Origin: Patescibacteria group bacterium
GTDB taxonomy: Bacteria; Patescibacteriota; Minisyncoccia; Phycocordibacterales; UBA9973
NCBI GenBank assembly: GCA_018816985.1
Contig: JAHIVA010000049.1
Coordinates: forward strand, 2,466-66,465
Reading direction: 5' to 3'
Length of the DNA: 64,000 nucleotides
The position numbers and the translations under genes are program-made. The notes under the pieces were generated by a model. The model was given only the letters and a program-made list of their open reading frames with translations. It did no database searches and was not told the DNA's origin. Below, in pieces: positions 1 through 64,000 of the stretch (positions are counted from its first letter, which is position 1; each line of letters starts with the position of its first letter).

Positions 1-420
1 GTGGGAGTAAATGTCCCAAATGCAACCGTCATTATTATTGAAGGAGCGGAACGTTTCGGTTTAGCTCAACTTCATCAACTCCGGGGGCGCGTTATTCGTA
101 GTTCACATCAAGCTTATTGCTATATTTTCGCGGAAGCAAAAAGTGAAAAAACAATCGCCCGACTCAAGGCCTTAAAGACCGCAAAAAATGGTTTTGAATT
201 GGCAGAACTAGACCTAACTCTTCGTGGTTCGGGAGGGCTTGGGAGCACAAAACAATGGGGTATAACCGATCTAGGAATGGAAGCAATAAAAAATCTAAAA
301 ATGGTAGAAGCCGCCCGCACTGAAGCTATTATCTTAATTGAAAAAGACCCAGAACTTAATAAATACCCACTGCTAAAAGAGAAAGTTAGGCAGAAAGTTC
401 AAGAATTCCACTTTGAGTAA
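1..420 (+). CDS. recG: ATP-dependent DNA helicase RecG, C-terminal fragment (start lies upstream of window)
   Basis: Frame is open from base 1. Helicase C-terminal motifs GVNVPNATVIIIEGAERFGLAQLHQLRGRV are typical of RecG. Confidence 0.8.
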   Translation: MGVNVPNATVIIIEGAERFGLAQLHQLRGRVIRSSHQAYCYIFAEAKSEKTIARLKALKTAKNGFELAELDLTLRGSGGLGSTKQWGITDLGMEAIKNLKMVEAARTEAIILIEKDPELNKYPLLKEKVRQKVQEFHFE

Positions 421-460
421 GTTAAACAAAAAGCATGCCCCGGATGAATAAATTGCGTAA

Positions 461-1018
461 TTATTTATAATCCGGTTTTATTTCTTCTGCACCTTCTAGA
501 TGACTCGCAACACGAGCTAAAGCATAAAGTAAACTGGAAAGTCTGTTTAAATAAGACAGGGTTTCCTCACTTACTACAACCTTCCCTTCTTCCCTAACTG
601 CGATCACACGCCTTTCTGCTTTTCGGGACAATGTTCTAGCAATATCTAACACTGCACCGTCTTTGGTGGCTCCACTCAAAAAGAAATTTTTAATTGGGGG
701 TAATTTTTTTTCAATAGCATCAACTATTTTTTCAACTTTAATCACTTTTTCCGCATCAATAGACAAAGTCGCACCGGCCACTTCTGCTTGCACGATAAAT
801 AAATTCTGCTGAACTTCCAAGATAAGCTCGGAAAATTTTATTTTCTGATCTTTGACTTCAAAAATTTTATCTTTGGTTCTAGCTCGAGCCAACCCTAAAA
901 AGGAATTCACTTCATCAAGCGCACCAAGAGCTTCGGTGACAATTGAACTTTTAGAAATGCGCTGATCACATCCAAAAGTTTTAGTCATACCCTTATCTCC
1001 TTTTCTAGTATACAACAT
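461..1018 (-). CDS. PduO-type ATP:cob(I)alamin adenosyltransferase
   Basis: 185 aa. The N-terminus MLYTRKGDKGMT and the overall size match the PduO/MMAB family. It lies directly downstream of the B12-dependent RNR. Confidence 0.8.
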   Translation of the reverse strand: MLYTRKGDKGMTKTFGCDQRISKSSIVTEALGALDEVNSFLGLARARTKDKIFEVKDQKIKFSELILEVQQNLFIVQAEVAGATLSIDAEKVIKVEKIVDAIEKKLPPIKNFFLSGATKDGAVLDIARTLSRKAERRVIAVREEGKVVVSEETLSYLNRLSSLLYALARVASHLEGAEEIKPDYK

Positions 1019-1050
1019 AGCTTTATTCTACTCTTTTTAAAAAATGCAAA

Positions 1051-3345
1051 CTATAGTTCACAGACTCCAGAAACACAAGCAAATTCTTTGGCTCCAGTAG
1101 TATTATCTGTTGCTTCATATTGAGAGAGTTTTGAAAAATCAATTTTACCGATAAATTTTGTTCGTCTTTCATATTCTTCTTTGGTAATTGCTTCATAAGG
1201 GGCTAGTTGATAAACATGTTCTGAACGTGGAAGAAAAGAAAGTCCACCAATAGATTCCCAATTTTCATAGACGAAATTGCCGACAGCTATCCATTCATCC
1301 GGTCCCACATAAATAGTAGCCGAGGGATTATGTTCCACAAAGTGATCTTTAAGTCTTTTCCATTCTTTAATTAAGTCTAAAGCAGAAACATCATCTTTAA
1401 AAATTGCTCCCTCCGGTGCTTTGACTGGAAATTCTAAAACAAAAGTAGTAGCCAAGGCTTCAGATTGACCAACTTCCGGCAAGCATGGTACTCCTTGATC
1501 CCGAGCCATTTGTAACAAAGTGTCTGTGTGAGAAATACGTACTCGACGAATAAAATATGGAGCATACCAAGGATGCATACCTGAGCCAACTCCTAAAAGT
1601 TGCCCAGAATTACCATGAGGTTTTACACAAGTAATAGCGGTTGAAGCATTAATACCAAAACGTTTGGCATATTTCTTATTTGTTTCAATAGAATCAAGAC
1701 GAAGAGCATCAAGTACTTTGTCATCCCTGATTATTTTATTGTCATAATAGCCAGTTAAAGACACCCCAAGTAATCTCTCGGATTCACAATTTTCTTTCCA
1801 TTTTTTTGAAAGATAACCAAAATCAGTCAAAGTAGATTGGTAAGTCCCAAGTAAGGTTGCTAATTCCATTTTTCTTTTTAAGGTTTCCGCTGTATCTTTC
1901 GGACGAATCACAATACTGGTTAAATTACAAAATTGTTTGGAACGCAAATAAATTTCTCCGCAAGGATTCATTCCTATCTGCCTTTCATCCTTGAGGGCTT
2001 CCCAGCGACGGGCGGGTAATTGTTTTTCTAGTCCACCTCGGTTAAAGATTCCGCGTTCTCCAGATTTAGATTTTACTAAAGCAGTCCATTCATTTAAAAA
2101 TTCTTCGGCAGATGGTTTGGAATTATAAACTGCTGAATTGTTCGCCATACTGCGTTGACCCTCCGTCAGGTAGAATTGTCCTTTTTTAGCATCGCGCATT
2201 TCTGTATCCTCCAATTCAGAAAGCGAAATAAGCGCGCTCCTTCGTACTCCGCCAGCCACTACAATCATTCCTATCTGGCAAATAATATCGTGCATATCCA
2301 AATTAGAGAGACGACGACCTTGTTTTGATAAAATTTTACGCCTAGCAAATTCCATCAAGTCCATTAATGGTTGCGGTCCGGAAGCCCTACCACCAGCAGT
2401 CTCCAGACGCGCCCCAGCCGGCCTAATCATACTATAATCAAATTTTATATCTTTTCCATCAAACCAAGCCTTGAGTCCTAAAACAAAAGCATCTGCCCAA
2501 CCTTCTTTACTGTCTATTACAACATAAGTAGTTGGTTTTTCTTTTGTTTGTTTTTTTATTTGCGGAAATTGTTGAACATTTTCCCATTCAACCGCAAAAC
2601 CTAGCCCAGCTCCACACATTGAAATATACATAATCTCCCCTAAGTCTTGAGGACAAGTAGGAGCAATATAGGAACAATTATAAGCCCAAACATTGGACTG
2701 ACGACAAGCCTTCCCAGCAGACCATAAAAGACGCATTGAAGGGCAAATATCTTGATTTAAAATAGCTTCTCGAACATCTGTATATTCTCTAGTGGTAAGT
2801 TTATCCCCTATATTTTCTTTCATATAAGACATATAACGGTCAATCGCCTCAATCCATGTCTCCCTACGGCCTAATTCTGGAACCCATCGGGAATAAAATT
2901 GGTAAAAAATATATTCCGAATAAGGACTATAAAAATATTTACTGGACTCTTCCACTGCAAGTCTAATATTTTCTGAAACCGGACCGAAGGCTGCCCGAAG
3001 TTCTGAGCGCTTATTGCGGTAAAGAATATATTTTTTGGCAGTGTCGGTAAAACCATTTTTCATTAATTCTTTTTCCACGAAATCTTGAACCATTTCAACT
3101 GTTGGTAAAAATTTTGCTTTTTTATTTTTACTTATTAATTCTGACTGAAGACCTAACAAAGTCCTGAAGACACGATTGGACACTGCCCCTGATTCTATTT
3201 CCCCTCCTTCTCCTGTTACTTCAAAAGCTTTTAAAACAGCCCGAGTAACCCTTGGAAGTTCAAAAGAAACAACTTCACCAGTTCTCCTACGAATTGATTT
3301 AATTTTTTTTAATTCACTTTTTAAAATTTTTTTTGTTTTTTTCAT
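1051..3345 (-). CDS. nrdJ: Class II (adenosylcobalamin-dependent) ribonucleotide reductase with ATP-cone-like N-terminus
   Basis: 764 aa. It has the RNR core motif NPCGEI and a C-terminal Cys pair (CVSGVCEL). Its length fits monomeric class II enzymes. Confidence 0.75.
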   Translation of the reverse strand: MKKTKKILKSELKKIKSIRRRTGEVVSFELPRVTRAVLKAFEVTGEGGEIESGAVSNRVFRTLLGLQSELISKNKKAKFLPTVEMVQDFVEKELMKNGFTDTAKKYILYRNKRSELRAAFGPVSENIRLAVEESSKYFYSPYSEYIFYQFYSRWVPELGRRETWIEAIDRYMSYMKENIGDKLTTREYTDVREAILNQDICPSMRLLWSAGKACRQSNVWAYNCSYIAPTCPQDLGEIMYISMCGAGLGFAVEWENVQQFPQIKKQTKEKPTTYVVIDSKEGWADAFVLGLKAWFDGKDIKFDYSMIRPAGARLETAGGRASGPQPLMDLMEFARRKILSKQGRRLSNLDMHDIICQIGMIVVAGGVRRSALISLSELEDTEMRDAKKGQFYLTEGQRSMANNSAVYNSKPSAEEFLNEWTALVKSKSGERGIFNRGGLEKQLPARRWEALKDERQIGMNPCGEIYLRSKQFCNLTSIVIRPKDTAETLKRKMELATLLGTYQSTLTDFGYLSKKWKENCESERLLGVSLTGYYDNKIIRDDKVLDALRLDSIETNKKYAKRFGINASTAITCVKPHGNSGQLLGVGSGMHPWYAPYFIRRVRISHTDTLLQMARDQGVPCLPEVGQSEALATTFVLEFPVKAPEGAIFKDDVSALDLIKEWKRLKDHFVEHNPSATIYVGPDEWIAVGNFVYENWESIGGLSFLPRSEHVYQLAPYEAITKEEYERRTKFIGKIDFSKLSQYEATDNTTGAKEFACVSGVCEL

Positions 3346-3351
3346 TTTAAT

Positions 3352-3915
3352 TTAAGTTGTTTTGGGATGAAAGATACTGATAAACGACAATTTTTTCTCT
3401 TTCTTTTTTCTTATTAAAAAATTATAAATGGTGGGCGAGAGAGCAAAAGCAAAAACAACATTACTAAGTAAGTGAAGTGCGGTAAAAGGAATTTGTCCAA
3501 CTAAAGATCCGAAAAATGATTGATGGAAAAAAATCGGACCAACTGAAAGACCGGTAAATGCATCAAAAAACAGTGTTCCAAAAATTGCAAAACGCACATA
3601 TCCCCATTTATCTTTTTTTCCACCTGGGACGCACTTTTGGGCGGAAAAATAACGAGCAGCCCACAAACCAAGTATCCCATAAGCAATAGCAGTAAAAAAT
3701 GTTTGTATTCCAAGTGTCCCGGTTACAATATCGTAAAGTAAAATACTTAAAACGGCAAAAGAAAAACCGACGAATGCTCCGTAGACCTTACTAAAAGGCA
3801 TCATGGTCGCTAAAATCGGCTCAACATTAGGCGCGCGGAACGGAATAAGACGCACCAACAGACATAAAATAAGTCCTAGAAAAAATTTAAAATAATTTTT
3901 GATGCTCGCTTCCAT
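3352..3915 (-). CDS. Integral membrane protein (5-6 TM), possible vitamin/ECF-type substrate-capture component (function uncertain)
   Basis: 187 aa, hydrophobic. It is the first gene of the cluster with nrdJ and the adenosyltransferase. TATAAT lies 8 nt upstream of the ATG. Function is inferred from context only. Confidence 0.4.
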   Translation of the reverse strand: MEASIKNYFKFFLGLILCLLVRLIPFRAPNVEPILATMMPFSKVYGAFVGFSFAVLSILLYDIVTGTLGIQTFFTAIAYGILGLWAARYFSAQKCVPGGKKDKWGYVRFAIFGTLFFDAFTGLSVGPIFFHQSFFGSLVGQIPFTALHLLSNVVFAFALSPTIYNFLIRKKKEKKLSFISIFHPKTT

Positions 3916-4035
3916 GTCAAACCATTATACACGAAAAGAGTCCCTTAATGTAAAGTGGATAACTCCAATTTTAAGCGATTTTTAGAAAAAATTACTTTAA
4001 GCAACACCAAAAAAAATAAAACAAGGTATGTTTTT

Positions 4036-4164
4036 AAAAACGTAGCTTTTGCAGGGGTTTGACGAGCGACGGCGCGAAAATTTCAGGCCTTCGGCTCTGA
4101 GAGCCTCAGGCTCGAAGAGATTTTTTATGCTTCAAAAAATCCGTACCAAAAAAAACTACGTTTT
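4036..4164. other. G+C-rich structured island closed by a 10-bp inverted repeat (AAAAACGTAG / CTACGTTTTT)
   Basis: Interlocking arms GAGCC-tga-GGCTC-tca-GAGCC-gaa-GGCC. It lies between the histidine kinase stop and the promoter of the 3915 gene. No known RNA family was recognised. Confidence 0.3.
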
Positions 4165-4168
4165 TGTT

Positions 4169-5818
4169 TTACGTCATTACAGGTAATTCCACAAAGAAAG
4201 CAGAACCCTTACCCGCCCCTTCAGATTCCGCCCAAACACGCCCTTTGTGGGCTTCTATTATTAATTTTACAGAATAAAGACCGTAACCCGTACTATCTAC
4301 ATTTATTTTAACAGAATCTTTGCCCCGTCCGCCTTCAGTAAATAAATTCTTTTTATCTTCTTCTGTTATACCGACACCAGTATCTTTAACAGAGAGTCTC
4401 GCTTTGCCACTTTCAGCTTCCAGCCCAACTATTATTTTTCCTTCCTTGGTGTATTTAATAGAATTTTCAATTAAGTTGTTTACCACCTCCTTGAGCCAGA
4501 TAGAGTCTCCAAAAACACTACAAATATTATCATTTTTTATTTCTGTTTCAATTTTTAAACCTTTTGCTTCGGCTGAAATTTCTTTTTCTGATATTGAATT
4601 TTTAATTAAATTATTAAAATCAATCACCTTCATATCATATTTAATTAATCCTTTTTGCATATTCGAAGCATTCAAAACCAAATCAACCGTTTCAATCCCC
4701 ATATTGTCTGACTCAAGTCCTTGCTCCGCAAACTTTTTCAACTCCGGAGTTACTTCCCCGAAGGTGCCGTCCAACATTCCGGCAAAAATATATTTGGAAC
4801 GAGTAAAAGAGCCCTTCACTTTATGGGTAACGAGATGTACCAGAGACTCTCTTTGTTTAAGTAAATCTTGAAGGTCAACATTAAGCTTTACCAGTTCTTC
4901 TTTTTGTTTTATCTCTTTTTTAACACTGCGAATTAAAAAGTATCCTAAAACTATTGAAGCGACAAAAGTAAAACCATTCAAAACCATATTAGTAGGAGTT
5001 TTAATAAAGAAAAATTGTGAACCAATCAAAATCACAAGTCCCCAGACTAAAGCTTGCGTTGCGATAAGCTTTACATTAAAAGCTCTAAAACGAACCATAA
5101 GAATACTGATGTAAATCATAAATATTACCATACCAAACAATCCATATAATTCGAGTTGGGAATTTGGCAACAAGCCTATTTTTGTAAGATAAGTCGCTAA
5201 AAATTCCATTCCAAAGAAAGAAAAGAGAAACAATTCAATCCCTACCCCCATGAGAATTATTTGTTTTTTAAAGTCGGGAATTGCCTTACGATATCGATAA
5301 ATAATCAGTATAAGAATCCAAACCATTGCTAGTACGCCAAGCAAAGTGCCATAGGCCTTAAGGGGAAACCACTCAAAATCAAACGCATCGCAATTAGTTA
5401 AGTTAAAACCACTCAAGTTAAGAGGGGTGGAAGCAAGAAAAATAATAGGAGCAAGTAATGCGAGAAAAAAAATCTTAAGTCGAACTGAAACGTCCTTCTT
5501 CTCAAGAAAAACATAAATAAAATAAATGCAGAATATTGAAAGCAGACCTAAAATCAAACTAAAGAAAGACCAGATAAATAATATGAAATCGCTGTGAATA
5601 TTTGTCCATGCAATAAGAGTCGATACTGTCCAAAGTGAGAAAAATATAGAGATTGCTAAAAGAAGCCTGTTGAGTAAAAACTGCTTGCCTTTCCAAAAGG
5701 CATATAAACTGAAAAAAAGTGCAATTACTGTGGCTGGAATTTGCGCATAATACAATAGCGCAGGCACATCGGGAGAATAAAAGAAAAATGTAGGTTCAGG
5801 AAATAAATAGCAAATCAT
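4169..5818 (-). CDS. Sensor histidine kinase with multi-TM N-terminal domain
   Basis: 549 aa with about 8 N-terminal TM helices, an H-box-like HLVTHKVKGSF and HATPase_c motifs (DTGVGITEEDKKNLF, STGYGLYSVKLIIEAHKG). Confidence 0.8.
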   Translation of the reverse strand: MICYLFPEPTFFFYSPDVPALLYYAQIPATVIALFFSLYAFWKGKQFLLNRLLLAISIFFSLWTVSTLIAWTNIHSDFILFIWSFFSLILGLLSIFCIYFIYVFLEKKDVSVRLKIFFLALLAPIIFLASTPLNLSGFNLTNCDAFDFEWFPLKAYGTLLGVLAMVWILILIIYRYRKAIPDFKKQIILMGVGIELFLFSFFGMEFLATYLTKIGLLPNSQLELYGLFGMVIFMIYISILMVRFRAFNVKLIATQALVWGLVILIGSQFFFIKTPTNMVLNGFTFVASIVLGYFLIRSVKKEIKQKEELVKLNVDLQDLLKQRESLVHLVTHKVKGSFTRSKYIFAGMLDGTFGEVTPELKKFAEQGLESDNMGIETVDLVLNASNMQKGLIKYDMKVIDFNNLIKNSISEKEISAEAKGLKIETEIKNDNICSVFGDSIWLKEVVNNLIENSIKYTKEGKIIVGLEAESGKARLSVKDTGVGITEEDKKNLFTEGGRGKDSVKINVDSTGYGLYSVKLIIEAHKGRVWAESEGAGKGSAFFVELPVMT

Positions 5819-6261
5819 ATAGTATTGTCTGTCTCGTTAATTTGTAAAAGGTTCTCTTCGTCGGATCCAATATTATCATTGATTGATGTGTCTGTTTTCC
5901 CGACTGGAATTACACAAATATTATCATCCAAATCTACGTCACAATAGTCCACAGAGCACTCACGGTCTTCTGAAAGACATATGCTAGCTGCTTCGCAATC
6001 AGTTATATCGTCACCACATTCCCTGTACAAATCAGGTGCGTATTTCACCATTTCGGAATAATAGAACATTTCAGTACAATCATCATCCTCACAACCTGTA
6101 AAACATTTTTCTGTGACAGGGTCGCACGTGCCTTCATATCTAACCAAATAATCATGATTAACCATGAAGCGATAATAAGAAACAATACCAATCATAATAA
6201 TGAGTAGTGCCAGGACATAGAAAAAAAAGTTCTCGCGAAAATGTATATATCTAATTTCCAT
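5815..6261 (-). CDS. Membrane-anchored Cys/Asp-rich hypothetical protein
   Basis: 148 aa with one N-terminal TM and an acidic domain carrying about 10 Cys. Its stop overlaps the kinase start by 4 nt (ATGA coupling). Confidence 0.5.
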   Translation of the reverse strand: MEIRYIHFRENFFFYVLALLIIMIGIVSYYRFMVNHDYLVRYEGTCDPVTEKCFTGCEDDDCTEMFYYSEMVKYAPDLYRECGDDITDCEAASICLSEDRECSVDYCDVDLDDNICVIPVGKTDTSINDNIGSDEENLLQINETDNTI

Positions 6262-6320
6262 AGTACTGTGGATAGTATATCATAAGCTTAATATTACGTG
6301 AAGATAGAAAGGTGTATTTG

Positions 6321-7238
6321 TTATGAAATAAAGAGTAGGTATGTTCCAATCCCAGTTATGCAAATAGCGATGATTTTTTGCCAAAGATGTTTTGTTTGTA
6401 TTTTTTCAACTGTTATCTTCGGGAAAAAAATAGTTAAGAATATACCAATAGTCAGAACGAAAATCGGCTGAAAAGAATCCACAAGAAGTACGAGTGCGAT
6501 AGGAGCAAGCAGATATGCAAATGAAAATATAATATTCCCAAATATAAAAAGAGATTCGTTTAGAATATTAAGAGACAAAATTGCTTTAGAATTATTGCGT
6601 ATTGCTAATAGAAATTTATTACGATATGAACGTATAAACGCAAAAATTATGATACCTATTAAAACAAGCATGAGATGCTCCCAGAAGAGTGACCGCCAAA
6701 CATTTTCCTCAAGCGCAACCGCTTTAAAGATAACTGATCCAAGCGCCCAAAAAAAAGAGGCAGCAAGCATGAGTACTATGGTTTTTCGACGAAGTTTAAA
6801 CTTATTCTCCACATCTATCTCAAAAGAAATAATCGTCGTGCCAAGAATAACAATCGCCATAGCAATGAGTTTTATTTGAGTTAGTACTTCACCAAGAACA
6901 AAATAACCCAATATTAATCCAAATACTGGCACAAGCTGGTAAAATACAATAGTAACCGAAGCTTCTTCTTCTTTTAGAGCTAAAAGATAACACCACAATA
7001 CCAGTATATTTAGAATTCCAACCACTGAAAGAACAATAATATGAACTCCATCAACATCTAATACTGTCCTGTCCGCTAAAAAGAAAAAAGGCAATGCAAA
7101 AATGGAAAGAAGAGAAGAGAAAAGAAGGAGTGTGCCAACTCCACTTTCTTTGAAATATTTCTCTAATAGAATTTTATCTATGTGATTTGTTAAAGCATAT
7201 AGAAAAGAACCAAAGAGTGCTATAAAAAACCAAACCAT
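6321..7238 (-). CDS. EamA/DMT-family transporter
   Basis: 305 aa with about 10 TM helices in two repeated halves, typical of the drug/metabolite transporter superfamily. Confidence 0.7.
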   Translation of the reverse strand: MVWFFIALFGSFLYALTNHIDKILLEKYFKESGVGTLLLFSSLLSIFALPFFFLADRTVLDVDGVHIIVLSVVGILNILVLWCYLLALKEEEASVTIVFYQLVPVFGLILGYFVLGEVLTQIKLIAMAIVILGTTIISFEIDVENKFKLRRKTIVLMLAASFFWALGSVIFKAVALEENVWRSLFWEHLMLVLIGIIIFAFIRSYRNKFLLAIRNNSKAILSLNILNESLFIFGNIIFSFAYLLAPIALVLLVDSFQPIFVLTIGIFLTIFFPKITVEKIQTKHLWQKIIAICITGIGTYLLFIS

Positions 7239-7255
7239 GTGAATAAGTATATTAC

Positions 7256-8167
7256 TTAATTGTTATAAGTCAACGAAACTTTATATTTTTTTAGTAAAAA
7301 ACTGGGTTTATATTTTAATTTTGAATTTCTCAAACCTTGAATTCCTAAATCTTGTTCCCAATTATAGTATTTAATCCCTTGGTTTTTTAATATTTTTGCT
7401 TCTTCAAAATTTAATATGTCATAAACCGATGAATGAAAAGAAATATCGGCTTTTATGAAGTGAGAAATAGCATAGTTATCAGCTAAAATTTCAAATATTG
7501 AAAACCCAATTAAAATATTTTTCAAATACAATGATAAAACTTTTATATTTTCATTGTCAGCTTGGAATAATTTTTCAAATGCTTTATACTCACTTAATTC
7601 AAAATAGTTTTCTATCTTTTTATTTTTTGTCCATTTTTTAAAAACTTCCAAGTATTCATTTTTTGATATTTTTTTAACTGAAGAATATTGTCTAATAAAA
7701 AAGTCTGGGTATTTTTTAATAAATTGCCTAATTCTTTTACTCGAACTATTTTGATGCCAAGCATCCATGTTTGCCAGATGTGAAGTGGAATAAATATAAT
7801 CATGAGAATTTAAATCAGGAATCGCTGAGAATCCTAATTTCATTAGAATTTTTGCCATTTCTTCAGGAATTAGTTTTAGTGAAGAAGTTTGGTAATTCTT
7901 TTTAGAGAAATTAATTAATTCTAAAGCAGTTTCTGAAATTTTATTTTTTCCAATAAACGAAATAAAAGGCTTGCCAGAAATATAGTCACTGAAAACAACA
8001 ACTAAATTTTTATTTAACTGAGATATTTCCATATTGTTAGATATATCCCAAATCCACATACTGATAAAATTAAAATCGGAATATGGTGGAAATTTAGAGG
8101 TAAATTTTTCGACATCTTTTTTGTCTGAAAATTCTAATTTTTTAAATTGTGGAAATTCTGGAATCAT
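7256..8167 (-). CDS. DUF2156 / phosphatidylglycerol lysyltransferase C-terminal-domain-like protein
   Basis: 303 aa. The N-terminal pattern FKKLEFSDKKDVEKFTSKFPPYSDFNFISMWIWD matches the characteristic start of the LPG_synthase_C/DUF2156 family. Confidence 0.5.
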   Translation of the reverse strand: MIPEFPQFKKLEFSDKKDVEKFTSKFPPYSDFNFISMWIWDISNNMEISQLNKNLVVVFSDYISGKPFISFIGKNKISETALELINFSKKNYQTSSLKLIPEEMAKILMKLGFSAIPDLNSHDYIYSTSHLANMDAWHQNSSSKRIRQFIKKYPDFFIRQYSSVKKISKNEYLEVFKKWTKNKKIENYFELSEYKAFEKLFQADNENIKVLSLYLKNILIGFSIFEILADNYAISHFIKADISFHSSVYDILNFEEAKILKNQGIKYYNWEQDLGIQGLRNSKLKYKPSFLLKKYKVSLTYNN

Positions 8168-8210
8168 AATATTTTATTGAATTCTTCAAATATCCCGTCT
8201 ATTAAACATG

Positions 8211-8284
8211 TCCGCCCCCTTGGACTCGAACCAAGGACCCTCGAGGTATAAGCTCGATGCTCTAACCAGCTGAGCTAGGGGCGG
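8211..8284 (-). tRNA. tRNA-Ile, anticodon UAU
   Basis: Cloverleaf read by hand. Acceptor is CCGCCCC/GGGGCGG, with U8A9. D stem is GCTC/GAGC and anticodon stem is TCGAG/CTCGA. Loop is CTTATAC and T arm is CTTGG-TTCGAGT-CCAAG. Confidence 0.8.
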
Positions 8285-8292
8285 ATGTTTTT

Positions 8293-10203
8293 CTAAGCTT
8301 TTATTTCTTCTTTCCTTTTCAATAATATACCATAAGCAGTTAAGATTTTTTCATATTCTTCCTGTTCTAAAGTTTCCACTTCAATCAATTTCAAAGCAAT
8401 AGCGGTAAACGCTTTTTTATGTTCAGCTAATACTTTTTGCGCGGTTTTTAATCCATCGTCAATAATTCTTGAAACTTCCCCATCCACTTTCGTAGAAACA
8501 GTTTCCGAAAATTCTTTTCCCGCTATTTCACCATATTGAGGACGACCACCAGAGTCAACCAAAGCTATTGGACCGATCACATCCGACATTCCCCATCTCG
8601 TTACCATCGCCCGAGCTAAATTCGTCGCCACTTGCAAATCACTTGATGGTCCGGTTGTGATATCTCCGAAAATCATTTGCTCTGCCACATAACCACCAAG
8701 TGACATAGCAATATCATCAATAAATTCTTTTTTTGATTGTAGGCGTCGCTCTTCGAGTGGCAATTTCAAAGTATAACCTCCGGCATTTCCTCGGGCAATA
8801 ATAGAAACTTTATGTACTGGGTCAGCATAAGGAAGCACAGAAGCCACAATGGCATGTCCGGCTTCATGATAAGCGGTAATTTCTTTTTCCTTTTTAGAAA
8901 GCAAATGACTTTTACGCTCAGGACCCAACATTACTTTCTCAATTGCACGGATTAAATCAAATTGAAAAACTTTCTTACGATTCTCCCGAGCCGCCAAAAT
9001 TGCGCCTTCATTCATCAATGAATACAAATCTGCTCCAGAAAAACCTGGCGTCCGTTCAGCCACTAATTTCAAATTAATGTCTTCGGCTAGTGGCTTTTTG
9101 AAAGCGTGAATTTTAAGTATTTCTTCGCGATCCGCGCGATCTGGTAAATCAAGAATTACTTTTCGGTCAAAACGTCCAGGACGAATAAGCGCCGGGTCCA
9201 GTACATCCGGTCGATTAGTCGCCGCCATAACAATAACTTTATCATTTGGTTCGAAACCGTCCATTTCCACCAAAATTTGGTTTAAGGTCTGTTCACGTTC
9301 ATCATTTCCCCCGCCGAAACCTCCCCCACGGGTACGCCCAATAGCGTCTATTTCATCCACAAAGATAATTGCCGGAGCTGCTTTTTTGGCCATTTTAAAA
9401 AGATCCCGCACACGAGAAGCCCCAACCCCAACAAACATTTCCACGAACTCACTTCCAGAAAGATGAAAAAACGGCACCGAAGCCTCTCCGGCTACCGCCC
9501 GCGCCAACAAAGTCTTACCTGTCCCCGGAGCTCCTGTCAAAATTACACCTTTTGGTATCCTAGCCCCAATATCCAGAAACTTTTTTGGGCTTTTTAAAAA
9601 ATCCACAATTTCTTTTAATTCTTCTTTTGCTTCTTTACACCCGGCCACATCTTTAAAAGTTACCTTATTTACCTTATCATCCGGATTAGTAATACGCGCC
9701 TTGGACTGGCCAAAAGTAAAAGCCTGCATACCGGCACCTTTTACCTGCCTAGATAAATACCAGAAGAAAAATACAATAAAAACTATTGTTAATAAAAGAG
9801 AAAGATTATTTAAAAGAAAATACATAAAACCACTTTCATCTTTTATTTGAATATCAGTTTTAGCCAAAGCCGATGCGGTCACTCCGTAATCAGAAAGCGT
9901 TTGTGAAAGCGGTGAATTGACTTCTTTTTTAGATTCCTTCACCTCATCATTTTGATAAGTGATAGTTAGACGATCACCTTCCACCACGACAGTTTTTATC
10001 TCTCCCGCCACAATACTGTTTGCCAATTCGGAAATTGAAACTTGAGGAGTAACTTTTCCGTCTCCAGATACAATTAAATAGAGTGCCGTAATCAGCATAA
10101 AAAAAAGCAAGGCACCAGCAATATTGGCTCCGAATTTTGTTTTTTTAGGAGTCTTTTTACCTTTGTTTTGTGGTTCTTTTTGATTTAAAAAATTAAAATC
10201 CAT
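8293..10203 (-). CDS. ftsH: ATP-dependent zinc metalloprotease FtsH
   Basis: Walker A GAPGTGKT, an AAA+ domain and the HEAGH zinc site. The start is set at MDFNFLNQ (10203) because TATTAT lies exactly 6 nt upstream. The longer ORF runs to 10251. Confidence 0.9.
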
Positions 10204-10238
10204 TTTGAGATAATAACACAAAAAAACTAAAAAATCTA

Positions 10239-10247
10239 TGTTAAAAT
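10239..10247 (+). promoter_or_regulatory. Extended -10 (TGtTAAAAT) for smpB, 6 nt before the ATG
   Basis: TG at 10239-40, TAAAAT at 10242-47, ATG at 10254. The divergent ftsH -10 (TATTAT, complement of 10210-15) lies in the same 50-nt spacer. Confidence 0.5.
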
Positions 10248-10253
10248 ACATTT

Positions 10254-10700
10254 ATGGCTAGTTATGCAGAAAATCGCAAAGCGAGGTTTAATTATGAATT
10301 CTTGGAAAAATACGAAACCGGTATTGAGCTTTTGGGTACGGAAGTGAAGTCTGTACGCAATAGCCAAATGTCACTTGAAGGAGCTTTTGTCATTATTCGT
10401 GGAGGTGAAGCATTTTTAATCAATGCAAATATTCCTCCCTTCCAATCGAAAAATGCGCCAAAAGATTATGACCCACTGCGTAACCGAAAACTTTTACTGA
10501 CCAAAAAAGAAATTATTGAATTAGCCGGAAGCGAGAAAAATAAAAGTTTGACAATAGTACCAATTTCAGTGTATAATAAAAATAGAAAAATTAAAGTGGA
10601 AATTGCTCTAGTAAAAAGCAAAAAGCAATTAGACAAAAGAGAAACGATCAAGAAACGTGAAACTGATCGGGAGATTAGGCGCGAATATAAAGAACGTTGA
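10254..10700 (+). CDS. smpB: SsrA-binding protein SmpB
   Basis: 148 aa. NRKARFNYEFLEKYETGIEL..GTEVKS is the classic SmpB N-terminus, and the tmRNA gene follows 12 nt later. Confidence 0.9.
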   Translation: MASYAENRKARFNYEFLEKYETGIELLGTEVKSVRNSQMSLEGAFVIIRGGEAFLINANIPPFQSKNAPKDYDPLRNRKLLLTKKEIIELAGSEKNKSLTIVPISVYNKNRKIKVEIALVKSKKQLDKRETIKKRETDREIRREYKER

Positions 10701-10712
10701 AAACACAAATAT

Positions 10713-11111
10713 GGGGATGCCAGGCATAGACAGTTGGTCTATTGTTATTGATGCATACCGAGCATGAACATAATCTCGTAAAAATTTGTTCAAATGTTAA
10801 TTGCAAAATTGACTGCTAAAGCAAAAGCTGTATTTTCTCCATACTTCGGTATGAATGATTTCGCTTTCGCTTCAGTTTCCGCTTCGGCGTAAACTGATGT
10901 CTCCCTTATAGACTTCCGATATATAAGAAGGGGCATAATATTATCGGGATAGGAAAAAGATTGCTCTAACTTTTTTCCAAAACAAAGGAGCTCGATTAAA
11001 AAATATTTGGCTCGTTTAAGAATTTTTTAATTTAAACAAAAAAAGCGTGCTATGTATGTAGACTTCTTTACAAAAATCTTCTGCACGGGGATTCGATTTC
11101 CCCCATCTCCA
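10713..11111 (+). ncRNA. ssrA: tmRNA (ssrA)
   Basis: The 5' GGGGATG pairs with the 3' CATCTCC, including a G3:U70 pair. T arm is GGGGA-TTCGATT-TCCCC and the discriminator is A. The internal tag frame GCA AAA ... GCT TCG GCG TAA (10803-10892) ends in ..SASA. CCA is not encoded. Confidence 0.85.
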
Positions 11112-11259
11112 CTGCTTCGCTAAAGCTTCGCAGTGCACAGCACAAGAAATTTAGCGCAAAAACTCTCCTAGTAAAGAGGGTTTTTGATTTTTAGCATAAA
11201 AATAAGCAGTGAGTCCTGCGAAGCCTTGGCGTAGCAGGGCCACATGCTACAATTTATTT

Positions 11260-11499
11260 ATGTATTATGTCTACATACTAAAAAGCAAAAAAGACGGTTC
11301 GTGCTATAAAGGAATAACGGAAAACTTGAAGAAAAGAATATATGATCATAACCACGGCTCCAATAAATATTCTTCTACAAAATCTCCATTTGAGTTAATT
11401 TGGTATTGTGCATTTCTAGACAAAAAGAAAGCCTTAGATTTTGAAAAATATATAAAACAAGGCTCTGGTTTTGCTTTTGTTAATAAAAGATTAATTTAA
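11260..11499 (+). CDS. GIY-YIG nuclease-family protein (UPF0213-like)
   Basis: MYYVYILKSKKDGSCYKGITENLKKRIYDHN carries the GIY..YIG motifs. The start was chosen because TGcTACAAT lies 6 nt upstream. The upstream part of the ORF (from 11209) is rejected. Confidence 0.75.
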   Translation: MYYVYILKSKKDGSCYKGITENLKKRIYDHNHGSNKYSSTKSPFELIWYCAFLDKKKALDFEKYIKQGSGFAFVNKRLI

Positions 11500-11562
11500 A
11501 TTTAGATAAGTAAATTATCGCAATCCATTTTCCACCATAAGAATTGTTGTTTGAATAAAATT

Positions 11563-11970
11563 CTATTTATTTTCTAAAATACTTATAGCTTCTATTATCC
11601 ATTTACCCCGAAGTGTATCTTTCATTTGTTTTATTTCTTCAAAAGAAAACCATTTCGCATTCAGTATTTCGTCTTCTGGAAATTTTAATTCTCCACCAAC
11701 TATTTCAGCCTCAAAAGCATGTTTTACTGCATCAGTCGATATTGCTTGGAAAATACCTATTTCTTTTATTAACTCAACATCATATCCTGATTCTTCTTTT
11801 GCTTCTCGAACTGCTGTTTGTTCAAAAGATTCTTCTATATCCACTTTGCCCGCTGGAAAATTCCAAAGCATATACGCTTTTGGTTGTTTTTCTTGAAGTA
11901 AAAGATATTTACCCTCTTTTTTAATAACAACACCCACAACCACATCTACTTTTATATTTTCTTTCTGCAT
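11563..11970 (-). CDS. NUDIX hydrolase
   Basis: Nudix box GKVDIEESFEQTAVREAKEESGY. Confidence 0.85.
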   Translation of the reverse strand: MQKENIKVDVVVGVVIKKEGKYLLLQEKQPKAYMLWNFPAGKVDIEESFEQTAVREAKEESGYDVELIKEIGIFQAISTDAVKHAFEAEIVGGELKFPEDEILNAKWFSFEEIKQMKDTLRGKWIIEAISILENK

Positions 11971-12307
11971 AATTTTAATTATAACATTTTTATTTAGGGT
12001 TAATTAGATAATTTTTTGCTTCTTTTAAAAAAGCAATATCTCTTGGAACAATATAAGCACTTCCTTAGGCCTATTTTTTTTATTTAGTTATTTAACATCA
12101 TTAACTTCGTTAACATCCTAGAGAGTGAGGGTGTAAAGAGTGGTTCTATTGGTGTTGGTATTTATCCTATTTTAGTAATAAACTATCATTTGAGAGGATT
12201 CTGGGAACACTCAACCATTACCAAGTGTTAACGATCTTAAGACTCGAACATACATCAGGTTCCAGTAAATAAGTTCTAACGTCATTTATTAGTTTCCACA
12301 AACAAAA

Positions 12308-12347
12308 AAATTACCTAATTTTTCCGACCGGTAGAATTAGGTAATTT
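12308..12347 (-). terminator. Intrinsic-terminator-like hairpin (13-bp stem AAATTACCTAATT/AATTAGGTAATTT) plus T-run on the - strand
   Basis: Perfect 13-bp stem with a 14-nt loop, followed on the - strand by TTTTGTT. It is the second of two tandem terminators downstream of the small ORF. Confidence 0.5.
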
Positions 12348-12373
12348 ATTAATGTTGTTATAAATAAAAAAGT

Positions 12374-12396
12374 GGCGAGCCCGATTTGGACCCGCC
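12374..12396 (-). terminator. Intrinsic terminator of the small G+C-rich ORF
   Basis: On the - strand GGCGGGTCC-AAATC-GGGCTCGCC forms 9 bp (2 G:U), followed by AC TTTTTT. Confidence 0.6.
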
Positions 12397-12408
12397 AGGT
12401 TCCGCTGT

Positions 12409-12606
12409 TCAGGCAAGGAAAAAGTATACAGGCATAGCCGTAAGGGCTCCAGTCGCGACGGCTGCCCAAAAAGTCAGGGAGAGCATGTCGTCCGCCCAAA
12501 CATCGCAACGAGCGAGCCATTCCCGAACTGCCTTGGTCCGGGAAAACCCCTCAAGGGAAGTCACCGAAACCGCTATAAAAATAACGATCGCCACTGCAAT
12601 AACCAC
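12409..12606 (-). CDS. Small two-TM hydrophobic protein on a G+C-rich island (function unknown)
   Basis: AAGGAGGTGAT lies 4 nt before a GTG start (12606). The 65-aa product VVIAVAIVIFIAVSV...LSLTFWAAVATGALTAMPVYFFLA has two hydrophobic segments. A terminator follows. An alternative ATG is at 12639. Confidence 0.4.
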   Translation of the reverse strand: MVIAVAIVIFIAVSVTSLEGFSRTKAVREWLARCDVWADDMLSLTFWAAVATGALTAMPVYFFLA

Positions 12607-12661
12607 TGTAATCACCTCCTTTCTATATTCATTATGCATAATTTTAATCTAAAGTAAATAT

Positions 12662-12690
12662 TTGACTTCCTAGCTCGAATACGCTATTAT
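12662..12690 (+). promoter_or_regulatory. Sigma70-like promoter of infC-rpmI-rplT (TTGACT-17-TATTAT)
   Basis: TTGACT at 12662-67, a 17-nt spacer, and TATTAT at 12685-90, 28 nt before the infC start. Confidence 0.6.
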
Positions 12691-12718
12691 CTCTTTAGTT
12701 AAGACTTACTTATATCAA

Positions 12719-13222
12719 TTGCGCGAAAGAATAAACAACCAAATACGGGCGAAGGAACTTCGGGTTTTAGACAGTGAAAACAAAAATCTCGGTGTTTTGA
12801 GCATTAAAGATGCTCTAGAATTGGCTCAAAGTAAGAATTTAGATTTAATCGAGATATCCCCGAACGGCAATCCCCCGATTGCCAAGTTAATGGATTTTGG
12901 AAAGTACCAGTATGAAGCCAATAAAAAATTAAAAAAGGCCAAGGCTGGAGCAAGTAGAACAGAAACCAAGTCAATTCAAATTAAAATAGGCACCGGAGAC
13001 CATGATTTGGAATTAAAAGCGAAAACTGCTTCAAAATGGATTAAGGAGGGACACAGAATCAAAGTTGAACTTTTCCTTGCTGGTCGCGCAAAATATATGG
13101 ATGAAAAATTTTTAAAAGAACGTTTAGACAGAGTGTTACATTTAATCACTGAAGATTATAAAATATCAGATGCATATAAAAGAGGTCCAAAAGGTTTAAC
13201 TACCACCATAGAAAAAAAATGA
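12719..13222 (+). CDS. infC: Translation initiation factor IF-3 (TTG start)
   Basis: INNQIRAKELRVLDSENKNLGVLSIKDALELAQSKNLDLIEISPNGNPPIAKLMDFGKY matches IF-3. A non-AUG start is typical for infC. Confidence 0.9.
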   Translation: MRERINNQIRAKELRVLDSENKNLGVLSIKDALELAQSKNLDLIEISPNGNPPIAKLMDFGKYQYEANKKLKKAKAGASRTETKSIQIKIGTGDHDLELKAKTASKWIKEGHRIKVELFLAGRAKYMDEKFLKERLDRVLHLITEDYKISDAYKRGPKGLTTTIEKK

Positions 13223-13413
13223 AAGGAATGAAAACAAATAAATCATATTCAAAAAGATTAAAGCTTACCAAAAACGGCAAGATAATTTCCCGCAAGGCTG
13301 GTTTTAATCATTTTAATGCCAAGCAATCACGCAATAAACAACTGGCCGGTAAAAAGGGTCAGAATTTTGTTATTAAAAACAAACCTAAAAGCCACTTATT
13401 ACCATTTAGCTAA
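13219..13413 (+). CDS. rpmI: 50S ribosomal protein L35
   Basis: Basic 64-aa protein (MKTNKSYSKRLKLTKNGKIISRKAG) between infC and rplT. It overlaps the infC stop (ATGA). Confidence 0.9.
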   Translation: MKGMKTNKSYSKRLKLTKNGKIISRKAGFNHFNAKQSRNKQLAGKKGQNFVIKNKPKSHLLPFS

Positions 13414-13419
13414 AAAATC

Positions 13420-13764
13420 ATGACAAGAGTAAAAAAGGGAGTACATGCGTTAAAAAGAAGAAGAAGCGTCTTAAAACAAACCAAAGGGATGCGTCATGGA
13501 CGGTCTACCAAAGAACGCCAGGCAAAAGATGCCTTATTACACGCCGGAAGTTATTCCTTCGCACACCGAAAAGATAAAAAATCACACAATCGAAAACTTT
13601 GGAATATCAAAATAAATGCCGGAGCTCGCGAGCTTGGTATGTCTTATTCAAAATTAATCGGCGCACTACATCAAAAGAACATAATGCTAGATAGAAAAAT
13701 TCTTTCCATTTTTGCCGAGTACCATCCTAAAACTTTCGCTAAAATTTTAGAGGCTGCTAAATAA
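13420..13764 (+). CDS. rplT: 50S ribosomal protein L20
   Basis: MTRVKKGVHALKRRRSVLKQTKG is the classic L20 N-terminus. Confidence 0.9.
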   Translation: MTRVKKGVHALKRRRSVLKQTKGMRHGRSTKERQAKDALLHAGSYSFAHRKDKKSHNRKLWNIKINAGARELGMSYSKLIGALHQKNIMLDRKILSIFAEYHPKTFAKILEAAK

Positions 13765-13784
13765 AAAGAATTTTTAAAATTCTA

Positions 13785-14405
13785 CTAACTATTAGAAACA
13801 GGGTCTTTCACGATTTTATATTCGGCTACTTTGTCTTTTTTAACTAGAGCAATAACATCTTCTAAAAGTTTTTTAGGATCAGCCCCAGAAACAATCTTAT
13901 CATTTGGACGATGGCCCTTTACAACTATTTCCTTGAGCTGGGCTCCCATTTCCCACGGACCCTCAAAAATACCAATCGGTTTCTTATCTTCAAAGGCAAC
14001 CGTAAATTCATGGATAGTACCAATTCTCCCGCAACCGCAAATTACTGCATCCGCACTGCGAGTAAGTAATAAGTCCCGTCCCGAATAGCCAAAACCGGTA
14101 TAAATGATTAAATCCATATAATCAATAGGAAGCTTGTAAATCTCAACATGCTCGCGTTCAGAAGCAGCTGGAGATATACCAATGGAAAAACCACCCTCTT
14201 CTTTGATTCCCATGGCAGTCCAAAAAGGAAATCCAGTAGTCGCTCCCGTTACCAAAACTGCTCCCTGGCGAGCAATCTCTCGTCCGAGTTCTTTGGCTTT
14301 TTCCAATGCATCTATTCCACAATTTCCTGTTTCTGCCGCACCAGAAACACAAATCTTTATCTGACGATGTCCATGCTTATTTAAAAAATTAATTTTAGAA
14401 TCCAT
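13785..14405 (-). CDS. TIGR00725-like SLOG/LOG-superfamily Rossmann protein
   Basis: KICVSGAAETG...AVLVTGATTG...ADAVICGCGRIGTIHEF resembles the LOG/SLOG PGGxGTxxE-type motif. Confidence 0.55.
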   Translation of the reverse strand: MDSKINFLNKHGHRQIKICVSGAAETGNCGIDALEKAKELGREIARQGAVLVTGATTGFPFWTAMGIKEEGGFSIGISPAASEREHVEIYKLPIDYMDLIIYTGFGYSGRDLLLTRSADAVICGCGRIGTIHEFTVAFEDKKPIGIFEGPWEMGAQLKEIVVKGHRPNDKIVSGADPKKLLEDVIALVKKDKVAEYKIVKDPVSNS

Positions 14406-14409
14406 ATTT

Positions 14410-15783
14410 CTATTTTATATTACAATTTAAAATTACGCTATAACCTTGTTCTGGAGCATAAGCCTCAATCCCTAAATTATCCCTGAGCTTCTGCACTAAA
14501 AACATCGCTGACTTTGGTTCACCCATTACCACAAAAACTTTCTTAACACTATCTTGCATATCTTGCACAAAATTCAGCAAACCATCTGAATCTTTATGTC
14601 CTGAATATCCAAGAATTGTTACAACATGCGCCCGCACAACTACATCTTCGCCAGTAATACGAACTGTTTTTACTCCTTCTTGAATTAAACGTCCCGGAGT
14701 GCCAACAGATTGATATCCGGTTAAAAGAATTGTGTTATTCGGGTCCGGTAAATAATGTCTTTCATGATGCACGATACGTCCGCCAGTTGACATACCGCTT
14801 CCAGCAATAATTATTTTTGGATTTGGTATTTTATTAATCATTTGAGACTCTTTAGATTTTAAAGTGCTATGTAGCCCCGGAAAATCAAATAAATATTTAT
14901 CGTGCGTCATAACTTTTTGAGAATTTTCATTAAAATAATTTTTATATTGTTTAAAAACTTCCGTTAACCGAATAGCCAAAGGAGAGTCAAAAAAGATAGG
15001 CATAATTGGTATGCGATTATTTTCTACTAAAGCATTAAGTTCAAACAAAAGCTCTTGAGAACGCTCTAGTGAAAAAGTAGGAATAATCAGTGCTCCTTTT
15101 CTCTTATAATTATTTTCAATTGTTTCTTCTAAATATTTTCGGCGATCATCCCTTGATTCATGATTCCTGTCTCCATAAACACTTTCCATAATGAGATAGT
15201 CTACATCAGTAACTTTTTCTGTATCAGGTAAAATCGGTGATGGACTGTTCCCTAAATCTCCAGTAAAAAGAATTTTTTTACCATTATAAATAAATTCAAT
15301 CATAGCTGAACCTAAAATATGTCCAGCATTCAAAAAAACTACTTCTAAATTTGGAGTTATTTTTATTTTTTCGTGATATTGAAAACCCTGCCAAAGAGAC
15401 AGTGCAATTTTAATATTCTCAGAGCTATAAATTTTATCCAAATTTAAATCGGTATTCTTACCCAAAATTCCAGCCATATCTTCTAACATTGGGCTGGCAA
15501 TTCCCTTGGTAGGCTCAGTAGAGTAAATTTTTCCGCGAAATCCTTCGTTGATTAATTTTGGTATTCTACCCAAGTGATCTATGTGCCCATGAGTTATAAA
15601 AAGAATATCTATAGTCTCGGGATCATAAGTAAATGGGTCCCAGTTGATATCATCTGCTAATTTTTCCCCTTGAATTAATCCACAATCAACTAAAATTTTC
15701 TTTCCGTCAATTTCTAAAAGAAAATTGGCTCCGGTAACCGAACCCGCACCCCCATAAAACGTTATTTTGGCATTTTTTTCCAT
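14410..15783 (-). CDS. MBL-fold beta-CASP family (RNase J/CPSF-like) metallo-hydrolase
   Basis: HGHIDHLG (HxHxDH) and a C-terminal GYSGHKDSDGL beta-CASP/RMMBL-type motif. 457 aa. Confidence 0.8.
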   Translation of the reverse strand: MEKNAKITFYGGAGSVTGANFLLEIDGKKILVDCGLIQGEKLADDINWDPFTYDPETIDILFITHGHIDHLGRIPKLINEGFRGKIYSTEPTKGIASPMLEDMAGILGKNTDLNLDKIYSSENIKIALSLWQGFQYHEKIKITPNLEVVFLNAGHILGSAMIEFIYNGKKILFTGDLGNSPSPILPDTEKVTDVDYLIMESVYGDRNHESRDDRRKYLEETIENNYKRKGALIIPTFSLERSQELLFELNALVENNRIPIMPIFFDSPLAIRLTEVFKQYKNYFNENSQKVMTHDKYLFDFPGLHSTLKSKESQMINKIPNPKIIIAGSGMSTGGRIVHHERHYLPDPNNTILLTGYQSVGTPGRLIQEGVKTVRITGEDVVVRAHVVTILGYSGHKDSDGLLNFVQDMQDSVKKVFVVMGEPKSAMFLVQKLRDNLGIEAYAPEQGYSVILNCNIK

Positions 15784-15791
15784 TGAAGTTA

Positions 15792-16217
15792 TTATACAGT
15801 AATTTTTTCTGTAGGGATACTTCGCCTAAAAACATAAAATAAAGCAAAACTTCCTCCAGCTAAATCAAAGAAAATATCAGAAATAGTATCTAGTAAATTA
15901 AAAGGGGTTTTTCCAATATAATTATTAACATAAATCTCAAAAATTTCCCAAGAAATTCCCAAAAATAGTACAAATAAAAGAATTTTCCAAGTTAACTTAA
16001 AATCTATCTTCTCAAGTGACAATTGAAAAATAGGCAAATATTTTGTAGAAAAAAACCAGAAAAAAAACAAACCCACCCAAAAGCCTCCCAAAAAATGCAT
16101 CGGCATGTCAAACCACCAAATAGAATAATACCAATAAAATTTTTGGGCCATAATATCTGCCGTAAAAATAAAAAACATCATAAATACTAGATGTTTTAAA
16201 AGCCTTTCTCTTTTCAT
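15792..16217 (-). CDS. Hypothetical 4-TM membrane protein
   Basis: 141 aa, aromatic-rich and hydrophobic. No family recognised. Confidence 0.4.
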   Translation of the reverse strand: MKRERLLKHLVFMMFFIFTADIMAQKFYWYYSIWWFDMPMHFLGGFWVGLFFFWFFSTKYLPIFQLSLEKIDFKLTWKILLFVLFLGISWEIFEIYVNNYIGKTPFNLLDTISDIFFDLAGGSFALFYVFRRSIPTEKITV

Positions 16218-16459
16218 TATTTTATTTTAACACATTTTTAAGAAAAAATCCGCCATTGCGGAGTTCTTCTTAGGACTATTTCTGATGTATTACCATAGCT
16301 TAATAGCTAGGTGGGTGTTAGACACGAGAAACCAAGGTTAAACGTGATCGAAACTCCCATAAAATAGTGTTCTAGGTAATAACCGGAAATAACCCTACTA
16401 AAAGTATAATCTCTAAAAAAATAAAAGCAACTAGACAGAAGAGTTTTTTTGTTTTTAAA

Positions 16460-17044
16460 TTACTCATCCACCCCAAAACGTTTATAGTCGTAAGTTTTTT
16501 GATTACCAAACCAGTGTTTGATTTCATGTTCCGCTTCTTCAGGAGTTTCTGAACAATGAATAATATTTGCCACAGCTCTTTTTTCTTTATTAGCAAGTGC
16601 TGGACTGTCAATAGAAAAATCTCCGCGAATAGTACCAACAACAGCTCTATATGGCAAAGTATCTCCGGCAAGTTTTCGTACAATATCCACTGCATGCACT
16701 CCTTGAATTACCATTTTAACCAATGGTGCTGATTTCATATAATCAACTAGCCACTTTCTTATCTCCGGACCAATTTTAGAGGTATCAGTAGTGCCAAAAT
16801 CAGTCAGCATATCGTATCCATATTTTTCATAGGTAGACTTAGTTTTTTCTCCCAATCGCGTAATCCATGCCTCATCTTTCGGATAATGATCATGGAGTTG
16901 CTCGTGAGTTGGTTGAAACATTTCTAGGGCCACAATCTTTAAATCCCTTTGTTCAAAACGCTTAATAACTTCACCTATCAAACCCTTCTTAACTCCGTCC
17001 GGCTTAATCATTACATATGTCTGTTCTTCTTTTAAGTGTTTCAT
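16460..17044 (-). CDS. ndk: Nucleoside diphosphate kinase (long form)
   Basis: YVMIKPDGVKKGLIGEVIKRFEQRDLKIVALEM and active-site region NIIHCSE. TAGAAT lies 7 nt upstream of the ATG. Confidence 0.85.
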   Translation of the reverse strand: MKHLKEEQTYVMIKPDGVKKGLIGEVIKRFEQRDLKIVALEMFQPTHEQLHDHYPKDEAWITRLGEKTKSTYEKYGYDMLTDFGTTDTSKIGPEIRKWLVDYMKSAPLVKMVIQGVHAVDIVRKLAGDTLPYRAVVGTIRGDFSIDSPALANKEKRAVANIIHCSETPEEAEHEIKHWFGNQKTYDYKRFGVDE

Positions 17045-17091
17045 ATTAACTATTCTAGCAGAAAAAAATACTTTTGCAAAAGTTAATTCTC

Positions 17092-17775
17092 TTAATCTTC
17101 CATGCTCCTAGGTAACACATTTTTTTGTTTTCCGCAGGAATACATATCTTTTTTAAAAATTTGCTGTGCCTCAAGGTCAGATCCATTTTTTATTGCCAAC
17201 ATAATTCCAGCAATTTTATAAGTACCATAGCCTAAAGATTTAAATAATTTTATATAAACATCTGGACCTTTGGCTTCAAATCTTCCAATAGTAGCATCTT
17301 CGTGTGGAAACACACCTTTAAAAATACCGTTTTTACATAAAACCCTATCAATACTACTAATAGATAATTCCGGTGAAGAACTATAAGTAACAGAAAAACA
17401 AGAAATTACACCTCCATAGGAACCAGACTCAACACCCTTTAAGGTTTCTGCAGAAGTAAAAAAAATATTTTCATAACCTAAATATTGTTCTATGCGGGAA
17501 TTTTTCGTCAACACAGTAGCCTTGAATTCTAAATCTTTCCCGAAAGAGCTACCAGCAATTTCCGATATGGCTTTTGTATCACCAGATCCTATATCTAAAA
17601 CCATTTTGTTCGGAAGAGTTTTGACATATTCTAAAAAATATTGAAGTCCTTCGAAGGAACAAATGTACGTTCTTCCATCTCTAAACTCATTACTATAACC
17701 AAAATTTGCCTCTGTTTGTTTATATTCCTTTTTCTGCTTGGCAATATTTCTTAATGTGTCTATATGAGATTCCAT
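17092..17775 (-). CDS. Class I SAM-dependent methyltransferase-like protein
   Basis: Motif I-like VLDIGSGDT. 227 aa. It starts 6 nt downstream of the ATPase gene. Confidence 0.5.
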   Translation of the reverse strand: MESHIDTLRNIAKQKKEYKQTEANFGYSNEFRDGRTYICSFEGLQYFLEYVKTLPNKMVLDIGSGDTKAISEIAGSSFGKDLEFKATVLTKNSRIEQYLGYENIFFTSAETLKGVESGSYGGVISCFSVTYSSSPELSISSIDRVLCKNGIFKGVFPHEDATIGRFEAKGPDVYIKLFKSLGYGTYKIAGIMLAIKNGSDLEAQQIFKKDMYSCGKQKNVLPRSMED

Positions 17776-17781
17776 ATAATT

Positions 17782-20547
17782 TTATTCCATACTTGCATAC
17801 CTCGCCATAATTTCGGCTTCCACTTCGGTGCGGTCACGACCGTATTTTACATAAGAAAGTTCTTTTAAATTGTCTACAATCTCCGGATTACCTTTTTCGG
17901 GTGCCAGAGTTTTTAGATTAAAAGGTTTGGTTGGTTGACCTTTTACTAGCATGTTTACATAAGCGTTGTAATTATCAAGCTTGGTAATATCTTGTGCGGT
18001 AAATTGAGGCTTGAATTTTGGTTCCAAAAACGTTGCGTCTTCAGTACCAACACGAAAGACCGCCATTGAACCAACATTACCAAAAACAGCATTTTTAATA
18101 TTTTCTTCCAATTGAGTAATATATTGATGCGCAATATTAAGAGATAATCTATATTTTCTCGCTTCCGACAAAATAGAAGCGATGGAATCAGTTGTAACAT
18201 TCTGAAATTCGTCAATGTAAAGATAAAAATCATTCATTGTTTTGCCAAACATATCCACTCTTGATAATGCCGCCATTTGAATTTTACCTACCAACACCAA
18301 GCCAATCAAGTTGGCATTAATATCACCGAGTCGGCCCTTAGAAAGGTTAACCAGAAGAATTTTCTTTTCATCCATAATTTTACGAAAATTAAAAACAGAA
18401 TTTTGCTGCAACACCACCGGACGCATAATATCATTGCTAATAAAGTTATCAAATTTTGAAGAAATGTAAGGTACGAAATTCGCCAGAGACTGATCTCCAG
18501 TAGTTTGTTCAGCAGTAATCCAAAATTGCTTAATGATAGGATTTTTACATTTAGCAAGTTTCATATCCCGAAATTCTTTATCACCTAAGACACGCGTAAT
18601 CTCTAAAAGAGTCGAGCCAGATTCTGGGTCTTCCATCACCAGAAATGCACTATTGCGGAAATATTGCTCAAACATCGCCCCTCCACCAATTTTCATATCA
18701 AAAAGTTTATTAAAAATTCCCATCATTTCATTAACCACAAAAGTTTTTTGCTCCGGATATTTCGGATCATATTCAAGCATATTTAAACCCATCGGTCGTG
18801 CCGTAAAAGCCGGATCAAAATAAATCACATCATCAATGCGTTCTTTGGGGATACGAGACAAAATGGTTTGAATGTCCGTGCCATGCGGATCAATATAGCA
18901 ACATCCGTCTCCATTTTTGATATCTTGAGTTATCATATTGAGCATAATATTTGTCTTACCTGTGCCCGTTTGACCGATAGCATAAAAATGCCTCATACGG
19001 TCCTCGCGTGCTAAATGTATTTCCGTATCTTTGCCCCGATAATTATTTATTCCTAGAACTATTCCTTCTTGCCCCATTTCTATTGGAGCGGGAGCAATAC
19101 CGGCCTTAGCTTCTTTAAGTTGAGGCTGACTGCCAATGCCAACTGGAAAATGAAAAACTGAAGAAAGCTCTTTTAAATTCATTGGTAAAATTTTGTCCGC
19201 AGAAAATGTACGATAAGAAAAATCATGAAAAAGTTTTTTTAATTCGGCTCCGCTCGCTGGTTCAAAAATAAAAGAATTGCTGGCTGCTTCAGAAAACTGA
19301 TTAAAAGAAGATTCTATTTCTTTTAGAATTGCCTCCGCCCGTTCTTTACTCTCCCCTGAGGCAATCACCCGAATGTTCGCTTTCATAATAGTACTTTTTA
19401 TTTTATTGCCAATTTTTTCTGTTGCACTTTCATCCACCGCTCGCCGACCTTTCATATATTTCTCTTTCTTTTCTTCTTCGTGTTCTTTTTTCCCAAAAAA
19501 AAGTTCTTTCCCAACTTTTAGAAAAGTTTTATTAAATTTGTAAAAATTATCGGCAGCGTGTTTCACAGAAATACCATCCTTTACGTCATCTAAAATCATA
19601 TGGAATTCATTTATAAATTTATCACCGGCTGGCGCAACTATAAATTGAATCGCTGCGCCCTCTCCGGTAGTTTTAAGTTTAGAAAAAACATTTAAAATTG
19701 GATTCATAGGGTCATGCTCAATGTTGTCATAGGTTTTAATTGGAAGCACTCCACGCTGAGTAAAGCTGGCATAAGCACCAACCGAACCGCCCTTTTCATT
19801 GAAAATATTATAGTCATCAGCCACTTCACGAATTTTTGCATTGTGATAAAAAGCCAAAATCTGTTTTTCAAAAAGTGATAAATGCTTATTGGGAATTGCA
19901 GCGTAGACAACGACTTCATCATTTTGATTACCTAAGGCCACTTCCAAGGTAAAATAATTTTCTTTTTCATTATATTTCCCTTCGCCAATAGATTGCATCC
20001 CAGCATAAAATTGCTCCATGGCGCCGATGAATTCTTTAAAACTTTTTGATTTATCCGCCTCATCGGTGGGTGGAGGAAGAGTAATCTCAAAAAGAGTCAT
20101 TTTAAGAGCTTTATAAATAGGTGTTCCTTCCTTAAAATCACACACTGCTTGCCCTGTCTTCATATATTGGATTAAAATTCGATGAAAATCATCATCGAGG
20201 TGCGGATTATTCATCGCCCCTACCACCGAAAGTGCATTTCGTACACCTTTTGTAATAACAATTCCCAAAAGTTCTTCCATCACATTGTCATGAGATTCAG
20301 GTTTTAATTTCAAAACTATTCCCTCAACTTCTTTTTCACCAATAATATTATTCTTATGAACGAATTGTTCAGTTGGGATATTTTTATATTCACCAATCAC
20401 ATCCCGAGTTGCATTTTCTTTCGCATGTTCCACATGTCCAAAATTAACAAGCTGCTCTTCCCGCGCTTTCACATGAGCCCGCAAATAATCAAGCTCCTCT
20501 TCTGGAGTTTTAAACTTCGGCATTTCCTTAAAGAATGACGGTTCCAT
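17782..20547 (-). CDS. TraG/VirD4/TraD-like P-loop ATPase with a large uncharacterised N-terminal domain
   Basis: 921 aa. Walker A IGQTGTGKTN, Walker B FYLYIDEFQN and ARKYRLSLNIAHQYITQL are typical of coupling-protein/DUF87 ATPases. The first 500 aa or so match nothing I recognise, and there is no N-terminal TM. Confidence 0.55.
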   Translation of the reverse strand: MEPSFFKEMPKFKTPEEELDYLRAHVKAREEQLVNFGHVEHAKENATRDVIGEYKNIPTEQFVHKNNIIGEKEVEGIVLKLKPESHDNVMEELLGIVITKGVRNALSVVGAMNNPHLDDDFHRILIQYMKTGQAVCDFKEGTPIYKALKMTLFEITLPPPTDEADKSKSFKEFIGAMEQFYAGMQSIGEGKYNEKENYFTLEVALGNQNDEVVVYAAIPNKHLSLFEKQILAFYHNAKIREVADDYNIFNEKGGSVGAYASFTQRGVLPIKTYDNIEHDPMNPILNVFSKLKTTGEGAAIQFIVAPAGDKFINEFHMILDDVKDGISVKHAADNFYKFNKTFLKVGKELFFGKKEHEEEKKEKYMKGRRAVDESATEKIGNKIKSTIMKANIRVIASGESKERAEAILKEIESSFNQFSEAASNSFIFEPASGAELKKLFHDFSYRTFSADKILPMNLKELSSVFHFPVGIGSQPQLKEAKAGIAPAPIEMGQEGIVLGINNYRGKDTEIHLAREDRMRHFYAIGQTGTGKTNIMLNMITQDIKNGDGCCYIDPHGTDIQTILSRIPKERIDDVIYFDPAFTARPMGLNMLEYDPKYPEQKTFVVNEMMGIFNKLFDMKIGGGAMFEQYFRNSAFLVMEDPESGSTLLEITRVLGDKEFRDMKLAKCKNPIIKQFWITAEQTTGDQSLANFVPYISSKFDNFISNDIMRPVVLQQNSVFNFRKIMDEKKILLVNLSKGRLGDINANLIGLVLVGKIQMAALSRVDMFGKTMNDFYLYIDEFQNVTTDSIASILSEARKYRLSLNIAHQYITQLEENIKNAVFGNVGSMAVFRVGTEDATFLEPKFKPQFTAQDITKLDNYNAYVNMLVKGQPTKPFNLKTLAPEKGNPEIVDNLKELSYVKYGRDRTEVEAEIMARYASME

Positions 20548-20569
20548 TATTCTAATTATACAATAAAAT

Positions 20570-21346
20570 TTATATTCTAGTTAGTATTTCCGCTTCCCCT
20601 TCCGTTATTAAAATAGTATGTTCAAAATGCGCGCTGTTTTTTCTGTCCGCAGTATGAAAAGTATATCCGTCATTATCTATGATTACATTTTTTGTGCCCA
20701 AGTTTATCATCGGCTCAATGGCAATAACCATTCCTGGAATTAATTTTTCTCCCTTACCAGCTTTACCAAAATTCGGAATATAAGGGTCTTCATGAATCGC
20801 GCGGCCTACTCCATGCCCAGAAAGAACTTCCACTATGCCATATTTCGCTTCTTTTCTCGAATGAATAAAGCTTTCTATAGCAGAACCGATGTCTCCTGTA
20901 GTATTTCCTCCACGCGCAGCCTCAATACCTACCTGAAGAGCCTGCTCAGTAATCTGGATAAGTTTTAAGCTTGCTGGAGCAACATTGCCGACGGCCACCG
21001 TAATGGCCATATCAGTGAAAAGTTCCTGGTGTTTGAGACCAAGGTCCAGCGCTATAATATCTCCTTCTTTTAAAATTCTATTTTTATTTGGAATTCCGTG
21101 CACCACCTCGTCGTTAACAGATACACATAAAGAAGCCGGATAAGGTTTATTCGCACCCTCCGGTCGATAATTCAAAAAAGCTGGACAGTCACCTGTTTCT
21201 TTAATTAATTTTTCTGTATATTTATTTAATTCCCAAGTTGAAACTCCAGGCTTTATTATTTCTTTTACCCTATAAAGCACATCCGCCAGTCGCTTACCCC
21301 CCTCGCGGATTATCTCTATTTCTTCAGGTGTTTTAATGATAATCAT
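20570..21346 (-). CDS. map: Type I methionine aminopeptidase
   Basis: 258 aa with pita-bread fold motifs (DIIALDLG, HGVGRAIHE, AIEPMI, HFEHT). Confidence 0.9.
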   Translation of the reverse strand: MIIIKTPEEIEIIREGGKRLADVLYRVKEIIKPGVSTWELNKYTEKLIKETGDCPAFLNYRPEGANKPYPASLCVSVNDEVVHGIPNKNRILKEGDIIALDLGLKHQELFTDMAITVAVGNVAPASLKLIQITEQALQVGIEAARGGNTTGDIGSAIESFIHSRKEAKYGIVEVLSGHGVGRAIHEDPYIPNFGKAGKGEKLIPGMVIAIEPMINLGTKNVIIDNDGYTFHTADRKNSAHFEHTILITEGEAEILTRI

Positions 21347-22020
21347 TTAATTATTGTCCCTGCAAACTTTTCCCCATTTAAACATTTTTTCAAATTATCA
21401 ATCGGTTTACCGTTCATAATAATTACCTCTAGCCCCTCTTCTTCAGCTACTTTTGAAGCAATGGGGTCAAGTGGAGAATTCAGCCTCGGAGTCCATTCAG
21501 CCGGGATTAAAGCTCGATATTCAGTCCAAGAAATTTTTTCAATTTTTTTTGCATTTGGATTTATTTTGGGGTCAGAATCATAAACATAATCAATGTTTGA
21601 GAGATTGATTATTTTTTTGGCTCCGACAGTTTTAGCGGCCAGTACCGCATCCCAATCCGAGCTGCTCCCAGGCTGATAAGCTGACCCAATAACAATCGGT
21701 TTCTCCGAAGAAAATTTATTGGAAAGGTTGGCAATCACTTCGTTGTGCGCATATTCACCAAAAATAACTCTTATTAATTCCGCATTTAATTTAAGAGCCG
21801 CTATGCCAATCCAGTCCAAATCCTCGTTGGAAGGATTGGCAATTCCCCTGGCTGCTTCGTTGTATTTTCGATTAATTTTTCCTCCGCCAGTAATAATGAC
21901 AAATTTCTTCCCTTTGGCAACCTGAGCTAGGATTAAATCCTTGAATTCTTTCAGAAAATTAATATCCAGTTCTTCAGGTATGATGAGCGAACCGCCCAAT
22001 GAAATTATTATTGTTTCCAT
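21343..22020 (-). CDS. pyrH: Archaeal-type UMP kinase (amino-acid kinase fold)
   Basis: METIIISLGGSLI...KFVIITGGGKINRKYNEAARG...DWIGIAALKLNAELI. The start is set at METII; the upstream part of the ORF overlaps adk. Confidence 0.65.
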   Translation of the reverse strand: METIIISLGGSLIIPEELDINFLKEFKDLILAQVAKGKKFVIITGGGKINRKYNEAARGIANPSNEDLDWIGIAALKLNAELIRVIFGEYAHNEVIANLSNKFSSEKPIVIGSAYQPGSSSDWDAVLAAKTVGAKKIINLSNIDYVYDSDPKINPNAKKIEKISWTEYRALIPAEWTPRLNSPLDPIASKVAEEEGLEVIIMNGKPIDNLKKCLNGEKFAGTIIK

Positions 22021-22024
22021 TTCT

Positions 22025-22615
22025 TTAAAATCCCAAAGTTTTAATAATTTCTTTGTGCACTTTTTCGATTGTTTGCTCACCGTTAATAGTATAAATACTG
22101 TAACCAACTTTGTCTTTAAAATAATTCATGGCTGGGATTACATTATTTACATATTCGTTAAATCTTTGTTCTATACCCTCTTTAGTATCATCTGTTCTCC
22201 CTCGCAATAAGTTGCGTTTCATTGCTTCCTCCTTGCTTAATTCAATATAAATAATTTTTATATTCTTTCTTTTATAAAATTTCATCATCGCTTCAAAACT
22301 TTCAGACTGAGCAATTGTTCGCGGGTATCCATCAGCGATTAAACAGATTTCGTCTTTCATTCCAGAAATTAATATATTAGTAAATAAACTGGTTGTAATA
22401 AAGTTAGGTTGTAAAAACCCTTTTTCCAGAGTTTCTTTTATTATCTGTCCAGTATAACTACCACTTTCAATAACCTTTCTAAATTCAGCACCAGTTGAGG
22501 TATATAAAATATCAGATACTATGTTTTTATCTTTTAAATATTCTCGCAACAAATCAACCTGAGTTCCTTTACCCGAGCCAATTATTCCAAAAAATATAAA
22601 CGTTTGTGGTTGCAT
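22025..22615 (-). CDS. adk: Adenylate kinase
   Basis: P-loop FFGIIGSGKGTQ and DGYPRT. The start is set at MQPQTF (22615). Confidence 0.85.
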   Translation of the reverse strand: MQPQTFIFFGIIGSGKGTQVDLLREYLKDKNIVSDILYTSTGAEFRKVIESGSYTGQIIKETLEKGFLQPNFITTSLFTNILISGMKDEICLIADGYPRTIAQSESFEAMMKFYKRKNIKIIYIELSKEEAMKRNLLRGRTDDTKEGIEQRFNEYVNNVIPAMNYFKDKVGYSIYTINGEQTIEKVHKEIIKTLGF

Positions 22616-22637
22616 ATGTGTTATAATAGCACAAATT

Positions 22638-23204
22638 ATGAAAAAGGAAATTATTACAATCTGTGGGAGTTTGGGAAGCGGAAAATCAAGCACCGCAAAA
22701 AAAGTAGCCGAAGTTCTCGGTTTTCAGCATTTTTCTTCCGGAGATTTTTTTCGACAGGTTGGGCTAGAATTGGGTTTATCGATCAATGAGATAAATAAAA
22801 GAGCAGAAACTGATCCGAAGATAGATGAAATGACAGATCAAAAACTACGGGATATGCGTGACAAAGAAAAGATTGTTATTGATTCACGGACGGCTTATCA
22901 TTGGATCCCCGAGTCATTTAAGATTTACCTTGATCTTTCCACCGAAATAGCCAAAAATAGAATTTTGAATAATTTAAAAGAAAATCCATTAAGGCAACAA
23001 AGCGAAGGGACATCTACCTTGGAAGATATCTACGAAAAAATGCGGGAGAGGTTTGCCAGCGAACAAAAAAGGTATTGGGATTTATATAAGATAAACAATA
23101 CTGAAAAAAGCAATTTTGATTTAATCATCGATACAAACAAAAACAACCTAGAGCAGGTTGTTGAAATTATTGTAGCAGAATATAAAAAGTGGAGAGAAAA
23201 CTAA
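22638..23204 (+). CDS. cmk: Cytidylate kinase-like NMP kinase
   Basis: ITICGSLGSGKSSTAKKVAEVLGFQHFSSGDFFR. TGtTATAAT lies 10 nt upstream. Confidence 0.65.
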   Translation: MKKEIITICGSLGSGKSSTAKKVAEVLGFQHFSSGDFFRQVGLELGLSINEINKRAETDPKIDEMTDQKLRDMRDKEKIVIDSRTAYHWIPESFKIYLDLSTEIAKNRILNNLKENPLRQQSEGTSTLEDIYEKMRERFASEQKRYWDLYKINNTEKSNFDLIIDTNKNNLEQVVEIIVAEYKKWREN

Positions 23205-24472
23205 TACTCCCTCATAGAAATCTGTGCATCGACTTTTTTTATTAAGTCTAGAACAACAGAAACAACAATCAGGATAGACGTGCCCCCTAAGGCAAAAGAA
23301 GTATTTCCAGTGATAAACTGCATAATCAGAGGCAAAATCGCCACCACCCCCAAGAATACGGCTCCCAGAAGGGTAATGCGACTCAAGACCTTTGAAATAT
23401 ATTCTGAAGTGGACAACCCTGGACGAATCCCTGGAATGAAAGCACCGTTTTTTTGTAAATTAGCAGAAAGCGCTTCAGGATCAAAAGTGACAGCAGTATA
23501 AAAGTAAGTAAAGAGAAAGACAAAAATAAAATAAAAGACCGCATAAAGGACCGAGGTCTGCGTAAAAGCCATAAGAAAATGAGAAATATTTACCAAAATC
23601 TCATTACTAAAACGTGACAAGAAAGTTCCAATCATTTGCGGAAAAAGCAAAATAGAAAGCGCAAAAATTATCGGGATAACTCCAGCTTGATTGACCCTTA
23701 GAGGCAAATAAGTAGAACCGCCGCCGTACATTTTCATCCCCCGGACCCGTTTCGCATAGGTGACCGGAATTGGGCGTTCCGCTTCCGTAACCAATACAAT
23801 TCCCGCTAAAATAACTACCCCCACCACTGCAAATACAAGATAAAGAGGAATTTGGGAAACATCAAAAGTAAAAATATGCTGGCTGACCCAAACAGGAAGC
23901 TGGGAAACTATTCCCGCAAAAATTATCAGAGAAACCCCGTTACCAATGCCAAATTCAGTGATAAGTTCACCAATCCACATAAGCAAAATTGAACCCGCAA
24001 CCACAATTAGTAAATTAGTAATGCGATCAAAAGCGGTTAAGTTAATTAAAATATTTTGCTGTTCAAGAATATATAAAAGACTAAAACCTTGAATAGCCGC
24101 AAGTGGCACTGTGAGCAACCTGGAATATTGAGCAAATCTTTTTCTCCCAGCTTCTCCTTCCTCATGATAAATTCTCTTCAGAGAAGGAACCATAATAGTA
24201 AGAAGCTGCATAATAATAGAACTAGTAATATACGGACCAACACCGAGCATAATAATCGATAAATTAGAAAGTCCGCCACCAGAGAAGATATTTAAAATAC
24301 CAAAAAATTGATTATTAGTAAGAAATCTGGAAAGTTCAGCTGTGTCAATTCCTGGAATAGGAATAGAGGAAAGCAACCTAAACATTATTAACGCAAAAAA
24401 AACGAATCCTACTTTCTTACGTAAGCTTATGTCTGTCCAAATTAATTTTATTTTATTCCAGAAATTTTGCAT
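23201..24472 (-). CDS. secY: Preprotein translocase subunit SecY
   Basis: 423 aa, 10 TM, conserved position after rplO. Confidence 0.9.
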   Translation of the reverse strand: MQNFWNKIKLIWTDISLRKKVGFVFFALIMFRLLSSIPIPGIDTAELSRFLTNNQFFGILNIFSGGGLSNLSIIMLGVGPYITSSIIMQLLTIMVPSLKRIYHEEGEAGRKRFAQYSRLLTVPLAAIQGFSLLYILEQQNILINLTAFDRITNLLIVVAGSILLMWIGELITEFGIGNGVSLIIFAGIVSQLPVWVSQHIFTFDVSQIPLYLVFAVVGVVILAGIVLVTEAERPIPVTYAKRVRGMKMYGGGSTYLPLRVNQAGVIPIIFALSILLFPQMIGTFLSRFSNEILVNISHFLMAFTQTSVLYAVFYFIFVFLFTYFYTAVTFDPEALSANLQKNGAFIPGIRPGLSTSEYISKVLSRITLLGAVFLGVVAILPLIMQFITGNTSFALGGTSILIVVSVVLDLIKKVDAQISMREY

Positions 24473-24477
24473 AATAT

Positions 24478-24501
24478 TATGTGGCGTTAAGCTCGTAGTT
24501 A
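24478..24501 (-). repeat. Conserved stop-to-start linker, family D copy 1 (rplO stop to secY start)
   Basis: TATGTGGCGTTAAGCTCGTAGTTA matches 33758-33781 at 23 of 24 positions. The last 3 nt are the complement of the upstream stop codon. Confidence 0.7.
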
Positions 24502-24801
24502 TTTAATTTTAATATGCTTTCCTTTTATCCCAAGACGCTTACGAATCTCTGAGAATTTCTCTTTTGGAGAAACAAGCTTATCTTTTTCTAGAATAAAAAC
24601 TTTTTGAATGGAATTAAATTGATAACCGCGATTCTTAGGTAATTTCTTAATAATATCACGAAGTTCTGGACGGCGCTTATTACCAGCGCGAGCTGTCTGG
24701 CCCTTACCTCCACGACCGGAAGTTTTTGCATGTTTACCCCCACGACCTACTAGTCGGTCTTTTTTATTTTTATGAGTTCTTTTTAAATTATGTATTTGCA
24801 T
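24499..24801 (-). CDS. rplO: 50S ribosomal protein L15 (short, 100 aa)
   Basis: VGRGGKHAKTSGRGGKGQTARAG motif. It follows rpsE directly, with no L30 gene between them. Confidence 0.8.
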   Translation of the reverse strand: MQIHNLKRTHKNKKDRLVGRGGKHAKTSGRGGKGQTARAGNKRRPELRDIIKKLPKNRGYQFNSIQKVFILEKDKLVSPKEKFSEIRKRLGIKGKHIKIK

Positions 24802-24802
24802 A

Positions 24803-25366
24803 TTATTTTTCGACTTCGGGAATAATTACTTCTTTGTTGGCAATAACCGCAATTTCCGGAGCTTGTTTGATGTATTTTGAAGAAATTTGAGAAAAAGCAG
24901 CCATTACCGCTTTCGCATTATTTAATTTATTTTTACTATTGGATAAAATCTTACCAGTAATATCCTTCACTCCGGAAAGTTTTACTATATCGCGAACTAC
25001 CGAACCTGCCACCAACCCGCGCCCTTTATTTGGAAGAAGTACCACACGTGAACCTGAAAATTTAGCAGAAAGTTCGTGAGGGATGGACATTGTCTTGGTT
25101 AAATTTAATCTAACCATATTTTTCTTAGCATTACGAAGCGCCTTATTGATGGCTAGAGCTGTATCTCCAGCTTTTCCCAAACCTAAGCCAACACTTCCTT
25201 TTTTATCTCCAGCTACAATTGCCACACTGAAAGAAAATCTACGTCCCCCGGCTACCACTCGCGTCACTCGGCGAATGTTCAGAATCTTTTGATCAAATTC
25301 AGGCTTAACTCTATTAAAAGAAGAAAATCTACGACCAGTATTTTTTTTTATATTTGTCTTTTCCAT
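24803..25366 (-). CDS. rpsE: 30S ribosomal protein S5
   Basis: IRRVTRVVAGGRRFSFSVAIVAGDKKGSVGLGLGKA. The start is probably MEKTNI. Confidence 0.9.
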   Translation of the reverse strand: MEKTNIKKNTGRRFSSFNRVKPEFDQKILNIRRVTRVVAGGRRFSFSVAIVAGDKKGSVGLGLGKAGDTALAINKALRNAKKNMVRLNLTKTMSIPHELSAKFSGSRVVLLPNKGRGLVAGSVVRDIVKLSGVKDITGKILSNSKNKLNNAKAVMAAFSQISSKYIKQAPEIAVIANKEVIIPEVEK

Positions 25367-25392
25367 ATGATTTAGTAAAATCACCTACTTGG

Positions 25393-25734
25393 TTAAAATT
25401 CTAATCCCACAGCTCGAGCTGCATCAGCTACTAATTTTATCCGGCCAGTATATTTAAATCCATTCCGATCAAAAACAACTTTCTTAATTTTTTCTTTCAA
25501 ACAAGCAGCACCAACTATCTGTCCGACTTCTTTTGCTCTTTCACTTTTTGTTCCTTTTTTTATTTTAACATCGCTAGCTTGCGCTAATGTTTTACCAGTT
25601 AAGTCATTAATCACTTGCGCATAAATAAATTTATTTGAACGAAAAACTGTTAACCTAGGGCGCGTTTCCGTCCCTTTTATCTTTACTCTTATCTTTTTTT
25701 TCAATCTTATTCTTTTGTTATTTTTATTAATCAT
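25393..25734 (-). CDS. rplR: 50S ribosomal protein L18
   Basis: RPRLTVFRSNKFIYAQVIND motif and operon position. Confidence 0.9.
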   Translation of the reverse strand: MINKNNKRIRLKKKIRVKIKGTETRPRLTVFRSNKFIYAQVINDLTGKTLAQASDVKIKKGTKSERAKEVGQIVGAACLKEKIKKVVFDRNGFKYTGRIKLVADAARAVGLEF

Positions 25735-25744
25735 TTTATTGTTA

Positions 25745-25790
25745 TCCCTATGTCGGACTTAGGGGAATTCCCCTAAGTCCGACATAGGGA
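25745..25790. repeat. Family A palindrome copy 1 (46-bp perfect palindrome)
   Basis: TCCCTATGTCGGACTTAGGGGAA / TTCCCCTAAGTCCGACATAGGGA. It fills the rplR-rplF spacer. Confidence 0.9.
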
Positions 25791-25794
25791 TTTA

Positions 25795-26349
25795 TTACAC
25801 TGTCTTTTTACCTTGTTTTCGTCTAATAACTTCATCCTCATAACGCATTCCTTTTCCCTTATAAGGCTCTGGTTTTTTCAAGGAACGAATAGCTGCCGTA
25901 AAACTTCCAACTAATTCCTTATCAATTCCGGTAATTGTAATATTATTTTTTTCAGCAGTGGCTGTTATTCCTTCTGGAATCTTTACAATAACAGGATGAG
26001 AGAATCCCAAAGCAAAATGCAACTCTTTACCTTTAATTTCCGATTTAAAACCAACCCCTTCTAATATTAATTTCTTTTGATATGGCGTAACTACTCCAGC
26101 AATCATATTTTTTAAATGGGAAGCATAAGTCCCCCAAAGAGATTTAGAAAATTTATCGTTTCTTTTTATGTTTAAATTTATGGTTTTACTTGCCCCATCT
26201 TTGGCGGGGTCAGTAATAGTAATAACAATATCGTCTCTAAAACTTTTAGTTAAAGTTCCCTTAGGGCCTGTTACTGTAAAAGTATTGCCATTTTGAGTTA
26301 CTTTTACTTCGGCTGGTATTAAAATTTCTTGTTTTCCTATTCTTGACAT
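25795..26349 (-). CDS. rplF: 50S ribosomal protein L6
   Basis: MSRIGKQEILIPAEVKV...GPKGTL. Confidence 0.9.
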   Translation of the reverse strand: MSRIGKQEILIPAEVKVTQNGNTFTVTGPKGTLTKSFRDDIVITITDPAKDGASKTINLNIKRNDKFSKSLWGTYASHLKNMIAGVVTPYQKKLILEGVGFKSEIKGKELHFALGFSHPVIVKIPEGITATAEKNNITITGIDKELVGSFTAAIRSLKKPEPYKGKGMRYEDEVIRRKQGKKTV

Positions 26350-26356
26350 ATATTTT

Positions 26357-26411
26357 TATTATTTATAGTGAGGACTTTCGGCTGAGCTCAGTCGAAGCCC
26401 TTGTCGAACTA
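26357..26411 (-). repeat. Family C stop-to-start linker copy (rpsH stop to rplF start), expanded by an internal hairpin
   Basis: mRNA sense: TAG TTCGACAAGG [GCTTCGACTGAGCTCAGCCGAAAGTC] CTCACTATAAATAAT..ATG. The bracketed hairpin is absent from the other three copies. Confidence 0.7.
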
Positions 26412-26795
26412 CCAAATTCTAAATAACGCCTCACCTCCAACTTGCTCCTTACGAGCTTCTTTACCTGATAAAATTCCTTTTGGAGTTGAAAGCACTAATA
26501 ACCCTTTTCCATTTCGAACAGAATGAATATCTTTCATTCTAAAGTAAACACGCCTAGATTGTTTAGAAATTCTTTCCACTTCAGCAATTTTCGGTTTTTT
26601 GTCAACATAAAGCAAATTTACCTCGAGCACAGGGTGTCCTGATTTTACTTTTTTAGAAATTTCAGAAACATAACCGGCTTTTTTTAAACATTCACCGATA
26701 GCATTTTTCATCTTAGAATAAGGAATTAACACAGACTCTTTGCCTGCTAGTGACCCGTTCTTCATTATTATTATCATATTTGAAATTGAATCCAT
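26409..26795 (-). CDS. rpsH: 30S ribosomal protein S8
   Basis: 128 aa. DSISNMIIIMKNG...GGEALFRIW matches the S8 termini. Confidence 0.9.
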   Translation of the reverse strand: MDSISNMIIIMKNGSLAGKESVLIPYSKMKNAIGECLKKAGYVSEISKKVKSGHPVLEVNLLYVDKKPKIAEVERISKQSRRVYFRMKDIHSVRNGKGLLVLSTPKGILSGKEARKEQVGGEALFRIW

Positions 26796-26807
26796 TTTGT
26801 TTTATTC

Positions 26808-26851
26808 CCTATGTCGGACTTAGGGGAGTTCCCCTAAGTCCGACATAGGGT
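26808..26851. repeat. Family A palindrome copy 2 (44 bp, central mismatch)
   Basis: CCCTATGTCGGACTTAGGGGAGTTCCCCTAAGTCCGACATAGGG in the rpsH-rpsZ spacer. Confidence 0.9.
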
Positions 26852-26858
26852 TATATTT

Positions 26859-27044
26859 CTACCAACTTGACTTACGAACACCTGGTAACATTCCTTCATT
26901 GGCTAATTCCCGAAAACAAATACGACAAATACCAAAGTCTCTCATAAAAGCATTACCCCGCCCACAGCGAAAACAACGATTTTTAGCCCGAGTGGAAAAT
27001 TTTGGTTTCTTTAAAGCTCTTGCTTTGACTGATGTTTTTGCCAT
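26859..27044 (-). CDS. rpsN: 30S ribosomal protein S14, type Z (zinc-binding, 61 aa)
   Basis: [29 protein letters not shown]...CRICFRE has the two CxxC pairs. The upstream part of the ORF is rejected. Confidence 0.9.
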
Positions 27045-27150
27045 AAATAAATATTGCCCATATATTAGGTGATATCTTGTGTGTTTTCTTAAAACCTCAT
27101 AGAAAGCCTTAAGGAGAAACACAGATCAAACCTAGCTTCTGGACCCTTTG

Positions 27151-27179
27151 ATACTAGCAAATTGGGCTTAATTAGTCAA
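27151..27179 (-). promoter_or_regulatory. Internal sigma70-like promoter upstream of rpsZ (TTGACT-17-TAGTAT)
   Basis: - strand TTGACTaattaagcccaatttgcTAGTAT. It shares AATTTGYTAGTAT with the tuf and rpsS promoters. About 100 nt of leader follow. Confidence 0.5.
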
Positions 27180-27182
27180 CTT

Positions 27183-27770
27183 TTATTTTTTATTTTCTTC
27201 CTCCTTTTTAAAAGGAATCCCTAAGATTTCAAAAAAAGCGGTACCTTCTTTTTTATTCTTAGCAGAAGAAACCAGTGTAATAGACATACCAAAAATATCC
27301 CTAATATCTTCATCAGCTGTTTCCGGAAAAATCGTATGCTCTCTTATCCCGATAGTTAAATTGCCAATATTATCTACTGCCACACGATTAATACCACGAA
27401 AATCTTTTGTTCTAGGAAGAGCAATATTAATAAGTTTCTCTAAAAAAGAATACATTCTCTTGCCCCGTAAAGTAACAACAATTCCGACTGGATCACCCTG
27501 ACGAATCTTGAAAGAAGAAATGGATTGTTTAGCTCCGCGAAAAGCAGTTTTTTGACCAGTAATTTTCGCCAAACGGTCACCAATATCTTCATTTTTGTTC
27601 TTATCTTTTTTTACCATCGTTCCAGTCCCAACATTAATAACGACTTTCATCATTCTTGGAGCAGCCAAAATATTTTTAAAATGAAACTCCGAGCCTAACG
27701 CCCCAGTAAAGTTTTTCATTTTTTCAAAAGCCTCTCTTTCTTTTTCTTTTACAGTTAATTGTTTTGTCAT
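27183..27770 (-). CDS. rplE: 50S ribosomal protein L5
   Basis: 195 aa. KVVINVGTG... and operon position. Confidence 0.9.
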   Translation of the reverse strand: MTKQLTVKEKEREAFEKMKNFTGALGSEFHFKNILAAPRMMKVVINVGTGTMVKKDKNKNEDIGDRLAKITGQKTAFRGAKQSISSFKIRQGDPVGIVVTLRGKRMYSFLEKLINIALPRTKDFRGINRVAVDNIGNLTIGIREHTIFPETADEDIRDIFGMSITLVSSAKNKKEGTAFFEILGIPFKKEEENKK

Positions 27771-27774
27771 ATGT

Positions 27775-27996
27775 TTATTTATCTAATTTTTTAACGTTTG
27801 AAACATCAATCGGCATCGCTATATTAACCATACTTCCCTTCTCCCCAGACTTCCTTGGGCGCTGATGTTTTTTCATCATATTTAATCCTTCGACAATAAC
27901 CTTATTTTCTTTAACTAAAACACGAACAATCTTCCCAGATTTTCCTTTATCTTTTCCTGTTATCACTTTTACATTTTCTCCTTTTTTTATTTTCAT
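27775..27996 (-). CDS. rplX: 50S ribosomal protein L24
   Basis: MKIKKGENVKVITGKDKGKSGKIVRV (KOW motif). The longer start at 28014 would run into the hairpin. Confidence 0.9.
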   Translation of the reverse strand: MKIKKGENVKVITGKDKGKSGKIVRVLVKENKVIVEGLNMMKKHQRPRKSGEKGSMVNIAMPIDVSNVKKLDK

Positions 27997-28008
27997 ATAC
28001 TTTTTTGT

Positions 28009-28052
28009 GTACAAGGTCTTGCCTTTAAGATTGCCAAGGCAAGACCTTGTAC
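28009..28052. repeat. Family B hairpin copy 1 (17-bp stem)
   Basis: GTACAAGGTCTTGCCTT-taagattgcc-AAGGCAAGACCTTGTAC in the rplN-rplX spacer. The arm core AAGGYCTTGCCTT is shared with 31239-31275. Confidence 0.85.
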
Positions 28053-28056
28053 TCTT

Positions 28057-28428
28057 TTAAATTACTTCCTGCGCTAAAGAAATTATTTTTTGAAATCCTT
28101 TTTCAGCTAATTCTCTAGGAATCGGTCCAAAAACACGGCCCGCTTTCGGATCTTTTTTTCCTTTTTCCAAGATAACTACAGCATTATCATCAAAACGAAT
28201 ATAAGAACCGTCTTTACGTCGGTAGGCGCTCCTTGTGCGAACAACCACTGCTTGATGCACGTCTTTTTTCTTAACTCCTTTTCTTGGACTAGCTACTTTG
28301 ACCGAAATAATAACCAGCTCACCAAGCGTGGCATATCTTTTTTTTGAAGACCCTAAAATCTTAAACACCTTTCCTACGGTGCCTCCGGCATTGTCTGTTA
28401 TTTTTACTAAAGTTTCATTTTGTATCAT
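28057..28428 (-). CDS. rplN: 50S ribosomal protein L14
   Basis: MIQNETLVKITDNAGG is the classic L14 start. Confidence 0.9.
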   Translation of the reverse strand: MIQNETLVKITDNAGGTVGKVFKILGSSKKRYATLGELVIISVKVASPRKGVKKKDVHQAVVVRTRSAYRRKDGSYIRFDDNAVVILEKGKKDPKAGRVFGPIPRELAEKGFQKIISLAQEVI

Positions 28429-28451
28429 TTTTGTCCGCTTAATGCGGGAAA

Positions 28452-28688
28452 TTATTTTTTAACTATTTTAAATCTTTTATCTTTTGATATTGGTCGAGTT
28501 TCAATTATTTCCACCTTATCGCCTATTTTTGATTCATTGTTCTCGTCGTGAGCTTTGAATTTTTTATTGACTTTATAAAACTTTCCATAAAGAGGATGTT
28601 TAACAAATCTGGACACAGAAACAACCACAGTTTTATTCATTTTATCTGAAACAACTATTCCTTTTATTTTTTTTGCTTTATTTTCCAT
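28452..28688 (-). CDS. rpsQ: 30S ribosomal protein S17
   Basis: [16 protein letters not shown]...HPLYGK motif. Confidence 0.9.
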
Positions 28689-28691
28689 ATA

Positions 28692-28877
28692 TTACTTATT
28701 AATTTCTGTCAAAATCCTTGCTATTTGTTTTTTAAGAGCTGAGGCTTCTTTTACATTTTTTGATTTAGAACCTTCCGCCTTAAAATGCAGTACTCGCAAA
28801 TTTTCTTGTAAAAGGATGAGTTCTTTTTTAAGCTCATCTTTTTTCATCTCTTTGAAATTGTTAATTTTCTTTGCCAT
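28692..28877 (-). CDS. rpmC: 50S ribosomal protein L29
   Basis: 61 aa, helical, in the conserved position between rplP and rpsQ. Confidence 0.85.
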   Translation of the reverse strand: MAKKINNFKEMKKDELKKELILLQENLRVLHFKAEGSKSKNVKEASALKKQIARILTEINK

Positions 28878-28882
28878 ATATC

Positions 28883-28912
28883 TTAATTATTTATAGTGAA
28901 CCTGTCGAACTA
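28883..28912 (-). repeat. Family C stop-to-start linker copy (rplP stop to rpmC start)
   Basis: mRNA sense: TAG TTCGACAGGTTCACTATAAATAATTAA gatat ATG. Confidence 0.75.
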
Positions 28913-29338
28913 TTGATTATGAGCTCTGCTGATAATGCGTGTTTTTAGCGGAAGTTTAGAACCAGCTTTTCGTAAAGCTTCCTGCGCAACCTTTTCCTCC
29001 ACGCCATCTACTTCAAAAATAATTCGTCCAGGTAAAACATCAAAACAATATCCCTGTGGATCTCCTTTTCCTTTTCCCATACCTACTTCAGCCGCTTTGG
29101 CGGTAAAAGGACGGTCTGGAAAAATACGGATCCAGTATTTACCAGTTTTGGTCAAGGTACGAGAAATAACTTTTCGGGCAGATTCAATCTGAGTTGATTT
29201 TACTCGCGCCTGAGTTTCGGATTTTAAACCGAAAGAACCAAAAACCAACTTAATACCACGCGTATCTGCTGTCCGTGCTTTTGGATTAGAGCGTCCCGTT
29301 TGCCATTTTCTAAATTTTACTTTTTTAGGAGTTAACAT
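28910..29338 (-). CDS. rplP: 50S ribosomal protein L16
   Basis: MLTPKKVKFRKWQTGR. Confidence 0.9.
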   Translation of the reverse strand: MLTPKKVKFRKWQTGRSNPKARTADTRGIKLVFGSFGLKSETQARVKSTQIESARKVISRTLTKTGKYWIRIFPDRPFTAKAAEVGMGKGKGDPQGYCFDVLPGRIIFEVDGVEEKVAQEALRKAGSKLPLKTRIISRAHNQ

Positions 29339-29342
29339 AAAT

Positions 29343-30053
29343 TTAATCAGAATCTGTCTTAGTGTTATTTTCTAATGATTCATTTTTTTTCGTATTTTTA
29401 TCGCTAAAAATTTTACCCCGATATATCCAAACTTTAATCCCCACTACTCCATAGGAAAGAGTAGCCCGTTCACGCTTAAAATCAATATCCGCGCGGAAGC
29501 TCTGAAGCGGAACAGATCCTCGTTTCAATTCTTCGGTACGGGCAATTTCGGCTCCCCCCAGTCGGCCGGACAAAACAATTCTGGCACCTTCTACTCCATG
29601 AGCCTGCATAACTTTTTCAATAATTTGCTTAATGACTCGGCGATAAGGCATTCTTTTTTCCAACCCTTCGGCAATCATATAAGCAACAATAGCGGCATCA
29701 GCTTCTGGATTAGAAACTTCAAGGATTTCAAGTTTAAAATCCTCTGGTCGAACCAATTTCAATTTATCCATTTTCTTTAAAATATCTTCTTTGAGCTTGG
29801 TCGCTCCCTCACCACTTCGGCCGATTAAAAGGCCCGGTCGGGAAGTCTTAACTATGAAACGAGTCGCTTTTCTACTTCTCTCAATTTCAATACTAGAAAT
29901 ATACATCCCTCGTAATTTTTTCTCTAAATATTGACGTATTAAAACATCTCCTTTTAAATAAGAAATATATTTTTTAGGATCAGCAAACCAACGAGACTTC
30001 CAGTCTCTTAATATAATCAATCTATGTGCATATGGGTGAACTATTTTACTCAT
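29343..30053 (-). CDS. rpsC: 30S ribosomal protein S3
   Basis: KIVHPYAHRLIILRDWKSRWFA, plus KH and S3-C domains. Confidence 0.9.
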   Translation of the reverse strand: MSKIVHPYAHRLIILRDWKSRWFADPKKYISYLKGDVLIRQYLEKKLRGMYISSIEIERSRKATRFIVKTSRPGLLIGRSGEGATKLKEDILKKMDKLKLVRPEDFKLEILEVSNPEADAAIVAYMIAEGLEKRMPYRRVIKQIIEKVMQAHGVEGARIVLSGRLGGAEIARTEELKRGSVPLQSFRADIDFKRERATLSYGVVGIKVWIYRGKIFSDKNTKKNESLENNTKTDSD

Positions 30054-30055
30054 AA

Positions 30056-30388
30056 TTATTTAACTTTTTTTTCTGCTAAAAGAATATTCAGGTGGCTAGT
30101 ACGCTTATTTATCCTGTGCCCTGAGCCCATAGCTGCCGGCATCATTCTTTTCATTGTAATACCTTTATCTACTCGCAATTCTTTGATAAATAAATTATTC
30201 GCCTCCATTCCCTTTTCTTTAGCATTGGCGACAGCGGAAAGTAAAAGTTTTTTAATCGGTAACCCTGCACGTTTAGCTAAAAAATCAAGCTCAACAATTG
30301 CTTGCATTACGTTTTTACCCTTGATTAGTCCAGCTACTAAGCGAACTTTTCTCGGAGACTGTCTGTAATTTTTTAAAAATGCTTTCAT
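30056..30388 (-). CDS. rplV: 50S ribosomal protein L22
   Basis: YRQSPRKVRLVAGLIKGKNV. Confidence 0.9.
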   Translation of the reverse strand: MKAFLKNYRQSPRKVRLVAGLIKGKNVMQAIVELDFLAKRAGLPIKKLLLSAVANAKEKGMEANNLFIKELRVDKGITMKRMMPAAMGSGHRINKRTSHLNILLAEKKVK

Positions 30389-30392
30389 TGTT

Positions 30393-30425
30393 TTAATAAT
30401 TATTTATAGTGAGCCTGTCGAATTA
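30393..30425 (-). repeat. Family C stop-to-start linker copy (rpsS stop to rplV start)
   Basis: mRNA sense: TAA TTCGACAGGCTCACTATAAATAATTATTAAAACA ATG. Confidence 0.75.
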
Positions 30426-30776
30426 TTTTTTCTCGCCCTTAGCGTCCTCGGAGACGGCAGTCGCAGACTTAGCTTGAGTTATTTCGGCTTCTTTCTTTTT
30501 CATTTCCAATTCTTTCTGCATCTTTCCTCCGTGCTTCATAAATTTCTTAGTTGGGGAAAATTCACCTAATCGATGCCCCACCATATCTTCCGTGACCAAA
30601 ACTTCTATATGTGTTTTACCGTTATAAATACCAAAAGTAAAACCAAGCATCTCTGGAGAAATCACGCAGGCTCTCTTCCAAGTCTTCACCATCGGAGTTT
30701 GTAACGGGTTTTTGCCGGCAATCTTTTTCAAGAGCCTTTCATCAACATTTAATCCTTTTTTGATACTTCTAGTCAT
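30423..30776 (-). CDS. rpsS: 30S ribosomal protein S19 (with K/E-rich C-terminal tail)
   Basis: MTRSIKKGLNVDERLLKKI...GIYNGKTHIEVLVTEDMVGHRLGEFSPT. The upstream 17 codons of the ORF are rejected. Confidence 0.9.
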   Translation of the reverse strand: MTRSIKKGLNVDERLLKKIAGKNPLQTPMVKTWKRACVISPEMLGFTFGIYNGKTHIEVLVTEDMVGHRLGEFSPTKKFMKHGGKMQKELEMKKKEAEITQAKSATAVSEDAKGEKK

Positions 30777-30802
30777 GTATTTTTTCTTTAGACAAACAAA
30801 AC

Positions 30803-30818
30803 GGCTCTCATTTGAGCC
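30803..30818 (-). promoter_or_regulatory. Hairpin plus U-tract at the predicted 5' end of the rpsS transcript
   Basis: - strand GGCTC-aaatga-GAGCC followed by gttttgtttg. It begins about 7-8 nt after the -10 box. Confidence 0.45.
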
Positions 30819-30825
30819 TTGAATC

Positions 30826-30853
30826 ATACTAACAAATTCAAGAAAAAAGTCAA
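30826..30853 (-). promoter_or_regulatory. Sigma70-like promoter restarting the operon at rpsS (TTGACT-16-TAGTAT)
   Basis: - strand TTGACTtttttcttgaatttgtTAGTAT is nearly identical to the tuf promoter at 35613-35640. Confidence 0.55.
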
Positions 30854-30866
30854 TAAAAACACGAAA

Positions 30867-30887
30867 GGCTCAATTTTCCTTTGAGCC
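30867..30887 (-). terminator. Intrinsic-terminator-like hairpin ending the rplB-proximal transcript
   Basis: - strand GGCTCA-aaggaaaat-TGAGCC followed by tttcgtgttttt. Confidence 0.5.
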
Positions 30888-31285
30888 GTTTAAAATATTT
30901 AAAATTGTGTGGGGTTCGGAGAGAGATAAACTCTTCCGAACCCCGAGCACTTGACGCTATTTATTGTTTGGATGCTGATACTTTTTCAAGTCGCCCCCCC
31001 CTCCTACCTTTTTTGGGAGGTAATCCCCTTGCCTCCCGGAGTTTTTTTATCATCGCCTTTTTCGTGGAGTTGCCCCTATTTTTCAAAAAAGAGTGGCACA
31101 TTTTTCAATCCTCCAAAAAGTAGTGGGAAACCTGTTCCCCCATCGGTCAAGACACCGACAGTACAAAGAACAGGCTTTATTTATCTGTAACACATATTAT
31201 CAATGCAAGCAATAGAAAATGTGGAAAACTTTCTCCTCAAGGCCTTGCCTTGGGCTCCCCTTAAGGCAAGGCCTTTTTTCGAAAA
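30888..31285. ncRNA. Unassigned structured G+C-rich non-coding region between rplB and rpsS (strand and identity unknown)
   Basis: Several stable helices, a C8 tract and no credible ORF. See the findings for details. Confidence 0.3.
31239..31275. repeat. Family B hairpin copy 2 (13-bp stem)
   Basis: AAGGCCTTGCCTT-gggctcccctt-AAGGCAAGGCCTT, immediately after the rplB stop and followed by TTTTTT on the + strand. Confidence 0.85.
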
Positions 31286-32125
31286 TTATTTATTCTTCCC
31301 GGTCTTTCTCCTAGAAACCATAAAGACATTTGAGTATTTTTTTGGTCCACGAGTTTTGCGTCCGCCGGTAACTTTACCCCACTTTGTTTTCGGTCTCTTA
31401 GTTCCGCGCCCTTGTCTGCCTTCTCCACCTCCATATGGATGGTCAACCGGATTCATTGCTGTACCGCGAACTGTCGGACGAATGCCTTTCCAGCGACTCC
31501 GTCCAGCTTTGCCGTAATTTTCCAAATGATGTTCTTCGTTGGAAACAGTCCCGACACAAGCCCAACAATTTTCATTTATTTTTCTTATTTCAGTAGAAGG
31601 CATTTTCAGATTGGTGTAACCATCAGCATTGGCCACCACTTGCGCGAAAATTCCTGCCGAACGACCAATCTTAGCACCTCCCTCTCTTTTAATTTCAATA
31701 TTATAAACAAAAGTTCCAACTGGAATATTTTTTAAAGGCAATCTGTTGCCTGTTTTAACTTCTGCTTTTTCAGAAACAATAAAAGAATCACCAGCTTTCA
31801 CAGACTTAGGTAAAATTACATATCTTTTTTCTCCATCTTTATAAACAGCCAATCCAATAAAAGCCGAGCGATTTGGATCATATTCAATAGTTTTTATTTT
31901 AGCTAAAATGTCTTTTTTATTATACAAAAAATCAACGGCGCGATAGAGGCGTTTGTGCCCGCTACCTTTATGCCTCATGGTAATACGTCCAGCACTATTT
32001 CTGCCGACGCTACGCCTGAAACCATAAGTCAGTGATTTAGTCGGTTTTGACTTGGTTAAAATTTCGCGGTAGTTCACGTTGGTCATTTGCCTTCTTGATT
32101 TGGTTGTTGGTTTGTATGTTTTCAT
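31286..32125 (-). CDS. rplB: 50S ribosomal protein L2
   Basis: GRNSAGRITMRHKGSGHKRLYR and GTAMNPVDHPYGGGEG. Confidence 0.95.
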   Translation of the reverse strand: MKTYKPTTKSRRQMTNVNYREILTKSKPTKSLTYGFRRSVGRNSAGRITMRHKGSGHKRLYRAVDFLYNKKDILAKIKTIEYDPNRSAFIGLAVYKDGEKRYVILPKSVKAGDSFIVSEKAEVKTGNRLPLKNIPVGTFVYNIEIKREGGAKIGRSAGIFAQVVANADGYTNLKMPSTEIRKINENCWACVGTVSNEEHHLENYGKAGRSRWKGIRPTVRGTAMNPVDHPYGGGEGRQGRGTKRPKTKWGKVTGGRKTRGPKKYSNVFMVSRRKTGKNK

Positions 32126-32397
32126 TATATAAATTCTATCTTGTCACCCTTTTTTAAATATACCAAGGCTTTCCGACCACCACCCTTTGTCCCCTTTTTA
32201 CCTTTCCACATAACATTTTTCTTTGGCACAGTTAAAACATTTACTTTCACCGGCTTTACTTTATAAAGAGTAAAAATAGCTTTTTTGATTTCTGTCTTAT
32301 TAGCGGAAGCGGTAATATCAAAAGTGTAAACATTTTGTTCGGCGGAAAAAGATGCTTTCTCAGTAATTCTTGGATTTTTAATAATTTGTATTGTCAT
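32125..32397 (-). CDS. rplW: 50S ribosomal protein L23
   Basis: 90 aa. ITEKASFSAEQNVYTFDI...KTEIKKAI. Confidence 0.9.
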   Translation of the reverse strand: MTIQIIKNPRITEKASFSAEQNVYTFDITASANKTEIKKAIFTLYKVKPVKVNVLTVPKKNVMWKGKKGTKGGGRKALVYLKKGDKIEFI

Positions 32398-32406
32398 AAT
32401 GATTTT

Positions 32407-32456
32407 GTTCCCTAAGTCGAACTTAGGGGAAATCCCCTAAGTTCGACTTAGGGAAC
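32407..32456. repeat. Family A palindrome copy 3 (24-bp arms, 2-nt centre)
   Basis: GTTCCCTAAGTCGAACTTAGGGGA-aa-TCCCCTAAGTTCGACTTAGGGAAC in the rplW-rplD spacer. Confidence 0.9.
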
Positions 32457-32459
32457 TAT

Positions 32460-33119
32460 TTAACCTCTGGATTCTAAAAATTTAACTGCTTCGACTGGAT
32501 TTTCTATTAAAAGATATTGGTGGTTTAAAACATCTAATGGATTTAAGTTTTTTAGAAAAACTATTTGAAGCTGAGGCAAATTTCTAAAACTCTTTTCTAT
32601 TTTTTCATCACGCCCAAAAAGAGCTGTTAGGACTCGAGCTTTCTTTGAACTGCCCAGCGGTTTCAACCCAGAAGCTTTGGCTAAATTTTTCATAACTTCC
32701 ACTGCAGATTTTGTTTTTATTGAAGAGGTAGAAAGAGTATTAATAAAAATAATTTCTCCATCTTTAAACTTTTTAGAAAGAACTGAAAATAAAGCTTGCG
32801 CACGCATTTTCTTGGATATTTTTCTTTTGTAATTTTTTTCAGCCAAGGGTCCGTGAGTAACTCCTCCACCAACCCAAATAGGACTACGAGAAGACCCGTG
32901 TCGGGCTCGTCCGGTTCCTTTTTGTTTCCAGGGTTTCTTGCCTCCACCACGCACTTCTCCACGATCTTTAGTGTCGGCTGTTCCGGCGCGTTTATTTGAA
33001 CGCATTCCTTCCACTACTTGATGCACTAAATCTGCCCGCCATTTAGCAGCAAAAATTTTAGCAGGAAGATCTATTGATCCAGCCACTGCACCTTTTTGAT
33101 CATATATTTTTGTTTGCAT
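32460..33119 (-). CDS. rplD: 50S ribosomal protein L4
   Basis: MQTKIYDQKGAVAGSIDLP...KPWKQKGTGRARHGS. An alternative start lies at 33131. Confidence 0.9.
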   Translation of the reverse strand: MQTKIYDQKGAVAGSIDLPAKIFAAKWRADLVHQVVEGMRSNKRAGTADTKDRGEVRGGGKKPWKQKGTGRARHGSSRSPIWVGGGVTHGPLAEKNYKRKISKKMRAQALFSVLSKKFKDGEIIFINTLSTSSIKTKSAVEVMKNLAKASGLKPLGSSKKARVLTALFGRDEKIEKSFRNLPQLQIVFLKNLNPLDVLNHQYLLIENPVEAVKFLESRG

Positions 33120-33136
33120 TTTTGCTTCCATAAAAA

Positions 33137-33751
33137 TTATCTCTGTACTATTTCCACTAAAGTTCCACGGCGACCAGCAATTGCTCCCTTAACTAGCAGT
33201 AAATTGTTTTCCTTGTCTACAAAAATAACTTGCAGATTTTTCTGAGTAATACGATTAGAACCCATTCTACCTGCCATTCTCATTCCCTTAGGAACGTGGG
33301 TACGCAATCCTCCACCAATGCTTCCAGGCTCTCGTTCAGAATGTTTTTGACCGTGAGTTCGTGGACCGCCAGAAAAACCATGACGCTTTACTACACCTTG
33401 AAAGCCCTTACCCTTGGAAATACTGGATACTGATATCTTGTCTCCAGGAGTAAAGATTGAAACATCAATACTATCACCTTCTTTAACACTAACCGTATCT
33501 GCCGGTTTAAGTCTAAATTCTTTAAGAGTTTTATAAAAACCTCCTTTCATTGCTCCTGCTTGAGACTTTGTAATTCTTTCCTTTTTCTGCAACCCAAAAC
33601 CAACTTGCACAGAATCATAACCGTCTTTTGATTTTTCAAAAATTCTAGTTACGATACTGGGTGTGGCAGAAACAATAGAAACTGGAACAACTTCTCCAGT
33701 ATCGGAAAAATATTCTGTCATATTTTCTTTTATCCCCAAAATAAATTTCAT
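33137..33751 (-). CDS. rplC: 50S ribosomal protein L3
   Basis: GKGFQGVVKRHGFSGGPRTHGQ. Confidence 0.9.
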   Translation of the reverse strand: MKFILGIKENMTEYFSDTGEVVPVSIVSATPSIVTRIFEKSKDGYDSVQVGFGLQKKERITKSQAGAMKGGFYKTLKEFRLKPADTVSVKEGDSIDVSIFTPGDKISVSSISKGKGFQGVVKRHGFSGGPRTHGQKHSEREPGSIGGGLRTHVPKGMRMAGRMGSNRITQKNLQVIFVDKENNLLLVKGAIAGRRGTLVEIVQR

Positions 33752-33757
33752 GTTTTT

Positions 33758-33781
33758 TATGTGGCATTAAGCTCGTAGTTA
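33758..33781 (-). repeat. Conserved stop-to-start linker, family D copy 2 (rpsJ stop to rplC start)
   Basis: TATGTGGCATTAAGCTCGTAGTTA; see 24478-24501. Confidence 0.7.
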
Positions 33782-34240
33782 CATCATTTTCACATCAATA
33801 TCAACACCAGAAGGAAGAGTTAAATTAGTCAAAGCTTCAACGGTCTTAGGATTTGGATTGATGATATCAATTAATCTTTTATGCACTCTTATTTCAAATT
33901 GTTCTCGACTATTTTTGTAGATAAAAGCAGAACGATTAACTGTATATTTTTTAATTTCAGTTGGGAGTGGCACCGGACCTACTATCTGCGCATCATAACG
34001 AATAGCAGTGTCTATAATTTGTTTGACTGAGCTGTCAAGTATTTTACTTTCATAAGCTCGTACCCGAATGCGAAGTATCACCTTATTCTCACCTCCGACG
34101 ACATGAGTAGGTTTCTCTTTTTCTTTTTTTGAAGAAACTCTCGGTGTCTTAGGTGCTTTTACGGTTTTCACTGTTGTGGTTTTTGCCACTTTAGGTTTTT
34201 TTGTTTTTGTTTCTGTTATTGCCATGAACTTTTTCTCCAT
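33779..34240 (-). CDS. rpsJ: 30S ribosomal protein S10 with a Lys-rich N-terminal extension of about 50 aa
   Basis: The core is [25 protein letters not shown]...GPVPLPTE. The start is at 34240 or 34225, and the first ATG lies inside the palindrome. Confidence 0.85.
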
Positions 34241-34279
34241 AAGTTAGACTTAGGGGAATTCCCCTAAGTCTAACTTATG
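34238..34279. repeat. Family A palindrome copy 4 (42-bp perfect palindrome)
   Basis: CATAAGTTAGACTTAGGGGAA / TTCCCCTAAGTCTAACTTATG in the tuf-rpsJ spacer. Confidence 0.9.
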
Positions 34280-34283
34280 ATTT

Positions 34284-35477
34284 TTAACCAAGAATTTTTG
34301 TAACAACTCCTGCACCGACGGTCTTACCTCCCTCACGAATAGCGAATCTTTGTGATTCTTCAAGCGCAACCGGAGTAACTAACTTAACGGTAATTTTTAC
34401 TGTATCACCCGGCATTACCATTTCTGTCCCTTCGGCCAAAGTCACATCACCAGTCACGTCTGTCGTTCGGATATAAAATTGAGGTTTATAACCTTTAAAG
34501 AAAGGAGTATGACGTCCACCTTCTTCTTTTTTCAAAACGTAAATTTCACAGGTAAAATTATCATGCGGAGTAACAGTCCCCGGCTTAGCAAGAACTTGTC
34601 CGCGGGTAATGTCTTCTTTCTTTAAACCCCGAAGAAGAATTCCAGCATTATCACCCGCCATCCCTTCCTGAAGATTTTTATTAAACATTTCAATTCCGGT
34701 TACTGTTGTCTTTTGAGTTGGCTTAATTCCAACAACCTCTACTTCTTCTCCAACTTTCACTAACCCTCTTTCAATTTTTCCGGTAACCACTGTTCCTCGT
34801 CCTTCAATGGAAAAAATATCTTCAACTGGCATCAAAAAAGGTTTCTTGATATCACGCTCCGGAATTGGTATGTAAGTATCAAGAGCATCTACCAATTCAA
34901 GAATTTTCTTGGCCCATTCATCATCTAGAGACTTTGCTTCAATACCTTTTAGAGCAGAACCACGAATAACTGGAGCTCCGGCCCCGTCAAATCCTTGCTT
35001 AGTCAAAAGCTCACGAATTTCTTCTTCCACTAAGTCAATCATATCCTTGTCGTCAACCATATCGCACTTATTCAGAAAAACAATAATCTTTGGTACTCCT
35101 ACTTGCTTGGCCAAAAGAACATGTTCACGAGTCTGGGGCATTGCGCCATCAGTTGCAGCCACTACGAGAATAGCACCATCCATTTGAGCGGCGCCAGTAA
35201 TCATATTTTTTATGTAGTCAGCGTGTCCTGGAGCATCAATGTGCGCATAGTGACGCGCGTCCGTCGCATACTCATTGTGAGAAATGTTAATAGTAATTCC
35301 TCGAGATTTTTCCTCAGGAGCATTATCAATTTGATCAACTCCTCGAAGACGAACCGTCTTACCAGCCATATTTAACACGTGCAAAATCGCAGCGGTTAAA
35401 GTGGTCTTGCCATGGTCCACGTGACCAATGGTGCCGACATTAATGTGCGGCTTATCTCTCTTAAATTCTTCTGCCAT
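34284..35477 (-). CDS. tuf: Elongation factor Tu
   Basis: [21 protein letters not shown] and NKCD. Confidence 0.95.
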
Positions 35478-35587
35478 AATTTTATTTAGGCTAATAAGTA
35501 AGACTTAATGTACGAGAACCAGTCACTAAGGCTTAACTACTAACTTTAATTAACTAATAATATCTAAAGCCAAAAAAGCAATAGAAA

Positions 35588-35606
35588 AACTGCAGAAAGT
35601 GCAGTT
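35588..35606 (-). promoter_or_regulatory. Hairpin plus U-tract at the predicted 5' end of the tuf transcript
   Basis: - strand AACTGCA-ctttc-TGCAGTT followed by tttctattgctttttt. It starts about 7 nt after the -10 box. Confidence 0.45.
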
Positions 35607-35612
35607 GTTTAG

Positions 35613-35640
35613 ATACTAACAAATTAAGAAAAAATGTCAA
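35613..35640 (-). promoter_or_regulatory. Sigma70-like tuf promoter (TTGACA-16-TAGTAT)
   Basis: - strand TTGACAttttttcttaatttgtTAGTAT. Confidence 0.6.
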
Positions 35641-35656
35641 CCCAGACAGGGTGGTG

Positions 35657-35914
35657 TTATTTATAAATATCATGGTCGCCTACCGAATGAAAATAGATTA
35701 CTTTTTCCGAAGCAAATTCAAATATTATTCTATAGCTATATGATATAGAAAAAGCCCAGTTAGGATATAATCTACCGGAAAGTTTATGTGTCTCAAGTGA
35801 TGGATGAAAAGGATTTTTTCTAAAAATTTTCTCTTTTTTCTTTGCGGATAATTTTAATTCAGCAGTCAGCTTTCTATATTCACGCTCAAATTTTGAAGAG
35901 TAAATTATCTGCAT
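35657..35914 (-). CDS. RelE/ParE-superfamily type II toxin
   Basis: 85 aa. FEREYRKL....H.LSG....W.F.I.YSYRIIF resembles RelE/YafQ/ParE-like toxins. It lies 12 nt downstream of the antitoxin gene. Confidence 0.7.
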   Translation of the reverse strand: MQIIYSSKFEREYRKLTAELKLSAKKKEKIFRKNPFHPSLETHKLSGRLYPNWAFSISYSYRIIFEFASEKVIYFHSVGDHDIYK

Positions 35915-35926
35915 AAAAATATAATT

Positions 35927-36142
35927 TTAATCCAGGTCAGCTAGTGATCTAAGAATTTTTCCCTCCCCACGAGCTATTTCGGCCCGACTTTCACGAATTT
36001 CTTTTACAAGTTGTTCTTCTTTCCAGCTTCTTACCGCATCTCTAAAAAACTCACTCACGGAAGCGTAATTGCCCGCTTTGACTTGTTTTTCTACTTCATG
36101 CTTTAGCTCTTTCGGTATTGAAATATTTAAGGTTGTTCTCAT
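35927..36142 (-). CDS. Ribbon-helix-helix (ParD/CopG-like) antitoxin
   Basis: 71 aa. The N-terminal MRTTLNISIPKELKHEVEK looks like an RHH beta-strand and SVSEFFRDAVR like its helix. Confidence 0.7.
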   Translation of the reverse strand: MRTTLNISIPKELKHEVEKQVKAGNYASVSEFFRDAVRSWKEEQLVKEIRESRAEIARGEGKILRSLADLD

Positions 36143-36148
36143 ATATCA

Positions 36149-36178
36149 AGTGTAGCACATTGTGCTACAGGGTGTCAA
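36149..36178 (-). promoter_or_regulatory. TA-module promoter (TTGACA-18-TACACT-6-ATG) with an embedded palindromic operator
   Basis: The palindrome TGTAGCAC-att-GTGCTACA (36151-36169) sits between the -35 and -10 boxes, as expected for RHH autoregulation. Confidence 0.5.
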
Positions 36179-36447
36179 ATCAAGACCCCGTCTAATAATT
36201 TAAATTCAAATGGAATTTCTTTGGCATTTTTTTTGCCTTTGTATTTTTCTTCCAATTCGCGTTTTTTGGCTTCCAATTCTTCCATAGTAAAACCCATTTC
36301 TTTTATTTTTTGTTCTCCTAATTTATAAAATGTAGGAGAGAAACCAACGGTTTTAATTCCAAGGTCTTTTCTACCAACACCGATAAACCAATCAAAAGGT
36401 ATTTCCTTTTTCTGTTCCGATTTTATGTTTGGACCTTCGGTGCTCAT
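36175..36447 (-). CDS. Hypothetical 90-aa protein
   Basis: MSTEGPNIK... with the internal repeat EIPFDWF / EIPFEFK. The start was chosen because TATAAT lies 6 nt upstream. Confidence 0.45.
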   Translation of the reverse strand: MSTEGPNIKSEQKKEIPFDWFIGVGRKDLGIKTVGFSPTFYKLGEQKIKEMGFTMEELEAKKRELEEKYKGKKNAKEIPFEFKLLDGVLI

Positions 36448-36463
36448 TTTTTTATTATATAAC

Positions 36464-36487
36464 AAAAAACACCCTTAGGTGTTTTTT
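36464..36487. terminator. Bidirectional intrinsic terminator after fusA
   Basis: AAAAAACACC-ctta-GGTGTTTTTT. Confidence 0.65.
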
Positions 36488-36493
36488 GAAGCT

Positions 36494-38644
36494 TTATTTC
36501 CTCGCAGCAATAATAGTCTCGGCTACGTTTTGTGGCACAATGTCGTAACGGAAGAATTCCATCGTGAAACCGGCACGGCCTTCGGTCATAGAACGCAAGC
36601 CGGTCATATAACCGAACATTTCCGAAAGAGGCACTATTGCTTTTATTACTTTATTCATTCCACGATCTTCCATTCCTTCGATTAAAGCACGCTTAGAAGA
36701 AAGGTTACCAGTAACGTCTCCCATAAACTTATCTGGAGTGACAACTTCCACTTTCATCATCGGCTCTAGAATAACCGGACTGGCTCGACGACAAGCGTCT
36801 TGAATAGCCATACTGGAAGCAATCTTGAAAGCCATTTCATTGGAATCAACTTCATGATAACTTCCATCCCAAAGCTCTACCGAAACATTAACGATTTTAA
36901 AACCAGCCACCACTCCGCGGTCTAATCCTTCCTTGAATCCCTTTTCACAAGGCGCAATATATTCCTGCGGAATTACTCCCCCTTTAATACTGTTGATAAA
37001 TTCAAAGCCTTCAGATCTTTTGGTATTTTTCGGCAAATCTTCCATTTCTTCTTTGGTCAGCATCACCATTGGTTTCACTTTTATCTTCACATGTCCGTAA
37101 TTTCCACGTCCACCTGATTGCTTAATATATTTACCTTCAGCCTCAGAGTTTCCGGTAATTGTTTCCCGATAAGCAACCTGTGGTTTACCCACATTAGCTT
37201 CTACTGTAAATTCTCTTTTTAATCGATCCACAATAATTTCTAGATGAAGTTCTCCCATTCCCGCAATAATAGTCTCGCCTGTTTCTTGATCAGTGGTAAC
37301 TTTAAAAGTCGGGTCTTCTTGCGCCAAACGATTAAGCGCCATCCCCATTTTTTCTTGGTCTGCTTTTGTTTTCGGCTCAATACGAAGCTGAATAACCGGT
37401 TCTGGAAAAACAATACGATTTAATTCAATTGGATTATTTTCATCACATAGTGTGTCGGAAGTAATGGTATCTTTCAATCCTACGGCTGCGGCTATTTCTC
37501 CGGCAAAAACTTGTTTTACTTCTTCTCTATCGTTCGCATGCATCCGCAAGATTCGTCCGATACGTTCTTTGTTGCGAGTACGTGGATTGTAAATATAACT
37601 TCCAGCCATTAAACTCCCTGAATAAACTCGGAAAAAAATAATTTGCCCAACAAATGGATCTGTCGCGACCTTAAAAGCTAGGGCTGAAAACGGCTCAACG
37701 TCGGAAGCGTGACGCACCGCAGGCTCCTCAGTGTCAGGATTTATGCCATCAATTGGTGGAATGTCTGTCGGAGCTGGTAAATAATCAACAACCGCATCAA
37801 GCACCAACTGAACACCTTTGTTTTTTAACGCAGAACCAGCAAAGACTGGGAAAATTTCATTAGCAATTACAGCTTTACGTAAAGTTTTTTTTAATATTTC
37901 GATACTTGGAATCATTCCTTCTAAATATTCAGTCATCATCACCTCATCTGTCTCTACTATTTTTTCGACAAGTTCACTATGAAATTTTTCTGCCTCAGTT
38001 TTTAATTCTTCTGGAATTTCTTTTTCAATCACAAGATTACCCATTTCTCCTTCAAAATAAAAAGCTTTCATTTGAAGTAAATCAATAACTCCTTCATGTT
38101 TTTCTTCCAATCCAATAGGAATCTGCATACGAACAGCTTTTTTTGTCAGTCTATCTAAAATAGTAGAAAATGAATGTTCAAAAGAAGCGCCAGTCCTATC
38201 TAATTTATTAATAAAACAGACACGAGGAACTTTCGCTTCATCCGCATAACGCCAATTCGTTTCAGATTGCGGTTCTACGCCAGCCACACCATCAAAAACA
38301 ACAACAGCACCATCAAGCACACGGAGAGAACGTTTTACTTCTACCGTAAAGTCAATGTGTCCAGGGGTATCAATAATATTAAAACGATGTTTCTTTGATT
38401 TATCTTTTATGTCAGCATACGTAGGTGTCCAGAAACAAGTTACAGCCGCAGAAGTAATAGTAATTCCGCGTTCTCGTTCTTGTTCCATCCAGTCTGTCGT
38501 CGTCTCCCCATCGTGCACTTCCCCAATCTTATGCGATACACCAGTATAAAAAAGCACCCGCTCAGTCGTAGTCGTTTTCCCCGCATCAATGTGTGCGATA
38601 ATTCCAATATTGCGAACTTTTTCTAAAGGATAATCTCGTTCCAT
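36494..38644 (-). CDS. fusA: Elongation factor G
   Basis: [23 protein letters not shown]. 716 aa. Confidence 0.95.
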
Positions 38645-38649
38645 ATATT

Positions 38650-38680
38650 TTAATTATTTATAGTGAGCATAGTCGAACTA
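38650..38680 (-). repeat. Family C stop-to-start linker copy (rpsG stop to fusA start)
   Basis: mRNA sense: TAG TTCGACTATGCTCACTATAAATAATTAAAATAT ATG. Confidence 0.75.
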
Positions 38681-39148
38681 CCAAGCAAAATGGGCAAAAG
38701 CTTTGTTGGCCTCGGCCATTTTGTGAGTATCTTCTTTCTTTTTAATGGCTGTACCTTCATTCTTAGAAGCAGCGATAAGTTCATCAGCTAATTTAATATA
38801 CATAGGAGAACCTTTTTTATTACGAGCCGCGTCACGAATCCAGCGCATCGCTAGAGCGAGTCTTCTTTCGGCACGTACCTCTCTAGGTACTTGATAGTTG
38901 GCTCCTCCAATACGCTTGGAACGGACTTCTGTCAGTGGACCAGCATTTTTTAACGCTAAATCAAAAACCTCTAAAGGATTTGAATTACCTGTTTTTTCCT
39001 TAATAATATCTAGGGCCTGATACATTATTTTTCTGGAAGTTTCCTTCTTACCAGACCACATAATATAATTAATAAACTTTTCTAATTTTTGAGAATTATA
39101 AATAAAATCAGGTTCTACTACATTTCTATTTTTTACTTTTCTACGCAT
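38678..39148 (-). CDS. rpsG: 30S ribosomal protein S7
   Basis: 156 aa, ending AEANKAFAHFAW. Confidence 0.9.
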   Translation of the reverse strand: MRRKVKNRNVVEPDFIYNSQKLEKFINYIMWSGKKETSRKIMYQALDIIKEKTGNSNPLEVFDLALKNAGPLTEVRSKRIGGANYQVPREVRAERRLALAMRWIRDAARNKKGSPMYIKLADELIAASKNEGTAIKKKEDTHKMAEANKAFAHFAW

Positions 39149-39159
39149 AAAATTTATTT

Positions 39160-39585
39160 TTATTTCTTAACCTCTTTCTTAGGTTTCTTATTTCCATAAA
39201 GCGAACGAGACTGTCTTCTTTTTTCTACTCCTTGAGTATCAAGAACTCCACGGACAATGTGATATCTGACTCCGATTAAATCTTTCACTCTTCCTCCACG
39301 CAAGATAACAACAGAATGTTCTTGAAGATTATGTCCTTCACCAGGAATATAAGCGGTTACTTCCATTCCATTTGTTAATCGCACTCTGGCAATCTTACGA
39401 AGAGCAGAGTTTGGCTTCTTGGGAGTAGTCGTGGAAACCTTAGTACAAACTCCTCGCTTAAAAGGCGAAGGAAAAAATACCGGTCTGTTCTTCAGGACAT
39501 TAAAGCCACGAGCCAGAGCCACTGTTTTATGTTTGGAGTGAACTTTCACTCTATTTTTCTTAATTAATTGGTTGATTGTTGGCAT
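39160..39585 (-). CDS. rpsL: 30S ribosomal protein S12
   Basis: [10 protein letters not shown]...[10 protein letters not shown]. Confidence 0.95.
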
Positions 39586-39610
39586 TAAATTAACTTATTA
39601 CAAAACAAAA

Positions 39611-39660
39611 GAGTCCGAAGACTCAACTCAAAATATACTATATTAGTATAAAAATTGCAA
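39611..39660 (-). promoter_or_regulatory. str operon promoter (TTGCAA-17-TATATT) followed by a UUCG hairpin plus U-tract
   Basis: -35 at 39655-60 and -10 at 39632-37. The hairpin GAGTC-ttcg-GACTC (39611-24) is followed by ttttgttttg on the - strand. Confidence 0.5.
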
Positions 39661-39664
39661 ACCT

Positions 39665-40285
39665 TTAAAGCAAAAGCCCGGTAATTAAATGAAAAAGAAA
39701 AGCTAAAATCGGATATAGGTAGTCAGAAAAGAAAACAATAAACATAAGCAATAAAACTAGTGAATATTTCTCATAAGCAAGAATAAAAGAAAAAGCTGAT
39801 TCTGGGAGTAAGGAAAAAAGAATTTTAGAACCATCCAGCGGTGGAATCGGAATTAGATTAAAAATCGCCAAGGCTAAATTTACAATAACGATAGCCGAAG
39901 TTATAAAATAAAAACCAACTGACATATTGAAACCAGATGCAAGCCGAATAATTATACCAAATAAAATAGCAATAAAAAGATTGGAAAGTACTCCGGCTGC
40001 CGCGACAGCCATCGTTCCCCATTTTCGATTGCTTAAATTATTGGGATTATATGGTACTGGTTTTGCCCAGCCAAAAACAAAAGGAGACTGAGACAAAACT
40101 AAAAGCGCCGGTAAAAGAATCGAACCAAAAATATCTAAATGAGGAATGGGGTTTAGGGTCAGGCGTCCAGCCCTGCGTGCTGTCTCATCACCGAAATATT
40201 CCGCCACAAAACCATGCGAAACTTCGTGAATCACTATTGACATAACAAGTATCACTATATAAAAAATTGCATTGGTTGCGTCCAT
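39665..40285 (-). CDS. Site-2 protease family (M50) membrane metalloprotease
   Basis: HEVSHG zinc motif in the first TM region, and multi-TM. The start is probably MDATNA. Confidence 0.7.
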   Translation of the reverse strand: MDATNAIFYIVILVMSIVIHEVSHGFVAEYFGDETARRAGRLTLNPIPHLDIFGSILLPALLVLSQSPFVFGWAKPVPYNPNNLSNRKWGTMAVAAAGVLSNLFIAILFGIIIRLASGFNMSVGFYFITSAIVIVNLALAIFNLIPIPPLDGSKILFSLLPESAFSFILAYEKYSLVLLLMFIVFFSDYLYPILAFLFHLITGLLL

Positions 40286-40317
40286 ATAAATTCTATGATA
40301 ACATATGAAAACTACAT

Positions 40318-40566
40318 ATGAAAACATGCATGGTAACAAAAAAAAGTTCAATCGTCGGAGGCGGATATTCTAATAGAACCCGTGCCACTAAATTTAACCC
40401 AACTGGCAAGAAAAGAAAATACCCCAATCTTCAAAAGAAGAAGCTTTTTGTTCCTGAACTAAATAAATCAATCAATATAGAAGTTAGTCCCCGCGGCATG
40501 CGTACCATGAAAAAGCGTGGCACCTATGCCACGCTTCTCAAAGCTGGACTTATCCAAGCAAAATAA
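40318..40566 (+). CDS. rpmB: 50S ribosomal protein L28
   Basis: MKTCMVTKKSSIVGGGYSNRTRATKF..PNLQKKKLFVPE matches the L28 pattern. Confidence 0.8.
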   Translation: MKTCMVTKKSSIVGGGYSNRTRATKFNPTGKKRKYPNLQKKKLFVPELNKSINIEVSPRGMRTMKKRGTYATLLKAGLIQAK

Positions 40567-41026
40567 AAAAATCCCCATTTGGGGATTTTTTTATTTTTTG
40601 TTTTTTGTTTTTTTCTTTCTCCTTAGTTAAAATTTCATTTACTCTCATATCCCTATCGTCATATTTTACCGGAACCTTGTCTCCGATGTTATATTTTTCA
40701 TAATCTTCTTTTAATATAGAAAAAGAAGTTTCCAACTCTTTTATCTTTAAAATTATTATCCACTCTTCTGGATGTGGAACAATTACTGAAATTTTTCCTG
40801 CCATCAGTACTTGGTTAGATGGTTCCTCATGATTTTTCTTCACAATTACCGCTTCTCCTTGTTTTTCATGCTCCTTTCTTTCAGCAGAATCATTTTTCAA
40901 AAACTTATCAAACTTATAAGCCCCAGCAGCAATGGCACCCACGGCCACTGCACCCACTCCCAAATTTTTTAAGAATTCTCGACGATTCATTTTGTTATCA
41001 TTTTGTTTTGGTAAACTTTCTTTCAT
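40550..41026 (-). CDS. Hypothetical exported protein with a twin-arginine-type signal peptide
   Basis: MNRREFLKNLGVGAVAVGAIAAGA fits the (S/T)RRxFLK consensus. The start may be M13 (40990). Confidence 0.5.
   Translation of the reverse strand: MKESLPKQNDNKMNRREFLKNLGVGAVAVGAIAAGAYKFDKFLKNDSAERKEHEKQGEAVIVKKNHEEPSNQVLMAGKISVIVPHPEEWIIILKIKELETSFSILKEDYEKYNIGDKVPVKYDDRDMRVNEILTKEKEKNKKQKIKKSPNGDFFILLG
40565..40592. terminator. Bidirectional intrinsic terminator (AAAAAAATCCCC-attt-GGGGATTTTTTT)
   Basis: Perfect 12-bp stem immediately after the rpmB stop. It lies inside the 3' end of the convergent ORF. Confidence 0.65.
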
Positions 41027-41065
41027 ATAAGTAATTATAACAAGGCGAATTCAATAAGCAACCAA

Positions 41066-41800
41066 CTGTCAAACATCGGGTGTTTGACAGTTTAATCAAT
41101 CTAAAACAAGCTCGTCTTTAATTTCTTTTGCTCCACTGGTTTCTACAAAACTTTTGTATTCTTTTCTGTTTTTAAACTGTTCTATGATAATCCCAGTCTC
41201 TAAAAGACTTCCCCATCGATTTTCTTTAACATAATCTTGGTAACTTGACCACGGAAAACTTTCCTCTTTTCTACGCCACTCATTTAATTCTCTTGAGTTT
41301 AAGTGTACATAAGCAGAAAGATGTAAAAGTTGTTCATTGCTTTCAACGTGAACAGCTTTATAAGGACCCTCAAAAAGATGCCCGGAAACACCATAACGCG
41401 CATTAAAATATTTTGTATAAGAATTTAAAACTCGTTGCATATATTTTCCTATTCCTCTTTCTTTTATTTCTTTTACAATAAGATGAAAATGATTGGGCAT
41501 TAAAGCAAAACCGGTTAATTCCACAAATTTTTTTGTAGTCAAATCACTTTTGATGTCAAACACCCGATGTTTGACATATGAAGATATAATTCTAGAAATT
41601 TGCGGAAAATTATTTTCTGTTTGAAAATATAAAATCAAGAAAAGAAACCTAGCTCGATCCCTATCGTCTTTTAAAATTATCTTTTTCCCTACTCCTCTAT
41701 TGTAAATATGATAATACTCGTTCACTGAAATATTATCTCGGTTCATGAGTTAATTTTATACCAAACAACATGTAACTGTCAAACATCGGGTGTTTGACAG
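41066..41800 (-). mobile_element. IS200/RAYT-like unit: Y1 transposase gene bounded by two identical 25-nt hairpins
   Basis: CTGTCAAACA-tcggg-TGTTTGACAG occurs at 41066-41090 and 41776-41800 in the same orientation. An inverted copy TGTCAAACA-cccga-TGTTTGACA lies at 41554-41576 inside the ORF. Confidence 0.65.
41096..41746 (-). CDS. Y1 HUH transposase (IS200/IS605 TnpA / REP-associated tyrosine transposase-like)
   Basis: YHIYNRGVGKKIIL and the HUH motif MPNHFHLIV. Candidate catalytic Tyr region is NSYTKYFNARYGVSGHLFEGPYK. Confidence 0.75.
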   Translation of the reverse strand: MNRDNISVNEYYHIYNRGVGKKIILKDDRDRARFLFLILYFQTENNFPQISRIISSYVKHRVFDIKSDLTTKKFVELTGFALMPNHFHLIVKEIKERGIGKYMQRVLNSYTKYFNARYGVSGHLFEGPYKAVHVESNEQLLHLSAYVHLNSRELNEWRRKEESFPWSSYQDYVKENRWGSLLETGIIIEQFKNRKEYKSFVETSGAKEIKDELVLD

Positions 41801-41804
41801 CCGC

Positions 41805-43070
41805 TTACGCTGGCACAAAAGTGAGTGCGGTGCCTTTTTTGCCCGAGCGACCAGTACGGCCGATGCGGTGTATATAAGTATCATAAGTTTGAGGCACGTC
41901 ATAGTTAATGACATGTGTAACATCTGGAATATCTAGTCCTCTCGCTGCCACATCAGTCGCAATCAAAATATTAATTCGATCTTTTTTAAATGAATCAAGA
42001 ATACGAATACGTTCACGACTACGTTTATCGCCGTGAATACCACCAACCCTAAAACCCATTTGCCCAAGCTCTTTGGTAAGAGTGTCTACGCTATGTTTCA
42101 TCTCCCGAAAAATTAATATTTTATCTGAACCTTCCTGCTTTAAAACGTTATGCAATTTTTCTAATTTTTCTTCTTTGCTACGGACACGAATTACATCTTG
42201 ATTAATATTTTTTAATGTTTCGCCAGAAATAACAGAAACAAAAACAGGATTTTTTAAATAATGCTCGGTCAATTTTTTAATTTCAGGAGAAAGAGTCGCA
42301 GAAAAGAAAAGGGTCTGGCGCTCTTTATTGGTTTTGCCAATTATATAAACCATATCATCTCGAAACCCCATATCCAACATTCTGTCAGCCTCGTCTAAAA
42401 CTATACTATGGCAGGTAGATAGATCTAAAACTTTTTTATCAATCAAATCACGCAAGCGTCCTGGTGTACCAATAACAAAAGAAACTCCCATTTTTATTTC
42501 GCGAATTTGTTTCATAATCGGCAAACCTCCTACGCAAGCCACCGAAAACATCCCAAAACCAAAAGCTAGATTTTTAAAGTCTGCTTCTATTTGCAATGCC
42601 AGCTCACGAGTTGGCGCCATTATTAAAACTGTTTCTCTTTTATTTTGACCTTTAGTTTTTACAATTTTTTCAATTAAAGGTAAAAGAAAAGCCGCAGTTT
42701 TGCCGGTACCCGTATTAGCCATACCAAAGACATCCTTGCCTTCCATTACAACCAACATCGCCTTATCCTGAATCGGCCTAGGATTGATAAAACCAGCTCT
42801 GGTAATATTTTTATGCAGTTGGGGATTAAATGGAAAATCCGCGAAAGTATACTTGGACACGTACGGTTTTTCTTCCACATAAATATTTTTCTTAACGAAA
42901 CGAGAAAAATCTATCCGTTCACCACGGGATCTTTTATTGCCTCCCCTACTTTTTTTAAAAGACCTACTTGCCAAAAAGGAAGAAGGGCGAGAATTATTAA
43001 ATTTTTTTGCTTTATAGGCAAATTTGGGTCGTCCGAATTTACTCGGAGCTCCCGAATGAGATTTATACAT
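41805..43070 (-). CDS. DEAD-box ATP-dependent RNA helicase
   Basis: Q-motif region, ANTGTGKT, the DEAD box (VLDEADRM), SAT and HRIGRTGR. Confidence 0.9.
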   Translation of the reverse strand: MYKSHSGAPSKFGRPKFAYKAKKFNNSRPSSFLASRSFKKSRGGNKRSRGERIDFSRFVKKNIYVEEKPYVSKYTFADFPFNPQLHKNITRAGFINPRPIQDKAMLVVMEGKDVFGMANTGTGKTAAFLLPLIEKIVKTKGQNKRETVLIMAPTRELALQIEADFKNLAFGFGMFSVACVGGLPIMKQIREIKMGVSFVIGTPGRLRDLIDKKVLDLSTCHSIVLDEADRMLDMGFRDDMVYIIGKTNKERQTLFFSATLSPEIKKLTEHYLKNPVFVSVISGETLKNINQDVIRVRSKEEKLEKLHNVLKQEGSDKILIFREMKHSVDTLTKELGQMGFRVGGIHGDKRSRERIRILDSFKKDRINILIATDVAARGLDIPDVTHVINYDVPQTYDTYIHRIGRTGRSGKKGTALTFVPA

Positions 43071-43182
43071 ATTGGGTCACTCCCAATATGTTATAGATGA
43101 GAATGATGTTTCAAGAATAGCATTGTTGCGTTATTTTGTCAATAATTTGTTTCTGTTTCTTATTTGTTGCTATAATGATAAT

Positions 43183-44538
43183 ATGCAAAATAAAGATATA
43201 AAAAATCTCAAACATAGCCAGGCACAAATCAAAGGTGGAGGAAAGGTAATCATACTCAATGCTGGGTCTGTGATAGGACCGGAAGCAGAAGCAATGCTTC
43301 AAGCACTTCATTCCAGATCTACCGGAGGACTAGAAAGCCATCTCGAAATACTAGCCGACAAAGGACCAGATAATTTTATGAAAAATTTTTATGTCGGATA
43401 CGGACATAAATCAATTGGTGACTGTGGTAGCACTTCAATATTTATTGAAGGAATCTCTATGTTGGCGGCAAAAGCAATTCAAGACTGGCCCCTTTATTCA
43501 GGACAAGAATCTTCAACCAGATATGTTGATTTCAAAACTCAGCCATTTAAAAACCCAATTGGCACTAAAGAAGGAAAAGAAATTTTAGAATCATATAGAA
43601 AATTTTATACCGAAGCACTAGAACAAACTAAAGAATACTTAAAAATACAATTCCCCCTAGGCTCTGGAGAAAAAGAGAGCATATATAATAAAGCAATCGA
43701 CGCTAGAGCTTTCGATATATTAAGAGGATTTCTACCGGCCGGATCAACTACAAACATTGCCTGGCACACGAATTTAAGACAAGCTGCCGATAAAATAATA
43801 CTACTTCGTCATCACCCATTAATGGAGGTTAGAAACTTAGCAGAAGCAATAGAGCAAGCTTTACGTCTGGCTTTTCCAAATTCATTTGGCCATAAACATC
43901 ATAAAAATACAGAAAATTATAATAAAAAATGGATGGAAAAAGATTACTACTATCACGATAAAAATTGCCCGAATTTTAAAATGGTTAACAATTCAATAAA
44001 TAAAAATTTACTTTCAAGAAAAATTTTAGAGGAAAGATCAATAAAAACCGAACTGCCCAAGCATCTCGCTGAAGCCGGAACCTTGCAATTTAAATTTTTG
44101 TTGGACTTTGGATCATTCCGTGATATTCAAAGACACCGAGCAGTAATTCAAAGAATGCCCCTTTTAACCACAGAAATTAGTTTTGGGAAATGGTATTTGG
44201 AAGAATTACCAAAGAAATTAAAAGTTAAAGCCAAAGAATTCATTAAAAAACAAGAAGGGAAAATAAAAAAATTAAAAATTTCAAAAGAAGAAAAGCAATA
44301 TTACATAGCCATGGGTTACAATACATCTAATAGATTGACGGGGAATCTTCCTGCTTTAATTTATTTAGCAGAATTGAGATCTACTCGTTTTGTACATCCA
44401 ACTTTAAGAAACAAAGCGAAAATGATAGCTAATACCTTATTAAAACTTTTCAAAAAATCTGGTTTAGTGATACATCTAGACAAAGAAATGGATAGATTTG
44501 ATATTAAACGTGGAGAGCACGATATCGTCCTAAGGTAA
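43183..44538 (+). CDS. thyX: ThyX-like FAD-dependent thymidylate synthase, long form (atypical signature)
   Basis: Thy1-like features include a single RHR (FRDIQRHRAVIQRMP). The start is set at MQNKDIK because TGcTATAAT lies 6 nt upstream. Confidence 0.55.
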   Translation: MQNKDIKNLKHSQAQIKGGGKVIILNAGSVIGPEAEAMLQALHSRSTGGLESHLEILADKGPDNFMKNFYVGYGHKSIGDCGSTSIFIEGISMLAAKAIQDWPLYSGQESSTRYVDFKTQPFKNPIGTKEGKEILESYRKFYTEALEQTKEYLKIQFPLGSGEKESIYNKAIDARAFDILRGFLPAGSTTNIAWHTNLRQAADKIILLRHHPLMEVRNLAEAIEQALRLAFPNSFGHKHHKNTENYNKKWMEKDYYYHDKNCPNFKMVNNSINKNLLSRKILEERSIKTELPKHLAEAGTLQFKFLLDFGSFRDIQRHRAVIQRMPLLTTEISFGKWYLEELPKKLKVKAKEFIKKQEGKIKKLKISKEEKQYYIAMGYNTSNRLTGNLPALIYLAELRSTRFVHPTLRNKAKMIANTLLKLFKKSGLVIHLDKEMDRFDIKRGEHDIVLR

Positions 44539-44541
44539 GTT

Positions 44542-44871
44542 TTAAGGATCTTCGTCTGTTTTAATCCGGATAAAAACATCTTTACCATCGGGAGATTTTT
44601 CTTTTTTATATTTTCTATTTTTATTTATCTCAACTTTTCTAATTATTTCCTTTTCTAAATCAAAACCTAGAATTTCTGACATGCCCAGTAAAAATATTGC
44701 CACATCGGCAAATTCTTCCGCCACGCCACCTTCACGTTTATTGTATTTATGAAAGGCCTCGGAAAGTTCTTCATGTGCATGACAAAATTCTAAAGCGACA
44801 TCGGTTGTGTTAAATCCTTTTTCCAGTTTATTCTTCATTACTTCTTTTTGTAATTTTTTTAAATCAGTCAT
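44542..44871 (-). CDS. MazG-like all-alpha nucleotide pyrophosphohydrolase
   Basis: EELSEAFHKY...EEFADVAIFLLGMSE carries the EExxE/D metal-binding pairs. Confidence 0.7.
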   Translation of the reverse strand: MTDLKKLQKEVMKNKLEKGFNTTDVALEFCHAHEELSEAFHKYNKREGGVAEEFADVAIFLLGMSEILGFDLEKEIIRKVEINKNRKYKKEKSPDGKDVFIRIKTDEDP

Positions 44872-44880
44872 ACAACAAAA

Positions 44881-45384
44881 CTACATGTCTTTATAAACTT
44901 GCATATCTCCCAATATTTCTAATTTTATTTTAGCCGTTTTTAAAATTTCCTTAGTTCTCTTTGCTCCGTGGTAGTCTTTTAAAGCGACTACTCTTATAAT
45001 CCCGGAATTTATAATACTCTGAGCACATTTATAACAAGGTGTTAATTTGCAATATAAAGTACCTCCCTCAATCGCGACTCCTACTCGCGCGGCATTATTT
45101 ATCGCATTTTGTTCTGCATGAGATGTCCTAATACAATGTTTGGATTTTGTTCCGTCTTCATTTAAAACAGTGTGTATTTCATGACCTATTTCATCACAAC
45201 TAGGCAAGCCTACCGGCGCACCGACATAGCCCGTAGCTAAAATTCTTTTATTTTTCACAATAACTGCTCCGGCCCTACCCCTGTCGCAAGTCCCTCTAGA
45301 TCCAATATAATCTGCCATTCCAATAAAATATTCATCCCAAGACGGTCTTTTGTGTTTTATAACCTTTTTAACAGTCTTTTTCAT
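44881..45384 (-). CDS. dCMP deaminase (ComEB-type)
   Basis: HAEQNAI and PCYKCAQ zinc motifs. Confidence 0.85.
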   Translation of the reverse strand: MKKTVKKVIKHKRPSWDEYFIGMADYIGSRGTCDRGRAGAVIVKNKRILATGYVGAPVGLPSCDEIGHEIHTVLNEDGTKSKHCIRTSHAEQNAINNAARVGVAIEGGTLYCKLTPCYKCAQSIINSGIIRVVALKDYHGAKRTKEILKTAKIKLEILGDMQVYKDM

Positions 45385-45420
45385 GTCTTGATTATACGCT
45401 AAAATTAAAAATAGAAAAGT

Positions 45421-45990
45421 CTAAGAAAATGGTGTTGAAGAAATAAGTTTAAAAATATAATCAAATAACTTTTTTCCATCATTTTTAGGAACCAACACCT
45501 CGGGGTGAAATTGTATTCCATAAATATTTTTACCTTTATGTTTAAAAATTTCTATCCCATCAAGGGAACAAGCAAGTACTTCAATCTTTTTTGAAGCTTT
45601 CATAATGGAAAAACGATGAGATTCATATACTTTTATTTTATTTTTTTTATAAAAATTTTTATTTATTTCTACGTTTTCAATACCCTGAACTCTAGTGGAA
45701 AGTTTTTTCAGCTTACATCCTGCTGCTGAAGCTATAATCTGTGCGCCGAGACAAATGCCGATCACAGGCTTTTTCGTCTTTTTTATAAAATCAATTTCAT
45801 TTTTATAATATTTCGAATTATTAAGAACTGGTCGTATTCCAGAACCTCCTGTTAAAATTACAAGATTATAATTTTTTACAAGATTAGTTTTAAATTCTTT
45901 AAGTGACAAAACTAAAATTTCACAACCTTTTAAAAGTTTTTTTATTTTCGTTAAATTTTTAGTATTATTATCAACAATTGCTACTTTCAT
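45421..45990 (-). CDS. Class I glutamine amidotransferase domain protein
   Basis: Nucleophile elbow GICLGAQ and QFHPE. Confidence 0.6.
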   Translation of the reverse strand: MKVAIVDNNTKNLTKIKKLLKGCEILVLSLKEFKTNLVKNYNLVILTGGSGIRPVLNNSKYYKNEIDFIKKTKKPVIGICLGAQIIASAAGCKLKKLSTRVQGIENVEINKNFYKKNKIKVYESHRFSIMKASKKIEVLACSLDGIEIFKHKGKNIYGIQFHPEVLVPKNDGKKLFDYIFKLISSTPFS

Positions 45991-46016
45991 AATATATTGG
46001 TAGCAAATAAAAGGTG

Positions 46017-46439
46017 TTATTTTACCTCAATCCCCATAGAACGAGCAGAACCAGCAATAATGTTAATGGCACCTTCATCGTCCTTAGCATTTAAATCTCC
46101 CATTTTTTTCTTGACTATTTCTAAGGCTTGCGCGCGGGTAATTTTCCCAACTTTAGTTGAAGCATTTTTACCAGAACCTTTTTCTACTCCAGCTGCTTTT
46201 AAAATAAGTCCGGTGACCGGCGGGGTTTTTATTACAAAATCATAGCTACGGTCTTCGTAAACAGTAATAGAAACTCCAACCTTATCTCCTGCCATCTTTT
46301 GGGTGGCAGCGTTAAACTTAGTCACAAAGTCTCCGATATTAATACCAGCTTGGCCAAGCGCGGGACCAAGCGGAGGTGCGGGAGTAGCTTTAGCAGCTTG
46401 AATTTGTAATTTTATTTTTTTGGTTATTTTCTTTGCCAT
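46017..46439 (-). CDS. rplK: 50S ribosomal protein L11
   Basis: [26 protein letters not shown]. Confidence 0.9.
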
Positions 46440-46530
46440 TTTTTTAGATTACTATAAAGTTTTTATAAATGCAATTTTCTTGGCCGCCACCAAGCGGTCG
46501 GCATCAAGAAATCTATAGTCGCTTTGCTCC

Positions 46531-47076
46531 TTAGATTTTCTTGACTTGCAAGAAATCCAATTCTACCGGAGTCTCCCGACCAAACATAGAAACAAGAACT
46601 TTAACTTTTCCACGAACCTGGTCAACAGAACTTACCTTACCTTCTAAATCTTTAAAAGGACCATCATTAATCAAAACAGTTTCTCCGACAGCTAAATCAA
46701 TATTATGCTTAGTCGTACCTACATTCATTTTCTTAAATAGATACTCAACTTCTTCGCTTTTAAGTGGAACAGGATTTATTCCTGCACCCACGAAACCAGT
46801 TACACGCGGAGTATTGCGTACTACATACCAGGAATCATCGGTTACAATCATATCCACTAGAACATAACCCGGATAAATTTTTTCTTCTACCTCTACGCGC
46901 TTACCAGCCTTAATCTTTATCTTTTTTTCAATCGGGACAATAACATTGAAAATTTTATCGTTCATACCCAAGGAATCAATACGCTGTCGCAAATTACGAA
47001 GCACAACATTTTCATATCCTGCATAAGTGTGAATAGCATACCAATTTCTAGCTCCGAGTGTTTCTTGTTTTGACAT
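46531..47076 (-). CDS. nusG: Transcription termination/antitermination factor NusG
   Basis: WYAIHTYAGYENVV (NGN domain) and a C-terminal KOW motif. Confidence 0.9.
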   Translation of the reverse strand: MSKQETLGARNWYAIHTYAGYENVVLRNLRQRIDSLGMNDKIFNVIVPIEKKIKIKAGKRVEVEEKIYPGYVLVDMIVTDDSWYVVRNTPRVTGFVGAGINPVPLKSEEVEYLFKKMNVGTTKHNIDLAVGETVLINDGPFKDLEGKVSSVDQVRGKVKVLVSMFGRETPVELDFLQVKKI

Positions 47077-47080
47077 GGTT

Positions 47081-47266
47081 TTAAGGAGTGATTATCTTTG
47101 TTAAGCCTTGAGAAAAAATAAAATCAAAAACACCCAAATAATATGAAATAATTACAGACAAAATAACGACAATCAAAGTATAATACAACGTCTGGTTTTT
47201 GGATGGCCAGATTACATGCTTTAATTCTGTTTTTGTTTCTTGAAAATATTCGGTAATTTTTGACAT
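47081..47266 (-). CDS. secE: Preprotein translocase subunit SecE
   Basis: 61 aa with a single TM, directly upstream of nusG. Confidence 0.8.
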   Translation of the reverse strand: MSKITEYFQETKTELKHVIWPSKNQTLYYTLIVVILSVIISYYLGVFDFIFSQGLTKIITP

Positions 47267-47276
47267 TTTTTAAAAA

Positions 47277-47294
47277 AGCCCTCTTTCAAGGGCT
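47277..47294 (-). terminator. Intrinsic terminator after the SIMPL gene
   Basis: - strand AGCCCT-tgaaag-AGGGCT followed by TTTTTT. Confidence 0.55.
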
Positions 47295-47350
47295 CTTTTA
47301 ATGGTACTCTTTTTCTCTAAAATAGTCAATTCACGAGAAGATAAATAACT

Positions 47351-48190
47351 CTACCTGATCTCATAAGTTATTGTCACATCCGAACTTATTATGTTCTCGC
47401 CTTTTGGAATTATTGCCGGGGTAGGAGCTCTTTCTGACGCAGAATCCATCATTACAGATTTGGCATACATAATTGGATAATTTCCATTTTCATTAAAAGA
47501 AGTAATTTTACCCAAAGAAACACCTAAATCTTTCGCCAAGATTTTCGCTTTTGCTTTTGCATCATCAATGGCCAATTTTCTCGCTTGCATTTTCAGCGTA
47601 TCTTCTTTATCAATGGCGAAATTCGGACCATTTAAATCAGAAACACCAGTTATCCCAATACCTTGAATAATATCACCGACAGTATCTGTATTACGAATTT
47701 TAATGGTCACACTCTCGTTAGCTGTATAACCAATAAGCACTTGCTTACTGGGAGGGCAATAATAAGAGGAAGATGGAGAGACAGTCACTCCGGCTATTTC
47801 AGCATCCATTGGAATTGGCGGACAAACAGCTTTCCTATATTCATATTTTGGATAAAAAGAGGCATTGGCAGTTTGAATATCTTTATCTTCCACTCCTTTT
47901 TCTTTTAAAAAATCCAAGGCTTTCTTCTCAATATCCGCTACCCCCGCCTGGGCATCTTTAACTGTTTTAGCGTCTTTACTGATTGTAAAATAAATATTCG
48001 CAATATCAGGCACAGCCGTAACTTCCCCATGGCCGGAAAATGAAATGGTAGCGGGCTGAGCACTCTCCCCTAGCAGGCTGTCTTTCTTTATTTCGGAAAA
48101 TATTTTAACCGTAAAATAGACCGACAAAACAATTAGTAAAACACACAATGTTTGATATATTCTTTTTTTATTTTCTTCTGGTATTTCCAT
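47351..48190 (-). CDS. SIMPL/DUF541-domain (BP26-like) secreted protein
   Basis: N-terminal TM, then ISFSGHGEVTAVPDIANIYFTI and a C-terminal ...ITYEIR, typical of the SIMPL family. Confidence 0.6.
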   Translation of the reverse strand: MEIPEENKKRIYQTLCVLLIVLSVYFTVKIFSEIKKDSLLGESAQPATISFSGHGEVTAVPDIANIYFTISKDAKTVKDAQAGVADIEKKALDFLKEKGVEDKDIQTANASFYPKYEYRKAVCPPIPMDAEIAGVTVSPSSSYYCPPSKQVLIGYTANESVTIKIRNTDTVGDIIQGIGITGVSDLNGPNFAIDKEDTLKMQARKLAIDDAKAKAKILAKDLGVSLGKITSFNENGNYPIMYAKSVMMDSASERAPTPAIIPKGENIISSDVTITYEIR

Positions 48191-48202
48191 AAATTTAATT
48201 CT

Positions 48203-48640
48203 TTATTTAATTCCAATAAGCTCGACGTCAAAAATTAAAGTAGAGTTGGGCGGAATTACTCCAGGAATTCCGTTGGCTCCATAAGCATCTTCTGGTAAGA
48301 TAGTTAAAGTTTTCTTCTCACCAACGGTCATCCCAACTATTCCCTTATCCCAACCGGGAATTACTTGACCAGCGCCTAGGGTAAAATCAAAAGGTTGCAC
48401 ATGGTTAAATTTAGGGTCCACATTTGAATCAAAAACTGTACCATCCTCTAGCCGACCAGTGTAATTCATAGACACCGTGTCTCCGGCTTTGGCCATCTCG
48501 GCAACTTTATTTATATCATTGTTATTAGAAGACATATTTACTTTATTGTTAATGCTAATAAAAATTAAAATTCCCGCTAAAACTAAGCAAATGACAATTG
48601 CAAGCACAATATTCATATTATTTTTTTTATTTTCTTCCAT
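48203..48640 (-). CDS. FKBP-type peptidyl-prolyl cis-trans isomerase, membrane-anchored
   Basis: YTGRLEDGTVFDSN...FTLGAGQVIPGWDKG. Confidence 0.85.
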   Translation of the reverse strand: MEENKKNNMNIVLAIVICLVLAGILIFISINNKVNMSSNNNDINKVAEMAKAGDTVSMNYTGRLEDGTVFDSNVDPKFNHVQPFDFTLGAGQVIPGWDKGIVGMTVGEKKTLTILPEDAYGANGIPGVIPPNSTLIFDVELIGIK

Positions 48641-48693
48641 AATTCAAAAATTTATTAGCTTTTTAATAACCTAATTATACACCCTATATTTTT

Positions 48694-49743
48694 TTAAACA
48701 ATATTAACTTCCGGCATTAATTCCAAACCGAATTTTTCTCTTACAGATACAATAATTTTGTTTACCAAATCAAGAATCTCGACACCGCTCGCTTTACCAT
48801 AATTTACCAAAACCAGAGATTGTTTTTCATAAACACCGACATTGCCTGATTTATATCCTTTCCAGCTTATCCCGTCGGTGGGACCACATTGTTCAACTAG
48901 CCATCCGGCTGGAATTTTAATTTCTCCATTATCTTCAAAATACGGCAGATCAGAATAATTTTTTTGCAACACCCGTAAATGCTCCCTGCTAACAAAAACA
49001 TTTTTAAAAAAACTACCGGCATTGCCTAAAACCTTTGGGTCTGGAAGTTTACTACGACGTATGGCTATGACTGCATTACTAATATCTTTAGAATTTTTAA
49101 CTTCAATTTTATTTTTTTCTAAAAAATCTCGCAAGGCGGGATACATCTTTTTTCCCCTGCCTGCCAATTGGCGGGCAGGTTTTTTACTTAATTTTAAAAT
49201 CACCGCTGAAATAAAATATTTTCCTTTTAGTTTATTTTTAAAAATACTCTCTCGATACCCCAATTCGCATTCTTCTTTGCTGAAAATTTTCTTTTCTCCA
49301 TTTTCTATATTAAAAGCCTCCACGTCATAAAGGGTATCTTTAAGCTCCACTCCATAGGCACCAATATTTTGTACTGGGGTAGCACCAACTGTCCCCGGGA
49401 TAGCGGCTAAATTCTCAATACCCCAATATCCATGGTCAACAGTGAACGCGACTAAATCCTGCCAAAACTCCCCCCCCATAGATCTAATTAATACATTTTC
49501 AATATCTTCTTTAACAATTTCTATTCCTTTTAATTTATTCAAAACAACTATACCTTCAAAATCTTTAGTAAAAAGCATATTACTACCACCACCTAAAAAT
49601 ATTTTTTTGTTATTTTTAAATTCCGGTAAATTGAAAAGTTCCTCCAGGTCTTTTTCAGATTCCACCATTGCAAAAAATTTAGTATTTACGTTAATACCGA
49701 AAGTGTTTAATTTAGATAAGTTGTAATTGTTTTCAATTTTCAT
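48694..49743 (-). CDS. murB: UDP-N-acetylenolpyruvoylglucosamine reductase
   Basis: LSKLNTFGI...FLGGGSNMLF and GNAGSFFKN motifs. The start is set at MKIENNY. Confidence 0.85.
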   Translation of the reverse strand: MKIENNYNLSKLNTFGINVNTKFFAMVESEKDLEELFNLPEFKNNKKIFLGGGSNMLFTKDFEGIVVLNKLKGIEIVKEDIENVLIRSMGGEFWQDLVAFTVDHGYWGIENLAAIPGTVGATPVQNIGAYGVELKDTLYDVEAFNIENGEKKIFSKEECELGYRESIFKNKLKGKYFISAVILKLSKKPARQLAGRGKKMYPALRDFLEKNKIEVKNSKDISNAVIAIRRSKLPDPKVLGNAGSFFKNVFVSREHLRVLQKNYSDLPYFEDNGEIKIPAGWLVEQCGPTDGISWKGYKSGNVGVYEKQSLVLVNYGKASGVEILDLVNKIIVSVREKFGLELMPEVNIV

Positions 49744-49768
49744 ATGATTAGTAAAATTATGCTTGATA

Positions 49769-51028
49769 CTAAATAAAAAAGGAAACAATTGCCCCGATAC
49801 CTACCAGAGAAATTAATCCAAAGGTTAACCAGCCGAAAATGTTACCGATTTTTTTATTCTTAAAATTACCCATTATCTTCTCATTTCCACTCAAATGAAC
49901 AATAAAGAAAATCATAAATGGAGAAATGATACCATTCAAAACCGCAGAATATATAAGTACTTTGATTGGATGCAAGCCGACAAAATTTAAAATAATTCCC
50001 AAAATCATCGCCACAATAATCACTCCATAAAAAGAAGTGGCTTGTTTTAATTTCCGATAAAGACCCTCCTTCCAACCGAAAGATTCTGAAATGGCATAAG
50101 AAGCTGAGCCGGCGAGTACTGGTATCGCAAGCAGTCCGGTGCCTAAAATCCCAAGAGCAAAAAGAATAAAAGCAAAATTCCCCGCAAAAGGACGCAAGGC
50201 GATGGCCGCTTCTTCTGCAGAAGTAATGTTAGTAATTCCATTTGCAAAAAGGGTGGCAGCACAGGCAGCAATAATAAAAAACATTACCAGATTTGAAACA
50301 AACATCCCAGACCAAACATCAATCCGCATATTTTTCATATCCTGCATAGTATTATTCTCCCGGCGCATTTCTATGGTTTTTTCTCCTTTTAAAATTTCTT
50401 CTTCAACTTCCTGCGAAGATTGCCAGAAAAATAAATATGGGGAAATGGTGGTACCGAGAGCCGCGCAAATAAGGATAATCACTTCTTTAGAAAAATGAAA
50501 GCTCGGAATGACAGTATTTTGTAAAACTTCAATCCAGTTTATCTTAACGGAAAAAGCCGAAACAACATAAGCTAGAAGAACGAAAGTAAGGTATTTTAAA
50601 TATTTGGAATATTTTTTATAAGAAATAAAAATCTGCAGAAATAAAGAAAGTGTGGCAAAAAGAAAAATTAAAAAAGTAAAGTTTAAAGCAGGAAAAATAA
50701 GCTGTGTGCCTTTAGCCATGGCCCCCAAGTCTGCTCCAATATTAAAAACATTAGCAAAAAGCAAAAGTGTTGTGCAGAAATAGAGAATTTTTTTTGAGTA
50801 ATGTTTTTTTATATTAGCAGCCAGTCCGACACCAGTCACCAGCCCAATGCGAGCGCACATTTCCTGTACCACCCCCATTAATGGAAAAGTAAAAAGCGCC
50901 AACCAAATGAGACGGAAGCCTTGCGAAGCACCCATTTGGGAATAAGTGGCAATCCCGGACGGGTCATCGTCAGCGGCACCCGTAGTAAGCCCCGGCCCCA
51001 AAGTTTTCCAATATTCTTTAAAGGTCAT
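49769..51028 (-). CDS. NRAMP-family divalent metal transporter
   Basis: GPGLTTGAADDDPSGIATYSQ, about 11 TM. Confidence 0.75.
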   Translation of the reverse strand: MTFKEYWKTLGPGLTTGAADDDPSGIATYSQMGASQGFRLIWLALFTFPLMGVVQEMCARIGLVTGVGLAANIKKHYSKKILYFCTTLLLFANVFNIGADLGAMAKGTQLIFPALNFTFLIFLFATLSLFLQIFISYKKYSKYLKYLTFVLLAYVVSAFSVKINWIEVLQNTVIPSFHFSKEVIILICAALGTTISPYLFFWQSSQEVEEEILKGEKTIEMRRENNTMQDMKNMRIDVWSGMFVSNLVMFFIIAACAATLFANGITNITSAEEAAIALRPFAGNFAFILFALGILGTGLLAIPVLAGSASYAISESFGWKEGLYRKLKQATSFYGVIIVAMILGIILNFVGLHPIKVLIYSAVLNGIISPFMIFFIVHLSGNEKIMGNFKNKKIGNIFGWLTFGLISLVGIGAIVSFFI

Positions 51029-51094
51029 ATTTAGAGTATGACATATTTACGCCATTGATTCTATCTTAAAAATTAAAATTTCAAATTAAAAAGT

Positions 51095-51123
51095 AAAAAA
51101 CCGTCCCTCCATGTCGGTTTTTT
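51095..51123. terminator. Bidirectional terminator-like hairpin (AAAAAACCG-11 nt-CGGTTTTTT)
   Basis: 9-bp stem flanked by A and T runs, downstream of the 51148 ORF. Confidence 0.45.
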
Positions 51124-51147
51124 ACGACTAGAAAAACGGTTTTGGAT

Positions 51148-51591
51148 TTATGGAAAAATAAAGTGCGGGCCGACAGAGACACGATCTTTCAATAACAATG
51201 GAGACACAAAAATTTTATTCTCCTGAAATCTTTCGGCCTCAACAATAAAAACGTTGGAGAGGTTAGTTGCAACCTCTTCGTTATTTTTCGTTAAAACAGT
51301 TAATGTACGATGCCCATAGAAATGGAACATCAAATAATCCAAGAACTGGCTCCCCATCAGCCGACGACGTTCAAGGTCGTTGGCCGTATGTCCCAATATG
51401 TCAAGAAGGTTACCCTTCTCAACCAACTTTTTCACAACGACAGTTATTTCGGGAGCTATCCCCGAAAAAACTATCCCAAATTCTTCAAGACGGCGATCAA
51501 GTTGAATCCTCATCCCAAAAAGCAGATTGTTTTTTTCAACCCCCCCCCTCAGTACCACCACACGAAGTGGTTTAAAATTTTCCTTTATCAT
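51148..51591 (-). CDS. Hypothetical 147-aa protein on a locally G+C-elevated segment
   Basis: AGGAG lies 7 nt before the ATG. No family recognised. + strand shadow ORFs overlap it. Confidence 0.45.
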   Translation of the reverse strand: MIKENFKPLRVVVLRGGVEKNNLLFGMRIQLDRRLEEFGIVFSGIAPEITVVVKKLVEKGNLLDILGHTANDLERRRLMGSQFLDYLMFHFYGHRTLTVLTKNNEEVATNLSNVFIVEAERFQENKIFVSPLLLKDRVSVGPHFIFP

Positions 51592-51693
51592 CTTCTTCTC
51601 CTTTCAAAAAAACATTTTCCGGATTCTGCCGGAATCAGTCGCAGGAAGTTCCTACTTTACTCATTTATGATTATGAATATTTCTAGCTAAAAG

Positions 51694-52263
51694 TCAAGGT
51701 CTTAGTATTTTACTGGTTCCATCTTTATGCAATTCAATTACCTTGGACGCTTGGCTAATGATTTCCCCTCCATCTACATATAAATCAACCGCATTACTAA
51801 AATATTTTTTTGCTTCAAATATATTTTGAGCCGGAGCCAATCCTTCGGGATTGGCTGAAGGTGCAACGAGGGGCCCTGTTTGCAATAATAATTTTCTAAG
51901 ATTTTCTTGAGCAGGCACCCTAAAAGCCAAAGTTTTTGTCCCCCGATGTAAATACAAAAGTGTTTCATCGGAACAATCCAGAATAATACTTACCGGACCA
52001 GGCCAGTATTTTTTTAATATATCTTTCTGTTTTTCGGATAAAATAATAGAAAATTTTTCTAATTCGCCAATCTCTCCAATTAGAATAATGAAGGGTTTTT
52101 CCGGCGCACGTTTTTTTATATTATAAATACGTAAAACAACTGCCGAACTCAATGCTTGCCCAACTATTCCATAAATAGTATCCGTCGGCATTACCACCAC
52201 TCCTTTTTCTTTTAAAACTTTTATTAAATTTTCATCATTCCAAATATTTTGCAATAACTGCAT
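51694..52263 (-). CDS. tsaC: L-threonylcarbamoyladenylate synthase (TsaC/YrdC/Sua5 family)
   Basis: VVVMPTDTIYGIVG...LAFRVP...PSANPEG. Confidence 0.8.
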   Translation of the reverse strand: MQLLQNIWNDENLIKVLKEKGVVVMPTDTIYGIVGQALSSAVVLRIYNIKKRAPEKPFIILIGEIGELEKFSIILSEKQKDILKKYWPGPVSIILDCSDETLLYLHRGTKTLAFRVPAQENLRKLLLQTGPLVAPSANPEGLAPAQNIFEAKKYFSNAVDLYVDGGEIISQASKVIELHKDGTSKILRP

Positions 52264-52284
52264 AAGATATATTATAATACAAAA

Positions 52285-52743
52285 ATGCTAAAAGATATTG
52301 TTAAGTTTTTCGACAAGCTAGAGGACAAAATAAGGGGAAGATTGAGTCGTTATCCTATTTTATATGCAATCATTGGTGGTGTTGGCATAGTTCTTTTTTG
52401 GCGTGGAGTTTGGCATACTGCAGATTTTATAACTAATCTTGTTTTTTCCTTTCAACAAAACTCTTCTATTGACTTAAACAATCTGCCTTGGTGGGACGGA
52501 CCCTTATCTCTAATTTTAGGTAGTATCTTGCTTTTATCTACTGGATTATTTGTTTTCGGTTTTATCGGCAGTGAAATAATAATCTCCGGCTTAAAAGGAG
52601 AAAAGAAATTGGCTGAAAAAACAGAAGAGGAAGTAAAAATAGAAACTGGCACAATAAAAGAAATAAAAAAAGAAGTAAGTGAAATATCTCATCGTTTAAA
52701 TGATATTGAGAAAAATTTAGAGGATGATATGGAAAAAAAATAA
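52285..52743 (+). CDS. Hypothetical membrane protein with a charged coiled-coil tail
   Basis: 152 aa with 2-3 TM. TATAAT lies 6 nt upstream of the ATG. Confidence 0.45.
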   Translation: MLKDIVKFFDKLEDKIRGRLSRYPILYAIIGGVGIVLFWRGVWHTADFITNLVFSFQQNSSIDLNNLPWWDGPLSLILGSILLLSTGLFVFGFIGSEIIISGLKGEKKLAEKTEEEVKIETGTIKEIKKEVSEISHRLNDIEKNLEDDMEKK

Positions 52744-52746
52744 TTG

Positions 52747-52819
52747 GGTGCCTACAGGGATTCGAACCCTGACTAAGAGCTCCACAAGCTCTAGTGCTAA
52801 CCATTACACCATAGGCACC
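52747..52819 (-). tRNA. tRNA-His, anticodon GUG, with encoded G-1
   Basis: G-1 followed by acceptor GTGCCTA/TAGGCAC. Loop is TTGTGGA, the variable loop is 4 nt and the T arm is CAGGG-TTCGAAT-CCCTG. Discriminator is C73. Confidence 0.85.
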
Positions 52820-52873
52820 ATGTGCTGGTATTTATAACAAAAAAAGCAGAAAAACGCTACTAAAATAGATTTT

Positions 52874-53086
52874 TTAATTTTTAACTAGATCATAAAAAGC
52901 AGCAAAAATAAAAATAATTTGCAAAACTATAAATATAGTATCTTTGATGTGGATACTATAAATTTCCAAACAAACTCCCCCTATTATATATAGAGTATTT
53001 TGATGTTTTCTGTTTTTCAATAATAAACCAACGGAAATTAGAATAAGTCCGATAGCTCCTATTAATTTGAAAATATTTTTATCCAT
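52874..53086 (-). CDS. Small 2-TM membrane protein
   Basis: MDKNIFKLIGAIGLILISVGLLL... The longer ORF start would overlap tRNA-Leu. Confidence 0.4.
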   Translation of the reverse strand: MDKNIFKLIGAIGLILISVGLLLKNRKHQNTLYIIGGVCLEIYSIHIKDTIFIVLQIIFIFAAFYDLVKN

Positions 53087-53095
53087 AATATTTAC

Positions 53096-53182
53096 TGGTG
53101 CGCGAGGGGAGACTTGAACTCCCACGTCCGTGAGGACACTAGCACCTCAAGCTAGCCTGGCTACCAGTTACAGCACTCGCGC
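53096..53182 (-). tRNA. tRNA-Leu, anticodon GAG (type II, CCA encoded)
   Basis: Acceptor is GCGCGAG/CTCGCGC and anticodon arm is CTAGC-TTGAGGT-GCTAG. It has a long variable arm and the T arm GGGAG-TTCAAGT-CTCCC, ending in ACCA. Confidence 0.85.
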
Positions 53183-53851
53183 ATATTTTTTTTGTTGCGT
53201 CTTTTCGACATTAAGAGCTTTTTCTATTTTAAAAAATTTCCTAGACAAACAAATAACTTCTGGATTGTAGTACATTTTATTCAAAATCGCTAGTGCTTCT
53301 TTTTTCGCATATTTAAGTTGATAAGTACTTACTTTCCCACTTTTCCCTAAATGCCCCAAAACACTCAACCTCACACTTAATTCTTTTCGTAGCCAATCAA
53401 TATATTTTTTGCTTGCAGAAATAAATTCAAGATAAAACATGTGACTTGACCTCCATCTTGGATCCCAGTATGAATAAAAACAACCATCTCCGTCAAAACA
53501 TCCCCGTAAAAAATCAAAAAAATATTTATCGGGTATTTTTAGTTTTCCCATAGTTAATGATTTTCTCTGAGTTAGCCCAATAGATAAAAGAAAATCGTAA
53601 AAAATTCTATTTTTAAATTGAATTCTTAATTGTTTATCTCCATTACTGTTTTGTTTTGTTCCTATCTTAAAATCTACCCCAACACACTTAGAAAAGTTTA
53701 ACAACTGTTCTCTCTCTTTAGAAGTTAAATCAATCAACAAACCATCACCCAATAAACATCCATCCGTAGCAATTAAACCTATTGCGTAAGCTAAATTTGC
53801 AGTCCATTTCTCATTTATAATTTTTTTAGGTTTTGGTCCCCTCTTCCCCAT
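53168..53851 (-). CDS. Free-standing LAGLIDADG homing endonuclease (two-motif)
   Basis: LAYAIGLIATDGCL and FLRGCFDGDGCF. The last 15 nt overlap the 5' end of tRNA-Leu. Confidence 0.75.
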   Translation of the reverse strand: MGKRGPKPKKIINEKWTANLAYAIGLIATDGCLLGDGLLIDLTSKEREQLLNFSKCVGVDFKIGTKQNSNGDKQLRIQFKNRIFYDFLLSIGLTQRKSLTMGKLKIPDKYFFDFLRGCFDGDGCFYSYWDPRWRSSHMFYLEFISASKKYIDWLRKELSVRLSVLGHLGKSGKVSTYQLKYAKKEALAILNKMYYNPEVICLSRKFFKIEKALNVEKTQQKKYARVL

Positions 53852-53945
53852 TGATACATTATATTACCTCAAGGTAGTAGCGTCTACCAATTATTAATTA
53901 AACAAAAACTTCATTAAAATGAGGCTATGTTTTTTAATTAAAAAA

Positions 53946-54353
53946 TTATTCCGTTTTTTCTGTTACCTCTTCTTTTTCTTCTTGATTGGTAACTGAACGC
54001 ATTTTTTTACGAACATCTTTTACCGCTTTAGTACGAATATAGTAAAGTTTTGACCTGCGAGCATGAGCTCTTTTGGTTATTTTAATCTTGCCTATCATTG
54101 GAGAATATATTGGAAAAATTCTTTCCACCCCGACGCCTGAAGCGATTTTCCTAACAGTAAAAGTAGCCCCTGCTTCGGTGCCATGTTTTCTAGCGAGAAC
54201 AATACCTTCAAAAACCTGAAAACGGGATTTACCTTTTTCATCTAAAATCTTTGAAGAAACAGAAACAGTGTCCCCAGCTTTAAAATCAAGCTTTTTTCTT
54301 TCTTCAATATCTACCGGACTAAATTTAATTTTATTGATTTTATCTCCTGTCAT
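53946..54353 (-). CDS. rplS: 50S ribosomal protein L19
   Basis: FKAGDTVSV...RFQVFEGIVLARKHGTEAGATFTVRK. Confidence 0.9.
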   Translation of the reverse strand: MTGDKINKIKFSPVDIEERKKLDFKAGDTVSVSSKILDEKGKSRFQVFEGIVLARKHGTEAGATFTVRKIASGVGVERIFPIYSPMIGKIKITKRAHARRSKLYYIRTKAVKDVRKKMRSVTNQEEKEEVTEKTE

Positions 54354-54391
54354 AACAAAAGCACTTTAACACAAAAGTTTTTTAAAGGCAA

Positions 54392-56095
54392 TTAAGCGAA
54401 TTCTTTTTGATAACATTCAACACAATAAACCGTCTCTGTCCGATTTGGGGCATATGAGGTTCTTATTTTTTCGCCACATTTCATACATTCTCGGTCGTAA
54501 AATTTTGGAATTTGCATTCTGGCAAAACGAGATTTTTCTCTGCACTTTAAACATTGATCTGGTAATGGTATATTCATTTTTCTTAAAAGATCAAATTCCA
54601 ATGAGTCTATTTTATATTTCCTCTCGCAGGTAGTGCAGGAAATCACTTCTTTTAAAATTGATTCATTCACTTCACTAATAGTTTCGGGTAAATCTTTTCC
54701 GGATATAGTTGCCTCGACTTGTTGTTCTTTTTCATCATTCCAAAAATATCCACACTTCTGCGCTTCTGCTTTTGATTTTGGAAAAAATTTGCAAGCGTTA
54801 GAATTATTATAGGCAAACTTACTAAAACCTGGCTGAAAAAATTCTCCATAAGGCCAGACTCTCCCTTGTTCATCCATATACGGATTTTTTTTCATATCTT
54901 TAATAATTTTTGCTTTTAAAATTTTATATTCTTCTTTTCCATATTCTTTATTTAGAATACAATTGCTTTTGCGTTTTAGATTCACACAGCCAAAATTATT
55001 TTTAGCTGTTATGCACCAAAGGGAATATTCGGCATGAAACAAGTCCGACCAACAAAAGCCTGAAAATTTTACATCACTAGCACTGTCTCCCACAATGAAA
55101 GATTCATAAACAAGCTCGACATTATCTCCCCAACCTGAATAATCCATGCAATTTTCTACTGGTTTACAGGTTACAAATTGACACCACTTACAATCTTTTG
55201 TATGGCTAGCAATGTACATTTCTTTGGAATTTTTAGATTTGTAAATATATTCCCCGGTGACATTCAAGTTAAAAGTATCGCCCGTGAAAGAACGATAAGG
55301 AAAATTTTTCCAAAAAATTTCCGCTTCTTTTTTTGTTGCTTTTATCCCAGAACGAGTGTTTAATTTTAACTCTTTTAATTTTTTTTCATATTCCTCTTTT
55401 GAATATTTAACATTCAAAATACAATTTGAAGCTCCGCGCAAATTCACGCAACCGACGCAATTCATACATCCATAGCAGTTGCGAGAAAACCATACATCTG
55501 TACAATCATCACATTCTTCCGAATAAAAAATACGGTAACACTTGCGCTGACCGATAGACTCATAACATAATTCAGATTTAAAAATTCGTAGACTGTCGGC
55601 TGTATCCTTAGCTCCATTTAAAATTGAAGAAAAATAAACATTTTCGCAATTATCTGCCCAGGTGGCGAGCATACAGTTCTTGGAATAACCGATTGAGTTG
55701 CAATAATCACAATTTTTTAAAGTCAAAAAACCTGTTTCAAGTGCGCTGTATGGGGTTTTTCTAGATAAATCTTTTACTTGAGCCAAAAATGGTTTATCGG
55801 AGTCGTAATCTATTGCATATTCTGTACCATCCCAATCATCTGCCCACCAACATGGCTGGCAATAGACGGTAATTTTTTGCGACGACGGATACATAGAGAG
55901 TGTACGCTTCCCGCACTTATCACAATTACGATAAAAAAAAGACCAGCTATTAAGACATGCCAAGCGTCGAATCATTCGGCATTCCGGGCACCACAAAGGC
56001 GCAGGCACTTTTATTTTTTCATAAAAATTAAAATCCTCTGACTCAATGGTGAAGTCTTTTTGGCAATTCAAGCAAGCCTTAATTTGGGCTTCCAT
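54392..56095 (-). CDS. Large Cys-rich protein with duplicated terminal zinc-ribbon modules (function unknown)
   Basis: 567 aa with about 40 Cys. The N- and C-terminal modules each carry four CxxC pairs. The central region has repeated NC/GC-containing segments. Confidence 0.6.
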   Translation of the reverse strand: MEAQIKACLNCQKDFTIESEDFNFYEKIKVPAPLWCPECRMIRRLACLNSWSFFYRNCDKCGKRTLSMYPSSQKITVYCQPCWWADDWDGTEYAIDYDSDKPFLAQVKDLSRKTPYSALETGFLTLKNCDYCNSIGYSKNCMLATWADNCENVYFSSILNGAKDTADSLRIFKSELCYESIGQRKCYRIFYSEECDDCTDVWFSRNCYGCMNCVGCVNLRGASNCILNVKYSKEEYEKKLKELKLNTRSGIKATKKEAEIFWKNFPYRSFTGDTFNLNVTGEYIYKSKNSKEMYIASHTKDCKWCQFVTCKPVENCMDYSGWGDNVELVYESFIVGDSASDVKFSGFCWSDLFHAEYSLWCITAKNNFGCVNLKRKSNCILNKEYGKEEYKILKAKIIKDMKKNPYMDEQGRVWPYGEFFQPGFSKFAYNNSNACKFFPKSKAEAQKCGYFWNDEKEQQVEATISGKDLPETISEVNESILKEVISCTTCERKYKIDSLEFDLLRKMNIPLPDQCLKCREKSRFARMQIPKFYDRECMKCGEKIRTSYAPNRTETVYCVECYQKEFA

Positions 56096-56099
56096 TTCA

Positions 56100-56771
56100 T
56101 TATTTTACCATTTTTTTGAATTCTTTTGGAATAGCTGATTCTACTTTTAAAGTTTCACCTTTTAGATTTTTAAACTCTATAGACTTTGCATGAAGCGCTA
56201 GACGTTTTAAGCTTTTCAGACAAGGGTTGTTAGGGTTATAAAGAGAATCACAGACAACTGGATGATTTAGATATTTCAAATGCACGCGGATTTGATGCGT
56301 TCGGCCGGTTTTCGGTTTTATTTCTAAATAAGTAAATTTTCCATATTTTTTATCTTCAAACCTTTTTAAAACTTTATACTCAGTAATAGCCTCACGCATT
56401 TTCCCCCTTGCACCGCGGCCAGACAAATACCGACGAAAATCTTTCGGACTCCGGCCTATTGGTTTATTGATAAAACCATGATCATTTTTCACAAAACCAG
56501 ACACAATGGCAACATAAGTTTTTTTCACTTCCCGATTTTGGAATTGTTTTTTAAGAAATTCATGCACCCTATCGCTCTTAGCCAAGAGCATCACGCCCGA
56601 AGTCTCTTTATCTAAGCGGTGTACTATTTTTATTTTGGGATATTTTTTTAAAAATAAATCAAGAATTGTTTTTTCTTCACTCCTCTCATCTGGATGCACT
56701 AAAATACCTGAGGGCTTTTCTATGGCTAAAATATTAGAATCTTCATATAGAATTTTTATTTTTATTGACAT
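56100..56771 (-). CDS. RluA-family pseudouridine synthase
   Basis: HRLDKETSGVMLLAK catalytic motif and GRTHQIRVH. Confidence 0.85.
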   Translation of the reverse strand: MSIKIKILYEDSNILAIEKPSGILVHPDERSEEKTILDLFLKKYPKIKIVHRLDKETSGVMLLAKSDRVHEFLKKQFQNREVKKTYVAIVSGFVKNDHGFINKPIGRSPKDFRRYLSGRGARGKMREAITEYKVLKRFEDKKYGKFTYLEIKPKTGRTHQIRVHLKYLNHPVVCDSLYNPNNPCLKSLKRLALHAKSIEFKNLKGETLKVESAIPKEFKKMVK

Positions 56772-56774
56772 CTC

Positions 56775-56849
56775 TGGTGCCCTTGGTAGGAATCGAACCT
56801 ACATCAAAGCCTTAGAAGAGCTTCGTTCTATCCATTGAACTACAAGGGC
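56775..56849 (-). tRNA. tRNA-Arg, anticodon UCU (CCA encoded)
   Basis: Acceptor is GCCCTTG/CAAGGGC, loop is CTTCTAA and T arm is GTAGG-TTCGATT-CCTAC. Confidence 0.85.
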
Positions 56850-56853
56850 CATG

Positions 56854-56926
56854 TGCGCGGTGAGGGACTTGAACCCCCGACCTTCTCAGTGTAAATGAGT
56901 TGCTCTACCAACTGAGCTAACCGCGC
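56854..56926 (-). tRNA. tRNA-Val, anticodon UAC
   Basis: Acceptor is GCGCGGT/ACCGCGC, D arm is GCTC-AGTTGGTA-GAGC, loop is TTTACAC and T arm is GGGGG-TTCAAGT-CCCTC. Confidence 0.85.
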
Positions 56927-56962
56927 AAGATTTTTTCATAGAACTCATTAAAACTAACATTT

Positions 56963-57271
56963 TTATAACGACGGGTCAACAATGAAAGAAGAGGAATTTA
57001 ATATATCTATCGATTTTTTTTCTCTGGTATAAAAAAAGTTCAAAACTTTTTCAATACGATCTTTATTAACTACAGGAAACTGCCCATCATTATTAGTAAG
57101 TGGTAAAATGGGTTCTTCATTTGTTTGTTTAAAAAGGCCATAACCAAAAAGTAAAGATAGGAAAATTATAATCATTGTGCTGATTAAAATAATCTTCCAG
57201 AAAAAATTTGGATGAAAAGCAAAATCTTTTTTCTTAAAATTATTTTCTTTTTTAAAAAAATTTATTTTCAT
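56963..57271 (-). CDS. Hypothetical single-TM protein, last gene of the pilM-N-O cluster
   Basis: 102 aa. Its start overlaps the upstream gene's stop by 4 nt. Confidence 0.4.
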   Translation of the reverse strand: MKINFFKKENNFKKKDFAFHPNFFWKIILISTMIIIFLSLLFGYGLFKQTNEEPILPLTNNDGQFPVVNKDRIEKVLNFFYTREKKSIDILNSSSFIVDPSL

Positions 57272-57804
57272 GGAATAAAACTTAAAAGTTTAATTTGAAA
57301 AACAACCTCCCAACTCAAATTGCTTTCATTTTTACCAGACCCAGATGAAGATAAAAGCTTATGCAAGTTCATTGATGAAAAATCAAGCAAATATGGGGAG
57401 TCCTCTAGTAATATTAAAAACTTATAGATTGCCTTAAATCCACCTAATGCCCTTAACTCGACTTTTAGACTCATGTTGTCTTTAACATCAACTGAATTAA
57501 TTTGAGAAGAAACTCCGGCTTCTTTCGCTAATTTTTCAACTGTATTCAAAAAGGGAACCACATCGGAACTTTTAATAAAATGCTCTTCCAACAAAGCTCT
57601 TTCTGGAACTATTTTTTGAAGCATTTGGTTAAGAGACACGATTTCGTCATATCGATGCTCCTCTATTTGTAAATTTATTGCACCCTGTTGCCCTTTTTGA
57701 TTATTATCACCTATCTTTTGATATAAAAACACAAAAGCTAAACAAAACAATACTAGAAGTATTATAAAGATAAACAATAATATTTTTTGAAAGTTATTTT
57801 TCAT
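57268..57804 (-). CDS. PilO-like type IV pilus assembly protein (by position and topology)
   Basis: 178 aa with an N-terminal TM and a coiled coil, in third position after pilM and pilN. Confidence 0.4.
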   Translation of the reverse strand: MKNNFQKILLFIFIILLVLFCLAFVFLYQKIGDNNQKGQQGAINLQIEEHRYDEIVSLNQMLQKIVPERALLEEHFIKSSDVVPFLNTVEKLAKEAGVSSQINSVDVKDNMSLKVELRALGGFKAIYKFLILLEDSPYLLDFSSMNLHKLLSSSGSGKNESNLSWEVVFQIKLLSFIP

Positions 57805-57817
57805 ATATTTTATAAAA

Positions 57818-58372
57818 TCACTTATTGTGTTCCGAAGGAATTAAGCTCAGATGAAAATTAATATCAGATCCTTTTACAAAATTTGAAATCGGCAAGTCAA
57901 CACTTGTAAAAGCTGGGCTATCTTCTAATAACTGACGGAATAAAAGCAAAACCTCGCGGGATGGCGCTATTCCGGTTATACTAATTTTCCTACCGTTTAT
58001 TTCATCGTTTTTATATAAAATTTGAGTAATTTTAATATCTGGTATTTTCTGTAATAAAATAGCGTTTATCACTTCAGATGAAACAAGAAATTTATTTTTT
58101 TCAAACTTTTCAACTAAACTAAGTTTATTATCTATATCTTTAATAAGAGCTAGAGACTCTTCACCTAAAGGGGGAAGCAGTTTTAATTTTTGATTTTCTA
58201 GTCTTGTATTAATTAAAGAATTTTTTACAGAAGAAATAAAATACGATGGTAAAATAGAGAAAAAGGCAACCAAAAGACATAAATTAAGCATCACTACAAA
58301 TAAAATTCCTAATCTGTAGTAAAAAGCTTTAATCATTTTCTTCTTTTCTTCTTTTGGAATTAAATTTATCAT
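57818..58372 (-). CDS. PilN-like fimbrial assembly protein
   Basis: The N-terminal MINLIPKEEKKK is an INLLP-type motif, followed by a TM. Confidence 0.55.
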   Translation of the reverse strand: MINLIPKEEKKKMIKAFYYRLGILFVVMLNLCLLVAFFSILPSYFISSVKNSLINTRLENQKLKLLPPLGEESLALIKDIDNKLSLVEKFEKNKFLVSSEVINAILLQKIPDIKITQILYKNDEINGRKISITGIAPSREVLLLFRQLLEDSPAFTSVDLPISNFVKGSDINFHLSLIPSEHNK

Positions 58373-58378
58373 CTTAAT

Positions 58379-59476
58379 TTAGCCCATATCATTAAAATCT
58401 CCTAGTGCTAAGCCTAAAGCTGTAGCAAATGAAAGTGACTTTTCAAAAGTAATCTTTGGAATATAATTTTCATAATTTGAAATATTTGTCCAAACATCAG
58501 CTAACTCTGCTGAGCTCTTCATACTAACAGAGATATATTCAGTTAGACCGATTAAGTTAGAATCACCACCACAAAAAATTATCTTTTTTATAGTAGGATT
58601 ATTTCTGCCTTTTTCGTCTTTATGCGTATGCCAATACAGAAAATGTTTAACTATTTCGTCGCGTAAAACAGAAACACTGTTTAAAAGTACGGCAAATATT
58701 TCTTTATTTTTAGTATTCCGTTCCAATCCATATTCTTGTTTCATTTTTTCCGCCTCTTCAAGACTTACATTAAAATTTTTTTGAATCATCTTCGTTAGCG
58801 TCACTCCTCCAAGATCAAGAGTAAAGGTAAACACTACTATTCCCCCAGAAACAATAAAAATACCAGTTCTTTCTTTTCCGAAATCTATAATCATATAAGT
58901 ATTGTCGTCATTTTTTTTAATAACCGCCCGGGAAGCTGCTTGAGCCTCTAATTCAAAAGACTTAACCGATATTTGAGAATGTTTAAATATTAACAAATAA
59001 TTTTCAATTACATTCTTGGGAATAACGGTAACTTGAACCTCCAAACTTTGTGTATTTTCACTAACTAAATCATAATCAAAAATCGCATCCTGGGCCAGAA
59101 TTGGCACATGGTCCTCAAGGGCTAATTCAATTCCTTCTCGAATGTTTTTCAAACCCAACTTTTCCAATTTCAAAGCAAAAAGATAAACTTGCTCTTCCGG
59201 CAGGGAAACCCGCACAGATTTTACTCCTTCTTCTTTTCTAAGGGTTGACAAAATTTCTTCCATTTTTTTTGAATTTTTAATTTTCCCTGACTCAATAACT
59301 CCAGGTGGAATGCTTCGTTCACCATATCGCCCCAACCTAACACCATTTTTTGTAATAATTAGTTCTACAAATTTCAATGATTCATCTGAAATATCTAAAC
59401 CAAAAGAAGGTTCTGAAAAAAAATTAGGCAATGGGAAAAATCTAAAAAAGAATTTATTGAATGAATCACTAAACAT
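58379..59476 (-). CDS. pilM: Type IV pilus assembly protein PilM (actin-like ATPase fold)
   Basis: GLDISDESLKFVEL...IDFGKERTGIFIV...FCGGDSNL. The start is set at MFSDSF because TGaTATAAT lies 7 nt upstream. Confidence 0.7.
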   Translation of the reverse strand: MFSDSFNKFFFRFFPLPNFFSEPSFGLDISDESLKFVELIITKNGVRLGRYGERSIPPGVIESGKIKNSKKMEEILSTLRKEEGVKSVRVSLPEEQVYLFALKLEKLGLKNIREGIELALEDHVPILAQDAIFDYDLVSENTQSLEVQVTVIPKNVIENYLLIFKHSQISVKSFELEAQAASRAVIKKNDDNTYMIIDFGKERTGIFIVSGGIVVFTFTLDLGGVTLTKMIQKNFNVSLEEAEKMKQEYGLERNTKNKEIFAVLLNSVSVLRDEIVKHFLYWHTHKDEKGRNNPTIKKIIFCGGDSNLIGLTEYISVSMKSSAELADVWTNISNYENYIPKITFEKSLSFATALGLALGDFNDMG

Positions 59477-59524
59477 ATTTATAATTATATCAATAAACAA
59501 GGAACATAAACAAGTTTACTTATC

Positions 59525-59980
59525 TTATCTATTTATTTTATCTAAATACCGCTGAAGAATAAGTGCAGCCGCTCTGGCATCTACTCGACCGGACTTTGTT
59601 TGTTTTATCTTACTATGCGCTTGAGTCTTATTTGAATCTTTTTTTTCATTTGAAGAACGTCTTGCTTCTACTGAAGTTAGAAATTCTTTTTGTTTACGCA
59701 CTGGCAATTTAAATTTTTCTTCTAATTCCAAAATAAAAACTTCAATTCTACCCGATAAGGCATTTAACTTCCCCGAAAAATCCACCGACTCCCCAACAAC
59801 AATTTCTTCTACTTTCTCTTGCCTGATTAAATCACCAATTTTTTTAAAAGTGTTCATATCATTTAGAATAATTTCTTTTGGAAAAGCCAAGATGTGACTT
59901 TCATCCGAGAGGGCTAAGCCAATCCTTTTCGTTCCATAGTCAATACCTAAAAATCTAGCTGAATTTACTTCTGTCTTCAT
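59525..59980 (-). CDS. ruvX: Holliday junction resolvase-like RuvX/YqgF
   Basis: FLGIDYGTKRIGLALSD. The start is set at MKTEV. Confidence 0.75.
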   Translation of the reverse strand: MKTEVNSARFLGIDYGTKRIGLALSDESHILAFPKEIILNDMNTFKKIGDLIRQEKVEEIVVGESVDFSGKLNALSGRIEVFILELEEKFKLPVRKQKEFLTSVEARRSSNEKKDSNKTQAHSKIKQTKSGRVDARAAALILQRYLDKINR

Positions 59981-60028
59981 ATGGAAAAATAGTAGCATAA
60001 AAAGATATTTTCTGTTATTGTTGTCAAT

Positions 60029-60271
60029 ATGAACCAATATTTATCAGACAATTTAATACTTTTATTAATTTTAACCCTTTGGACTATTCCTTGGAAAATC
60101 TACGCTGTGTGGCTAGCCGCAAAAAGAGATCAAAAGAAATGGTTTGTTATTTTATTATTATTAAATACTGTTGGAATTTTGGAAATCTTTTATATTTTTA
60201 AAATTGCCAACAAAAAATGGATTGAAGTAAGAAAAGATTTCGGTAAAGCATGGGGATTAATTAAAAAATAA
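60029..60271 (+). CDS. Small 2-TM membrane protein (DUF5652-like)
   Basis: WTIPWKIYAVWLAAKRDQKKWFVILLLLNTVGILEIFY. Confidence 0.45.
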   Translation: MNQYLSDNLILLLILTLWTIPWKIYAVWLAAKRDQKKWFVILLLLNTVGILEIFYIFKIANKKWIEVRKDFGKAWGLIKK

Positions 60272-60290
60272 ATACAAATTTGAAGTATCT

Positions 60291-60328
60291 GGAGGTGTCG
60301 GGTAGTATTTGGTGCAATAGGGTCTCTA
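60291..60328 (+). pseudogene. Degenerate copy of the 5' half of the adjacent tRNA-Ser
   Basis: GGAGGTGTCGGGTAGTATTTGGTGCAA compared with the tRNA's GGAGGCGTCGCATAGTGGTTTAGTGCAC, roughly three quarters identical by eye. There is no 3' half. Confidence 0.3.
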
Positions 60329-60361
60329 GATTAAAATAAGCTCGGTAAAAATTAAATAACT

Positions 60362-60446
60362 GGAGGCGTCGCATAGTGGTTTAGTGCACCTGTCTTGAAA
60401 ACAGGAGTGTCGCAAGGCACCGTGAGTTCGAATCTCACCGCCTCCG
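60362..60446 (+). tRNA. tRNA-Ser, anticodon UGA (type II)
   Basis: Acceptor is GGAGGCG/CGCCTCC and anticodon arm is CCTGT-CTTGAAA-ACAGG. It has a long variable arm and the T arm GTGAG-TTCGAAT-CTCAC. Confidence 0.85.
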
Positions 60447-60491
60447 CTTTTACAAAAACGAGCATAATTGTTTGTGATATAATTGAAAATT

Positions 60492-61460
60492 ATGAATATT
60501 TTCTATCCAATACAATTACTAGTTGACTGGCTAACTTATACAGTTTTTAATATTATTCCAAATACATTACTTGCCACAGCTGTAAATTTTTTTATTTTTG
60601 ACACCTTAAAAATATTTATTCTTCTTTCTGTTATTATTTTTATTGTTTCAATAATCCGATCATATTTGCCACCAGAAAAAATAAGGGCAATTTTATCTCG
60701 CAAAAATAAATATATTAATAATATCTTGGCTGCACTTTTGGGAATTATCACCCCTTTTTGCTCTTGCTCGGCTATTCCTTTATTTTTAGGTTTCGTTCAG
60801 GCAGGGGTGCCACTTGGGACCACTTTTTCTTTTCTGGTAGCTTCACCAATGATTAATGAAGTTGCCTTGGTCCTTCTTCTCGGCCTATTTGGTTGGAAAA
60901 TCGCATTTATTTATCTTGTAAGTGGTTTAATAATTACTATTCTTTCAGGAATAATAATAGATAAATTAAAAATAGAAAATTTAGTTGAGTCTTTTGTCTA
61001 CCAAAATTCAATTAATATAAATATTGATTTACCAACCTTGACCAAAAAAGAAAGAATCTACTATGCCCTAGATTACACTTTGGGTATTATTAAAAAAGTC
61101 TGGCCTTACATTTTAATAGGCATAGGATTGGGTGCTTGGATACATGGATATATTCCCGCAAATTTCTTGGTCCAGTACGCAGGTAGTGATAAGTGGTATG
61201 CTGTACCCTTTGCTGTTCTTATTGGTATTCCGTTATATTCAAATGCGGCCGGAATTATCCCCTTAATATCCGCCTTAATGGAGAAAGGAGTCTCTCTCGG
61301 CACCACACTTGCTTTTATGATGTCTGTAACTGCTTTATCATTACCTGAATTTATGATTTTAAAAAAAGTAATGAAAATAAAACTTATTTTCATTTTCGCC
61401 GGAATTGTAACTATTGGAATAATATTTACGGGTTATCTGTTTAATTGGATTTTAAAATAA
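60492..61460 (+). CDS. Permease of the ArsP/DUF318 (PF03773-like) family
   Basis: ITPFCSCSAIPLFLGFVQAGVPLGTTFSFLVASPMINEVAL. TGaTATAAT lies 8 nt upstream of the ATG. Confidence 0.6.
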   Translation: MNIFYPIQLLVDWLTYTVFNIIPNTLLATAVNFFIFDTLKIFILLSVIIFIVSIIRSYLPPEKIRAILSRKNKYINNILAALLGIITPFCSCSAIPLFLGFVQAGVPLGTTFSFLVASPMINEVALVLLLGLFGWKIAFIYLVSGLIITILSGIIIDKLKIENLVESFVYQNSININIDLPTLTKKERIYYALDYTLGIIKKVWPYILIGIGLGAWIHGYIPANFLVQYAGSDKWYAVPFAVLIGIPLYSNAAGIIPLISALMEKGVSLGTTLAFMMSVTALSLPEFMILKKVMKIKLIFIFAGIVTIGIIFTGYLFNWILK

Positions 61461-61491
61461 ATTAAAAACTATTTTCTTTTAAATATGAACC

Positions 61492-61525
61492 AAAACAAAA
61501 CCCCTTTAAAAAGGGGTTTTGTTTT
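61492..61525. terminator. Bidirectional intrinsic terminator (15-bp stem)
   Basis: AAAACAAAACCCCTT-taaa-AAGGGGTTTTGTTTT between the convergent permease and small ORF. Confidence 0.7.
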
Positions 61526-61526
61526 T

Positions 61527-61640
61527 TTATTGAGCCGGAGTTTCCGGAGTTGGAATTGAAGCTTCTGGAGTTGGAGTCTCTGGTTTTGGGCAAGTACAAG
61601 GAGCATTGCCGCAAACAGAACATTTTGTTGTATCGTCCAT
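61527..61640 (-). CDS. 37-aa Cys/Pro/Thr-rich peptide (not in ORF track)
   Basis: MDDTTKCSVCGNAPCTCPKPETPTPEASIPTPETPAQ. The ORF ends at the terminator and is locally G+C-richer than its flanks. Confidence 0.35.
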   Translation of the reverse strand: MDDTTKCSVCGNAPCTCPKPETPTPEASIPTPETPAQ

Positions 61641-61750
61641 ATTGTTAAATAAATTAATGATAAAAGTGCTAATAGCTAGTCGACTAAACTGGCTCTTATC
61701 TCACTATTTTTTAGTATACACTAAAAAATTAATAAAAACAAATAAAAAAC

Positions 61751-61780
61751 TTGTTTATGCTTCTCACTTATTGTTATAAT
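61751..61780 (+). promoter_or_regulatory. Promoter TTGTTT-18-TGtTATAAT, 6 nt before the ATG at 61787
   Basis: Read directly from the sequence; implies a leaderless transcript. Confidence 0.5.
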
Positions 61781-61786
61781 TAATAG

Positions 61787-62260
61787 ATGGAGATAATAAA
61801 AAAGTCTAATGAAAAATTAGTTTGGTCCGCTTTGGAGTATGAAGAAAGAGACCGAAATCCAGACTGGTTTTGGGCACTTGGTATTATTGTAGTCACTAGC
61901 TCAATTGCTGCAATTATTTTTGAAAATTATTTTTTTGCAGTTTTACTTATCCTCTCTGGAATTTTATTGGGATTTTTTGCGATTAAAAAACCGGACGTAG
62001 TTACCTATGAATTAAACTCAAGGGGATTAATGATTAGAAACCGTCTTTACCCCTATGAAAATATTAAATCTTTTTGGGTTCAAGAAGCAAAACCGACACT
62101 TTTTATTCATTCAGAAAGAGCGTTTATGCCAATTATCTCTATGCCGATAGATGAAACAATTATCGCCGATATTCATTCAATTATGCTTTCAAAAAATATT
62201 GCGGAAGTTGAAATGAAAGAGCATGCTGCCGAAAAAATTATGGAAGTTCTTGGATTTTAA
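61787..62260 (+). CDS. Hypothetical 2-TM membrane protein
   Basis: 157 aa. No family recognised. Confidence 0.45.
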   Translation: MEIIKKSNEKLVWSALEYEERDRNPDWFWALGIIVVTSSIAAIIFENYFFAVLLILSGILLGFFAIKKPDVVTYELNSRGLMIRNRLYPYENIKSFWVQEAKPTLFIHSERAFMPIISMPIDETIIADIHSIMLSKNIAEVEMKEHAAEKIMEVLGF

Positions 62261-62271
62261 CTCCGGCTAAA

Positions 62272-62817
62272 CTAGCCCTGTTTTTTCAACCAACTAATCA
62301 TCTTATTAAAAGTACCAGAGCCAGCTTCTCCATCTGCATTTAATCCCTGGTCTTTTTGAAAAGCAGTTACCGCTTTTTGGGTACTTGTTCCATAATCATT
62401 GTCAACTTTATCAGAAGTATTGTTGTAAATATTTAGAAAATTTTGTACCGTACCCACTCGTGTGCCTCTAGATTTTAATTTCATTAAAACATTATTGGTT
62501 ATAAGATTTTGCAATTCATTTATCAAGCTTTGATTTTTATAGGTAACTGGTTGAGTAGGAGCTGGAGTCACTGTCACTGGAATCGGCTCTGAAATGGAGC
62601 CTTCTATTGATTGTGCCTGTGATAAAGTTTTTAATTCTTCCGTTAGATCTACTAATTGTTTTGCTAAATCCTCATTTTCTTTTTGCAGTTGCCCTATTTT
62701 TTGACTAGCTGCAAATTCAGCACCCGACTGCAAAGTGGAAATAGACCAATACGCAATAAGTCCAAGCACTCCTAAAACTACAACTGAAAATAAGGCAAAT
62801 TTTAAATTATCCATCAT
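62272..62817 (-). CDS. Membrane-anchored protein with a C-terminal peptidoglycan-binding (PG_binding_1-like) domain
   Basis: VQNFLN....DNDYGTSTQKAVTAFQKDQGLNADGEAGSGTF. The start is set at MMDNLKF because TTGGCA-17-TAGAAT lies 7 nt upstream. Confidence 0.6.
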   Translation of the reverse strand: MMDNLKFALFSVVVLGVLGLIAYWSISTLQSGAEFAASQKIGQLQKENEDLAKQLVDLTEELKTLSQAQSIEGSISEPIPVTVTPAPTQPVTYKNQSLINELQNLITNNVLMKLKSRGTRVGTVQNFLNIYNNTSDKVDNDYGTSTQKAVTAFQKDQGLNADGEAGSGTFNKMISWLKKQG

Positions 62818-62881
62818 ATATACCATTCTACTAAAAAATTTCAATATTGCCAAAGTTTCAACCCTAAATAGTGTCAATGTG

Positions 62882-62953
62882 TGCCCTCAGTAGGAATCGA
62901 ACCTACATCGCAAACTCCGCAAGCTCGCATTCTATCCATTAAACTATGAGGGC
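62882..62953 (-). tRNA. tRNA-Arg, anticodon GCG
   Basis: Acceptor is GCCCTCA/TGAGGGC and anticodon arm is CGAGC-TTGCGGA-GTTTG (two G:U pairs). T arm is GTAGG-TTCGATT-CCTAC. Confidence 0.75.
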
Positions 62954-63040
62954 CTATATTTAAATCCTTTTACAATTTTATGCTAACAGTTTTTAACTAA
63001 AAATTCAAATTAAAAAATATTTCCAAAAAAATAAATATAC

Positions 63041-63069
63041 TTGATTCGTATACAAAATTGAGATATCAT
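63041..63069 (+). promoter_or_regulatory. clpP promoter TTGATT-17-TATCAT, 6 nt before the ATG
   Basis: Read directly from the sequence. Confidence 0.5.
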
Positions 63070-63075
63070 ATAGAT

Positions 63076-63681
63076 ATGTTAATACCAACTGTTATCGAAA
63101 AATCACAATTTGGAGAAAGAGCCTATGATATATATTCTCGCCTTTTGCGTGAAAGAATTGTTTTTTTAGCCGGACCAATAGACGACAATGCTGCCAATAT
63201 TGTTATCGCCCAACTTCTTTTTCTTGAATCCGAAGACGCAAAAAAAGATATTTTTCTTTATATAAATTCTCCCGGGGGATCGGTTACCTCAACAATGGCC
63301 ATTGTCGACACAATGAACCATGTGCGTCCAGATATTTCCACTTTTTGTGTCGGACTCGCTGCTTCCGGTGCAGCTATAATTCTATCAGCTGGTAAAAAAA
63401 GTAAACGCTATATCTTGCCTAATGCCGAAGTTATGATTCACCAGCCAATGGGTGGAGTAGAAGGCCAAGCAACGGATATCGCCATCACCGCCAAACATAT
63501 TTTAAAAACAAGAGACAGTTTAAATAAACTTTTAGCAAAAAATACTGGTAAAGACCTGCCTCAAGTAGAAAAAGACGTGGAACGAGATTTCTTTATGGAT
63601 GCGACAGAAGCTAAAAAATATGGAATTGTTGATGAAATAGTCACTAAATCAAAAAATTCCACTCCGAAACAAGAAAACTAG
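63076..63681 (+). CDS. clpP: ATP-dependent Clp protease proteolytic subunit
   Basis: [18 protein letters not shown]...[11 protein letters not shown]...MIHQP. Confidence 0.9.
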
Positions 63682-63894
63682 ACATTTATCTTTTAATTTG
63701 GTATATTAAATATGTTAAATTTTAAAAATTTATTTCATTTAATTTATAGTCGGTTCACGGGAATATTCCATATATTATGAAGTTTACAAGAGAAAACATG
63801 AGCAAAAATACAAATCTTTTTACTAAGGTCTTTTTCTTGAAAGAAATAAAATCACAAATATAGTGGCTTGTTCTTGTAAGCTGACTCAAAGCTT

Positions 63895-64000
63895 ATGAGC
63901 GTAACAATAATAATTCTGATTGGTGTCGCAGTGCTCCTTTTGGGTGCGGGTGTTGGGTATTATCTTCGTCTGATTATTGCTCTAGGAAAAAGAAGGTCTA
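63895..64000 (+). CDS. rny: N-terminal fragment of a membrane-anchored protein, possibly ribonuclease Y (runs off window)
   Basis: MSVTIIILIGVAVLLLGAGVGYYLRLIIALGKRRS resembles the RNase Y N-terminal TM anchor. Only 35 codons are visible. Confidence 0.35.
   Translation, partial: MSVTIIILIGVAVLLLGAGVGYYLRLIIALGKRRS

Follow-up and report, generated by a model that had tools for sequence, protein, structure and literature searches.

A probable small-gene cassette at a clade-specific interruption of the S10/spc ribosomal protein cluster of a Patescibacteria group bacterium

In the 64,000-nucleotide stretch of Patescibacteria DNA analyzed here (the window), the S10 cluster is interrupted between rplB and rpsS, and comparative sequence analysis suggests that the gap probably holds a compact, independent small-gene cassette within a clade-specific break of the S10/spc cluster (we put the probability of this reading at roughly 0.8). 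Both flanking genes lie on the minus strand: rplB (an ORF at 31286 to 32125 encoding uL2, 279 aa) is the last gene ahead of the break, and rpsS (30423 to 30776, encoding a uS19 of 117 aa with a Lys/Glu/Ala-rich C-terminal tail) opens the unit that appears to be restarted. The 509-nt gap between the rplB stop codon (31286-31288) and the rpsS ATG (30776) had been pointed out in an earlier note on this DNA, and both its dimensions and the reality of the interruption were borne out. That note took the insert for a noncoding RNA of 300 to 400 nt or a riboregulator, a reading that is not supported because the center of the insert evolves like coding sequence. The anatomy established from the comparisons places on the minus strand, after the rplB stop, an intercistronic hairpin (H1), a promoter-like element (Px), a 5'-UTR stem-loop, a Shine-Dalgarno (SD) sequence, and a small ORF. 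These would be followed by an intrinsic terminator of the small ORF, a second terminator-like hairpin, and a promoter with a leader hairpin from which transcription of rpsS, rplV, rpsC, and further genes would restart.

Is there a credible ORF in the gap? The earlier note had found none, and this is contradicted by an operon-strand ORF of 46 codons plus stop (30961 to 31101, minus strand; MCHSFLKNRGNSTKKAMIKKLREARGLPPKKGRRGGRLEKVSASKQ, net charge +13) that has an SD sequence and is conserved at the protein level in relatives. The SD sequence, GGAGGA (31109 to 31114), lies 7 nt ahead of the ATG and is kept as GAGGAGGA in locus L163 and AAGGAGGG in L166; a 5-mer SD was present in 0 of the 54 long ORFs of the window. 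Homologous cassettes were recovered from L163 (73% identity, 224 nt, E = 4e-25) and from L166 and L167 (73% over 196 nt). The cassette of L167, a Logan contig, is identical to that of L166, and we therefore count three homologous lineages (window, L163, and L166 = L167), with peptides of 46, 57, and 44 aa. All homologous cassettes share the SD and an ATG-TGC start, and from this start to the core LR(E/M)ARGLPPK.G the reading frame is maintained in each of them, with indels in multiples of three. The core, defined by three-way alignment, is LREARGLPPKKGR in the window (31041-31003). No conservation among homologues was seen in the C-terminal third or in the G8 tract (31001-30994), which codes for R-G-G. 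The window peptide starts MCHSFLKNR and includes the stretch AMIKKLREARGLPPK.

Codon comparisons carried the coding assignment. Over the first 33 codons, window and L163 have 13 identical codons, 12 with synonymous changes only, and 8 with nonsynonymous changes, so that 25 of 33 residues and 68 of 99 nucleotides are identical (pS 0.71, pN 0.20). When all frames were compared, pN/pS was lowest in the sense frame (0.28); the best antisense frame had 0.41, and the remaining four exceeded 1. Core leucine (CTC/CTT/TTA) and arginine (CGG/CGA/AGA) codons undergo six-fold switches that are silent in the sense frame only. In the three-way core, pS was 0.72 to 0.97 and pN about 0.12; beside the values for rplB from the same genomes (pS 0.53 to 0.62, pN 0.04 to 0.06, nucleotide difference 15 to 18%), these are consistent with vertical inheritance under constraint. 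As judged from these substitution patterns, the small ORF is under protein-level purifying selection in three lineages. The plus-strand ORF at 30881-31123, already dismissed as a shadow in the earlier note, is indeed the antisense of the 46-codon ORF. We rejected antisense coding here: pN/pS is higher, there is no ATG in the window or L166, start and stop vary, and the L166 frame extends across the promoter and H1. That one antisense frame is open too, with partial conservation, is what a shadow frame would show.

Folding does set the insert apart, with z-scores of -6.8 (minus strand) and -6.4 (plus strand) and no equally stable sequence among 100 shuffles. Its G+C content (0.40 to 0.46) exceeds that of the other intergenic gaps of the window (0.28 to 0.36); the claim that the insert is more G+C-rich than its flanks thus holds against these gaps but not against the rplB 3' end (0.47 to 0.50). 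Third-position G+C is also unusually high in the small ORFs of 12 Px cassettes (0.48 to 0.87, versus 0.23 to 0.48 in rplB of the same loci), which could reflect foreign origin, or a constraint acting on the structure of the RNA instead of the codons. These features, and compensatory changes in several conserved helices, are what an unannotated structured RNA or riboregulator with an incidental ORF would display. We nevertheless consider such an RNA very unlikely. Every helix that is conserved lies at the periphery (in the intercistronic hairpin, the 5'-UTR stem, or the terminators), the center is conserved as amino acids while its nucleotides vary, and cassettes behind Px in other loci differ in sequence yet carry an SD and then an ORF (13 of 14 loci). 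Every helix named in the earlier note was found in its place. The mutually exclusive CCTCC/GGGAGG/CCTCCC pairings and the C8 run, however, fall within R-E-A-R-G-L-P-P and G-R-R-G-G codons, and the pairings are not kept in homologues. A plus-strand terminator-like site found by the scan (31011-31041) was likewise set aside as a by-product of K-K and R-G-L-P-P codons, absent in L163 and L166.

The comparison with known RNA families proposed in the earlier note was carried out, and no family matched the insert. Searches of 30650-31450 against Rfam release 15, at gathering and at permissive (E <= 10) thresholds, had as their best permissive matches STnc230 (26.6 bits, threshold 50) and Spy1186876 (23.6 bits, threshold 208), scores that stem from the terminator and promoter. 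An Rfam scan of 20 related loci (L001-L020) also gave no match.

The peripheral helices each fit a transcription unit. H1 (31239 to 31275, minus strand) has a 13-bp stem, AAGGCCTTGCCTT / AAGGCAAGGCCTT, and on the operon strand has an A-run on its 5' side but, unlike an intrinsic terminator, no U-tract on its 3' side; read-through from rplB is therefore likely. It is retained in L166/L167, where a C-G pair has become U-A in a compensatory change, and L163 has no H1. A second copy occurs in the window between rplN and rplX (28013-28048; chance expectation in the window 0), and another follows tuf in L004. H1 is thus a repeated element and not specific to this junction. The 5'-UTR stem-loop (31130 to 31175, minus strand; outer stem GCCTGTTC / GAACAGGT, inner stem GTCGGT / ACCGAT) was identified by folding and covariation, and the putative transcript is predicted to carry it at its 5' end. 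A consensus of 13 pairs in this hairpin is common to six cassettes, and three of the pairs show compensatory double changes; the inner stem TCGGT/ACCGA is TTGGT/ACCAA in L163.

Downstream of the small ORF, a conserved intrinsic terminator (30892 to 30944, minus strand) combines the stem GGGGTTCGGA...TCCGAACCCC (30944-30911) with the U-rich tail ACACAAUUUUAAAUAUUUU, as recognized by direct reading. Its counterpart in L163 is GGGGTTCCGA/TCGGAACCCC, with a compensatory G-C to C-G swap, then U8, and in L166 it is GGGGCT.../...AGCCCC. The second terminator-like hairpin, GGCTCAAAGGAAAATTGAGCC with a U-rich tail (30855 to 30887, minus strand; stem 30887-30867), had been seen in the earlier note and was recovered as an intrinsic terminator by the terminator scan. 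It is specific to the window, falling in an alignment gap in L163 and L166, and is similar to the leader hairpin of rpsS (GGCTCAAA...). The terminators would insulate the two ribosomal protein units from each other.

We then asked how widely the upstream element is shared. Px (31184 to 31230, minus strand) was delimited by a profile search across loci and includes a conserved 22-mer, AGTTTTCCACATTTTCTATTGC (31230-31209), a -35 hexamer TTGCTT (31212-31207), and an extended -10, TG-T-TACAGA (31192-31184), that is degenerate relative to the family consensus TG-T-TATAAA; TGATAATAT (31202-31194) is an alternative. The Px model matched 16 distinct loci, always on the operon strand, with no match elsewhere in the searched sequence. 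In 15 of the 16, Px lies 3 to 169 nt past the rplB stop; the remaining contig, L168, begins within the spacer. The copy in the window has two -10 mismatches and is a weak match (E = 0.036; 1.7e-10 with a longer model). Px is probably active, and because its -10 is degenerate in the window, cotranscription with rplB may matter there. A single match to the Px pattern in viral contigs was discarded as an AT-rich chance occurrence.

Where enough downstream sequence was available, Px is followed by an SD-led ORF of 31 to 85 codons in 13 of 14 loci, and these small ORFs are mostly basic. An HMM built from the three homologous peptides and searched against six-frame translations of all loci matched only its own members (and L167, a duplicate). 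In the other Px cassettes, the small ORFs appear either unrelated to the window peptide or diverged past detection.

That promoter and SD are better conserved than the peptides among Px cassettes is also what one would expect of a regulatory leader or arrest peptide, whose SD-dependent translation, with a possible stall at R-G-L-P-P-K, would set the extent of read-through past both terminators into rpsS. Such a device would couple expression of the rpsS operon to ribosome or EF-P status. The Pro-Pro within the conserved core, the stop codon 16 nt 5' of the terminator stem, and the pairing predicted between the SD and early codons (window and L163) all fit this idea. We still regard it as unlikely: rpsS has a conserved promoter of its own, the Pro-Pro lies 17 codons ahead of the stop and is thus too distant for terminator melting, and it is absent from several cassettes (e.g., L119, L086, L082, and L133). 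L166 has no predicted SD sequestration, and the close relatives L081, L002, L008, and L012 (spacers of 119 to 133 nt) lack the cassette altogether.

The rpsS promoter (30826 to 30853, minus strand), found by scan and by conservation, reads TTGACT, 13 nt, and TG-T-TAGTAT with an extended -10. The earlier note had listed it as TTGACT-16-TAGTAT and likened it to the tuf promoter; our scan recovered it, and the resemblance (22 of 23 nt, 35613-35634) was upheld. The leader hairpin GGCTCAAATGAGAGCC, then GUUUUGUUUG (30793 to 30818, minus strand), begins a few nucleotides past the -10. With nhmmer, we found TTGAC-N13-TG-N-TAnTAT and the leader hairpin just 5' of rpsS in 54 related loci, in agreement with the proposal that rpsS is restarted from its own promoter. 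Among 44 sequences, 82.8% of cells pair in the leader hairpin, the outer pair changes from A-U to G-C in 9, and the covariation score was reached by none of 500 shuffles. The hairpin and its U-tract are, like the leaders of other ribosomal protein operons, a conserved 5' element of a ribosomal protein transcript; unlike those leaders and Rfam noncoding RNAs, the rpsS region has no Rfam match. Given their hexamers, spacing, and conserved position, all of the sigma-70 type, the rpsS element (54 loci) and Px (16 loci) are predicted promoters conserved across the clade.

Conservation of the rpsS promoter and leader in these 54 loci indicates that the operon break is clade-wide. The rplB|rpsS junction, which the earlier note had called normally invariant, is in this clade a hypervariable slot: spacers in relatives extend from 66 nt to over 3 kb, and none of the close relatives has a spacer as short as 30 nt. 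In relatives further removed, the slot is occupied by dgkA-like, pyrimidine-synthesis-like, or pilin-like genes. In known integration hot spots, conserved core genes flank a segment whose content varies among close relatives. Conserved rplB and rpsS bracket variable content in the same way; the present slot differs in lying inside the normally contiguous S10 operon and in that many of its occupants have one promoter type in common but unrelated ORFs. The uL2 homologues place the window near Nomurabacteria/Paceibacterota MAGs (90 to 94% identity; 100% for P0124); a 16S gene is absent from the window. In the literature searched, neither a split S10 operon nor small ORFs at rplB|rpsS were described for CPR bacteria.

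Hypervariability, contigs that often end at the slot (several sampled assemblies break exactly there), and a variable ORF C-terminal part and G8 tract might also suggest debris, in the form of a decaying pseudogene, remnants of hot-spot insertions, or an assembly artifact near the C8 run. This is hardly credible. The cassette was found again in L163, L166, and L167 and has thus been assembled repeatedly, and it is present in three lineages whose rplB differs by 15 to 18% of nucleotides (pS about 0.55 to 0.6). Unlike decaying sequence, it has kept a 33-codon frame at a pN/pS of about 0.15 to 0.3. No gene remnants were found when the insert was compared with all relatives' inserts by tblastx and tblastn, nor did blastn detect a match in phage and plasmid DNA collections.

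What might the peptide be? It gave no homologue in Pfam or NCBIfam (E <= 1) or PHROGs, no match in a profile search of the PDB (E <= 10), and no profile match to bS21 (PF01165) or another known small ribosomal protein. A phmmer search of 1.84 billion protein representatives and a word search of a 5.8-billion-cluster library with a two-sequence peptide alignment both came back empty. With no homologue in the libraries searched, function cannot be transferred. Four short RNA-virus RdRp contigs with KKLEARGLPPKKGQ were judged coincidental, since ARGLPPK was imposed by the search pattern and in these contigs is part of a large GDD polymerase that is unrelated in origin. The window peptide itself is hydrophilic and basic and includes no hydrophobic or membrane-spanning stretch; its single-sequence AlphaFold2 model has one helix (residues 11-25, pLDDT 73) followed by a basic Pro-Pro tail.

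These properties bear on a type I toxin-antitoxin-like or selfish module, in which a toxic small peptide would be opposed by a plus-strand antisense RNA with terminator-like hairpins at 31011-31041 and 31241-31273. The mRNAs of type I toxins include hok, fst, txpA, and aapA. Like them, the cassette is an autonomous small-ORF unit with its own promoter, a folded 5' UTR, a strong SD, and an intrinsic terminator, set in a variable intergenic slot, and the plus strand offers the scanned site at 31011-31041 as well as H1 followed by T6 (seen by eye and not listed by the scan). We hold this module to be highly improbable all the same: the peptide is not hydrophobic, neither a conserved plus-strand promoter nor an antisense RNA was found, the site at 31011-31041 is not kept in L163 or L166, and H1 recurs between rplN and rplX.

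We return to the cassette as a small protein-coding gene. Its peptide would probably be translated through SD/anti-SD pairing, because the small-ORF mRNA is G+C-rich and structured, and the A-rich or leaderless initiation used by the other genes would be closed to it. A parallel is offered by Flavobacteriia/Bacteroidia, where translation is SD-blind and the bS21 gene rpsU is led by a strong SD (PMC9976891, PMC7797042, PMC13000453). Here too, a gene for a small, very basic protein, in this case within the ribosomal protein cluster, has a strong SD while the other genes of the window have none. The small ORF differs in having no similarity to bS21, Pfam, or NCBIfam entries and in being present in some species only, others carrying unrelated small ORFs instead. 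The product may bind nucleic acid, possibly the ribosome. Miniature lineage-specific ribosomal proteins such as bTHX, bS22, and bL37 were found on ribosomes through structures or proteomics. The small-ORF peptide shares with these a length in the range of 25 to 50 aa, extreme basicity, a narrow phylogenetic range, and a tendency to be overlooked by gene callers; it differs in being known from sequence alone, in three lineages.

A wider proposal, which we offer as doubtful, is that in a Nomurabacteria/Paceibacteria subclade the rplB|rpsS break serves as a dedicated slot in which a strong, conserved promoter and an SD would drive exchangeable, fast-evolving, highly basic microproteins, the sole SD-dependent genes. 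The remaining translation system would then be SD-free and largely leaderless or A-rich. The slot microproteins might associate with the ribosome in a lineage-specific way, or act as regulators whose synthesis would report how much free anti-SD is available. If true, this would be an analogue of Bacteroidia bS21 autoregulation with interchangeable proteins.

The case corrects an attractive noncoding RNA call: a G+C-rich, highly folded island that seemed free of ORFs in an AT-rich CPR genome appears to be a microprotein gene, exposed by comparative codon analysis alone. S10/spc is used as a contiguous marker block in CPR phylogenomics and binning, yet it is split at rplB|rpsS across the clade, a matter of relevance to MAG assembly and operon-based inference. 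The unrelated, SD-led, basic small ORFs anchored by Px offer a compact natural system for the origin and turnover of small proteins, and the same series of cassettes would suit the question of whether Patescibacteria keep SD-dependent initiation for special genes.

The cistrons rplB and rpsS, read from the minus strand (the operon strand), are separated by 509 nt in the window (30777-31285); the rplB stop codon TAA occupies 31288-31286, and of the possible rpsS starts the ATG at 30776 is the best, as the earlier note had described. Is this break peculiar to the window genome? By its uL2 protein, the window belongs to Candidatus Nomurabacteria/Paceibacterota (Patescibacteria); a uL2 100% identical to the window's exists in databases (protein record P0124), and the closest species-representative and metagenome loci encode uL2 proteins that are 90-92% identical. 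Spacer length between rplB and rpsS was determined for about 160 fetched loci, which we binned by uL2 identity to the window. At ≥83% identity, the spacer was ≤30 nt in none of the 38 loci with rpsS in reach, 31-200 nt in 9, and >200 nt in 29, and rpsS lay >3 kb away in 3 more loci. At 60-83% identity, the corresponding numbers were 3, 7, and 28 of 38, with 21 more loci in which rpsS was >3 kb away. Among the outgroups (<60% identity), 22 of the 26 loci with rpsS in reach had spacers of ≤30 nt, 3 had 31-200 nt, and 1 had >200 nt. This survey indicates that the break is real and is a trait of the clade. Genuine genes fill the slot in more distant relatives; from their translations, we take these to be pyrimidine-synthesis-like genes, pilin-like genes, and, immediately 5' of rpsS, a gene for a dgkA-like membrane protein. 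The small membrane-protein gene lies immediately before rpsS in loci L021-L026, L034, L040, L046, and L109 of more distant Paceibacteria; its product, with a motif like LSEKKRFSI..R.KS..HA.RG....T.HN.W, presumably resembles diacylglycerol kinase (DgkA). Several independent assemblies (L161, L162, L164, and L168, also L088, L089, and L011) end at or just past the rplB 3' end or within the spacer, consistent with assemblers being defeated by strain-level heterogeneity in the slot.

The physical description of this stretch in the earlier note is correct, except for its statement on ORFs, because the gap, helices, folding, G+C content, and absence of Rfam matches all bear it out. Every helix that it named was found in its place. 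The minimum free energy of the insert was -165.5 kcal/mol on the operon strand (z = -6.8) and -146.2 on the plus strand (z = -6.4), with 0 of 100 dinucleotide shuffles as stable in either case. The insert had been called richer in G+C than its flanks; this is true in comparison with the window's other intergenic gaps (0.40-0.46 versus 0.28-0.36), but the adjoining end of rplB is equally G+C-rich. No Rfam family matched the insert at gathering thresholds, and matches at E ≤ 10 were noise only. Elsewhere in the window, a tmRNA gene lies at 10713-11114 (plus strand, 117.6 bits), and long AT-rich stretches free of ORFs lie at 11971-12385 (415 nt, downstream of the tmRNA) and 22108-22637 (530 nt). 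The statement that the insert holds no credible ORF was wrong: a minus-strand ORF (31101-30961; MCHSFLKNRGNSTKKAMIKKLREARGLPPKKGRRGGRLEKVSASKQ) is present and is conserved in frame in homologues. The insert holds a self-contained unit between two ribosomal-protein transcription units, consisting of a promoter-like element (Px, 31184-31230), a 5' stem-loop, a Shine-Dalgarno sequence (SD), this 46-codon ORF, and a terminator, hereafter the cassette.

Among the first 160 related loci (L001-L160), the 380-430 nt upstream of the rpsS promoter had no homologue. True homologues appeared once the contigs encoding the closest uL2 and uS19 proteins of a large protein collection were fetched. The cassette shares 73% nucleotide identity over 224 nt (E = 4e-25) with that of L163 (GCA_043809405.1; uL2 92% identical) and 73% over 196 nt with that of L166 (GCA_965027055.1; uL2 94% identical), and the cassette of L167 (Logan SRR35119657) is identical to that of L166. 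The small ORF aligns in frame with its homologues in L163 (MCFSFLKNRGGSTKKSQTHKLRMARGLPPKPGRHDQ...) and L166 (MCRPRNKKSKPQRRALREARGLPPKPGKRSG...). Over codons 1-33, window and L163 have 13 identical codons, 12 that differ only synonymously, and 8 that differ non-synonymously (amino acid identity 25/33, nucleotide identity 68/99; pS 0.71, pN 0.20). Codon choice in the core LR(E/M)ARGLPPK.G differs genome by genome: CTC CGG GAG GCA AGG GGA TTA CCT CCC AAA AAA GGT AGG in the window, CTT CGA ATG GCT CGG GGG TTA CCC CCA AAA CCG GGT AGG in L163, and TTA AGA GAG GCG AGA GGG TTA CCA CCG AAA CCA GGG AAA in L166. The CTN/TTA and CGN/AGA switches are silent in the small-ORF frame only. From the pS (0.72-0.97) and pN (about 0.12) of the core and those of rplB in the same genomes (0.53-0.62 and 0.04-0.06), the cassette appears to be vertically inherited under purifying selection. 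The SD and ATG-TGC are kept in all three homologues. As judged by these codon comparisons, the small ORF is under protein-level constraint, and what had been proposed as an ncRNA gene or regulatory element is, on this codon-level conservation, most probably a previously unannotated micro-protein gene and not an ncRNA; plain debris is an improbable reading of it.

The one antisense frame that shares its wobble positions with the sense frame is also open and looks conserved in part (21/32 identical), with a pN/pS of 0.41 versus 0.28 for sense. This frame is the plus-strand ORF 30881-31123, which we rejected as a gene because it lacks an ATG in both the window and L166, neither its start nor its stop is conserved, and in L166 it continues through the promoter and the intercistronic hairpin H1; it is an antisense shadow, as the earlier note had it. 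A G8 homopolymer (C8 on the plus strand, 30994-31001) falls within the C-terminal stretch of the small ORF, which is not conserved. One base more or fewer in this tract would give another C terminus, ...GGDLKKYQHPNNK (48 aa) or ...GGAT (39 aa), and the tract could reflect sequencing error or slippage.

Several helices belong to the small-ORF transcript. Its 5'-UTR stem-loop (31175-31130, minus strand) is common to six cassettes, with double compensatory changes in 3 of 13 pairs; the inner stem TCGGT/ACCGA covaries to TTGGT/ACCAA in L163, and in the predicted fold 7-9 nt separate the stem-loop from the putative 5' end. The terminator (30944-30911, minus strand) begins 16 nt past the stop codon, and its stem covaries between the window (GGGGTTCGGA/TCCGAACCCC), L163 (GGGGTTCCGA/TCGGAACCCC, with a U8 tail behind it), and L166 (GGGGCT.../...AGCCCC). 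An extra hairpin with a U-tract (30887-30867, minus strand) is window specific and resembles the rpsS leader hairpin. The mutually exclusive CCTCC / GGGAGG / CCTCCC pairings and C8 (31037-30994) lie within small-ORF codons 22-37, and the pairings are not maintained in homologues. A terminator-like plus-strand site at 31011-31041 was discarded; it is gone in homologues because its T-run corresponds to the window's AAA AAA lysine codons. The hairpin H1 (31275-31239, minus strand) is conserved, and in L166 a C-G pair has been replaced by U-A, a compensatory change; it lacks a U-tract on the operon strand and is missing from L163. It is repeated, with a second copy between rplN and rplX (28048-28013) and a third after tuf in L004, where the flanks are the same. 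Such palindromes, AAGG(C/T)CTTGCCTT...AAGGCAAG(G/A)CCTT, are found between cistrons at several places in the ribosomal-protein cluster (window 28013-28048 and 31239-31275, L004 740-775 after tuf, and L166 1431-1466), with flanks alike in L004, L166, and the window (ATTTTCG..AAAAGG / CCTTG.GGAGAAA), and may be a processing/stability element or a small mobile palindrome.

The 22-mer AGTTTTCCAC(A/T)TTTTCTATTGC recurs directly past rplB in L119, L082, and L086, within a motif that resembles a promoter (TTGC(A/T)T, about 16 nt, TG-N-TATAA(A/T)). Profile searches found Px in 16 distinct loci, on the operon strand every time and 3-169 nt past the rplB stop in the 15 loci with that stop on fetched sequence; it was absent from the remainder of about 1.1 Mb of loci and the 64-kb window. 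Of the 14 Px loci with sufficient downstream sequence, 13 have an ORF of 31-85 codons that begins with an SD-preceded ATG 14-77 nt beyond Px. The peptides are mutually unrelated, and 12 of the 13 carry a net charge of +6 to +14. Third-position G+C was 0.48-0.87 in the 12 Px-cassette small ORFs measured, whereas rplB of those loci had 0.23-0.48; the difference may stem from foreign origin, from selection on RNA structure, or from biased gene conversion at a recombination hot spot. The highest values for the slot (up to 0.81-0.87) were seen in L153, L082, and L086. In L153 (511-1889), L156 (3843-5001), and L168 (1-528), the slot contains a tandem of basic small ORFs, two or three per locus, each led by an SD. 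Between rplB and Px, short G+C-rich palindromes CCCC(T/C)...GGGG (for example, CCCCTTGTCAGGGG and CCCCTGATAAGGGG) occur in runs in L086 (3843-3997), L162 (2978-3068), and L164 (3027-3170) and look like a repeat family.

At the other end of the window's spacer, only the last 60-100 nt before rpsS match most relatives. The aligned promoter (TTGAC(T/A), 13 nt, TG-N-TAnTAT) is followed a few nucleotides past the -10 by a 5-6-bp hairpin, AGCTC...GAGCT (GGCTC...GAGCC in the window's group), and a U-run; hairpin and U-run lie at 30793-30818 in the window. An nhmmer model placed this module immediately before rpsS in 54 loci, with the hairpin in the same position. Minimal spacers of 66-133 nt (L081, L002, L008, L012, L091, and L097) consist of the promoter module, in most cases with a terminator hairpin ahead of it. 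Both Px and the rpsS promoter are conserved clade-wide, and the proposal that rpsS and the downstream genes are re-started gains support at the sequence level. In 44 sequences, 82.8% of the cells of the leader hairpin pair, the outer A-U pair becomes G-C in 9, and the covariation score was reached by 0 of 500 shuffles. No Rfam family matched this hairpin, with which the rpsS transcript would open and which is a candidate 5' stabiliser or attenuator of the rpsS-rplV-rpsC unit. The uS19 proteins of the clade (113-134 aa) have a Lys/Glu/Ala-rich C-terminal tail (MQKELEMKKKEAEITQAKSA...; window 30423-30520, likewise in relatives) that typical bacterial uS19 lacks.

A 5-mer SD precedes 0 of the 54 long ORFs of the window, with starts taken as the first in-frame start codon and hence approximate. 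TATAAT stands a few nucleotides upstream of the ATG in many window genes, which suggests that leaderless or near-leaderless mRNAs are widespread there; such hexamers lie just 5-10 nt before the start at, for example, 22638(+), 20547(-), 15783(-), 3915(-), 41026(-), 45384(-), and 52263(-). The cassette would be transcribed from Px and/or by read-through out of rplB, because the -10 in the window (TACAGA) is weaker than the TATAAA of the family and H1 is no canonical terminator. Its G+C-rich, folded mRNA would need SD/anti-SD pairing, unlike the A-rich or leaderless messages elsewhere. The terminators would stop this transcript plus any S10-operon read-through, and the rpsS promoter would then restart transcription.

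The closest analogy to this SD-led ORF is rpsU (bS21) of Bacteroidia, the one strongly SD-led gene in an SD-blind system, with autoregulation via free anti-SD (PMC9976891, PMC7797042). No profile matches the peptide, so that it fails as a member of the bS21 family; it might still work like bS21. The peptide has a net charge of +13, and an AlphaFold2 single-sequence model (pLDDT 73) predicts one helix (residues 11-25) and, behind it, a basic tail with G-L-P-P. That it is a nucleic-acid or ribosome ligand is a reasonable guess but no more, and we consider a type I toxin or a leader or arrest peptide unlikely. RNA-virus RdRp fragments with a GDD motif (L170-L173, IMG/VR contigs of 1.1-2 kb) carry KKLEARGLPPKKGQ, nearly identical to peptide residues 19-33; we judged this likeness a coincidence forced by the search pattern. 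The peptide family is, by these searches, new, since no homologues were found among 1.84 billion representative proteins or by word-index search. Nor does the literature that we searched describe a hypervariable rplB|rpsS slot of SD-led small ORFs anchored by a promoter. The micro-protein reading corrects the ncRNA call, and the slot is a neat system in which to study how micro-proteins turn over and how SDs are used in CPR bacteria.

Follow-up and report, generated by a model that had tools for sequence, protein, structure and literature searches.

Most of what is known of RAYT/REP systems comes from Proteobacteria and Cyanobacteria, and their movement and function are unsettled. In the REPtron of Escherichia coli, REP/BIME sequences flank the gene of the nuclease TnpA_REP (RAYT, YafM; PDB 4ER8) (Nunvar 2010 PMC2817692; Ton-Hoang 2012 PMC3333891; Messing 2012 PMC3479197). 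Among the subclasses of Quentin et al. 2018 (PMC6006769), in which Patescibacteria sequences are not mentioned, subclass 2.4 (Cyanobacteria/Bacteroidetes) has REPs inserted in frame inside tnpA_REP, and subclass 2.1 was reported to have no REP-like hairpins, with terminal inverted repeats at most, and in most cases an HTH tail. Intragenic REPs and Rickettsia palindromic elements lie in frame in housekeeping genes, and different REPs are found at about the same gene site in related species (Di Nocera 2013 PMC3733652).

Here we analysed a 64,000-nt stretch of Patescibacteria DNA (the window) that holds a 735-bp unit with a Y1 HUH gene and three copies of one palindrome, located upstream (U), internal (I) and downstream (D) with respect to the gene. 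Judging from its identity and anatomy at the sequence level, the unit is probably a REPtron-like cassette, made up of a Patescibacteria-wide RAYT/TnpA_REP-type Y1 HUH gene and three private palindromes. In the literature searched, neither this family nor the fixed site within its genes was described.

Results

The cassette gene encodes a distant RAYT/TnpA_REP-type nuclease

The preliminary description of this locus recognised Y1 HUH hallmarks in the 216-aa ORF and staked its reading on a match to the Y1_Tnp model. Translation places YHIYNRG at residues 12–18 and MPNHFHLIV at residues 83–91, and the protein does match Pfam Y1_Tnp (PF01797; E = 9.3e-9, 35.9 bits vs a cutoff of 23). Residues N85, H86, H88, Y146 and N150 are invariant across 77 family members, with Y146 the presumed catalytic tyrosine and N150 a presumed metal ligand. 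The tyrosine motif reads YVHLNS, as compared to the family consensus YIHRNP (the N is invariant and the P is replaced by S here), and is thus of the Y-x-x-x-N type by which Quentin et al. define class 2. In a profile search against the PDB the best match was 4ER8 (3.6e-4), followed by ISDra2 at 3.6e-3, and Foldseek with the AF2 model (pLDDT 91) also ranked 4ER8 best at 9.5e-6, with others at 6e-4 or weaker. By these sequence and model comparisons, the enzyme is a member of the RAYT/TnpA_REP class with HUH motif and catalytic Tyr intact, which agrees with the earlier suggestion of a REP-associated Y1 type bracketed by cognate hairpins. It scored 23.9 bits against the NCBIfam RAYT equivalog NF047646, below the cutoff of 80; this weak match suggests a distant member rather than an equivalog of the proteobacterial RAYT. 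An exact look-up of the protein among the contig collection returned no record.

Table 1 Features of the cassette and of one related palindrome (window positions)
Feature	Position	Strand	Description or basis
Palindrome in the tuf-rpsJ spacer, outside the Y1 cassette	34238..34279		42 nt; inverted doublet of the C8 paralog hairpin
Downstream palindrome D	41064..41092		29-nt perfect palindrome; begins 3 nt past the stop codon of the Y1 gene
Y1/HUH nuclease gene, RAYT/TnpA_REP class	41096..41746	-	ORF translation, Pfam, PDB profile, AF2, Foldseek
Codon of presumed catalytic Tyr Y146, motif SAYVHLNS	41309..41311	-	Invariance; aligns with the YIYINP region of 4ER8
HUH motif codons (H86-F87-H88)	41483..41491	-	Translation and family alignment
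Internal palindrome I, ATGTCAAACAcccgaTGTTTGACAT	41553..41577		In frame; centre at codon 61; residues 57–65 (YVKHRVFDI)
Predicted Y1 gene promoter	41753..41782	-	TTGACA (41782–41777), 18-nt spacer, TAAAAT (41758–41753), 6 nt to ATG at 41746
Upstream palindrome U	41774..41800		In gene orientation ends 29 nt 5' of ATG; 4 nt past the DEAD-box helicase stop codon

Three copies of one palindrome mark the predicted promoter, the coding sequence and the stop codon

The two identical 25-nt flanking hairpins noted earlier were confirmed: the palindrome CTGTCAAACAtcgggTGTTTGACAG is present at 41066–41090 and 41776–41800, and the identical direct repeat formed by the flanks extends to 27 nt (41064–41090 and 41774–41800). 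The loop-inverted copy described inside the gene is likewise there and in frame, with its core, TGTCAAACAcccgaTGTTTGACA, at 41554–41576. In short form the palindrome type is TGTCAAACA-N5-TGTTTGACA; allowing ≤3 mismatches to the 23-nt pattern, U, I and D are its only sites in the window, and 0 were found in 100 dinucleotide shuffles. Folded as DNA hairpins, the three reach -9 to -12 kcal/mol each, with z = -4.4 to -5.9 (U, -10.4 kcal/mol; D, -12 kcal/mol, z = -5.9). The feet of the hairpins are TGT...ACA (or other sequences) and symmetric on both sides; neither GTAG nor GTGG, the canonical 5' GT[AG]G tetranucleotide of REPs, was seen at these feet. In the AF2 model the peptide encoded by I forms the end of helix 50–60 and loop 61–66, the least confident internal stretch (~pLDDT 70).

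The right arm of U supplies the -35 hexamer TTGACA of the Y1 gene promoter, which is predicted solely from its consensus match (11/12 positions). The predicted geometry is leaderless-type, such that U would sit inside the promoter and, overlapping the -35/-10 region, outside the transcript of its own gene. Across the family, a TAnnnT ends 5–9 nt 5' of the start codon in 64 of 93 loci, and the spacer from the 3' end of U to the -10 box is bimodal in the 93 loci, at ~0 and ~16–18 nt. D begins -1 to +2 nt from the stop codon in 24 family loci. U scores as terminator-like on the minus strand, and D is likewise terminator-like.

The internal copy is widespread and covaries with the flanks

Given that the preliminary description considered the internal copy unusual, its occurrence was followed through the family, for which ~1,950 relatives of the window protein were found at E ≤ 1e-10. 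The family set comprised 80 loci from other genomes, and the 83 loci with a flanking hairpin represent many Patescibacteria lineages as well as the host genome itself. Far from being unusual, an in-ORF copy matching the locus's own flanking core (≤1 mismatch) occurs in 55 of these 83 loci and is fixed in position; permuted flank–ORF pairings (2000) gave a mean of 2.3 and a maximum of 9. Nearly all loci of the main clade have I centred on codon 61 in phase 1 (site A), whereas a sister clade has its internal copy elsewhere, just past the HUH motif, and one locus, L075, has it at aa ~151.

The stem of I is maintained by compensatory change. In the alignment 94.7% of cells are paired, compared to 29–46% in slid controls, and double changes occur in 10/10 stem pairs. 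Compensated cells numbered 111 vs 31.8 in shuffles, of which 0/500 were as high. Compensatory changes in all 10 stem pairs imply that the DNA palindrome dictates ~9 codons of the gene; the encoded peptide changes wholesale between lineages while pairing is kept, and the sequences of U, I and D change together. The counts of G.T vs A.C mismatches are 17:9 in I, 13:13 in U and 8:10 in D. The loop orientation seen in the window was as first described, but it does not hold as a signal, since across the family the four combinations of U, I and D orientation occur at about the same frequency. Together, the strand-symmetric mismatches and loop orientations point to a site acting at the DNA level rather than in RNA.

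With regard to history, the codon-61 site is ancestral to a large clade and is kept at the exact codon and phase over many CPR lineages, down to 35–40% protein identity; where it was lost, it decayed without deletion. Scored by intact state, I and flanks are both present in 41 loci, neither in 20, flanks only in 13 and I only in 6. In several lineages, L032, L059 and L036 among them, U and D are perfect but I has been lost, which indicates that I is dispensable. Within the clade closest to the window (the window and L001–L003), I is identical and the loops of U and D vary. The three-site layout is old and common to the whole Patescibacteria family, and I is an inherited, ancient part of the window gene, which did not acquire it through recent self-insertion.

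Paralogous genes and their dispersed palindromes

The host genome (~1 Mb) carries ~14 diverged Y1 paralogs, most with a private palindrome that is both flanking and internal. As the assembly is a MAG of 136 contigs with 8% estimated contamination, this count may pool two strains. The closest pair of paralogs shares 53% identity and there is no near-identical pair; in one long paralog (C97, 336 aa) the C-terminal tail is extended. Among 40 relatives searched, 24 of them from the same genus, each genome has 0–12 copies; for the family as a whole the range is 0–14 copies in genomes of 0.4–1 Mb.

Each palindrome type has 3–13 copies. The window type has 6 in the host genome, too few for a REP-like population; three of these lie outside the window cassette, so the hairpin does occur elsewhere in the genome, and relatives of the gene carry hairpins too, which leaves the preliminary reading unrefuted on this point. 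The richest type belongs to the paralog on contig C8, whose Y1 gene is flanked by the hairpin TTCCCCTAAGTCTAACTTAGGGGAA and also contains it: 13 copies, 9 of them doublets. Inverted doublets of the cognate hairpin (REPIN/BIME-like) were found for the C8 and C67_16096 paralogs and in genome G003; none were seen for the window's own palindrome. In-frame copies also exist in unrelated genes. In the host pyrF the window palindrome has been inserted without breaking the frame, and the pyrF of G003 has a different palindrome in the same loop, one that flanks and sits inside a G003 Y1 gene. The pyrF insertion is present in 2 of the 7 congeners having pyrF, and a LeuRS-like ORF also holds an in-frame hairpin. 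Such inserts in housekeeping genes measure 23 nt, or 42 nt as doublets. Whether solo, intercistronic doublet or in-frame, each dispersed palindrome has a matching Y1 gene in its own genome.

The palindromes of the ribosomal operon in the window belong to this dispersed class. The 25-nt C8 hairpin matches 34234–34258 and 32407–32431 with 3 mismatches (0 expected), and the ribosomal-operon palindromes are arm-swapped doublets, with copies similar to the tuf-rpsJ one beginning at 25755, 26816 and 32419. The tuf-rpsJ slot is empty in most same-genus genomes. A pattern GTYRRAC had been proposed to link these elements to the window arm GTCAAAC; this resemblance is spurious, because GTCGGAC and GTTAGAC consist of the 3-nt loop and arm ends of a C8-type hairpin. 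The softer form of the proposal, that relatives of the window enzyme disseminate the elements, is favoured by their being doublets of the C8 paralog hairpin.

Gene content around the cassette was also compared. In the suggested comparison of relatives for empty sites, some congeners have the cassette at the rpmB/DEAD-helicase slot and others lack it; the empty slots hold just a bidirectional terminator and no palindrome of the window type. In the window, the hairpin is not accompanied by a duplicated gene end. The L002 ortholog lies in the same synteny, gene and neighbour gene both having diverged to 80% identity, and an ortholog that has diverged as much as its neighbour argues for vertical descent. 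Phage carriage was considered and set aside, viral contigs having given a single weak match. Two short homologue contigs, one of 704 nt ending in the D loop and one of 909 nt ending at the stop codon, were also dismissed as evidence of mobility, as repeat-induced assembly breaks explain their ends equally well.

Discussion

Alternative explanations of the three palindromes

A plausible, though not the expected, alternative is that I is a passenger, that is, an in-frame insertion without function that is tolerated in a permissive surface loop, with the identity of U, I and D arising through overwriting by an active enzyme, gene conversion or template switching. In-frame hairpins do occur in unrelated genes such as pyrF and the LeuRS-like ORF, there is a precedent in the subclass 2.4 tnpA_REP genes (PMC6006769), and the encoded peptide occupies the least confident internal stretch of the predicted structure. 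The position of the copy past the HUH motif in the sister clade and at aa ~151 in L075, its dispensability in several lineages whose U and D are intact, and its decay along with the flanks would all fit such a passenger. Yet site A stays at the same codon and phase down to 35–40% identity, compared to just 2 of 7 congeners for the pyrF insertion, and the identical I alongside variable U and D loops in the window and L001–L003 argues against frequent overwriting from the flanks. Moreover, an internal copy was fixed independently in two clades, which hints at an advantage. It is, by comparison, very unlikely that the palindromes act in RNA, forming stem-loops in the mRNA that terminate transcription, stabilise 3' ends or pause translation, with their similarity a by-product. 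U and D are indeed terminator-like on the coding strand, D adjoins the stop codon in most loci, and REPs are known to affect mRNA stability and termination (PMC3733652); but G.U wobble is not favoured over A.C mismatches, the loop orientation is random relative to the gene, U overlaps the -35/-10 region of a predicted leaderless-type promoter and would thus be outside the gene's own transcript, and the presence of one lineage-specific sequence at three sites would be left unexplained.

The preliminary description also pointed to an IS200-like element, and an autonomous IS200-type insertion sequence, with U and D as subterminal left- and right-end hairpins for 'peel and paste' of the 735-bp unit, would account for the ~0.7-kb length, the Y1_Tnp match, the hairpin at either end, the presence or absence of the cassette at the rpmB/DEAD slot, the patchy copy number (0–14 per genome) and the homologue contigs that end at hairpins. 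We nevertheless regard it as highly improbable, and the identity did not stand. The tyrosine motif is Y-x-x-x-N and not the class 1 Y-x-x-x-Q, the protein has 216 aa vs ~150 aa, and 4ER8 is the best match (Table 1 of PMC6006769 gives the class features). There are no identical copies in the genome, the closest host paralogs being just 53% alike, and the L002 ortholog is syntenic and as diverged as its neighbour (80%). The palindromes are perfect and strand-symmetric, without distinct left and right ends, and the cassette showed neither a target duplication nor a guide-like flank. With the protein in the RAYT/TnpA_REP class, the resemblance of 735 bp to the size of an IS200 is a coincidence. 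Finally, perfect strand-symmetric palindromes overlapping promoters could be operators of a separate, host-encoded dimeric DNA-binding protein, the Y1 gene being merely part of its regulon. This we find barely credible, as the ~14 paralogs, each with a palindrome that travels with its gene across genomes, would demand a matching set of factors, and palindromes also lie within ORFs and, as doublets, between operon genes.

A possible mode of action

In the preferred reading as a REPtron-like cassette, the palindrome would be the cognate binding and cleavage substrate of the enzyme, by analogy with TnpA_REP and REP. Family members generally have their own palindrome at three fixed places: U overlaps or adjoins the core promoter, I lies in frame at codon ~61 or, in the sister clade, just past the HUH motif, and D lies at the stop codon. 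In this reading the three cognate sites evolve in concert. Enzyme bound at U may repress its own promoter, and I, although it can be lost, appears to be retained far longer than passenger insertions and could serve as an additional cognate site, be it an auxiliary operator, a roadblock or a cis-anchoring site. This autoregulatory role of U and I is put forward tentatively. U and D might double as terminators or insulators toward the neighbouring genes. Several points count against the preferred reading. Characterised Y1 enzymes act on strand-specific substrates, in contrast to the perfect strand symmetry of these palindromes; the GT[AG]G tetranucleotide is absent; the window type has just 6 copies; the RAYT equivalog model is matched weakly; and I can be lost from lineages that keep U and D.

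A more speculative extension, which we think rather unlikely, is that fixed slots (codon 61, the PyrF loop and intercistronic spacers) are overwritten length-neutrally by the resident Y1 enzyme with its own palindrome. This would amount to a Y1-catalysed hairpin replacement, in effect site-specific gene conversion, and the in-ORF slot would be a working self-recognition site by which, in autoregulation or cis-anchoring, each enzyme is tied to the gene that encodes it. If true, such a tie would let a dozen orthogonal enzyme–palindrome pairs coexist in a genome of <1 Mb.

Regardless of mechanism, the Patescibacteria family shows enzyme–palindrome pairing in an unusually readable form: since each gene typically carries its presumed substrate three times, cognate pairs can be read from sequence. 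The family is a natural library of probably orthogonal HUH–hairpin pairs that would serve HUH-tag chemistry and studies of specificity evolution. It also offers a clear case in which DNA structure, and not protein function, dictates a stretch of amino acids, as well as an origin for intercistronic palindromes and in-frame inserts in essential genes of reduced genomes.

Comparison with known systems

The lac O2 operator in lacZ and gal OI in galE are auxiliary operators inside coding sequence. By analogy, I is also a palindromic site inside an ORF that matches a site at the promoter, although the presumed binder here is a nuclease and not a repressor.

The closest parallel is the REPtron, which shares with the window family a Y1 HUH nuclease with a Y-x-x-x-N(P) motif, a gene bracketed by cognate palindromes, gene types that are single-copy and each paired with a separate family of repeats, and inverted doublets dispersed between genes. 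The window family differs in having no 5' GT[AG]G guide, its feet being TGT...ACA on both sides; in stems that are perfect and strand-symmetric where those of REPs are bulged; in 3–13 copies per type vs hundreds; and in a ~30-aa insertion between helix alphaA and strand beta2. It differs further in the cognate copy built into the ORF and in the presence of up to 12–14 orthogonal systems in a genome of <1 Mb.

Judged by inspection of the motifs in Table 1 of PMC6006769, the protein may be close to TnpAY1 subclass 2.1/TIRYT (PMC6006769; Di Nocera et al. 2013 PMC3733652) in NH[YF]H, FQ/FE at the 'W' position, Y[IV]HLN[PS] and the SS tail motif (WSSYQDY); unlike in that subclass as reported, hairpins lie at either end of the gene and also within it in the window family. 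With subclass 2.4 it shares a cognate REP within its own enzyme gene, with the frame kept, and 'double-foot' REPs that are symmetric at both ends, but the site in the window family is old, keeps to a single codon ahead of the HUH motif and changes along with the flanks, and the WQ and YIxNNP motifs are absent. The IS200/IS605 TnpA enzymes (IS608, ISDra2) have the same Y1 HUH fold and use subterminal hairpins as recognition elements; their Y-x-x-x-Q motif, ~150-aa length, many near-identical copies and distinct one-strand ends are all absent in the window family. The inserts in pyrF and the LeuRS-like ORF are similar to intragenic REPs but measure only 23 nt, or 42 nt as doublets, and for each of them a resident Y1 gene has the same palindrome.

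Results

Enzyme family and the palindromes of the cassette

The Y1 gene of the window, recognized by YHIYNRG and MPNHFHLIV, encodes 216 aa on the minus strand. The sequence observations of the preliminary description, namely identical flanking palindromes and an in-frame copy with reverse-complemented loop inside the gene, were confirmed, while the overall interpretation placed on them, a REP-associated transposase with a possibly self-targeting or regulatory internal site, was supported in part. The upstream (U) and downstream (D) palindromes share the 27-nt string AACTGTCAAACATCGGGTGTTTGACAG, the left copy (D) being a perfect 29-nt palindrome, and the 23-nt internal copy (I) encodes residues 57–65, YVKHRVFDI. 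With ≤3 mismatches allowed, a pattern search of the window returned no sites beyond these three, and 0 in 100 shuffles; as DNA hairpins, they fold with −9 to −12 kcal/mol per copy (z = −4.4 to −5.9).

Assignment to the Y1 transposases was borne out by a Pfam Y1_Tnp match above threshold (9.3e-9), and the NCBIfam RAYT equivalog was matched weakly (23.9 bits vs 80). E. coli TnpA_REP (4ER8) ranked top in a PDB-sequence profile search (3.6e-4), with the ISDra2, IS608 and IS200 transposases behind, and was again best (9.5e-6) in a Foldseek search with an AlphaFold model of the window protein (pLDDT 91, pTM 0.89). The 77-member family alignment shows no variation at N85, H86 and H88 of the HUH motif, nor at Y146 and N150. 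The palindrome-encoded peptide is modelled as the end of helix 50–60 and loop 61–66, the least confident internal stretch (pLDDT ~70). In searched viral contigs the family was almost absent. Members from contigs binned as 'Nanoarchaeota archaeon' or 'uncultured Gammaproteobacteria' (L066, L072, L080), and the many loci labelled Saccharibacteria, are probably mis-binned or mislabelled Patescibacteria rather than real transfers.

Coordinates of the features discussed (window positions unless a contig is named)
Feature	Position	Strand
Y1 gene	41096..41746	-
U palindrome	41774-41800	
I palindrome (23-nt copy 41554-41576)	41553-41577	
D palindrome (27-nt string 41064-41090)	41064-41092	
TTGACA in U right arm	41782-41777	-
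Twin-arginine ORF	40550-41026	-
tuf-rpsJ doublet (ribosomal operon)	34238-34279	
Ribosomal-operon doublet	32419-32444	
Ribosomal-operon doublet	26816-26841	
Ribosomal-operon doublet	25755-25780	
C8 paralog hairpins (flanking and in gene)	C8:613-637, 930-954, 1348-1372	
Dispersed copy 2	C129:7890-7912	
Host pyrF	C89:3808-4623	
G003 pyrF	G003:C20:21002-21802	
G003 inverted doublet (L120)	G003:C21:4669-4706	
G007 Y1 pair (L131)	G007:C3:96856-97350, 99118-99612	

Private palindromes of the host paralogs

The host assembly (1.02 Mb, 136 contigs, 36.8% G+C) has an estimated contamination of 8%, so that two strains are possibly pooled in it; its place among the Patescibacteria follows from synteny with a Candidatus Nomurabacteria MAG (locus L002), to which its proteins are 80–91% identical. 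By tblastn it holds ~14 paralogs of the window protein (32–53% identity), most with a perfect palindrome of their own that ends 11–30 nt 5′ of the ATG and recurs at or over the stop codon; for two, C25 and C97, no perfect flanking hairpin was found. A third copy lies at codon ~61 (site A) in the window gene and C111_1352, and just past the HUH motif at aa ~93 (site B) in four paralogs of one clade (C8, C83, C107 and C67_10874), where it forms a 7–8-residue insertion relative to sister paralogs. Most paralogs of the near-complete congener G007 (6 contigs) likewise have private hairpins, one with a site-B copy. G007 also holds the sole near-duplicate Y1 pair seen, two 226-aa ORFs 2.26 kb apart with identical search scores, for which a perfect-stem scan gave no matched cognate flanking hairpins.

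Conservation and co-variation of the internal copy

We fetched 80 loci from other genomes (35–80% identity to the window protein), labelled Nomura-, Zambryski-, Giovannoni-, Vogel-, Kaiser- and Moranbacteria, Saccharibacteria and others; together with the host paralogs, 83 had a detectable flanking hairpin. In 55 of the 83, the ORF matched the 17-nt core of its own flank with ≤1 mismatch, compared to 2.3 on average and at most 9 when hairpins and ORFs were randomly re-paired (2000 permutations). The three-site anatomy is fixed and its sites co-vary: nearly every internal copy of the main clade has its centre at codon 61, phase 1; the palindrome differs by locus (TGTCAAACAC, TGTCCAAAGC, TGTGCGACAC, TGAGCAACAT, CCGAAACT, CGTAGGTGTC and TGAAAGAGGC, for example) and the peptide tracks it (VKHRVFD, VQSRALD, VRHRVSH, EQHRMLL, DRNLVSD, VGVGHLR, ERGFASF).

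Within the ORF this evolution is compensatory. Watson–Crick or wobble pairing holds in 94.7% of stem cells across 54 internal sites, falling to 29–46% when the partner column is slid as a control; all 10 stem pairs changed on both sides, and 111 cells are compensated vs 31.8 in column shuffles (0/500 as high). Site A is already present on the deepest branches of the gene tree and, where lost, has decayed in place without deletion. Under relaxed detection, 41 loci had matched flanks and a matched I, 20 neither, 13 flanks only and 6 I only, an association with an odds ratio of ~10 computed from these counts without phylogenetic correction.

Mismatches of the G.U type (in mRNA) and the A.C type number 17:9 in I, 13:13 in U and 8:10 in D, with G.U judged no commoner. 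The same-orientation flanks and inverted internal loop, which the preliminary description had singled out, carry no special meaning, as the four possible U/I/D orientation patterns occur 10, 8, 8 and 7 times across the family. Balanced mismatch types and loop orientations therefore indicate a strand-symmetric constraint acting on DNA.

Predicted promoter and terminator elements

A predicted promoter with 11/12 consensus matches lies on the minus strand: TTGACA, contributed by the right arm of U, is followed after 18 nt by TAAAAT, which ends 6 nt 5′ of the ATG. TAnnnT ends 5–9 nt 5′ of the start codon in 64/93 family loci, and the gap between the 3′ end of U and this hexamer is bimodal, either ~0 (U abutting the −10 box) or 15–18 nt (an arm at the −35 position). 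U is accordingly predicted to fall within the core promoter, and the mRNA is probably leaderless. The DEAD-box helicase gene upstream has its stop codon 4 nt before U; D starts −1 to +2 nt from the stop codon in 24 loci, and U and D both score as terminator-like. Both the promoter and the terminator assignments are predictions from consensus matches. In several relatives (L001, L002, L048, L046) the downstream palindrome overlaps the ORF end, with its arm providing the stop codon in L001 and L002 (..DCQTSDV*, TGA within TTTGACA); the C-terminus is therefore also written by the palindrome.

Mobility of the cassette

In L002 the ortholog has the same neighbours (DEAD-Y1-rpmB-site-2-protease-rpsL); it and the helicase are each 80% identical to their counterparts in the window, indicating vertical descent. 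Relatives were compared for empty sites, as proposed in the preliminary description: in other congeners, rpmB and the helicase gene are separated by just a 52–55-nt spacer with a bidirectional terminator, or by unrelated inserts. Among 40 relatives searched, family copies range from 0 to 12 per genome, all open reading frames; the host genome showed neither near-identical copies of the gene nor, at the cassette, target duplications or a duplicated gene end. Over evolutionary time the cassettes have therefore been gained and lost, without behaving like proliferating insertion sequences. Directly downstream of the cassette lies a 158-aa orphan ORF with a textbook twin-arginine signal (NRREFLKNLG), absent from the syntenic L002 locus and from congeners and therefore variable cargo of the rpmB/DEAD-helicase slot.

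Dispersed cognate copies

A genome-wide count, as the preliminary description had advised, revealed three further copies of the window palindrome in the host. One is intergenic, 163 nt upstream of paralog C64. Another, on C129, lies 27 nt past the stop codon of the gene before it and among the first 15 codons, as annotated, of a 310-aa ORF (MENLPNESVKHRMFDS..), where it reads SVKHRMFDS in frame; it is either an N-terminal insert that preserves the frame or is located ahead of the real start codon. The third encodes NVKHPMFDT in frame in pyrF, and these extra residues are absent from 5/6 other PyrF sequences recovered from the genus. The sixth, of congener G003, carries another palindrome, TTGTAGACGTCGGACGTCTACAA, at this loop; in G003 the palindrome TTGTAGACGTCGGACGTCTACAA also flanks a Y1 gene and sits at codon 61 of that gene. 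Dispersed copies thus share their palindrome with a Y1 gene of their own genome. In both species the pyrF palindrome, 21–23 nt long, keeps the reading frame and occupies the same surface loop. The G003 palindrome further forms a 38-nt inverted doublet that appears to lie in frame within a LeuRS-like ORF (..PLVFCEN[insert]AGWVPVPDKD).

Most palindrome types have 0–3 dispersed copies each in the host; the exception is that of paralog C8 (TTCCCCTAAGT-cta-ACTTAGGGGAA). Nine arm-swapped palindromes are inverted doublets of this hairpin, four of them the ribosomal-operon palindromes, whose spread had been speculatively linked to the window enzyme or its relatives. The doublet of the tuf-rpsJ spacer reads CATAAGT-TAG-ACTTAGGGGAATTCCCCTAAGT-CTA-ACTTATG, and this slot is empty in most same-genus genomes. 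The C67_16096 hairpin has two doublets too.

Discussion

The data are best read as a REPtron-like RAYT cassette in which the three cognate palindromes evolve concertedly. The Y1 enzyme would bind and cut these palindromes; its binding at U would autoregulate the gene, and I would be an auxiliary cognate site.

For the internal copy, the main rival is a passenger that is merely tolerated and that local conversion keeps similar to the flanks. Such a passenger would fit the dispensability of I in some lineages and the in-frame hairpin landings in other genes, but site A stays at one codon family-wide, whereas the pyrF insert is sporadic. Moreover, I is more conserved among close relatives than the U and D loops, and a second clade has fixed an internal site of its own, all of which argues against the passenger.

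By inspection, the NHFH, LFEG/LFQG, Y[IV]H[LR]N[PS] and WSSY motifs of the family resemble those of subclass 2.1 (PMC6006769 Table 1), for which Quentin et al. 2018 reported REP-like hairpins to be absent (PMC6006769). Compared to TnpA_REP, the window protein has ~30 extra residues between helix alphaA (28–40) and strand beta2 (75–82). REPs inside genes have been described, as have different REPs that share roughly one site of the same gene (PMC3733652); our search of the CPR/Patescibacteria literature on REP, RAYT, IS200 and palindromes found no account of this family. The cassette is a variation on the known RAYT/REPtron systems, one in which a cognate palindrome inside the gene is fixed and co-varies and in which each tiny genome has many, probably orthogonal, copies.
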